Under the pieces are notes generated by a model that saw only the letters and a program-made list of their open reading frames with translations, had not been told where the DNA came from and did no database searches. From Plasmodiophora brassicae (Eukaryota), in the NCBI GenBank assembly GCA_036867785.1, contig CP145410.1, positions 310,001-374,000 on the forward strand: a stretch of 64,000 nucleotides of DNA, in the 5' to 3' direction. Position 1 is the first letter of the stretch. Every line of letters starts with the position of its first letter. The translations under genes were made by a program, and so were the position numbers. This document shows, piece after piece, positions 1-64,000 of this stretch.

Positions 1-177
1 CGACGGCCGATCGTCGAACGCTGCGACGACACGGGGGGTGGCTGCAGTTCAGACTGTCGCCAGTGCGCGGCTCGCGTCACACAGCCAACGGGGCCATGTT
101 GGCATTGGGGCACACACTACCAGTCGCGAGCTGCACATGACGAGTGAGAATGAGCATGGCCCAAATGCCGTACGGCA

Positions 178-700
178 ATGGCGGCGTCGCTGCACGATGG
201 TACGGCGCGCGCGTGTGTATGTGTGTGTGTCCCAGCCAGCCGACAGTTGACGCTCGGCATTCCTAGATCTGGGTGAGTTCGACGAGTTCGTCCGGCGCTT
301 CCCAAAGTACCGAGAACAGTCCGAGCTCGTGCACCTCGTGTACAACGACCTTCGGCTCGTCAAACAATGGGCAGACGTCGCTGTGATGGACGCTCCTAAA
401 ATCGGGTCCTACCTTATCACTGGTGTGCCATACGCGCAGGTATCCCGTCTCTGTACACTGGCGGCGTCCTTCCTGATATTCGGCTAGAACGAGAAGGAGG
501 TCGTCCTCCCCCGGTGGGTCTACGACGACGTCACGCCTGGCGACCTACACGCAATTCTTCACGAGACCTCGTCCCGATGTGTGCTTGCCTTCGCCGACTC
601 GGACTCCACGTTGTCGTACTATGCCATCGACAACGGCATTGCAGCCATGCCGATCGCTGCGAAACTATCCTCCGATAAACCCGACGTCGACGACGACTAA
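178..700 (+). CDS. SEN15: tRNA-splicing endonuclease subunit Sen15-like (3 exons)
   Basis: Spliced product MAASLHD/DLGEFDEFVRRFPKYREQSELVHLVYNDLRLVKQW...EVVLP...CVLAFADSDSTLSYYAIDNG*. The VY.DL...K.W and LA..DSDST..YY motifs are typical of Sen15. GT-AG introns at about 200-266 and 440-487. Missed by the ORF track. Confidence 0.75.
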
Positions 701-767
701 CAGTGATTGCCCCAAGTGACTACTCGAGTGTGCCTGTGTTTCGATCGTGCTGAATTTCATGCCGACC

Positions 768-1450
768 TCACATATTACGAGGAAATTGGGTCCCTTGCAC
801 GTATCCGCCTCGCAGCGATTGCGCGACCATCTGCTGGAACCTCGTGAGGTCGTTCCGCATGACTTCGGCCGCCTCCTGGTTCAGCGGATCGTTCGGGTTC
901 GGGTCCAACATCAGGAAGATCAGACCATGTACGACGTTCTGGATGTTCAGCACGGGGCGCCACGATTCCCTGAGAATGTTCAGACACACCGCACCATTCA
1001 GGTCAATGTTCGGATGCCAGATCTGCCACAACGTCAGGCGCCAGCACAGCAGGCGGCAGCAGCCATGGCATACCTTTTCCAGACATTTCACTTTCGGCGC
1101 CTTGTACGGGTAATGATCGCTGATCTCGAACGAGAACGTATACGTGGCGCCTTTCCAGTAACCCGCATCGGGTTTGACGGATATCGAGAAGCGCATGAGA
1201 TCGTCCTTGTTCGGCAATATCAGCTTGCAGTTATCAGGCAGGTCAAGCTCCTGCATGTCGCCCATCATTCTCACTGCGACCGCACATATCAGTCTGACGA
1301 ATCGCTCCCAGGGACATGCGACCGCCCCCTCATACTCATCGCCGCCGTCTTCTTCTTCTTGCCGTCGCCCGCATCCGCAGCGGCCGCCTCGTCCGACAGC
1401 TTGGTCTTGGCCCGGCGCCCAGCCCCGATCTTGAACAGCGACGCCGACAT
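768..1450 (-). CDS. UBC12: NEDD8-conjugating E2 enzyme Ubc12/UBE2M (spliced)
   Basis: UBC core WHPNIDLNGAVCLNILRESWRPVL...DPNPNDPLNQEAA. Basic N-terminal extension MSASLFKIG...KKKK, and C-terminal SLRGGYVQGTQFPR typical of Ubc12. Confidence 0.9.
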
Positions 1451-1632
1451 TTTGTGCGATCCTGCTGATCCGCTGGCACCTGTTCGGGTTCTCCGGCGGC
1501 GGCGGCGTCACACGGCAACTGCGCCCGTCAGCATGATGCAGCTACCCCCGCTGGACTGGAAGAAGCGCTGCCACGTTCACGTCGTGCTCGTTCCAGTCGG
1601 GTTGCCTCGTCGTGACAACACTGCATGCCGGC

Positions 1633-2544
1633 TCATGTATTTCTGGATGTTGAACGATCGTCGTTGGCCCATAGCCGTTGCGCAGCTTCGCCCCAGGAAC
1701 GGGCAATCTCGTCCGGATCGAAGTCGCTGGCGTTCTCGTCCCAGTCCTCGGGTACCTCGTCAGTGAATAGTTCGTCACGGTCGCCTGCGGCACTGGGGAC
1801 CGCTGTTGCTTCTGAGACGGTTACAGGGCCTTCGTGCTCCTCGGCGGCGCCTTCCGTCACCTGCTGCAACATGTCTGTGCATGGCCGACATAATCTTGTT
1901 AGCACCAGCGAGACTCGCAAAGTCGTGATATAAAACGGTACCTTCCAGAGAAAGGTGCAATCGACTCGCACTCATCAAATCTTCAAGCGGAGCGGGTGGC
2001 CGACAGATGGACATGCCGTTACGCTCAATGAAGTCGGCAGGGGCGGCGCTGACGAGAGCAAGCCGCTCCGCGAAGACCAGCAGATCGTGAACCGACACGG
2101 ACTCTGACAACGTAACCAGTCAGGCGGCTTACTTGCCAATCAGTCGATGAAGACGAACCTTTTCGCTGTACACCGTCAACGTTCTTGACAGCGTGAGGAT
2201 CAACCGCCAAGTCATACATTTTATTCTCCAGCGCGTTGACCTCGTTGGCGAACCCGATGATCTTCGCATCAACCTTCTCGATTTCTTTCCTGACACGGGC
2301 AATGTTCTCCTCGACCTCGTACAACCTAATAACTGCACGCCGGGTCAGCTCCAGCCCGGTGGGGGATGCAGGCTGCAGAAGGGCGTCACATACGCTGCGA
2401 TCCGATATCCTGGATGTACGCGTGTTTCTTCAGGACCTGCTTCGTCATCGCCTGTATCGAGGGGACGTTCCCCGACGCGATGCTCTCCATCAGCCACTGC
2501 GCGCGCTGCAGGAAATCGTCCAGATGGCATTGCAGGTGCGACAT
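1633..2544 (-). CDS. MED4: Mediator subunit Med4-like (spliced)
   Basis: A coiled-coil exon (YEVEENIARVRKEIEKVDAKI) is followed by VSVHDLLVFAERLALVSAAP...RPPAPLEDLMSASRL, matching the Med4 core, then an acidic tail. The 3' end is uncertain. Confidence 0.75.
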
Positions 2545-3073
2545 CGACGGATGCTGTCGTCGGTCTCCGTGAGCACCGCAACAACGTCGGTTCTGTCGCT
2601 TTTATAGCCCGTCATCGATGGGTATACATCAGACAGCTGGTGCCGATGTTCTAGCAACGCAGCCATGAGCGATAGGATCTATTGTCATGTCGAGCACGCC
2701 CAGGCTTGTTGCTGGAGAACCCGCAAGAGCGAGCTTGCAAAAGCCTACCGAACAGCTTTCGGAGTACCACCACCACGCTGTCGATCCAGCATCATCTACG
2801 CGAGCAACGGATTCGATTATCCAGTGTCTGGGACACTGTCGCAAGGACGCGAGTACAGAAGGTTACTCTGGCCGATGGCCAGCGCTACAGAGCAAACAAG
2901 CATCGGTCTGCTCGCCGACGAGTGCCGCGACGTTGATTTCGAATGCGTTGAGCATCGCAATCGGAATTCCGGCTCAGCCGATCCGACACGTGTCGGCAAG
3001 CGCGAGAGAGCTGTCTGAGGAGACAATTCACAGATGATAGCAGAACGTAGATCGGATGCTTGTAGTCTACCAC

Positions 3074-3356
3074 TTAGTGATGTTTCGCCTGCTTATGGTG
3101 GTCTGTGCACGAGCAGGAATAAGACACTCGCAGTCGTGCACCAAACGGCGGAATAACGCTGACCTCCTTTGGTGAAGTACTCGATCGAGTAGCCGACGGT
3201 GCCGACGAGGATGCAGACGTGGATGACCGGGGTGAAACTGTTCGTCTCGACGTACTTGGTACTGTACCACTTGACGAACCGTCCGAATCCCGACACCGCC
3301 TTGTCCTTGGACAGGTTCGACCCCAGATCCTTCAGCGTCTTGTCCATGACCCCCAT
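3074..3356 (-). CDS. ATP17: Mitochondrial ATP synthase subunit f-like (2 exons)
   Basis: MGVMDKTLKDL...WYSTKYVETNSFTPVIHVCILVGTVGYSIEYFTKG/DHHKQAKHH*. The Y..KY...S..P..H.......GYS.EY...HH pattern is characteristic of subunit f. Confidence 0.75.
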
Positions 3357-3743
3357 CGCGACTCCGCGACTGTTCCTCCTCGCTGCCCGACGCCTTCCAC
3401 TGACGCCGAACCCCGCGTGACTGACCGCAATGTTGAAACATCGCGCGGCCCCTGCTCTGCAGAGCAGAAACGAGCCAGGCTCCAAACAGTCTGCCATGGT
3501 TCCCAACGTTCGTTCCAAATAACGGGTTGTGTAGACCGATTGTAAAGTAACGGATGTTAATGATTTCAGGAGCCGTCGTTAACTGCCAGACAGCACTGGA
3601 TGTGGGTGCTATAATCGCGCCGTTTGCAAGGTGCTCCTGAGCATTGAGGCCGGCAACATCCTGGTCAGGGTTCGCGTTGCGAATGACGCGGTCTTGACCG
3701 TCTTGATCGTGGATTCGAGGCCCTACACATGCACGCGCGTTAC

Positions 3744-5198
3744 TCATCTTTGCTGCCTGCAAGGGAACTGCTGAGGACGTGCCGGGTTCTTGCGTGGTCG
3801 CTTGCTGTTCGATACGCAGACAGCCATATCGATTTGGTCGAATAGGAGATTGCACCAGAGTCGCTTTTCCTCTTCGGTTGCCGCCATCACTGTGATTGAC
3901 TACGGGACGGAGTCAGGGTGATCTACTGATGGCGAAGGGCGCGCCAGGCCGACCTTGGTGCTGCTGACAACCTGAAACGCATGAACAATCCCGCGATGCT
4001 TATTGTCGGGTAGGTCAACGATTCTCATGTTCCGGACGTCGAGAACGTGCTTGAGTTTCCGGTCTGGGGAAGCGCCCAGATCCGCCTGGTCAGACAGTCA
4101 GGTCAGACGGTGTTTCGTAGATGCCCTTCAGGTATTCCTTACGTAGATCAAGCAGTCGCTGAACAGCATGAATGTGTACGTCTTCCAGCGATTCACCAAA
4201 TGTCGCGATGACTGAGCGTACAGCTAGCAGGCAACGCGTTACCAATGTTCTGCCTTCGGGTTGGTACACGGTACCTTATTGAGAGGGCCTTGATGGATGA
4301 ACTGTCGGCTTAAGGCGCTTCTGAGAGAAATCTGACCTTTGAACAGGTCCTGTTCAATGCGGCGCACGAGCAGACCATGCTCGGCCCGACTGGCGCTGAC
4401 GTCGACATGATGGCAGATTTGCGTTATGGAATCCAGGGCCACTGTTTCAAATTACAGCAACGGTGAGCCTAGTTCGGGGACGCAATGGCCAAGTTCTAAC
4501 CTTTGATGGACCGCCTTTCATCTCTCATACTGTCCGGTAGGCCTTCCAGAAGGGTATTCAGCATCAGCCTGTAACGTGGAACTTCGAGCAGCAGTGCTTA
4601 GTTCCGCGATGGATGTGGAGGGGTGGTGGGTCGCTTCCGCATACCTCTTTGGACCGGACCAATTCGGAGTGATAGCAGTGTCTCCCCAGCGACGATTTCA
4701 GAGACGCGAACGAATGCACTGAACCATTCGTTGTCGCCACGTAGACGACGGATCTCGTCTGACACGTGCTGGAAGTTGGCCGCGTAACGACCATACGCCT
4801 CCATGCACGACAGCCGCAGTTGAGTGAAGCCAGTGCCAAGGCCAGGAATCCCTTCTTCTAACAGTCCGTGCGCTTCGATCAGCATCACCAGTGGCCGGGC
4901 GGCACGGTGCGGACACGTTACTCTTCAGGAGCAGGATAAGGTCCTGGTGATGCGTCTGGAACACGGGAAGCAATTGAAACCAAAACTCGACGTCCTTGTC
5001 GGTAACCTGCGTCTTCCGCTGCCCATGCACGGCAATCTCCGCGTGCAGGCGCTGCGAAAAATGCAGGTGCAGGTCGGCCAGCTTAGCAAGGTAGCGCTCC
5101 TCGGTGTCGACCAGCTCCGTCAGCGGCGGCACTGCCTTCTCCGACCACAGGCCCGACAGCGACGATATACTCCCTTCCGTACCCTCCCCTGCCTTCAT
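3744..5198 (-). CDS. Dbl-homology (DH)-PH domain Rho guanine nucleotide exchange factor (multi-exon)
   Basis: DH motifs ELVDTEERYLAKL, YGRYAANF and LLSLRIGPVQR/.PRYRLML. PH-like FIHQGPLNK, FMLFSDCLIY, HAFQVVS and AATEEEKRLW. Confidence 0.85.
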
Positions 5199-5377
5199 CT
5201 CCTTCGCCTATGAAAACGCAATGCAACAGCGGCGATCTGGAACCCCCCCTGGTTATCGTTCTCGAATTATCTCGGCCGTATAGACAGCGACAGGCCGCGG
5301 CGACCCATAAATTCTACGTACATTGCCAGCAGCAGGGGTGGTAGGCAGGACCCGGGAAATCGATCATACGTTATGCG

Positions 5378-7229
5378 TTGGGCGCCGCTGCACTGCATGG
5401 CCAGTGGTGGGACCATAATGTTGCAACTGGGATGGGCTTGGGCGATGACGGGCCGCCGGCAGAGCGGTCAGTGGCGCAAATGGAGGGCAGTCCGTGGGTG
5501 GGCGGCGCAGCGGGCGTCGTTGACACGGACGGCAGCGCCCGCAGCAGCGGCCGCTGCATCGTGAAGGGAGATGTCGAATCGCCCAGTAACGGAGGTGCGT
5601 ATGAGGAAGGCGCGCCTGTCGACCTGGCGATCGTCGAGCACGATATGAACCCGGCGCTGTTATCGGCGTTCACGGCGTTGTTCGTCGAGCTCGTCCACAC
5701 GCGTAAAGCGTACCCGTCGGCCGAGGTGCTGGCTGACCAGCTGCAGTCGTCGCCGAAGCTTCTGCAGGTTGTTCACGCCCCGTTGGATGATCGTGCAATT
5801 GCGCATGTGAACGAGCGTGGTTCGCAGCAGGGCTGGAACGTTATACGGACGACGGACAGTGAGGTCTGGACGCACATGAGCGCGATTGACGCAGGAACGT
5901 TCATACGGTTCAGGGCAGGGCCCGACCAAACCTTCACTTATGTAAGTGAGGCTCGGCTCCGTCCCATGTTGTTGTTGACGGCACGACCACTCTAGATCGT
6001 ATTCCGAGTTCAACGCCAGTGATTCATAATACCGTCCAGTGGCTGATTAAAATCGCGAAAGCGTGCTTCGAATTTCAGGGATGTAGAGCACTGGACCGCT
6101 GTGACAGACGACAACGGTCGCAGATGACGCTTATCACTGACAACCGCACCTCAATACATGTACCTCCCTATTTATCCTCGTGGACTCCGCTCCTGGAATT
6201 TCTCATCGCCCGTTGGACAGACTTGCCCCTTCGGATTCCCGACGACCACAGTGTACCAGATTTGAGGGTTTCCCGCGTACCCGATAAGATTCGACCGGAT
6301 CGCGAAGCCCTGTGACATGGAGTTGATCCTTGTGCCCTATGTCGGCTCAGATATCGGCGGCATGGTCGTCGATAGGCCTTGCCAGTTCCGCATACAGCGG
6401 AAACGTGCTGCTCCTGCGGAAGGTAAGGATCGTGGCGCGGCACGCACGCAGTGCACCGACGACAATTCCCGCAGCGCGCCCCGACCATGTCAAGCCGGAA
6501 GGCAGCGGTCTCATCGAGGGCGATAGAGGGCGGCGTCATTACTCCTTCGACGTACACCTGCCCTATACGACGATATGTGCCGAGCACTGTGCTTGGATGA
6601 TGAGCGCCAGGATGGGCCTGAGGAACATTGGAACGCCAAGGGAGACATCTCTACCGAAGCCACAGGTCACGAAGGTCGTGCCCCGCATCGATGTCGTTGC
6701 TGTCTCCAAACGCCGGCGACAATCGAACTCCAAGAAAAGTGCCTGGCGGCCCAGCTCAGGTGATGTCTGCGATCAATGCAATTCAGCGGGTGAGCTTAGC
6801 TGGTCCTTAGAGCGGCTGCCACCCTTGGGGCATAATCCGAACCAGACACAACCGGGAACGAACGATACGAAGGTCGACCCGCTGCGTATCTCGACGTACC
6901 GAACAACAACTGATGATTGGTGAAAGCAGGTGCCCAAGCTGCCTGTGCAGACGCTAGTCCAGGTCTTGAAGCGTCAACATCGTGGATACGAGTTTACGAT
7001 GCGGACCGGGCGCCTGCCAGGCAAGGGACGCATCAACTACGCAACGCTAACGGACCGGCCTGTCCACGTGCCAGCTTTCAAGCAGAAGGACGAGGAGAGG
7101 CGGGCGAATGAAGTGAAAAGGGAAGTTCTTCACCTGCCTCCACTTCCCTTCCAGCGCCCGCAATCCAGATCGCCGCTTGGTGTCGACCCGAACGATGGTG
7201 AACCTCAGCGACAAGTGCGCGCTGCATGA
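5378..7229 (+). CDS. Hypothetical protein (multi-exon; structure uncertain)
   Basis: Consecutive + strand ORFs with coding-like composition, separated by GT..AG intron-like segments. No family recognised. Confidence 0.45.
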
Positions 7230-7362
7230 CGAACCGTCGAGTCGCTACACAGAGCCGTTTCCTTAGTCCTGTCGGCGTGGCAAACAAACGCACGCATCGT
7301 CGCGCTTCACACTGTGCTGTATTAGCATCCGCCTATGTAGTGACCAATTTCCTGCAGCATCT

Positions 7363-9439
7363 CTAATCAACAGTGACCGCCTTGGCCAGGTTCTTCGGCT
7401 TGTCCGGGTCAATACCTCGTTGAACAGCCAACTCATCTGTCCGGGGAAAACGCTGAGCCGCCGGGTTGCGCGTGATGGTCGTTCTGCGAACTTACATGCG
7501 AGTTGCTGCAACGGGACGACGCCGAGCAAAGCAGTCAGCGGCCCATTCTCCGGAATGAGGATAACGTCATCAGCAATGTGCTCCGCGATCTTCTCGTTAT
7601 CCGTCACGATAATCGTGTGAGCGCCTCGTGCGCGCACCTCCTGCGTAACCGCGATCATTAGCGAGCCGTCCACAGTGACCAGCATCACAGAGCAAAGCTG
7701 ACCTCAGCCGCTGTCCGCATCAGTGCCGCGTTCTTGTCATCAGGGATGACGAGAATGATCGGCGTGCCTTTCTCGATCAGCGCGAACGGTCCGTGCTTCA
7801 AGGCGCCACCCGCATAGCCCTCGGCATGGATGTACGTGATTTCCTTGATCTTCAGAGCCGCCTCTCGTGCAATCGGTTCAGCAAACCCTCGACCGAGCAC
7901 GAAGATGTGTTCAGCGTCCTTGATCTTAGCAGCGATTGCGCCGATGTTGTCATTGTTCTTCAGGGTCATACCGCAGTACAACGGCAGTTTGTGCAACGCG
8001 TCAAGGACCTCATCGATGCGCTGTTTCGACTCAGGGCGCTTGCGAATCTGGGCAAACCAGCCGGCAATTAGGCACATGACGACGACCTGAGTGACGAACG
8101 CCTTGGTCGATGCGACAGCGTGCTCGCGGCCGGCGTTAATGTATACGCCACACTTTGTCGTGCGAGCAATCAGCGATCCGACCGAGTTGATGACGGAGAA
8201 GCGCGGCAGATTGCTCTCGGCAGCCATGACGACTGCACGGTGCACGTCCTTGGTCTCACCAGACTGCGACACGACCAGCAGCCCTCCAGCCTCGACTGGG
8301 AACGAATCCGGAATCAGCTCAGCGGCGTCGACCGTCTGCACAGACTCGAACGAGTTCAGGTAGCGCATGACGGCGGCACCGTACTGGGACGCGAACAAGG
8401 ACGTTCCACAGGCCGCAATGACCAGGTGCTGGATCGATTTCAAGTTCTCCTCGTTCGCCTGCAGGCCACCAAGCTTGACGATGCCGCCACGATTGATACG
8501 ACCGCCGTAGTTCAGCGCACGAGAGATCGCCTCGGGCTGCTCATTGATTTCACGAATCGTCCAGTGCGGGTAGGGCGCCGGCGTGAGCAGAATGTCCTCG
8601 CCCTTCGGCGCCGATTCCTGCCTGGACTTGTCCAGTGAAACGCCATCTGCCTCGACGATGGCCACTTCGCCGTCCCTCAGCGGGATGTACTGGTTCGTGT
8701 ACCGTCCGAACGAGGAGAACTCACTCGCAAGGAACATGCGGCCCTCGGCGATGCCGACGACAAGCGGCGAGCCGTTTCGTGCAGCAATAATCCGTCCAGG
8801 GTTCTTGACGTCGAGAATGCACAGTCCCCAGGTGCCATGCAGCCGGGCTAGCGCTTTGTTGACTGCGTCCTGCGTCTCCAGCCCTTCGTCGAGGTACTGG
8901 CCGATCAGGACGGCGATCACCTCACTGTCCGTCTCCGACTTGAACTTGTAGCCCTTGTCGAGAAGCTCCTGGCGAAGCTCGCTGGCGTTCTCTATCGTGC
9001 CGTTGTGCACCAGGGCGATTCGGTTCTTGTTGTCCAGATGGGGGTGCGCGTTCGCGTCCGTCTTGGCGCCATGCGTCGCCCATCGCGTGTGCGCAATACC
9101 GATCGGGTTGCCCTGGTGGACCGACGGTGCCGCTTCCGCAAGCAGCTTGATGGAATCGCTAGTCGACCCGGCGCTGGCGAATTTCGTCGTCACCAATTCC
9201 TGTTTCGCGTTGATCGTCGAGACACCACAGGAGTCGTATCCGCGGTTCTGCAGGATGGTCAGGCCTTCCAGCAGGTACTTCACCGCGGAGTCGTTCCGGT
9301 CCTTGCCGACATACGCGACGATGCCGCATGCGTCGGCGTGGCGCGCCCACGACCACGACGCTGCCAACGTGCCGCCGACCGCTGCCGCCGCCAGCGACAG
9401 CGTCGGGCACGCCCGTCGCCACACGGCCTGCGCCCACAT
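7363..9439 (-). CDS. GFA1: Glutamine--fructose-6-phosphate aminotransferase (GFAT/GlmS) with a 37-aa N-terminal leader
   Basis: CGIVAY...[27 protein letters not shown] and TDSEVI; SIS-domain SQSGET and [17 protein letters not shown] and LKHGPFAL; C-terminal [11 protein letters not shown] after two short introns. Confidence 0.97.
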
Positions 9440-9760
9440 TCACAACTGACGCTGCCGACCGACGATCAGTTCGCGACTGGTCTGGAACCAAAACTGCCCA
9501 GCGCCTCGCCCGATTTTATTATTAGAGGCCCGCGCCACAGGCCGCCAGTCACACGTTGTTTCCGTTTCACCTTCTCGAACGGAGAGACAATAACAGCAGC
9601 CTGGAGGCCATCCGTCGTATCACTGATAGAGTGATAGTACATAGGGAGCCCTGCAAAAAACATACCCGTAAGCAGGACGGAAGTTTGCGTTCGGCTGCCA
9701 TTTTTTTTGGGATACTGCCACCCCTCGTCTGCATGGGTCAGTCGCGGGCTCGCGGCCCAA

Positions 9761-10096
9761 ATGGAGATCTGGATCTCGCTGGTGCTGGTGGGCGTCGGAT
9801 TCTGCATCAGGCACTGGCGCGTGCTCGACAGGTTCCTGTACGTGTTCGAGCAGTTCCATGATCTGCAGCACAAGGAGACGCTCGTCGCTGTGCTGGTCGC
9901 GATCGTCGTCGTGTTCGTCATTCTGGCGGGCCTGCTGAACAAGGTGGCGCTTGTCGAACGCGCGGCGTACCGTCGCGCGCTCGCCGCCCATCGCCAGTCG
10001 GATCAGCCGTTGAATCCGCCCAGGCTGCTGTTCCGCCGTTCATCATTCGGTCCCGGACACGCCGCCATCATCAAGCAGCTCATCAAGACCCATTGA
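9761..10096 (+). CDS. Small membrane protein with two hydrophobic segments
   Basis: MEIWISLVLVGVGFCI... and LVAVLVAIVVVFVILAGLL. GC3-rich codons. Divergent from GFAT. Confidence 0.6.
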   Translation: MEIWISLVLVGVGFCIRHWRVLDRFLYVFEQFHDLQHKETLVAVLVAIVVVFVILAGLLNKVALVERAAYRRALAAHRQSDQPLNPPRLLFRRSSFGPGHAAIIKQLIKTH

Positions 10097-10775
10097 ACAC
10101 CCCCCTCCCGGTGGCCGATCATAACATATCGCGGTCAGCGCATCGACCCATTTACTGTACCATAACATTCTGCCTCCAGCTGATCTCTGCCTGCGCCTTG
10201 CGTAACCTGAACTTTGGAACATCAGAAGCCACCAGCGTGCGGAATGAATTCGGGAAAGACACTCGACTACCCACGTGCTGATGCTGTCCAATGTTGCTGC
10301 ACCTTCTCGCCGCCTATACGCCCAGATCACCCAACTTTACGAGGTGCACTGTCGTGAGGTCGTAGGAACCCTATACGGCTTCGTCAAGGCTGGACGATAT
10401 CAACGGTGAAACAGGGAGAAGGCGCTGTGGCATCAGTGTCCATCGGCCCATCGCAGTGTGGCGGTGCCCGCTGCATCGTCGACGCCCATCCGTATGATAG
10501 ATGATACTACGGTCTGGTAACCCGCCACGGCTGGACTCGCCGTCACCGTCGACTACGAACAACCGACCCGGGTAGGCATAGATCTTGCCGTTACCGTCTC
10601 CACCCTGTCTGGCGGGCCATGCAGACCTGCTCGTCGATGGTCTATCACGACAGGTTCGATCTTCAATGCACAACGTGGATCGGGCGAGCAGCAGAAGCAC
10701 AGAACCCTGCAACTCCAGTCGGCGTGACCGATTGCTGATGAATGAATAGACCAGCACCCCACAAATGCTACGACA

Positions 10776-11322
10776 TTACGATTCATTACTCTGCGGGTTG
10801 ACTTGCGCGTCGCCGGTAACCGTTGCGAGGAAGTTGTTGACAGCGGCGATACCATCGTCCTCGGACGTCCGCGTCCGGCGCCACGAACTCGACCCGATGG
10901 CGGACGTCACATCGGGCAATCGTGTCCGAAGGAAATCGATGGCGGCGCCGAAGTTCGCCTGAAGGCCGCCGCGAATCGAATCACCCTGGGGACCGATAAC
11001 GGCCTGCAGTTTCTCACGAAGCTCTCGACCCTAACCAGTGCACAAGTCAGTCTCCTACGCGTCAGCACAGTTTCACTGAGGCACGTACCGAGCTGACGCC
11101 GAGCTTCTGCTGTATGCAGACGGCCGTTGCCGCGCCGGACGCTGCGACGATGGCGGTGCTGTACGCCAGCGCCCTTACCGCCACTCCCGCCGATGACGCG
11201 GTAACCAGCACGCCTGAGCGGCGCACAGCAACAGCAGCGCCGGCCGTTAACGCGAATATCCCACCGAACAATGTCGCTAGCGCTCGGGGCCAGACGTTGC
11301 CGTCGTCACTCGTGGCATCCAT
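10776..11322 (-). CDS. TMEM242/DUF1358-like membrane protein (2 exons)
   Basis: AVRALAYSTAIVAASGAATAVCIQQKLGVSS/GRELREKLQ resembles the A.RAL...T.......LGV.S..EFR.K pattern of TMEM242/Aim11-type proteins. Confidence 0.65.
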
Positions 11323-11444
11323 TGTGCGCGCGGGCCCCGCACACGCGACTGACCATCGTGAGGACGCAGCAGACAGAAAGCACGAACGTTAACGAGGTTG
11401 GCAAGGCGTTTAGACAATATGGTGGATATTCGCCGGGTATTTGA

Positions 11445-12467
11445 CTACAGGAGGGGCATTTCGGGCAGGATATTCGTGTTGCCCGTCAGTTCCGCATTCA
11501 GGCTGATCTCAGCCAGGATCCTGTAGCGCGGGAACGATCAGCCGGCATCGAAAGGCAAGGGCACAACCGGACGTGTGTACCTCTTGAGAGACGCGTTCTC
11601 GTCCAGCAACGCAAGGTTCTGAGCTCTCAGCTGGGATATTACGTCAGCCAAGGCTGGGTCGTCGGTGGCGGCGGCGGCCTTAGCCGGCGGGGGAGCTGGC
11701 CGCTCGGTTTCGGTCGTGTCCTCGGACCGACTGCCTGCAGAGCGGGGCGCTTTCGGTATCGATTTCCGCATGGCACGCTTCTTCTTTGGCGGCGGCGGTG
11801 ATTCGGTGATGGTGACCGGGCGCCGCCGGTGCCCTCCGCCATCCCGTTCGCCCCATGACTTTCGCGCCAGGCGCCGCGGCCGTACTGGAGTGCGGTCAGC
11901 AGGCCTGCTGTCGTCATCGTGTTCGCGCCCAGCCTTGCCCGACGACTTCCGGGCGATCCGCTTCGCCCGACTTGATGACCCGGGCGTCGGGGCGGCACGG
12001 TTCGGCGTTGAATTGCGGCTGGTCGTCAGTACGTTGGGTTTGCGCGCCGGAGACGACCGCTTCGAGGAGGAGGACTTTGGCGTCCTCGCTGCATCGCTCG
12101 AGCGACGACGAAACTCGGCCAACTTCTTCGGGCAGTTCAGGTGTTCTATAGGCTCCCAGGTATTGTCTGACGCAGCGCTGCGAGACAGAACGGCAGTCAG
12201 TTCACCCGAGTTCGCAGGAGCTCCTGGCAGCCACGCTGTCTTACTATCCCTTCCATTTAATCTGTGCCAATGCGCATCCGTCAGTTGTGGGCGGGCCGAG
12301 AACCAGGCCGGCAGTTCACCGACCTCGTACTCGACGCGTTTCGTCTCCGGGTTCGATCGTCGCCCCACGATCCTCTCGACCTGGCGCCGACAAATTTGGT
12401 ACCCTGACGCATCAACATATCCGCTGACGTGCCTGACCTCAAAGTCTTTGGACTCGACGTCGGACAT
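11445..12467 (-). CDS. Chromodomain protein (HP1/CBX-type N-terminal chromodomain, basic low-complexity middle, C-terminal coiled coil)
   Basis: Spliced MSDVESKDFE/VERIVGRR...VEYE/IKWKGY/AASDNTWEPIEHLNCPKKLAEF with the aromatic cage residues F, W, Y. Several ARKS motifs downstream. Confidence 0.88.
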
Positions 12468-12605
12468 GGCGCGATGGGCGCGCACCGCAAACGAGGCGAG
12501 CGGCGAAGACGGCAACCTTTTGCGCGCGCGCGGAGTCCTGGAGGGGGCTTCCTGTTGGTTACGTCTAGTGATGCGGGTATTTGAAATACGTATTTTAAAT
12601 AGGTA

Positions 12606-12820
12606 CAACCACCGGAAGGTATATTTGGATCACAGGGACACAATTTATGGATCACGGGGACACAAACATTGGATCACGGGGACATAATTTTTGGATCATG
12701 GGGACACAATTTTTGCATCACGCGGACCAAATTGGCGGATCGGGCGGACAAGTTAAAATGGATCACCGGGACGGATTTCGTGGATCGTTGGGCCAAATCA
12801 AATGGATCAGGCGACCGCAT
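12606..12820 (+). repeat. Left TIR containing about 9 tandem ~22-bp subrepeats (TGGATCACGGGGACACAATTTT-like)
   Basis: GGATCAC(A/G)GGGACAC units recur every ~22 nt and become more degenerate inward. Confidence 0.9.
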
Positions 12821-12996
12821 GTGGCGAGGCGAATGCATCAACGTTGAGCGTCGCAAGTCGTCAGAGTCGGCATGCAAATAGTGGTAAGCGTAATGTACTT
12901 GACGGGCAGCATCACATTGGCAATGTGATTCAGTGATTCACAGCAGAAGGAGACGAACCGTCTCATCTCATTCGGCGTCGGCGGGGGCGACCAGCG

Positions 12997-13864
12997 ATGT
13001 ACCCTGAACGGATCCCGAGGTTGGATCCCACGATCGCCGCAGACGCGAGAATCGGTCAGGTCGAATTCACGTCGGCGGCTACAGAAGCACGACGCGCTGC
13101 CGACAAACGGCGCTTAGACGACCAGTGCCGGGTCGTGCGTGAGAAGTCTCGGCAGCGTGCAACGCAGCAATTGCTCCCACTACAATGCGCTGTTGATCAC
13201 GTTCGCGCCGTTGCTGACAGAAAGATAAGTCGCTACCATGAGTTGGCGCCTGATCGTCAACAGTAGTTCGAGAACGAGGTCGCCCAGTGGAGTAACCGAC
13301 TACTAGCCAGTGACCAGGGAAGTGGGGTGCTCTCAGTCCACCGTATCGCGGCACTTGAACGAGGTCTCGAATGCTCACGACGGTATTCCGTGAGGAGCGC
13401 GCCGTAAGCTATCCGATGTCCAGCTTGACGCAGCAGCCCGATTTATGTTTGTCTGTCCTGGGTCGACTCTTGCACTTGCGAAGAAGTTCCTGAAGCTATC
13501 CTACGATGTCGACGTTTCTGAAAAAACATTGAGCGGGCACTTGGGCGACCGAGTTGGGTTCCGACTTGGCGATTTTAAGTCGTTCCACATCAGGCGTAAT
13601 GCGCAAGAGACCATCGATAAGCGGCTGGATGTCGATGATCTCCTGAACAGTTATCTACCACATTTCTACGAGGAGTACACACCGGACCACTGCCAGCACC
13701 TTCGCGACGTTTTCGGTTGCTCCCGTTTAACCAAGGATTTCATTGAGAACTGGTACGGCGCTCAAACGCAGACGAGTTCATCGGGACCCGGCGACGACAA
13801 TGACAACGCTCCTCAAGGACCACCTGGAGAACCTGCCACTGACTACCACCCACCTCTCGCCTAG
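12997..13864 (+). pseudogene. Degenerate IS630-like transposase; HTH region retained, DDE domain apparently deleted
   Basis: REVGCSQSTVSRHLN...*GARRKLSDVQL...STLALAKKFLKLSYDVDVSEKTLSGHL..VGF...RNAQETIDKR joins directly to a C-terminal-like tail. In-frame stops at 13264, 13304 and 13391, plus a frameshift. Confidence 0.7.
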
Positions 13865-13889
13865 ACACCTATCCTGTTGAGGGACACAA

Positions 13890-14059
13890 TAAATGCATCA
13901 TGATCCATTCACGTTGTCTGTCTGATCCATCATTTTGTTCCACGTGATGCAAAAATAATGTCCCCATGATCCAAAAATTGTGTCCCCGTGATCCAATGTT
14001 TGTGTCCCCGTGATCCATAAATTGTGTCCCTGTGATCCAAAAATACCTTCCGGTGGTTG
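13890..14059 (-). repeat. Right TIR containing about 7 inverted copies of the same ~22-bp subrepeat
   Basis: TGTGTCCCCGTGATCCA units, the reverse complement of the left array. Confidence 0.9.
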
Positions 14060-14227
14060 TATTTAAAATACATTTTAAAATACCTCCCGAATTTTGGGTC
14101 ATTTTTTATATTTTAAATTGCCCAGCATGCAGAGCAGGCCCTAGCTGCCAGGCGACCATCACAGGGCATCACGGGGTCGTAGACTCGTGGTACGTGGGTC
14201 CATGGTCCGTTCCAAGTTCGCGAGGCA

Positions 14228-14403
14228 TGTGCCGGCTCCAAGCTATAAGACAAGAATAGCTGTGATCCGGCTAGGCCGCCCTAAGAATGACGGACATGCA
14301 CGGAGTGCGCACGGAGTCCGCACGGCGTCCGTGGGAGCTGCAGGTCGGGGACACAGACGATTATACTACACGGCTGATATACCATCACCGTTGGGACGTC
14401 ACA
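14228..14403 (+). repeat. 5' LTR
   Basis: TGTGCCGG...GACGTCACA; identical by eye to 19317-19492. Contains TATAAG and a 3x GCACGG(A/C)GT repeat. Confidence 0.97.
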
Positions 14404-14450
14404 GAGATCTCTTGAACATCCTTTCGGGGAAGGTTTCAAAGAAGGACGCG

Positions 14451-17400
14451 ATGGTGGCCACCGCGCAGGAGATGCTGCTGGAAGATGACGTCGATGATCG
14501 ACAACAAGGACAGAGCGTGCAAGGCTCAACGATCGTCCTGCAGATGAACAAGGCGCCGACCTTGAAAAGCATGGACCGCAAGGCCGTCACGACGTTCATG
14601 GCCGAGCTGAAGACGTATCGGAATCACTTCCGGGACGATCCGAACGCCAAGGGCCAGATCCCGCGGTCAGTGAGGAGTATGATCGACCCCGGTCTGCTCA
14701 GGGCGATCTGCAAGTGGGAACTCGGCAAGGACGCCGAGGGGGTGACGGAGAGCGACCTGATGGACTGGATGAAGAGGCATCTGGAGCAGGATCGCTCGAC
14801 GGACGCGAACATCGACCGGGAGATGCGGAAGCTGGCGATGAAGCTGACCATCACCACACCAGCGGCAAGGGTCGTGAACCTCGTGCAGCAGTACGAGGAA
14901 TTGGTCGCGCGCAACGGGTGGCAGGACCTCTTCACGTCCCGCGAGGGACGGAAGAACCTGGTCAAGTACCTACTGGGTGCTGTGCGCCCATCCGGTTTAC
15001 AAGCGCTCATGCGGACCCTCGTCATGAAGCGCCAGACCGATCTCCAGAAGGACCCTTTGGAATTCTATCGGGTGCTGAAGGAACGGGCTGCATCGTATGA
15101 GGAGACGATGTTGTACATGGAGCCGGGACGTGAGGATGGCAAGGGGAAGGGAAAGGTCAAACCCACCCCGAAGAAGCGAGGGGCGCAGACGGATGAAGGA
15201 GGCGGTGGAGGCCGGGACACGAAACGACACCGGAAGGACCTGCGATGTTTCAACTGTGACGAGGTTGGACATCCAGCGTTTCGTTGCCCGAAGAAGCCTA
15301 CCAAGAAGCAGGTCGCAGACCTGCTGAAGGATCGCCGCAAGGGGCCAACGGGAAGGGATGGACCCCGTAAGGCCAAATCTGATAAAGATGACGACTTGTC
15401 AGAGTACCCATGGCTTCCAGTGGTAGGAAGAGTGTCGGAGGGGGCGCAGAGGACAGGGGACCAAGTAGTCGTTCGTGTAAACGGACATGAGGAAGACTAC
15501 GTTGGGGTTCTGGACAGTGGAGCGACATCGGTTGACGTTCTGATGCCATTGACCATAGCGCGCGAGCTAATGGAGCGGGACCCATTGTTAACAATGGAGA
15601 ACCTCCAGAAGCCGGAAACGTTCTGTCTGGTAGACAGAGAAACGAAGCACACAGCCTACCATGTGATGATACTGGATCTGGGACTGACGACGACGGCAGG
15701 CGAACTGATCACTCGCCGGCGCCGATGCCTTGTATGGGACATTCCTGAAAAGGAAATAATCCTAGGGGAGAGGCTGTTGGACGACTTGGGTATCCACCCA
15801 AAGAAGGCCCTGGACGTACTCATTAAGAGCACGCCGAAGAAGGGGAATGACGTCATGGATGAAGTGCACAATATGGCAAACGAGATGCCACCTCTCTGGG
15901 AAGGGGAGGAAGAGGAAACAGAGGATGTGAGGATCGGAACCGATTCCACAGACTCCCTGGAAAGGGAGATGGACGGGATGGCCGAGCGCGCATTGAGGAA
16001 TGGCCTACCGCAAGCGATGGGGAAATCGCTTCGGAAACTCGTCAGAAGATATAGGGACGTTTGGCGTATGAGCATTGGACCTGATGGTCCAGCCAGGGTT
16101 ACACCATTTGTCACGGAGCTGAAACCGGATGCGGAACCTTACAGGTGCCGAGCCAGAAAGTACAGTATGGAGGACAGTGCTTTCATGGAGGAATTCGTCG
16201 CCCAATTGAAGAAGTATGGCCTAGTCGTTGAAAACTACAACGCGAAGTGGGCTTCACCGGTGGTGGTGGTGACGAAGCCAGGGGGCGGAAAGCGGTTCTG
16301 TGTTGATCTCAGAGCTGTTAATGCCAAATGTGTCGCCGTGGCGTGGCCTATGCCACATCAGGAGGCGATACTCAGGAACCTGGCAGGCTCGAGGTTCTGG
16401 TTTAAGCTAGATGCGTTCAAAGGCTTCTGGATGATGCCGCTGGATGAAGCGTGTCAGGAGATCTTCTCCTTCATGACAGATAAGGGGGTGTATAAGCCAA
16501 CGAGGTCGATGCAGGGGGGAATGAACTCCGCCCCTCAGTATCAAGGGAGGATGTTTGAGGTGTTCGGGGAACTTATGTTCCACAAACTAATCATATGGAT
16601 CGATGATCTAATGGGGCATGCCCAAAGGGAGGATGATTGGTTCCGAACGTTGGAACGGACTCTGATGCTAGCCGAACGGCACAGCATCAAGTTCAACGTG
16701 GAGAAGTGTGAGCTCTTCACAACAGAGGTTCGGTTCTGTGGAAGGATATTCACGCCAGAAGGGGTAAGGCACGATCCTGCTAGGATTGAGGCTTTAATGG
16801 CGATACCACAGCCGAGAACGGCAAGGGCCTTGCAACAATTCCTTATGGCAACTCAGTGGATGAGTAGGTCCATCCCTGAGTACAACAGGAAGGTACACCT
16901 GTTACAGAGGATATACGAGGATGCAATGAAGGACCAACCTGGCAGGACGAAAGCCATTGCCAGGAGGGTGCGATTGTGCAAATATGGATGGTCACCCGAA
17001 CATGCGCTGGCATTCGAGAAACTGAAGATGGCAGTGGCGGACACGGTCCAACTAGCGTACCCGCGAAAGGACCGGATCCAATGCCTATTCTCAGATGCAA
17101 ATGAGGTTAACAGCGCGGCGGTAGTCACACAGATTCCGCCTGAGGACTTGGGTAAACCAGTGCATGGGCAGCGACATGAACCGCTGGGTTTCGTCGGACA
17201 CAAGTTCGCGGGCCCAGAGCGGAACTGGTCCACGGTGGAGAAGGAAGGGTTCGCGATCAAGGATGGGATTGACAAACTGGACTATCTCGTTACAACCAAC
17301 GAGCAGTTTCGTTTGTTTACCGATCATAGGAATCTCGTGAGGATATTCTCACCAACGGACGTGTCAAAGCCAACGGCGCAGAAACTGCAACGATGGGCAC

Positions 17401-19118
17401 TGGACATACAGAGGGTCAACTACGTCATTGAACACATTGCGGGGGAGGACAATGTGTGGTCGGATCTTATGACGCGGTGGGGTGCACCGGACGGTGGGCC
17501 TGATGACCAGCACCTAGAGGTACGCACGATCAGGAGGATAACGCTTCAAATTGAGGACGGATATCGGGTACGGCCGTTACAAAGGAAGGAATTCCAATGG
17601 CCGACCGTGGACGAAATCCGTAAGGCTCAGAGGAAATGGCTCAGAGGAACGAAACGACCGAAGAATGGTGATGATCTCTTCGTCACAGGGAAGGGACAGG
17701 TGATCATACCAGACGAATGCAACGAGCTGAAGCTGCAGCTATGCGCTATTGCTCATGCGGGCGGAAACAGTGGGCATCTAGGACTGAAGGCCTCGTTGAG
17801 GAAGTTGGGGGAGTTCTGCCATTGGGCACACTGCGATGAGGACATGAGGACGTTCTGCAACGCGTGTTTGAACTGTCTACCGACAAGGGGCGGGGTTAGG
17901 ATTCCCAGGCCATTGGGAACAGCTGTTCATGGTGTTAGGCCGAATCAGGTGATTCACTTGGATTGGCTATACATGATGGCGGCTCAGAAGGGCGGAAGAC
18001 ATGATCTGCAATGGAACCTGATAATCAGGGATGATCTGTCTGGCATGGTCAAGATTACTCCTGACCATACACCCAATGCGGAAACCACTGTAGAGGCACT
18101 GCTCGAATGGAGGGCTATCTTCGGAACGTTTGAGTTGATGGTGTCAGACATGGCGTCTTGCTTTCTGGCAAACGTTGTGAAGGAACTGGCGCGTCGATGT
18201 GGATTTGCTCATCACCCGACTGTTGCCTATGGGCATTACAGTAATGGATCAATTGAGGTGATCAACAGGAACTACTTGCAACTAGTCAGAGCACTTCTGT
18301 CTGAATTGCAGTGGGACAAATACGATTGGCCATGGTTGAACCACAACATTGAACACACGATCAATCACAGGTCGCAGGCGCGTACCAACGGGAATGCGCC
18401 AGTGACAGTGATGATGGGACGTCAACCAGACAACCCGCTGAAGCAAGTGTTCAAGAGGCCAGGGGATGAGAAGTATGGGGAAGCTACACTCTCAAAGGAG
18501 CATATTCAGGAGCTAGTCATGCAATTGCAGACGTCGCTGAATGAAATGCACAAGGGAGCAGTGCAGCAATCGAAGAAAATCCGAGCCGTACACAGGAAGA
18601 GGAGCGACGCGTACCGACGAGCAACTGCACCGAACTTTCAGATCGGTGACTATGTACTCATCGGATTGCCTGAACCGGGTAAGGTTCCGGGCAAGAAGCT
18701 CTTTATGAAGTGGCGGGGCCTATATCAAATAACTGATAGCCACGAGAACTACACCTACGAGGTGAGGAATATGTTCAATGAGACGGACACTCGAACCGTT
18801 CACGGGGACCGCGTTCGCCTCTATGAACATGGCAAAGTGAATGCCACTGAGGAACTGAAGCGACAGATGGATTATGACAATGAGCGTTTCGCCATTGAAG
18901 TCTTCAAGGACTGCAGGCACAGTCCGGAGACAGGGGAATTGGAATTGTTGATCGGATGGAAGGGTTTCTCTGAAGCGGAGGATTCATGGGAGCCAATCTG
19001 CAGGTTGGCGATGGATGTACCGAAGCTGGTGAAGGCACATGCCGCCAGGATGAGGAAGGAGAAACATCACCTTGCTGATGAGGTTAAGGAGTTACTTAAG
19101 GCGGAAGGAGTCCAGTAG
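14451..19118 (+). CDS. Gag-Pol polyprotein (Zn knuckle, protease, RT, RNase H, integrase, chromodomain)
   Basis: CFNCDEVGHPAFRC; LDSGA; RT with KLDAFKGFW and WIDD; RNase H with FSDAN, EKEGFAI and TDHRNL; integrase H-H-C-C zinc finger plus D..D-35-E; chromodomain LLIGWKGFSEAEDSWEP. First ATG after the LTR is at 14451. Confidence 0.97.
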   Translation: MVATAQEMLLEDDVDDRQQGQSVQGSTIVLQMNKAPTLKSMDRKAVTTFMAELKTYRNHFRDDPNAKGQIPRSVRSMIDPGLLRAICKWELGKDAEGVTESDLMDWMKRHLEQDRSTDANIDREMRKLAMKLTITTPAARVVNLVQQYEELVARNGWQDLFTSREGRKNLVKYLLGAVRPSGLQALMRTLVMKRQTDLQKDPLEFYRVLKERAASYEETMLYMEPGREDGKGKGKVKPTPKKRGAQTDEGGGGGRDTKRHRKDLRCFNCDEVGHPAFRCPKKPTKKQVADLLKDRRKGPTGRDGPRKAKSDKDDDLSEYPWLPVVGRVSEGAQRTGDQVVVRVNGHEEDYVGVLDSGATSVDVLMPLTIARELMERDPLLTMENLQKPETFCLVDRETKHTAYHVMILDLGLTTTAGELITRRRRCLVWDIPEKEIILGERLLDDLGIHPKKALDVLIKSTPKKGNDVMDEVHNMANEMPPLWEGEEEETEDVRIGTDSTDSLEREMDGMAERALRNGLPQAMGKSLRKLVRRYRDVWRMSIGPDGPARVTPFVTELKPDAEPYRCRARKYSMEDSAFMEEFVAQLKKYGLVVENYNAKWASPVVVVTKPGGGKRFCVDLRAVNAKCVAVAWPMPHQEAILRNLAGSRFWFKLDAFKGFWMMPLDEACQEIFSFMTDKGVYKPTRSMQGGMNSAPQYQGRMFEVFGELMFHKLIIWIDDLMGHAQREDDWFRTLERTLMLAERHSIKFNVEKCELFTTEVRFCGRIFTPEGVRHDPARIEALMAIPQPRTARALQQFLMATQWMSRSIPEYNRKVHLLQRIYEDAMKDQPGRTKAIARRVRLCKYGWSPEHALAFEKLKMAVADTVQLAYPRKDRIQCLFSDANEVNSAAVVTQIPPEDLGKPVHGQRHEPLGFVGHKFAGPERNWSTVEKEGFAIKDGIDKLDYLVTTNEQFRLFTDHRNLVRIFSPTDVSKPTAQKLQRWALDIQRVNYVIEHIAGEDNVWSDLMTRWGAPDGGPDDQHLEVRTIRRITLQIEDGYRVRPLQRKEFQWPTVDEIRKAQRKWLRGTKRPKNGDDLFVTGKGQVIIPDECNELKLQLCAIAHAGGNSGHLGLKASLRKLGEFCHWAHCDEDMRTFCNACLNCLPTRGGVRIPRPLGTAVHGVRPNQVIHLDWLYMMAAQKGGRHDLQWNLIIRDDLSGMVKITPDHTPNAETTVEALLEWRAIFGTFELMVSDMASCFLANVVKELARRCGFAHHPTVAYGHYSNGSIEVINRNYLQLVRALLSELQWDKYDWPWLNHNIEHTINHRSQARTNGNAPVTVMMGRQPDNPLKQVFKRPGDEKYGEATLSKEHIQELVMQLQTSLNEMHKGAVQQSKKIRAVHRKRSDAYRRATAPNFQIGDYVLIGLPEPGKVPGKKLFMKWRGLYQITDSHENYTYEVRNMFNETDTRTVHGDRVRLYEHGKVNATEELKRQMDYDNERFAIEVFKDCRHSPETGELELLIGWKGFSEAEDSWEPICRLAMDVPKLVKAHAARMRKEKHHLADEVKELLKAEGVQ

Positions 19119-19304
19119 GCTAGTCATGCTTTTTTCCCGGATGCGCGCTGGGTTATTTTAATGCCGACGGCCATGTGACGACAGAAGCCAAAACTGTGTT
19201 CTACGAAGATTGAGACTTAATTATGTTAATTAGACTATATTAAGGAGAAGACATGATTAGGATACACCACCACTGAAGACACCTGCAAGGAGGAGCATTT
19301 CGTT

Positions 19305-19316
19305 GAAGGAGGGGAA
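19305..19316 (+). other. Polypurine tract (plus-strand primer)
   Basis: GAAGGAGGGGAA immediately 5' of the 3' LTR. Confidence 0.9.
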
Positions 19317-19492
19317 TGTGCCGGCTCCAAGCTATAAGACAAGAATAGCTGTGATCCGGCTAGGCCGCCCTAAGAATGACGGACATGCACGGAGTGCGCA
19401 CGGAGTCCGCACGGCGTCCGTGGGAGCTGCAGGTCGGGGACACAGACGATTATACTACACGGCTGATATACCATCACCGTTGGGACGTCACA
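19317..19492 (+). repeat. 3' LTR
   Basis: Direct repeat of 14228-14403. Confidence 0.97.
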
Positions 19493-19589
19493 GGCATGCA
19501 GTTTGCGTGCTTACGCTTGTCAGTGCCGAGTGTCGACCGACGCCGGAGCCCGGAGACGACGTAGTCCCGACGCCGATGGGTCGTACTTA

Positions 19590-19840
19590 AGCGTGAGTGC
19601 CCCCGAGATAGCATTCATGAGCAGTTCAAACGGATTCCGAAACCTGCCGGTTGCGCTTTGGATCAAGCAGCGTGCAATCAGTGCTCCGACCGTGTTCCAT
19701 ACTCCAAGCAAACTATGGATCGTCATGCGAGTACAGGCCGGACTGACGAGCGCAACTTACCCATCGAGCATTCTTGGTCAGTACAGTACCTGGGCAACTT
19801 CGACTTCGAGGAAGTTGTCGAATTAGAGGAATGGTTATAA
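19590..19840 (+). pseudogene. hAT transposase remnant (BED zinc-finger-like N-terminus fused to a short tail)
   Basis: PRDSIHEQFKR...QAACNQCSDRVPYSKQTMDRH matches the BED pattern (aromatic..F, A.C..C, M.RH) and lies inside the hAT termini. Confidence 0.6.
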
Positions 19841-20662
19841 CCGGCCGCAACGAACGTGACTGGAATATACGTACTGCTATCGGCGTCGCTATGTGCCGCT
19901 GTGCTGTGGTAATGGTATTTCTGAATAAAAAATATTCGAGTATATTTTAAAATGCATTTTAAAATATTTAAAATATTCGAAATTCCCAAAATATTTTAAA
20001 ATACAACACTAGTTACGTCGCTTACGTTACAGGCCAGCACTGTACTCGTCAGCCCACGTGCCGCTGCTCCTGCAACGATGGTTTCGTTTGCTAGCTTGCT
20101 GACAGGTTCGGGAACCGCACTGGCAGGCCAAGATACACGCGGGATCCCTGTACCAATAACGACCAGGAAACCATGTTGGTCGATAAAGCACCTGACCAGG
20201 TATCGGAGTCATTGCCGAAGTTGTACAGAAACGAGGTATGCTCACCTATGGCGATGGGCTGGACGGTCACCTGTGGATCTCGGTGCTGAGAGGACAAACA
20301 GGAACGATTCGCGTGGCGAGCGTTCGACGTTGGGAGCAGCCATTGCCACTTCGAGCGGCCGTTGTCGTCGAGTGAAGGAAGTTGAGGACATAGCAGAGGT
20401 TGTCGACAGACTGGTCGTCGACGATGGGCTTGCACATTTCTCCAGCACTGTTCCTTGCGATACAGTTGACATTAATCGGGGCGCACTTGAATCGGAGCGC
20501 AGCAGACATTGCATGGGAAACGTCTGGAACCGAAGGTCACTGCCATGGTCTTCTCGCTGCTCGGCACGAACGTTGCCAACTAGCAATCTCGGACGCCGCG
20601 TGACGTCGTGGCCGTCCGTGAATATGCCCTCCAACTGCTTCGAAGGGGGCTACGTCTATTGT

Positions 20663-21394
20663 TTATAGGTTGTTAGCTCGCCGAAGGTTCTCAAGGTTTT
20701 GATTGGCCTGGCGACCTCTGGCACAGAGTTCCCGTGTCTCTTCGTTGATGGCGTCGAGCATGGCCTGCAGTCGTTTCATCGTAGACGTGCTAGATAGCAT
20801 TGTATCGCCGCCCTGTTTTAAAATGGTATCGATTCGTTTCCTGGCGACGGCGATGTCTTCGCGCCTGAGTTCAATCCGCCGGGCCAGCCGGCGGCGACAG
20901 CGAACTGTTTCTTTGTGTTGCTCAAGAGCGTCGATCTCTTGCTTGCTGGGGACCCCAAACGAGGCATTGTCGACCGGTGATGGCGCTTCGCTGCTAGCCA
21001 ACGGTTCGTCAAGGTCAATCTCGAGCGCAGACTTCACTGCCTCACTGACGATGCCGTTCTTGCTGGCCAGGTCCCCCAATGTTCGCTTCGCTATTCGTAT
21101 TGACAGCTGGAGGTCCCTCGTGATCGCTTCGAGACGAGCCGAGTCCCGCTGTACGTCTTGCAGGTTGCGACGCGCCGTTCGCACATCGTTATGCAGATCT
21201 TCGACGTCGCGAACAATATGGTCCTGCGAGCCAGCTGTTGACGTTGCCGTTGGTACGATGGCTTGGGGAAGACCAAGAGACTGGAGCACATCGGTTGGCG
21301 GCAGCGTCCCGACTGGCGCGACGACATCGATATGGACCATAGGTGTTCTGGCAGGCGCATTGCTGACGTCGTCGGAAAGAGTCGTCGACGACAT
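20663..21394 (-). CDS. Hypothetical coiled-coil protein, 243 aa
   Basis: Single long ORF with heptad-like Leu/Glu/Arg-rich segments. Confidence 0.65.
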   Translation of the reverse strand: MSSTTLSDDVSNAPARTPMVHIDVVAPVGTLPPTDVLQSLGLPQAIVPTATSTAGSQDHIVRDVEDLHNDVRTARRNLQDVQRDSARLEAITRDLQLSIRIAKRTLGDLASKNGIVSEAVKSALEIDLDEPLASSEAPSPVDNASFGVPSKQEIDALEQHKETVRCRRRLARRIELRREDIAVARKRIDTILKQGGDTMLSSTSTMKRLQAMLDAINEETRELCARGRQANQNLENLRRANNL

Positions 21395-21661
21395 ATCTAG
21401 GTGCCGTAGAGAGCACGCTGATGGAATACATCCAGTCCCAGGACCTGGACGACACTAGGACATGCGCGCCAACCGCTGCTGCTGCTTCTGCAGACACCGA
21501 CACTCGAGGGCTAAACTCAACTCGCGATTCACGAATGGCAACAGACGTAGTGCAGAAGGTCTAGTGTGAGGCCGTGTATACCCTGAGGACACTGATATGA
21601 GGGCGGTTCGAGCACGCTGCCTTATTTGTAGTCGCTGGTGTCCCATACAGCATCGAGAGCC

Positions 21662-23042
21662 CTATAATAAACGACGCATGAGCAACCTTGTTTGAACACG
21701 CATCGAGCCTACGGCGTACTTGTTGATGAGGTCGACAAGCGTAAACACCAGAGCGACATCGCCGCACACTCTGCCGAGTCGAGGTACAGTGCCCTGTTGC
21801 AGAGAATTACGCGGCGGAAAGCAATCGCAGAGGCCATGCGTGCAACCAACCTTGTAGAAACCAACAAAACCCTCTTCTCGCGCAATCGCCTTGACGCAGT
21901 CCCACGAGTTCTTGTACTTTGCAGAATCGAGCCCTTGCTGCGAAACGTTACGGTTTGTACGCAGAACGCGAGGGCTGACGACGAACCATTCTGCTCTTGA
22001 CAACGTCAATCGGCGTGTTGCCAAACACGCTAGCCGCGCCGGCCGCCGCCCCACACAGTGCCGTGGCAACTGACCTGCGACGCCGTCGACGTCAGTGTTT
22101 GGCAACGGCGTCGACCCGGATGTGAACCTGACCCGATGTCCTTCTTTGGGTCCCCTCCCTGAAGCAGGCCCTTCAGCTCACCGAACACGAAGAACCGAAT
22201 CATCTGGTTGCTGCCTTGCTTGAGGACAGTTGGGCCCAAGCCTTTGTAGCAGCCCTGGATCCCTTCCTGTTCGACGGGTAACGTTCGCTCGCACGCCCAG
22301 CTGGGACAACATGCAACTACCTACCTGCTGCATGACTTGGATGATGCCGCCCAGGCCAGGTTTATACTTCGGTACATCACGAGACAAGTCGTGGACCAGT
22401 TTGACCTTGGGAGCACATGTTACGACCAACGCTCGCAGGCACTGGTTGCCCCGGACCAGACCTTAATCGTTTCCTAGCAGCATATTCAGTTATAGCCCGT
22501 GATTAGGACCTCCGCGATTTGATCCGAACCATTGGTGTGACGATCAGGATAGCCTCAGCGACGCCGGCGCCCAGCCCTGCCAGGAGCGTGTTCGTGCGGG
22601 ACAGTTCGCCCTTGCTGTCCATCAGCGTGTTCCGAAGCAGATCGTACGTGCCGAATCGGACAGCGCTCTTCGGCACCGAGCCGTACAGCAGCGAACCCAT
22701 TCCTAAGACATTCGCCGACCGGTTCACGACCACATCTTCCCGGATGTCCCGCGAGCGAACCTCTGTACAGGCCCCGGAACCCATGCTGACCGATCGTCTG
22801 CTTCACGACGTCAAACGACCCTTTGTAACGGCGTTCGGCGCCGAGTTTGCTGTCCAGCTGCAGCAGCGTCTTGCAGAACTCGGTCGGGTACATGCAGACG
22901 ATCTGCACGCGCTCGCATCGCATCGGGCGCCCTCCGACGGGCGGAACGGGCGCGTTCGTACCTCAACGCCGCCGGCTATCCCGCCGGACACCAGCGACTT
23001 CACGGGATGGCGCTTGTCCTTGCCCGACGACGGCACCCCCAT
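21662..23042 (-). CDS. CTP1: Mitochondrial tricarboxylate/citrate carrier (SLC25A1/CTP1 family, multi-exon)
   Basis: Three Px[DE]xxK carrier repeats: [15 protein letters not shown] and NTPIDVVKS. Also [18 protein letters not shown] and GTVPRLGRV. The 3' end is approximate. Confidence 0.92.
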
Positions 23043-23321
23043 CGTGCCCGCCCACCAAATACCACGTCCACGCCCGGACTATATATTGTCGGCCGCCGCC
23101 GTACACGATCCCGCTGCCTGTCCCGAACGCGAGTCACCGCCGCTCGTCGCCTACCCGTCGTGCCGCTGACGTGCCCGGCCGCCCGCGAGTGAAGCGGCCA
23201 CCGGCCGTAACGAAAACGAACCTGGCGGCCGAGATCGCACCACGGCACAGGTCAAGGACGGCCTGCCATCCGAGCTCGCGGGTAGATGATGATGATGATG
23301 ATGCCGCCACTACCGGGTTCA

Positions 23322-24168
23322 TTAGGCGCTGGGCTGGATGCCGCATTTGAGGTTCGCGGGCACAGCGATGTCGATCTTCGCGGGGCGCGGCAGGTTCAGG
23401 TTGGCCATGATGGCGATGAATTCGGGCAGCGTCTTCGTCAGGCGCGGGTTGTACTGCTTCTCCTCGCCGATCGTCGACGCCGTAAACCCTTTGTAGTCGT
23501 GCGCCGGATAGACCAGCGTGTCGTCCGGCAACGTGAACAGCTTCTTGTGGACGGATTCGTACAGCCGGGTGCTGTCGCCTTCCTGGAAATCCGTCCGTCC
23601 GCACCCGCGAATCAGCAACGTGTCGCCGGTGAACACCGCCAAGGTCGCATCGGGTCCCCGCAGGACATATGAGATGCAGCCGTTCGTGTGGCCAGGTGTC
23701 GCTCGGCACTCCAACCAGAACCTGAACGGGACGGTAAGAGATGTGCCGATAGCAGGCGCATGAAGAGCGACACGTACTTCCCGAATTCAATCTTGTCATT
23801 GTCTCTAACCTTCACGTCGGAAGTGCATCCGCTGTCCGCGCTGATGACGCTCTTCGTGCCCGGGATCATCTGCTTCAGGACGCCGGTCCCGGTCACGTGG
23901 TCGGCATGGCAGTGCGTGTTGATGGCGTACTTCAAGTCGAACCCGAGCTGCCTGATCAGGTTCGCATCACGATCCGCACAGACGTCCACCGGGTCGATCA
24001 GGATCGCCGCCTTCGCCGCACGGTCCGCCAGCAGGTACGTGTACCTGGCCAAGCACGAACGTCAGCGGGATGCGCGTGCCTCTCTGGGGCGACGGCCTAC
24101 GTTGACGACTGCGCCTCAAACAGCTGCCGAAAGAACAGGCCCGGGATCGATGCTGACAACGACGCCAT
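23322..24168 (-). CDS. ETHE1: Persulfide dioxygenase (ETHE1, metallo-beta-lactamase fold)
   Basis: LFFRQLFE...[56 protein letters not shown] and AVPANLKCG. Confidence 0.95.
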
Positions 24169-24417
24169 CCGACGCGCGATCGACCTCTGGCCAGGGACGG
24201 GTGGACCGAAACTCTGTCACAGAAGGCCGCACTGCAATCCCATCGGCCTGCTGCTGAGGGCCCCCACCGGCGCCCTGTTGCACTCATTTTCGGCCCCCTA
24301 TGTAGTACAGTACTGGGGTTCACCAGTTTTCTGTAGACTGTAAAATGGGCCCCGTTGGCTGCCGGCTGTAGCGGACTGCAGCAGCGGCGGCGGTGCGTGC
24401 GACCACTGCGCGTGGCG

Positions 24418-24880
24418 ATGGCCATGGACGGCCGCCTGGACGTGCTGAACGAATCCTGCGACCTGCTGATCAGCGAGATGGCGCGCCTCGTGGCGTCGCT
24501 GTCGACGACGCCGCTGCCGGCGGCCATGTCGGATATCGCCGATGTGGCCATCGCGAACAACGCGCAGCGCGCGCAGGTTACCGCCCATGCGCAGCGTACG
24601 CCCGTCGGTCGTCCTGCACACCGCTGCCCCTCAATTGTCCACAGGCATGGCGCTGGCCGCGCAGTCGATATCGTCGATCGTCTCCGAGGTGAAGGTCGCC
24701 CACGCGCTGTACGATTCGGAAGCGCGTCGCAGGAACATGCTGTCTGTGGTCGCAGCCGCCAACGAGCAAACCTCGCTGGCGTACGACCAGATCGACCGGC
24801 TGCGCAGCGACATCAGCCGCGCCATCGACGACATCCACCGGCACCTGGAGACGAGCGCCTGCCCGCCCGCCCATCGATAA
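24418..24880 (+). CDS. MED22: Mediator subunit Med22-like (2 exons)
   Basis: RAQ/GMALAAQSISSIVSEVKVAHALYD...IDRLRSDISRAIDDIHRHLETS parallels the Med22 pattern RA..MV.A.ESL..LVS.LK....L.D. Confidence 0.6.
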
Positions 24881-24896
24881 AACGATCTGAACGAGT

Positions 24897-26222
24897 TTAT
24901 ACCATGTTTTGTAGGGCTTCGACGGCGGCCGCTTCGGATTCGGGATCCGTCTGCGCCAGCTTGGCCAGCGTCGACAGCTTGTACGTCTGGTCGTCGTCGG
25001 CGTGGCGCTGCTTGACGTTGCCGACAAAGTTCTTGCAGAACTTCTGCCCGCCCCGCCCGGGACAGTCCTGCAGGCCGCAGACGACCAGCTGCCCGTCGAT
25101 CATCTGCCTGTTCTGGCAACGTCGGGGCCGCCGTTTCCTCTTCCGGTCGGGCGTGCTCGGCGCGGAATCGCCCGCCCGCGTCGCCTTGTCCGCCGGCGAC
25201 GACACGATCGCCGGCTGTGGCCTGGCTTCGGCGCCGCCGCTCGCGGCGCTGACAACGGCGACCTCGACCTGGTCGTCGACCTTGATCGCCGTCGTGGCGA
25301 CCGGCGCCTGGCCGGTCGTCATTCGCAGCTGGATCGCCTGGCAGGTCGTGCACCGGTTGAACCCGGCGCATTCGGCACTGCCACAGACGGATTCGAACCC
25401 GTTCGGGAGCAGGGCCTGGGCGGCGGGCACCGCTTCCGTCGCCGTCACGACGAGCGCGTCCGCGCTGGTGCCCGCCTTGCCGGTGACGAACTGGGCCAGG
25501 AAGTGCAACGGGGGGACGAACCCGGCGTACCCGGCCTGGTCCTCGAACTTGGAGAAGAACCTGGGCGGTGCGGCGCCGGTGCCGTCGCCGTGATCGGTAC
25601 GCTGGATGGCCTGGGCGGCGCCGGCTTCGAACGCCGACTTGCGCTGGACGTACCGGGACATGTGCATGTCCAGCAGGACGTTGCGGATCTGGTCCAGGGT
25701 CTGGTTGGCCCGTGCGGCGGCCTGGATGAAGCCGACCGCGCGTCTGGACAGGCCGCCGACCTTGCCCTGGACCATGATGGCGGGGAAGGCCGCCTGCAGG
25801 TCCGTTGGGAGGCTCTTCAGGTACGACGGGTCGCAGGTGGTGAACATGCCCGCGTCGATCCGGTCGGGAAGCGCCCTGGCGCAGCACAGGCATTTGAATT
25901 CGCGCGCCAATATGAACATAGACGTGTCGATGTCGATGATACGACGCGAGGACCAGCCTATGGATTCCAGGTCGCCCGTGCTGCCACAGGTCGGGCAGGC
26001 GATTGTCAGGTCCGGGCATAGCTGGTCGGGCAGCCAGACGAACACGTTCGGGTGGTAGAATGCATCGGGGTTGATGCTACCAGAGGGCATCGCCGGTAGC
26101 ACTTGTGGCAGGACCCAGCATTTGCCACGATCGAGTGTCCCGGCAGCGATGCGCCCGTCGACGGCTTCCGCGATCTGCCGCAGAAGCTGGCCGACGACGC
26201 CGGTCGGCGCCCAGGCGTCCAT
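24897..26222 (-). CDS. Intronless Cys-rich protein with a DUF6729-like domain
   Basis: PDAFYHPNVFVWLP...CPTC...GW..RRIIDID...LAREFKC..C...DP..L..LP..LQAAFPA, plus C-terminal RRC...CG..DCPGRGG...C. Confidence 0.7.
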   Translation of the reverse strand: MDAWAPTGVVGQLLRQIAEAVDGRIAAGTLDRGKCWVLPQVLPAMPSGSINPDAFYHPNVFVWLPDQLCPDLTIACPTCGSTGDLESIGWSSRRIIDIDTSMFILAREFKCLCCARALPDRIDAGMFTTCDPSYLKSLPTDLQAAFPAIMVQGKVGGLSRRAVGFIQAAARANQTLDQIRNVLLDMHMSRYVQRKSAFEAGAAQAIQRTDHGDGTGAAPPRFFSKFEDQAGYAGFVPPLHFLAQFVTGKAGTSADALVVTATEAVPAAQALLPNGFESVCGSAECAGFNRCTTCQAIQLRMTTGQAPVATTAIKVDDQVEVAVVSAASGGAEARPQPAIVSSPADKATRAGDSAPSTPDRKRKRRPRRCQNRQMIDGQLVVCGLQDCPGRGGQKFCKNFVGNVKQRHADDDQTYKLSTLAKLAQTDPESEAAAVEALQNMV

Positions 26223-26860
26223 GGGGACAGAATAACAAACGAACACTGCACGCGCGGACGACTTTACGGTCGCAGGGCCGCGCGCTGGATAATAACAATT
26301 TCGAGAGGGGACGATGGGCCAGCCCGATCAGGTGATGATATAGCGACTGGCGTCCACAGAACCGCTGACGGCCACCACCCGCGCACACACACACACAGGG
26401 CGCAACGTTGAGTCACAGCGGGCACTCGGTCGGCGATGTCAGTGTGACGTCATGCACCAGGGCGGGATATCCTCGTACGTCCCGGAAGATACTGAACTTG
26501 TCGCGGCTGCAATTTTTGTCACTGGCACCTACCACGCCTGGACTTGATGTTCAACCCCGTTTTCCGCGCGGCCTCCGATCCTCCAAAATGTCCGTCGTCC
26601 GCGACCGGACGTCGGCTGCTGGGAGTCCGCGCGTGGCCGCGCGCGCGCGCGCGCAGCGCGGCCTTTCCCCGGCGTGAAAATCGCCGACGCTGGCGGCGTC
26701 TGATTGATTCGCACCAGAGTGGCTGGCTCCACCGTATTTTCCATTTCTGGGGCAACGGGGGTGTCGGTTTTAATAAGTATTTACGCCCTGTGGTAGAAGC
26801 ACTTCCCACGTTCGTTCCGTCGACTGGGACGGTTCTTCTTCAGTGGGTTGTAAACGGTCG

Positions 26861-28131
26861 ATGACCGGGGTGGAGGTGGAGGACCCGGTTGGGGTCGGGA
26901 TCGATGGGGGCGGCAGCTATACGAAGGTCGTGATCGTGTCGATGGCCACCGGGGAGTTTCTGTCGGGGCCAGACGCGATCGTGACCGGGCCGGCGAACTG
27001 GAACTCGGTGGGCGCCGAGGCGGCCCAGCGCGCGATTCGCGAAGCGCTAACGGGTGCGCTGAAAGTTGCCGGCCGACCTGCGCGCGATGTCGTGGCGATA
27101 GCCGCCTGCATCAGCGGGTTGCACACTGATGCCGATGCGTCCATGGTGATCTCGTGGCTGCAACCAGACTTCCCGAACGCGCTCGTTGAGGTCTGCCGAC
27201 GTGGCGTCTATACGCGCGGTCTCCCGGTTTCCGGGCCTCTGAATTGTTCCTAACTAGGCGTTCAACGACGTTGTCGCCGCCGTTGTATCGGGCACCAACG
27301 GGGTCCTTGTAGGTTGACGGGTTTCTCGTTGTTGCCATCCGGCTGACGCCTCGTAAACAGAACGGTTTCGCTGTCATCGCCGGCACGGGTTCCAACTGGT
27401 GATGTTGCCCAATGCAACAATGCCTGGATAACATTGGGCTGACGTCGCGCGTTTAGTATGGCCGTTGAGGGCGCACATCAGGAGTTCGCGGGTGGCTGGG
27501 GGCCACTGCTCGGTTCAGGAGGTTCCGGGCACAGTATATCGTCAGCAGCACTGGCGGCCTGCTGCAGGGCTATTGATGGGCGTGGGCCATCGACCATCCT
27601 TGTCGAACAGGCACTGGCTTTCCGTGTGTCCTTGCGGTGATTGGCAACTGACGAATGGAACAGATGGAGAAGGCGCTAGGCTGGGATGCAGGATCGTTTA
27701 GTTCCGTCATCCTTGGCTGGATGTACGACAATGGAGGGAGGCGAACCTGGGCGGAAGTCGTATGGCAGACAGTTTCGAAGGCGTTCTGTTATTCCGTGGC
27801 TGATCACATTTGTCAGGCGTCTCTTGCTCCCGTTGTATTCAATGCTGAGGCCGCAGGGGACCCGGTGGCGGTCTCGATCATCAAAGACGCTGCCGCGGAG
27901 CAAGCTCTAGCGGTGGAAACGGTCGCGAGAAAAATGGGCTGGACGGACGACGATTGCCCACCGAGACCACTTGTCCTCGTCGGCTCGCTCTGGAAGCAAC
28001 CATCTATGCTACATTCGTTTGTCGACGAGTTGAATCTGCGGAAGGTCCCGCACCGGATTGTTCTTCCCGACATTTCAGCCGCCCAAGGCGCCGCACTGCT
28101 CGCCAGGAGGTCGTACCTGGCTCGAGAATGA
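26861..28131 (+). CDS. NAGK: N-acetylglucosamine kinase (BadF/BcrAD ASKHA family, multi-exon)
   Basis: GIDGGGSYT, GPANWNSVG, NDVVAA..SGT, VIAGTGS, AGGWGPLLG..GSG, AGDPVA..I and LVLVGS. Confidence 0.88.
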
Positions 28132-28421
28132 TGTGCACATCCACTGTCATACAATGGTCATCAGTATTTATTCCGCGAACCGATACCGAAACCAGGCGGC
28201 CGATCAGCGAGATGGCATCGCGTATCATAAGCTCGTGGCACTGCGTCCACTACAGACGATTCCCGGGCAACCTTCGCTGAAACCAGCGACAATGTCTCGC
28301 TTCACCACGATATCGTCAGATACAATGTGGTTGATTGTATAATTGCAGCACAAGATCGCCTTGCCACGCGAGACAGCGCTTGCGATCTAGACATGCTTGA
28401 AGCCAGTACGGTACATAATAT

Positions 28422-31283
28422 TTATGCAAGTGTGCCTAATAGTCGATATGCCTCGTTGATGTAGTCGGTTTCCTCCACCTTCGATACGATGAGATTCATC
28501 CTCGGCAGGACGCTCGTGATAAATTTGTTCTTGCCGATTGTGATCTCAGAGCTGTGAGGAGTATCCGCGATCGGTGCCTCGTTCGGCCATCGCTGAGGAA
28601 CCCGTCCATAGAAGACAAATTGCCGGGTCGTCTGAGAAACCCATCGCAAGACGGTTCGAGCCAGGTCATGGACCGGGGCGGGCATACTTTCACTCGGTCG
28701 GTTTGGAACGAGATCAACGTCCCCGGCAGATCGCAGTTGCGCGTATAATTGCCCAGAAAGAGGTGGCAATACCAACCTGGCATTGTCGCCATCTAACGAT
28801 ACGTTTGCTTGGGACGTGCCATCGTCGACGACAGCAGAGACACGTAGATCGATGGACGAATCACCTGAGAACCGCATACGAATACGGGTAATGCTTGTGA
28901 CAAAACAAATGGTCCTCTGCGTCGTTGCTGGCGCGAATGGATCCCGTAGCATTCGCAACGTAACGGTCGGTAATTGTGGGGCCGTCTCCAAACCATCGCT
29001 TCCATCAAATTCGGCTTCGATAAACATCGCAGTCTCTGGAGTGCCATGGAGATAGACGTTGCCGATAACAGATAGGTGGCGTTCAATACGCATCAAGGTG
29101 ACGATCGCTCCAGGCTTCAGCTGAACTGGCGGGCGCTTGAGGGAGATTTCAACATAGGCTTCAACCGTTTCCGCAGAGCGATAGTCAACCAAACCGAGGA
29201 CGATCGTGGCGGTCCGTTCTGTACTGTCGTGCTCGCGAAGTTCCATTTGCGACACATGCGCCCGAACGGATACAATGGCGCCCTTTTCAAAAGGACGGCC
29301 GACGATTGTGCTGACATCGCAGATATCGCGGTCGGAACCATCCACCTCAACAACGTCGCCGTCGTTGTCAACCACAAACCCAGACTCGGACGCTATGACA
29401 TCAATGAAGTCATACACGCGCCCAGGGCGGACGACAGTTTCCACAGCAGCAGCAGCCAAACCTTGACAGCGAACGCAAACAGGGTCCACGGCGCTCGATT
29501 GTACAATCTGGGCCAGTATGCTGAAAGAGTGGTCGCCAACGGATTCAGTCCTCGTCAGCACGCGCCCGCGAAACGTGGACCGATTCGCAGGCCGCTCCTG
29601 TCGTGGACGGTTGAACATTAACGACGAACTCAACCGAAATGTTACGTATCGTCCCGCGAGCTCGCTCTCTGCAACCTGAAAGTCCACAGAGCAGAGTGGA
29701 ACATTCATGGCCTTGACGACGAGATCGGGGACGTGGCATTGAATAGCGCGACGCGATCGGCCATCTTCAGAAACGATCAGCGCCCCACAAGTTGGGTCAA
29801 CGGTCAGCCTTCCAGCAAGAATCGATGATCCAGGACGCAGATCGTCAAGGGCCGATACGACACGATGCCGTCTACAGCGCGCAACACTGAGAGGCGCAAC
29901 CAGGTTGCATTTCCAGTGCTCGAAGAACTCGTCGACTTCGTTGCGACGGAAATCTTCACGGGCCGATTGCCCTAAAACCAGATCCAGGCATGCAGCCAGC
30001 AGTCTGGCACTGCGAACGCGTTGACGGAACCGCTCTTTGAGAGAGATCAGAGCGCGGCTGACGGCTACAGCATCAACAAGGTCGAGACGGTCCAACTCGG
30101 GGCTGACTCTGAATCGTGGTTCCGCTTTCATCGTCGCGCTAAGCTTGACGATTTCGATAGACCCATAGGTGCACAGACCGACAACCGCTCTCGAGGCATC
30201 ATCGCTTGGAATGACGTGAGCATTGAAGATGTCGACTAAGGCCCCGACCCGAATGCCAATCCCGCTGCGCAGGCATGGAGGCGTCGCATGTGTCAAATAC
30301 ACAACAACCTTGCCCTCGTCGATCTCGTACACGCCGTCCATAACATGACCAGTTACGAGGCCACGATAGCGAGGTACCATGGCCATCTGCCGGCACAGCA
30401 ACGTCCTAACCGGGACGTCAGGAATACATCCAGCGCCATCAACGCATCCGATAAGACGTGACGTGGGCTTGGCGAGGAAGACGACCCGGTTTCGATCTGG
30501 ACTGTCACCGGTCCTCATGGACTTGATGGCAACGTCCGTCAGGGTGTATCGAGCAGACATACGAACGAACGGCCGCCATGTGAGGTGCTCGCCGGTGAAG
30601 GCAATGTACGCAGCCACCGGAGTCAGCGAGTCGACAGCACAAGTCGCTTCAACGAAGAACATGGGGGCGTGTCGGAACACGAGGCTGACCGCAGCGACCG
30701 CGAATGAGATAGCGGTGAACGCCTTCTGCCTCCGCTGTTCGTACCTTCTCAGACAGTCAGCGAAGGCAACAGGTGACGGGGCCGCCTCACAGGAATCATG
30801 ATGGCATGGCAGGCGAACAATGGACCCAGAATCGATTTCAAGCCCGGCGTACGTTTCGCCTTGCATGATGAGCGCCCAGCATCTGACGATAATCCATTCG
30901 TTGTGGAGCGGCGGCCGCGCCATTGTCGATGACGACAACGCGCATGGGATTTCGCCGCTATGGTCAGCAAGCACGGGCGAGCAGGTCGTCCGATCGTGCC
31001 CCAGGCGGGCAATCAGAACTGTGTCCCCGGCCGATCGGAACGGCGTCGCGCGTCGCTGCAGGTCGCGTATCGACGCGACCGCGCTCGATCCCAGTGCGAT
31101 GCCCAGCCGGTCAATGCACTGCCGGCACGAACAGCCGGCGGCGCGCGACTCGATCGCCTCCTGCAGGCGACGGCCCCGCGCTCCATCCCCGGTCATATCA
31201 TCGCGGATCCCGCACCGCCAAACAATAGACCCGCCACCCAACCACCAACTACCCAAATGACGGGGCAGCGCTGCACGACGCAC
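28422..31283 (-). CDS. CTC1: CST complex subunit CTC1-like (multiple OB folds), intronless
   Basis: YRGLVTG...GVYEID..VVVYLTH......IRVGALVDIFNAH, L.DHSGEIPC, PGAIVT..RIER and VDDGTSQANV resemble CTC1 OB-fold motifs. The start may be about 31199. Confidence 0.75.
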   Translation of the reverse strand: MRRAALPRHLGSWWLGGGSIVWRCGIRDDMTGDGARGRRLQEAIESRAAGCSCRQCIDRLGIALGSSAVASIRDLQRRATPFRSAGDTVLIARLGHDRTTCSPVLADHSGEIPCALSSSTMARPPLHNEWIIVRCWALIMQGETYAGLEIDSGSIVRLPCHHDSCEAAPSPVAFADCLRRYEQRRQKAFTAISFAVAAVSLVFRHAPMFFVEATCAVDSLTPVAAYIAFTGEHLTWRPFVRMSARYTLTDVAIKSMRTGDSPDRNRVVFLAKPTSRLIGCVDGAGCIPDVPVRTLLCRQMAMVPRYRGLVTGHVMDGVYEIDEGKVVVYLTHATPPCLRSGIGIRVGALVDIFNAHVIPSDDASRAVVGLCTYGSIEIVKLSATMKAEPRFRVSPELDRLDLVDAVAVSRALISLKERFRQRVRSARLLAACLDLVLGQSAREDFRRNEVDEFFEHWKCNLVAPLSVARCRRHRVVSALDDLRPGSSILAGRLTVDPTCGALIVSEDGRSRRAIQCHVPDLVVKAMNVPLCSVDFQVAESELAGRYVTFRLSSSLMFNRPRQERPANRSTFRGRVLTRTESVGDHSFSILAQIVQSSAVDPVCVRCQGLAAAAVETVVRPGRVYDFIDVIASESGFVVDNDGDVVEVDGSDRDICDVSTIVGRPFEKGAIVSVRAHVSQMELREHDSTERTATIVLGLVDYRSAETVEAYVEISLKRPPVQLKPGAIVTLMRIERHLSVIGNVYLHGTPETAMFIEAEFDGSDGLETAPQLPTVTLRMLRDPFAPATTQRTICFVTSITRIRMRFSGDSSIDLRVSAVVDDGTSQANVSLDGDNARLVLPPLSGQLYAQLRSAGDVDLVPNRPSESMPAPVHDLARTVLRWVSQTTRQFVFYGRVPQRWPNEAPIADTPHSSEITIGKNKFITSVLPRMNLIVSKVEETDYINEAYRLLGTLA

Positions 31284-31411
31284 ATCATGGGAGGGGCTGC
31301 GCGCCCCGTTGGCGTTCTTTCGGCGATCACCACTGTGGCCTGAACGTCAACGTTTGTCCGGCAGGTTCAATAAGGTTATGCAAACGAGAGATGTGTATCG
31401 TCATTGGTGGT

Positions 31412-32526
31412 TCACTGAGGCAGTTCTGGGTCGACGTGAACGCTGGCGAGCTTGTCAATTGCCAGGTCGCAGGTCGCGCCCGTTCCGTCGCATTCCGGGT
31501 CGTTCTTGAAGTTATGGGTGGCGCTCTCCGAGCACATTCGTGCGAACTGGGAGTACGACAGCGTGTGGATCTCGGTTGCCGCTCGAGGGTTGTAGTGCTC
31601 GACGATTCGGTCGACGATATCCGTTCTGCGGTAGGCAACGTGTCAGGCACGCCTATCGGCTACATGCGCAATTCGACCTGACCTGGCCACGTCCACGCCT
31701 GTTCGCTTGCAGAAGTCCAGCAGCTCTTCGGACGTGACCAGATGAGCGTACGTGTGCGACAGGGAGAAGAACAGGTCCTTGATCGTGCCGCCATGCGCGC
31801 TTGCGGCCACACATTTCCCGATATGCTCCAAGAGTAATAGTTCTTCGCCCCGAAGTCGAGGCCGCGGCGTATGAACGACCTTATCCTCCTCGTCGATGGC
31901 GTATTGCAACGCGGCCTATCCGGCTGGGGGGTCAACGCCCTGAGACATTCGTTCGCAAACGGGCTAACCTGGATAAACGGAACAAACTCAAAGTAATGCA
32001 GGTACGAGTGCCGCTGATGGGCGAACGCCGCCATGATCTGGCGCACCTGCGATTGCAGAACATCGACATGCATATGGCTTCGCAGCCCTTCCCGCAGGTC
32101 CTGCGAACTGATGATCCTACAGCGCGCTAGAAACGTCACCATGACGTCGCAGCACGTTGGACGTCAGCAACAGACCCGTCATGATCGACGTCTAGCATCT
32201 TGAAGATGTCTTTGAGCCTGACATGCGCCGAACCGACGGTCGCGAACACGCCGCGCCCGACCAGTTCGAGAGCATGAGCCAGGTTGTCCCGGGAAGGGAA
32301 ACCATCGGCCAGCGATACCGCTTCCCGATTCATATCGACCGCATTCTTCTCCAGGACCCCTTTCAACGCAATCCCTACCTGATCCAGCATCCGCTCGCGA
32401 GCGACGTCGCCCACATCGCTCGCACGCAAATGGAACAGGAAATTGCTAAACAGCTACGAGACCCTGTCACGAGTCACGAATACGCTACCGATCGTGCCGT
32501 ACCTCGAGGAACTGTTCGTCGCTCAT
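31412..32526 (-). CDS. EF-hand domain protein (multi-exon)
   Basis: LKDIFKMLDVDHDG/IISSQDLREGL is a canonical EF-hand loop. Further degenerate hands: LHYFEF, LVTSEELLDF and LSYSQF. Confidence 0.7.
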
Positions 32527-32782
32527 TTCGGGACGACCGCCGCTGCCGCCGGTTGTAGAAAATCCGTGGCCTACCTATGTACCTACCCTTGCAAGCAAGC
32601 GTTGGGGAATGTGAAGTGTGAACATGATCACAGGTCGGGGCGGCAAAGACAGGTCGTACGATACAGCGCGACTGCACCCACCTCCGCATCGAATGTTCCC
32701 CGTTCGTAGACGGAAGACTGTTTCTTTACTAGGTGAAGCATCCGTAGTCGTCGTCCTGCAGCCTGCCGTTTCCGTAGAGTGA

Positions 32783-55651: not shown

Positions 55652-56952
55652 ATGGAAGTCGCTGCGGCGGTTGTTCGCTGGCTCCGATGTCTTTGCCGGT
55701 GCCTGACCGTGTTGGCGTCCTGGATGCTGATTGCTATACCGGTGACGGCCGGAATCCCGTTGCTCATCGTGATGTATATCACTGTTAAGCCCCTGGCTCC
55801 TACAGTTACGTCAGTGGACCTGCATATGTGAAGCTCATTTTGACGTGTGCGTTTCTGTAGGTTTGGGCTCAGTTGACAACGGCGCTGTCGGGGTGGTACT
55901 ATTTCTTCTGGGTCATCGACATGGAATTATTAGCGGGCACGAAAGTCGTCTTTACGGGCGACACGCTGCCGTTTAACGAGTCCGTCCTCGTTATTTCCAA
56001 CCACTGCTCTACAATGGATCCGTTCTACATGTTCACCATCGCGGTACGCTACTACACCAATAGCGTCCCTGAATACTGAGTGAGCGTGACAAACCAGGCG
56101 CGAAGGTTCCGTATTGGCAACGTGAAGTTCTTTGCCAAGAAAGTCATCCAATCCTACTTTCCGTTCGGCCCTGCCAGTAGGTTGAGCGTTCCTGTCGTCG
56201 CCGTTCAATTTCGAACATGCATGTGGAACAGTGGCGCTAGTTGACTGTATCTTCATCGATCGGGACTGGACCAGCGATCGAACGAAGATCAATGAAGCCT
56301 TCGAATCGGCCTACAACCATCCAACAGTGAGGGTGCTGTTCAAGTGTGGCGTTTTCGTTTGCAGCTGATAGTTAAAGTGAAGGTTCCTATATGGATGATG
56401 TCGTTCCTGGAAGGCAGGCGAATGTCTGAGGCGAACAAGAAGCAATCGGATCAGTACGCCGCTGAGCATGGCATGCCTATGTTGCACAAGACGCTGTACC
56501 CTCGAACCAAAGGATTATGGGCGATCATCTCTGGAGCAGGACCACTTCTTGATGCGGTCTACGATGTGACGCTTAAGTTCCCAGTAGGTCCACTGATGTC
56601 ATACGCCTCGACCGCGACGGTGACGGTGTTGCAGAAAGGAGCGCCCTCAGTTATAGAGTTCTTCGCAGGTGGGCCGAAGGCTGAAGTGCACATGCACGTC
56701 AGGCGAATTCCCATTGCCGATATACCCGCTGGGTCGATCGACGAGTTGAAACCGTGGCTGTACGCGTTATGGAAATCCAAGGACGACCTGCTCATGGCCT
56801 TCGAGCAAGATGGCAGGTTCCCGGGACCAGTCGTCGAGGAACCTCTCTCCGTCTGCAGACACTGGACAGGGTGTGTCCTTCATGGTCTCTTAGACGAAAG
56901 ACGGTTCAAAGATCGATCGGTCCGTAAAGACGTGGCGGCACCGGCATCGTGA
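55652..56952 (+). CDS. Lysophospholipid acyltransferase (LPAAT/LCLAT1-type, multi-exon)
   Basis: NHCSTMD (NHX4D), KFFAKK, IFIDRDW..D, FLEGRR, LYPRTKG, AVYDVT and VHMHVRR...WL..LW..KD. Confidence 0.9.
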
Positions 56953-57118
56953 GCAGTGTCCAAGTACTTAGGCGCTGATACGATGAGGTTGCCACAATAC
57001 GATGGTCTGACTGATATAAAAGACACATCTACCTACTCAGCAGCAAATAGGACGTCGATTGGACATACTGGAGGATTCATTAGTATCTAGTGCCCAGGAT
57101 GGGCATAGATCAGAGCCG

Positions 57119-60100
57119 TTATTCCTTCTTGCGGGGCAGGCGCTGGTGTGCAGTGATGCGATCGCCCAGACTGAGAGCAATGCCCTGTGTCTTCGATCGA
57201 ATGCGAATGTAACCCGCAATGGCTCCGGTGGACTGCTTTTCGACAGAGACGTTGACAAGCGCATCTTCGCCAAAGATCGACCTGGCATACAGGTTGACGG
57301 CAAGGAAATCGCATCCGCCGGAAAGAAGGCCGCGCTCAGTGAGGCAGTTCATGTTCGCGAGGTCAGTGACGTGCTGAACGTACTCTTCCAGGTCTTGGAT
57401 GTCGGTGTTAACAGGAACCTTGTTCTCCCATTCAAATTCGGCCCACATCGTTCGGAAGTCAGCGTCGGTACATATCGCGGGGACAATGTAGTCCATGATG
57501 TCCAGGTGGACTGAATTCATAACAACAAGCTGACGCTCCGTGATGCCGCTCGCGTCGTAGGCGATGTTGCCGAAGATGATCCCGGATTCCGTAGAGGAAA
57601 CCTTGATGACTGCCTGGATTGTAACGGATCCATACGGCGCGATCGTGTGGCCCTGCGGACGCTCCACAAGTTTAAGGTCGCCGGATGTGGTCAGCTCAAC
57701 GACAACGTTCTGAAGCGTTCTCTGTGTCTGGTTGATGATCAAGATGTCGAGAACTATGTCGTACTGGTGGACCGTTACATAGGCTTCTCCATACACTGGG
57801 TCGCTGAAGCCAGTGAGCTGGAAAACACGGTTCAGCCGAGTGGATCCACTCTCGCCTAACTCGGTATTTCTACACGTCATCGTTCAGGGACGGAGGGCTT
57901 AACGGTTCGACGGAAAATCTTACCCGATAGCTTTGCTGACATCAACTTCGTCATCGAAATCGAGCTCACCCAAACCAGTCTTGGGTTTGAGTTGACGAAT
58001 AGACAAACCTTCATCAAACTGCGTCTTTGGAATTTCCGGTTTCTTGGTAGCATCTGAAAGAGAACGGCGCTCTTTCAACATCTCCACGAAGACTTCGCGG
58101 CACTGCTTCAGAAACACGTCGGAATAGGATGTCGGGTCTAGAAGAACGTGAATGCACCGCGAGATTCGATCAACAGAGTCTTGGTCAATTGGCGATGCAC
58201 ACCCTGGGGACAAGCCATAGCGAAGGATTGTTGCCATGGCCATCATCGCGTGCGATATCGACACATTCGATTGTGGTGAACCGAGTCCCAGCATAGACAC
58301 CTCGCGTAATGCTATGATTGAAACGATCAGCCATAATCAGGCGAAAAGAATCACGGCAATACCTAGTTTAGCCAGGGTATTGCAGAGGGCAGTAGCCAGG
58401 AAATAATCGCCATCTTTGATGAGTGCGTGAAGTGTCGTAGCATTGCCTTCGCGAATCAGCATAAGCGACAGAACACGCAGGAAGAGATAAAATAGCACTA
58501 CCAATTTCAGCAGTGGCACTGTCGGGCACCATACCAGGAGCCTCGAGAACACTTTGCTGCGCGTAAGTCCCATCCGGAAGAATGACTGGACGACTGGCAA
58601 ATGCTGCTGTTGGGGTTTCCTCAGCGTTCTCCTCGTCCACCGAAGGCAGAGCGCCCTTCTGTGTCTCATCGACGAATGGAATTGGAGCAAGCGATGTCAT
58701 AATCGCCGATTTAGCAATGGCTACAACCAGGCGTAAATCGACATGGATAGTTAGGCAGAAAATGGATTGCACAAACCGATGGATTCTTTGTCGACGGCGA
58801 ACTCGCCAATTATCCACAACGCGACACGATAGACAAGGGAAAGCTTGATTTCAGAGAAGCTCTCGACAAGTTTTTCCAGAATAGTGACACGCAGCTAGGC
58901 AGACCGTAATGAGTAATGTAACGACAAATAGCAGACTCTAGTCCTACATGCTCGTATTCTTGGATGATTCCGCGTACGAAGTACATAACGTCCAAAGCGC
59001 TCTAGACATCCCGTTAATACGCAACCGTCCAACGACAACACGGAGACCCACGTTTCCCTGGTCGTTACCGACGAAGTTTAACAGAAGAAGAGCAACGGTG
59101 TTTGCGACAATTGGGAAGCTAACAGCACATTCATAGATAGCCTCAACTGAACGATAAGGGACATACGTCAGCGATGATTCTGACAAACCTAGGTTGGTGC
59201 CTTACCTAAAAGACCGCGATACTGCACAGCCAGCGTGTCGTTGGAAACTTCGGTTGCCAGAATTTCTTTTTTCAAGAAGTTGACGACATCGTGGGCGTTC
59301 CTGTGTGACACAAGCCGGCGCGCAATAGCCAGAGTCTTCTTTCGAATGTCGTGATTAGGAGTAGTGACAGTACGAAGAATATCCATAATGGATTCCTGCA
59401 AGATCTTCTCATGACGACCTTGAAGAGACTCCAGTTTGTCGAGTATAATGAGCTTGACGTTGTGGTCGGCCTCTGCAGCCAGCAGGAGAGACAAAGTCGA
59501 GACGCAAGCTCGAACAGCAGTTGGAGAACTCGACAAAGTCAACAGGGTATTTGCGGCTTCGTATGCCACAGTGTTCGATTCCGAGTTGAGCAACGAAAAT
59601 ATGCACCGGATGTACTTGGCCTTCGCAGCAGGGTCACCACGGCATACTTTTCGAACCAGTTCAAGAACAGCCATCTGGAAACTTTCCCCGAACGATGGAA
59701 TCGACGGAAGAACGGAGTCCAAGTATTGGACAGCGCGATCGGTATCGCAATGAAACAACATGAGAAACGCATTTCGCTTCGCCTGCATATTTGGTTCCGT
59801 CATCAGCAACTTCACCATCATATCAGGCGCATCCGGGATCAGATCAGGAAAGTTCTGCATGTCCTTCAGAACCCGTTCAGTTCACATTCTATACCGAACC
59901 GACCTGATAGATTTCGAACACTGCCAATACAGCGTTTTTGCGAACATACGAATGGCGATGCTCCAGGTTAGCGGTAATTACCGGAATAAGGGATTCGAGA
60001 ATTTCAGGGTGTTTGATCTTGCAGATAAGTCGCAAGGTCGACCCTCGAATGTACTCGTTGGGACTCTCAAGATCGTTTCGGATGTAATTGCTAAATGCCA

Positions 60101-60513
60101 TAATAAGGAAATATGGACTATACCAGGCATTTGGCGAGCACATGATCTTACCAGACGAGAATCATTTCAGGCAGCAGAGCGCCGTTAGCGTCCGTCATAT
60201 CGATGCACTCCCAGAAAATCAGTAGAATCTTCTTCAATGGCTCGTCATCGCATTGCAGGCATGATTTAATGACAGGCATGAGCATGTTTCGTTGTGGTTC
60301 GCCATTAAGCGTCAATAAGATAATCTGGAAGAAGCATCAACGGGACGAAGGAAAACATAAGCAGATGCCGCCGCGCCATACTTGTTTCAGTGCGGCCTTC
60401 TTGTCATCGATATTGGCGCTGTCGAGCTTGGCCCGAATATCACTCGACTTGAGCGACCCGACGTCATCGCTGTGGATCAGTACAGTGCACTGCACGTCGA
60501 CTGCAGATGCCAT
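57119..60513 (-). CDS. COPB1: Coatomer subunit beta (beta-COP), multi-exon
   Basis: [65 protein letters not shown] and [17 protein letters not shown]. Confidence 0.97.
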
Positions 60514-60831
60514 GACCAACCCAACTCAGCGATTGGCGATTGCGGATAAACCAAGCCCACCAAAAAACGAGTTCGCGACTGTCCTAATTTCCGACAACGG
60601 CGTTTTGGAGGTCGCGGCCCGTCACTGATTCGTGAAATCGCAGTACAGTAAGTAGGTACATGCCATGGTACATGCTAACATGCAGTAATGTCAGCAACGA
60701 TAGATAACAACCCGCCGTTTTGCTATTAAGAATACACGGTAGCACAAGATTTCAGTGTTGTACGGTACGTATGTATTATAGTATGGTGCCATGGGGCTGA
60801 GACCTTGAGTGCGCCACGGCGTTCTTCCGCA

Positions 60832-61313
60832 ATGGCAATGAGCGACGACGAGACGCGCTCGCCCGTCCGGCGAACCAGGGGTCGCGGCCATCATCGCAAG
60901 ACAGACGACTACGATGAGCGGTACAAAGGCCCCGCCGGTCAGTTCGAGTCGGTCGCTGGCAAATCGTCCGCTGCCGGTGCACCGTTGCCTTGTACGTCCC
61001 TTGCTTCTGTGATGCGTAACGAAATTTCACCATTCGCATCGCAGCTGTTGAGGGATGGATCATTATCGTAACGAACGTCCATGAAGAGGCCCAGGAAGAC
61101 GATATCTATGATCGATTCGCTGACTATGGCGAGATTAAGCAGCTTCACCTGAACCTCGACAGGCAGACCGGTTTCGTTAAAGGCTATGCGTTGATCGAGT
61201 ATGGGACCTCTGAAGAAGCCGAGCATGCCATCAAGGCGGAGAACAACAAGATGCTGCTCGAGCAGAAGATCCACGTCGACTGGGCGTTTAAATCCCCCAG
61301 TGGTCGCCGTTGA
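60832..61313 (+). CDS. RBM8A: Exon-junction complex RNA-binding protein Y14 (2 exons)
   Basis: [20 protein letters not shown]...[29 protein letters not shown]...VDWAF. Confidence 0.95.
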
Positions 61314-61362
61314 CCTGCCTCCATAAGTACACTTGAGCGACACTGATGTATGTAGGTATTAG

Positions 61363-62418
61363 TTACGCGCAACTCAATCTTCGAACAGCCTCGAGCGTCT
61401 CCCGGCACGCCATCTCTACGTCAGGACGCTCGTGGTCTTCCTCGGCATCCATACGTTCTTGAACTAGAGCAGCGCATCGGCGGGAGGCGTTTGTCGTTAC
61501 CCACGGGCACCATGGCCTATGCTCATGGACAACGTCGAACTGGACTTGATCCGGCCTCCTTGGCGACGATGGCCTGGAGATGACCATCGCATTGCCGAAG
61601 ATATCCAGACCCGAGGATGGCAGTTCGCAAACACTAGAGACCCGTTCGCCAATTCGGAATATAGCGGGAGGAGATTCATCTTGAGAGGCGCGACATTTCC
61701 GCTTCACCGTCGGTTCCGTTCCGGGCGATGATAGTGCTCGCCGCTTGCCAACCATCCTATGGCCCGTGGACGCCGTCTTGGGACCTATCGGCACAGAGCG
61801 TCCACATACGCTGCATTCGATGACGTAACGCAACGTAGGTGACAATCGCCATCCATGCACAGCAAGGGCCTGCAGAACATCGGGATTCGCATCTCTAGCA
61901 GCAACTAGTTCTCGAATTTCATGCGCATCAGGGTTGAAAGATTCCAGACGAGCACGATAATCTCGCAAGATCGACATTGAATCGACAGGAAGAACGCGCG
62001 CTGGTGATCCGATGGGCACGCCGCTGAAAGGACAGCTCCGGGAATGACGATTGGGCAACGTCTATACGGCACATTACGACGCGAGCAACACGCCAGCATA
62101 TTACGGCGGGCTGACCTGTGCAATTTGCTGGATAAACGCGGTGCGTGCGTGCCCATGCAAACGCTCGCTGGGTTGAACCAGAGCGCGTCGATGACAATAG
62201 CCGCACTCTAGCGCGTTGACACCGACGCAGCGCCAACCGCGCGCGCACAGTACCAGCGGTGACAGTTGCGCGTCATGCCGCCACCGATCGACCCGGAACG
62301 ACCGCAGCGCGTCCAGCACATTGGTGCCGGGCGGCGGCGCCAACGATGCGGCCAGCGACGATCGCACAGAGTCGCGCGCTTCCCGCCACCGTACCGCGTC
62401 GTCCGGTTCGGAAGCCAT
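61363..62418 (-). CDS. NIPA/ZC3HC1/Rsm1-like C3HC zinc-finger protein (2 exons)
   Basis: LRSF..W....LSPLVLCARGW....LECGYC...H..SCPF, and a second module LAVHGW...IECSVC...FD...EHRPWCPW. Confidence 0.85.
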
Positions 62419-62842
62419 TGTGCGCGGTCCGCCTGTCAGTGACTGCTGCCACGACGGCCCACTGCGGTCCGCTCCTCGCGTGTCGTCAGGCGACTGCAGG
62501 ATCACTTGGGGGGACAGATTTTCGAATGGCGCCAAAAGGTTTACTGTGACGCGGCAATGACGGGGCCCATGTTCGCGTGCCTTCTCGAACGTGGCGACGG
62601 AGGCGGCTGCTGTCACGGGCGGTGACGCTGCGTATTGCGGTGATGGAGCGCATTGTGCTTATCGAAGGAGCATGGCTACACCGGCAGACTGCGTCGCGTC
62701 TGATGATGCATCGTCGGCGTCGCCGCACGTCCCCGTGTACATTCATCGTACGCGCTCGCAGATCTTCGTAAGGCGTGGCATGGGATTACGCGATCCCGCC
62801 AAGTCCGACGGTGGATTGTCTTGGTAGAAGTACACAGAGGAC

Positions 62843-64000
62843 GTGAATCAGCCGGAGCCGTTGCAGGATGTGCAGGATGCCGAAGACGACATCCGCCTGC
62901 GAATGAACCGGCATAGCGCTCGTCATCTGTCGAGCGACGTCGTGGCGATGCAGACCGTCTGGTCTTCTATCAATACGGCGAATGACGCGACGAAACCAAG
63001 CCGGGCCCCGATCGGCATTGTCAAGAGCAACCACTCGCTTGTGGAATTCGAGCCCGTTGCCGGTTCGTCGATACGGTCCAAGGTCCCCAGTCTCCACGAC
63101 GTTCGGCTGTCGTGGGGCGAGCGTCCTCGCAACGTTCTCGTTGTACTCAAGCGAGGCCTGTCCGCCGCACGTGTTGTTCTACTGGAGTTAGCGGTCTGGC
63201 TCATCGAGGTCCAGAAGATTAACGTGATCGTAGAGCCAACGGTGAAGGCCGACGTGGAACCTGACGTTGCCCAGCGTCTGTCGTCGTGGGATGGCGACGA
63301 AGCCAAGAAGCGAATTCTGTCAACAGCGGATCTGGTGGTCATCCTGGGCGGAGACGGCACAATCCTCTGGACGAGCCAACTGTTTCATGGAGCTCGATCC
63401 GGTGATATACCCCCCATCATGGCGTTCGCCATGGGCACCCTCGGGTTCATGACCCCATTCCAGGTTGCGGACTGGAAGGGCGATCTCACACACGTCATTG
63501 AAACGTGCCCGGGCATATCGCTCCGGGATCGTTTGGTCTGTAGACATTACGAAAAGGTAACGCCAGTTTGGACGCAAGCGATCACCTTTACCCACGTTCA
63601 CGTAGGACGATGATCCGAATCGGGCTTCTCCTCAGCACGAGTATTCCGTCGTCAACGAAATCTGCATTGATCGAGGTGGCGAGCAGGCGCTGACCAATAT
63701 CGAATGTTTCGCCGATGGCCATTTCGTCACTCGAATTCGCGCCGATGGCGTTATTGTTTCGACCCCAACTGGGTCCACTGCCTGTTAGACAGCGCGTGCT
63801 CCCCACAACCTCTGCTCGCGAAAGTGACGTCGCCATTGCAGATTCACTTTCATGCGGTGCGAGCATCGTTCACCCATCGTGCCGGTCGATCCTGTTGACG
63901 GCGATATGCCCTCACAGCCTCAGTTTCCGTCCCATCGTCTTCTCGGCCGGTGTGACCATTACACTGCGATCACAGTTGCCGGCGTCGGCCACGTTCGATG
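62843..64000 (+). CDS. NAD(+) kinase (multi-exon, runs off the window end; start uncertain)
   Basis: LGGDGTIL, MGTLGFM, VVNEICIDRG, ADGVIVSTPTGSTA and LTAICPHSLSFRP. Confidence 0.93.

What the first reader, a model, noticed from the sequence alone, without database searches (positions are those of the whole stretch)
12558..20019. Three transposon classes in one unit: a ~720-bp hAT shell carrying an IS630/Tc1-like element and a gypsy retrotransposon
Seen in sequence: an exact 8-bp duplication GTTACGTC flanks termini TAGTGATG/CAACACTA 7.4 kb apart. Inside are a TA-flanked TIR element (12606-14059) and a GGCA-flanked LTR element (14228-19492). Removing both inserts and their TSDs leaves 721 bp with matching AT-rich subterminal palindromes. 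Established: 8-bp TSDs and TAG/CAG-type short TIRs mark hAT elements. Inference: in a genome with almost no intergenic space, this small element acted as a landing pad. Both hAT ends are intact, so the whole composite could in principle be moved as cargo by a trans-acting hAT transposase.
Basis: partly seen in the sequence, partly recalled or inferred. Interest (0 to 1): 0.78.

Follow-up and report, generated by a model that had tools for sequence, protein, structure and literature searches.

The report
Three stacked transposons beside chromodomain gene
A small gene-less cut-and-paste transposon of the clubroot parasite was later hit by two unrelated jumping elements; the nest is real and cleanly resolved, but it is ordinary, occurs once, and lacks the enzyme needed to move it as a block.

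Summary
The anatomy is confirmed to the base. The 721-bp shell is a non-autonomous hAT-type element. Four uninterrupted copies lie elsewhere in G000 (Plasmodiophora brassicae), each with its own perfect 8-bp duplication; the closest differs at 3 of 721 bases. The TA-flanked insert is a deletion derivative of a 2,290-bp IS630/Tc1-type element with an intact DD38E transposase. The LTR element is a young gypsy with identical LTRs, one of 29 loci.

The cargo idea is unsupported. The composite occurs once. No autonomous element shares the shell's ends or subterminal motif (25 of 25 motif hits lie in shells or one remnant). The Tc1 insert cuts the left end at base 40. Nesting is common here: 6 of 23 LTR pairs are over-long, and another three-layer nest lies on C4.

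No empty site appeared in 4 runs, three of them possibly the source DNA. One lead: the stack sits 90 bp upstream of a chromodomain gene, and one presumed-RNA contig links that gene's spliced 5' end to the Tc1 transcript. The scan reached a like reading in another genome (e1-7787507), none on this stretch.

The parts
12558..12565 (.). Left 8-bp target site duplication of the hAT shell
   Evidence: the other four copies carry other perfect 8-bp duplications
12566..12605 (+). Shell, left 40 bp: short TIR, two AT-rich subterminal motifs, and the TA used by the inner element
12606..14059 (+). Internally deleted IS630/Tc1-type element (lost 125 bp and 711 bp relative to the 2,290-bp copy at G000:C4:422142-424431); long TIRs built of 22-bp repeats; TA duplication
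12802..13864 (+). Broken transposase gene of the inner element: exon 1 from ATG 12802, intron 12884-12943, stop at about 13264, catalytic DDE region deleted
   Evidence: the parent ORF has PF13358 DDE_3 at E 8.6e-15 and D278/D363/E402
14060..14227 (+). Duplicated TA and shell middle piece (rest of the left subterminal region), ending in the left GGCA
14228..14403 (+). Gypsy 5' LTR (176 bp, TG...CA)
14403..14412 (+). Perfect 10-bp palindrome where the primer-binding site would lie
14451..19118 (+). Single gag-pol ORF of 1,555 aa: zinc knuckle, reverse transcriptase, RNase H, integrase, weak C-terminal chromodomain
   Evidence: RVT_1 E 1.5e-13, RT_RNaseH 2.4e-16, Integrase_H2C2 3.2e-7, Chromo 9.4e-4 below cut-off
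19317..19492 (+). Gypsy 3' LTR, identical to the 5' LTR, preceded by a purine-rich tract
19493..20011 (+). Right GGCA and shell right piece (515 bp) with AT-rich subterminal motifs and right TIR
19586..19741 (+). Probable remnant of the BED zinc-finger region of a hAT transposase (CxxC...H kept, last Cys absent)
   Evidence: weak alone (23 of 986 shuffles score as high), stronger through relatives
20012..20019 (.). Right 8-bp target site duplication
11538..12467 (-). Neighbouring host gene (outside the element): chromodomain protein, ATG 90 bp from the duplication, with three introns near its 5' end

Best explanation
This is an ordinary nest made in place by three independent insertions. (1) A non-autonomous hAT-type element of about 720 bp, a deletion derivative that keeps its ends and a scrap of the BED-finger region, was moved in trans into the short gap upstream of a chromodomain gene and duplicated 8 bp. 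Shown: copies and duplications. Inferred: the trans-acting enzyme. (2) An IS630/Tc1-type DD38E element inserted at a TA in the shell's AT-rich left end; it now lacks its catalytic region. Shown: duplication, parent copy, deletions. Inferred: that TA density favoured the site. (3) A currently expanding gypsy inserted 166 bp further on and duplicated 4 bp. The shell came first (shown by nesting); the gypsy probably came last (inferred from divergence). Both inserts persisted because they landed in DNA that was already dispensable (inferred). The composite is most likely stranded: no cognate transposase is found in this genome and the left end is split at base 40.
For: Four uninterrupted shell copies with distinct perfect 8-bp duplications, at 3, 12, 29 and 65 differences from the window copy. 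Parent of the inner element on C4: 20 substitutions in 1,451 aligned bases, intact 566-aa ORF. Gypsy: LTRs 0 of 176 different; nine other copies 99.68-99.87% identical; 4-bp duplications at 9 of 9 parsed copies of 10; 52 LTR starts make 23 pairs and 6 singles. Composite unique: the LTR-shell junction occurs once, and 4 of 5 shells are empty. No partner: left-end pattern 6 hits (5 shells, 1 without similarity to the shell), right-end pattern 5 hits (5 shells), motif 25 of 25 hits in shells or the C2 remnant; the one intact hAT-type element examined has other ends. Base rate of nesting: 6 of 23 LTR pairs are over 6 kb apart against about 5.09 kb normal; 2 of 9 other copies sit inside other transposons, one in a mariner-like gene that itself abuts a gypsy reverse transcriptase. 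Precedent: LTR and DNA transposons inside maize Ds elements (PMC3260210, passages).
Against: Under uniform insertion, the chance that this gypsy family hits a given 721 bp is only about 0.0008-0.002, so selection or targeting must contribute, and I did not separate the two. The empty site was not seen in 4 of 4 runs laid. The BED remnant has no Pfam hit on its own. Genome searches score only the best candidates, so a diverged partner could be missed. PMC3260210 (passages) says that size alone does not stop Ds transposition.
Confidence: 0.87

Rival explanations
1. The composite is a mobile unit: a hAT transposase acting in trans can move, or has moved, the 7.4-kb block with both inserts as cargo.
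For: Both tips and the 8-bp duplication are perfect, and the shell family moved recently (3 of 721 differences to the C11 copy). hAT-type transposase genes exist in G000 (25 PF05699 matches; one intact 770-aa ORF). Large Ds elements can still transpose (PMC3260210, passages).
Against: One locus only. No autonomous element with these ends or motif. Only 40 bp of the left end stay next to the tip, while Tol2 needs 200 and 150 bp and Tag1 about 100 bp (PMC10368747, passages) and Ac about 200 bp.
Confidence: 0.05
2. The shell is a specific landing pad: its AT-rich palindromic ends or chromatin state actively attract other elements.
For: The shell's ends are the AT-richest stretches of the window, with about five times the window's TA density. 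The C4 parent also sits at the end of a TA-rich run. LTR elements show a weak preference for palindromes in plants (PMC6911290, abstract). Two inserts lie within 166 bp of each other.
Against: 4 of 5 shell copies are empty. The gypsy site lies in the 48% GC middle piece, not in the palindromes. Gypsy target sites vary and include other transposons and sites with no recognisable transposon nearby.
Confidence: 0.15
3. The stack is kept because it now supplies the 5' end or promoter of the neighbouring chromodomain gene. This is compatible with the best explanation and adds a function.
For: The insertion is 90 bp from the ATG. In presumed-RNA run X15, one 1,463-nt contig joins the gene's spliced exons, the shell's left 40 bp and the inner element to 13903. 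It has a minus-strand intron and a plus-strand intron and no differences from the window copy, so the two transcripts seem to overlap head to head. The left junction is present in 4 of 4 runs. Tc1/mariner ends carry promoters active in distant hosts (PMC6446368, listing and start of abstract).
Against: One run, unstranded contigs, RNA status a guess. The overlap could equally be a host promoter within the 90 bp firing into the transposon. Three of the four runs may be the source DNA, so shared presence does not show fixation. The words 'outward' and 'bidirectional' do not occur in PMC6446368.
Confidence: 0.25

Closest known systems
Maize Ds elements enlarged by nested insertions (Du et al. 2011, PMC3260210; passages read)
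   Same: Small non-autonomous hAT element with an 8-bp duplication that carries later LTR-retrotransposon and DNA-transposon insertions.
   Different: Here the host is a protist with a 25-Mb genome, two superfamilies sit in one 721-bp shell, and no cognate autonomous element was found.
hAT transposons with BED finger and subterminal repeats (Hermes, Tol2, Tag1, Ac; PMC10368747, passages read)
   Same: 8-bp duplication, short imperfect TIR, asymmetric ends with repeated AT-rich subterminal motifs, BED-like CCHC region in relatives.
   Different: No transposase; TIR only about 8 bp; the nearest relatives in G000 are DUF659-type (weak Pfam match) with no sequence hit to solved hAT structures.
IS630/Tc1/mariner elements; DD38E Intruder (PMC7731502, abstract)
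   Same: TA duplication, TIRs, HTH plus DDE_3 transposase, DD38E spacing.
   Different: Intruder is described as animal-restricted, 1.5-1.7 kb and close to DD34E/Tc1. This element is 2.3 kb with a 566-aa or longer transposase whose nearest relatives are Phytophthora, Nothophytophthora and unnamed proteins at 31-41% identity. The shared spacing is probably convergent (no tree was built).
Ty3/gypsy elements with a C-terminal chromodomain (chromovirus-like; name recalled)
   Same: LTRs TG...CA, gag-protease-RT-RNase H-integrase order in one ORF, purine tract, weak chromodomain.
   Different: 4-bp duplication and a 10-bp palindrome in place of an evident tRNA primer site.

Membership tests
hAT non-autonomous element (shell) | 8-bp target site duplication | tested here: met
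   5 of 5 copies have perfect 8-bp duplications of different sequence
hAT non-autonomous element (shell) | Short TIR beginning (C/T)A(A/G)NG (consensus recalled, from no call) | tested here: met
   TAGTG at both ends, 7 of the first 8 bases matching
hAT non-autonomous element (shell) | Repeated subterminal motifs at both ends | tested here: met
   AT-rich motif at both ends; 25 of 25 genomic hits in shells or one related remnant
hAT non-autonomous element (shell) | Derivation from a hAT transposase gene | tested here: inconclusive
   BED-like remnant: no Pfam hit; 23 of 986 shuffles score as high, C1 relative 1 of 939. The C2 remnant shares 82-84% DNA with this segment and carries a fragment 43% identical to the intact 770-aa DUF659-type protein, E 2e-13
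hAT non-autonomous element (shell) | Cognate autonomous element with the same ends | tested here: not met
   None in G000; no longer protein shared words with the remnant (weak evidence). Not required for membership, but required for mobility
IS630/Tc1/mariner (inner element) | TA duplication and TIRs | tested here: met
   Window and C4 copies; single TA in empty shells
IS630/Tc1/mariner (inner element) | HTH plus DDE_3 transposase with catalytic triad | tested here: met
   Parent copy: PF13358 E 8.6e-15, D278/D363/E402. Deleted in the window copy
DD38E Intruder family | Phylogenetic placement next to animal DD34E/Tc1 | not tested
   Spacing DD38E in 7 of 7 aligned proteins, but nearest relatives are oomycete and unnamed proteins; no tree built
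Ty3/gypsy LTR retrotransposon | LTRs and RT-RNase H before integrase | tested here: met
Chromovirus clade | Chromodomain at the integrase C-terminus and RT clade membership | tested here: inconclusive
   PF00385 E 9.4e-4, below the cut-off; no RT tree built
Cargo-carrying composite transposon | Same composite at more than one site with different duplications | tested here: not met
   1 locus in G000; other isolates only through contigs of 4 runs

The most novel reading that the evidence does not exclude
The nest has replaced the native upstream region of a chromodomain (methyl-lysine-reader-like) gene. The gene's mRNA now starts inside the Tc1 element's left TIR and runs through the hAT tip, head to head with the spliced Tc1 transcript. 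A stack of transposons would then control a likely chromatin reader in a crop pathogen, and isolates with and without the stack would differ in its expression.
Probability: 0.2. Interest if true: 0.55.

Novelty: new member of a known kind. Interest (0 to 1): 0.25.

Why it matters
As a nest it matters little: the pattern is in print for maize Ds, and it recurs in this genome. Its use is practical. It defines three families by exact ends (a 5-copy hAT element, a DD38E IS630-type element with an intact parent, a gypsy at 29 loci that still looks active), and these can serve as isolate markers. If the RNA overlap holds, it would be a case of transposon-supplied transcription of a chromatin-reader gene in a compact protist genome, testable with existing assemblies and stranded RNA data.

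Tried and rejected
Empty site: no joint from the left flank to 20012/20020 in 4 of 4 runs laid. Contigs drop rare variants and three runs may be the source DNA, so this is no evidence of fixation. No listed holder is on record as RNA; X15 is a guess. The left-flank pattern found 0 matches in metagenome contigs. The runs cannot show whether X1, X3 or X7 carry the two inserts at this locus, because joints that skip them also come from the empty shells elsewhere. Autonomous parent: none by end patterns, motif, BLAST against the 25 PF05699 loci (about 3.2 kb each) or a longer-protein search. The sixth left-end hit, on C3, gave no BLAST match to the shell. One search was circular (the target was in the profile) and is not used; one search replaced it. 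The solved-structure search with the 770-aa protein gave only one chance hit at E 0.28. The bacterial promoter scan does not apply to this eukaryote. No complement of the primer-site region (6 nt or more) was found in the LTR, so simple self-priming on the LTR is not supported. Sequence look-ups of earlier notes for the shell and the inner element, and the 'near' look-up, were empty. Paper searches listed no description of these particular elements; that covers only this library and these terms.

Full report
Observation. The 8-bp word lies at 12558-12565 and 20012-20019, and the termini match at 7 of 8 bases. The TIR element spans 12606-14059 between two TA, with 148-nt arms 92% complementary and built of 22-bp repeats. 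The LTR element spans 14228-19492 between two GGCA, with LTRs identical at 176 of 176 bases. The three remaining pieces sum to 721 bp. The 8-mer alone is weak, with 4 copies on the + strand against about 1 expected, so the test is the rest of the genome.

Context. The window is G000:C2:310001-374000, in a 25.28-Mb genome of 20 contigs. The gene next to the insertion matches a protein named as a Plasmodiophora brassicae chromo-domain protein (P0008), so the organism is the clubroot protist. A pangenome preprint puts transposons at 11-14% of each genome of this species, dominated by Gypsy and Copia (10.64898/2026.10.14.759018, passages).

The shell. The right piece matches four other loci over most of its length. 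There the three pieces are contiguous: C11 721 bp, C15 722 bp, C7 685 bp and C4 739 bp, with 3, 12, 29 and 65 differences from the window copy, and each has its own perfect 8-bp duplication. This proves a mobile element and fixes both insertion sites. The ends are the AT-richest stretches of the window and carry a repeated motif. Bases 19586-19741 read like a BED-finger region and align with the N-termini of hAT-type proteins in G000. Alone this is weak: there is no Pfam hit, and 23 of 986 shuffles score as high. A C1 relative at 58-59% identity scores better (1 of 939 shuffles). A C2 remnant shares this segment at 82-84% and has a similar left end and a fragment 43% identical (E 2e-13) to an intact 770-aa DUF659-type protein. 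That protein lies in a 2,811-bp element with TIRs and an 8-bp duplication. I file the shell as a non-autonomous hAT-type element.

No partner. The left-end pattern has 6 hits (5 shells and 1 site without similarity to the shell) and the right-end pattern has 5 hits, all shells. The subterminal motif has 25 hits, all in the five shells or the C2 remnant. G000 has 25 matches to the hAT dimerisation domain, but the stretches around them gave no match to the shell longer than 29 bases. The intact element examined has different tips and a different motif. The inner element also sits 40 bp from the left tip: two motif copies stay with the tip and the others are pushed 1,456 bp away. Described hAT elements need about 100-200 bp at each end (PMC10368747, passages; PMC3260210, passages). 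Against my reading, the latter paper says that size alone does not prevent Ds transposition, and the genome searches score only the best candidates.

The inner element. One near-identical copy exists, 2,290 bp at C4:422142-424431, also between TA. It encodes an uninterrupted 566-aa ORF with HTH and DDE_3 domains (E 8.6e-15) and a DD38E triad. The window copy lacks 125 and 711 bp, including the catalytic region, has an early stop, and differs at 20 of 1,451 aligned bases. The nearest proteins are from Phytophthora, Nothophytophthora and unnamed assemblies at 31-41% identity, and all 7 aligned are DD38E. A profile search gives 45 clusters at E 1e-30 or better. Of 49 close proteins, 31 cover the triad and 17 of these are DD38E. 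This is probably not the animal Intruder family (PMC7731502, abstract); no tree was built.

The gypsy. It has one 1,555-aa ORF with RT, RNase H, integrase and a weak chromodomain. Thirteen other full-length matches were listed with 25 of 71 candidates scored; nine of them are 99.68-99.87% identical. Nine of 10 copies could be parsed, and all nine have identical LTRs and a 4-bp duplication. The 52 LTR starts make 23 pairs and 6 singles. The LTR-shell junction occurs once.

Is the nest special? Under uniform insertion, a hit by this family in a given 721 bp has a chance of 0.0008-0.002, so some bias is at work. It is not peculiar to the shell. Four of 5 shells are empty. Six of 23 LTR pairs are over 6 kb apart against about 5.09 kb normal, which points to inserts inside them (I did not read these inserts). 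Two of 9 other copies sit inside other transposons: one in another gypsy, and one in a mariner-like gene that abuts a gypsy reverse transcriptase, a second three-layer nest. The shell's first 110 bp hold 14 TA against 26 per kb in the window, which makes it a fair target for a TA-specific element. Maize Ds elements carry both LTR and DNA transposons (PMC3260210, passages).

Other samples. Four runs were laid as contigs. The left junction is covered in all four and the right junction by listed contigs in two; none shows the empty site. Three runs are flagged as possible sources of this DNA and contigs drop rare forms, so this is not evidence of fixation.

The host gene. The duplication lies 90 bp upstream of the ATG (12467, minus strand) of the chromodomain gene. 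The spliced reading taken from run X15 agrees with the start of P0008. In X15, one 1,463-nt contig joins the gene's spliced exons, the shell's left 40 bp and the inner element up to 13903, with no differences from the window copy. It skips one minus-strand intron and one plus-strand intron (12884-12943), and the latter joins two transposase exons in frame. Two opposite transcripts therefore seem to overlap at their 5' ends. Either the gene starts inside the transposon, or a host promoter fires into it. This rests on one unstranded run whose RNA status is a guess.

Verdict. The finding is a real, cleanly resolved nest of three known transposon kinds, built in place and most likely immobile as a unit (confidence 0.87). 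It is a new member of a known kind, interest 0.25. The only route to a higher score is the possible transposon-supplied start of the chromodomain gene (probability about 0.2).

Noticed in passing
window 14403-14412: The gypsy has a perfect 10-bp palindrome where the tRNA primer site should be, as earlier notes report for other gypsy elements of this genome.
   Followed up: partly
L033 (G000:C4:366815-375079): A second three-layer nest: this gypsy inside a mariner-like transposase gene that abuts another gypsy's reverse transcriptase.
   Followed up: partly
L017:553-2250 (G000:C4:422142-424431): Intact long IS630-type DD38E transposase with N- and C-terminal extensions; nearest named relatives are oomycete proteins at about 41%; a small lineage of some 45 clusters, perhaps undescribed.
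   Followed up: partly
L098:2783-5593 (G000:C2:1497282-1500092): Apparently autonomous 2,811-bp hAT-type element: 770-aa open frame, TAT-starting TIRs, 8-bp duplication. Related elements on C2 (L100) and C13 (L099).
   Followed up: partly
L089:3850-4675 (G000:C13, about 975850-976675): Another short hAT element with TAGGG tips and an 8-bp duplication that keeps the dimerisation domain.
   Followed up: no
window 12245-12261: 17-nt micro-exon that supplies the core of the host gene's chromodomain.
   Followed up: yes
window 12655-13313, run X7: A contig identical to the window copy of the inner element that carries extra letters at the 125-bp deletion point: a less deleted, window-type copy may exist in that sample.
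   Followed up: no
L008 (G000:C2:666592-669653): Rearranged remnant of a sister hAT family: similar left end, inverted duplication of the BED-like segment, and a catalytic-domain fragment.
   Followed up: partly
window 35791-41424: 1,877-codon open frame with 66-bp and 75-bp tandem repeats and no Pfam match.
   Followed up: no
L036 and L039 flanks: Gypsy copies next to a Myb/SANT ORF with a Harbinger-like neighbour, and next to a long ORF that looks Mutator-like; both transposon labels are by eye and recalled, without Pfam support.
   Followed up: no
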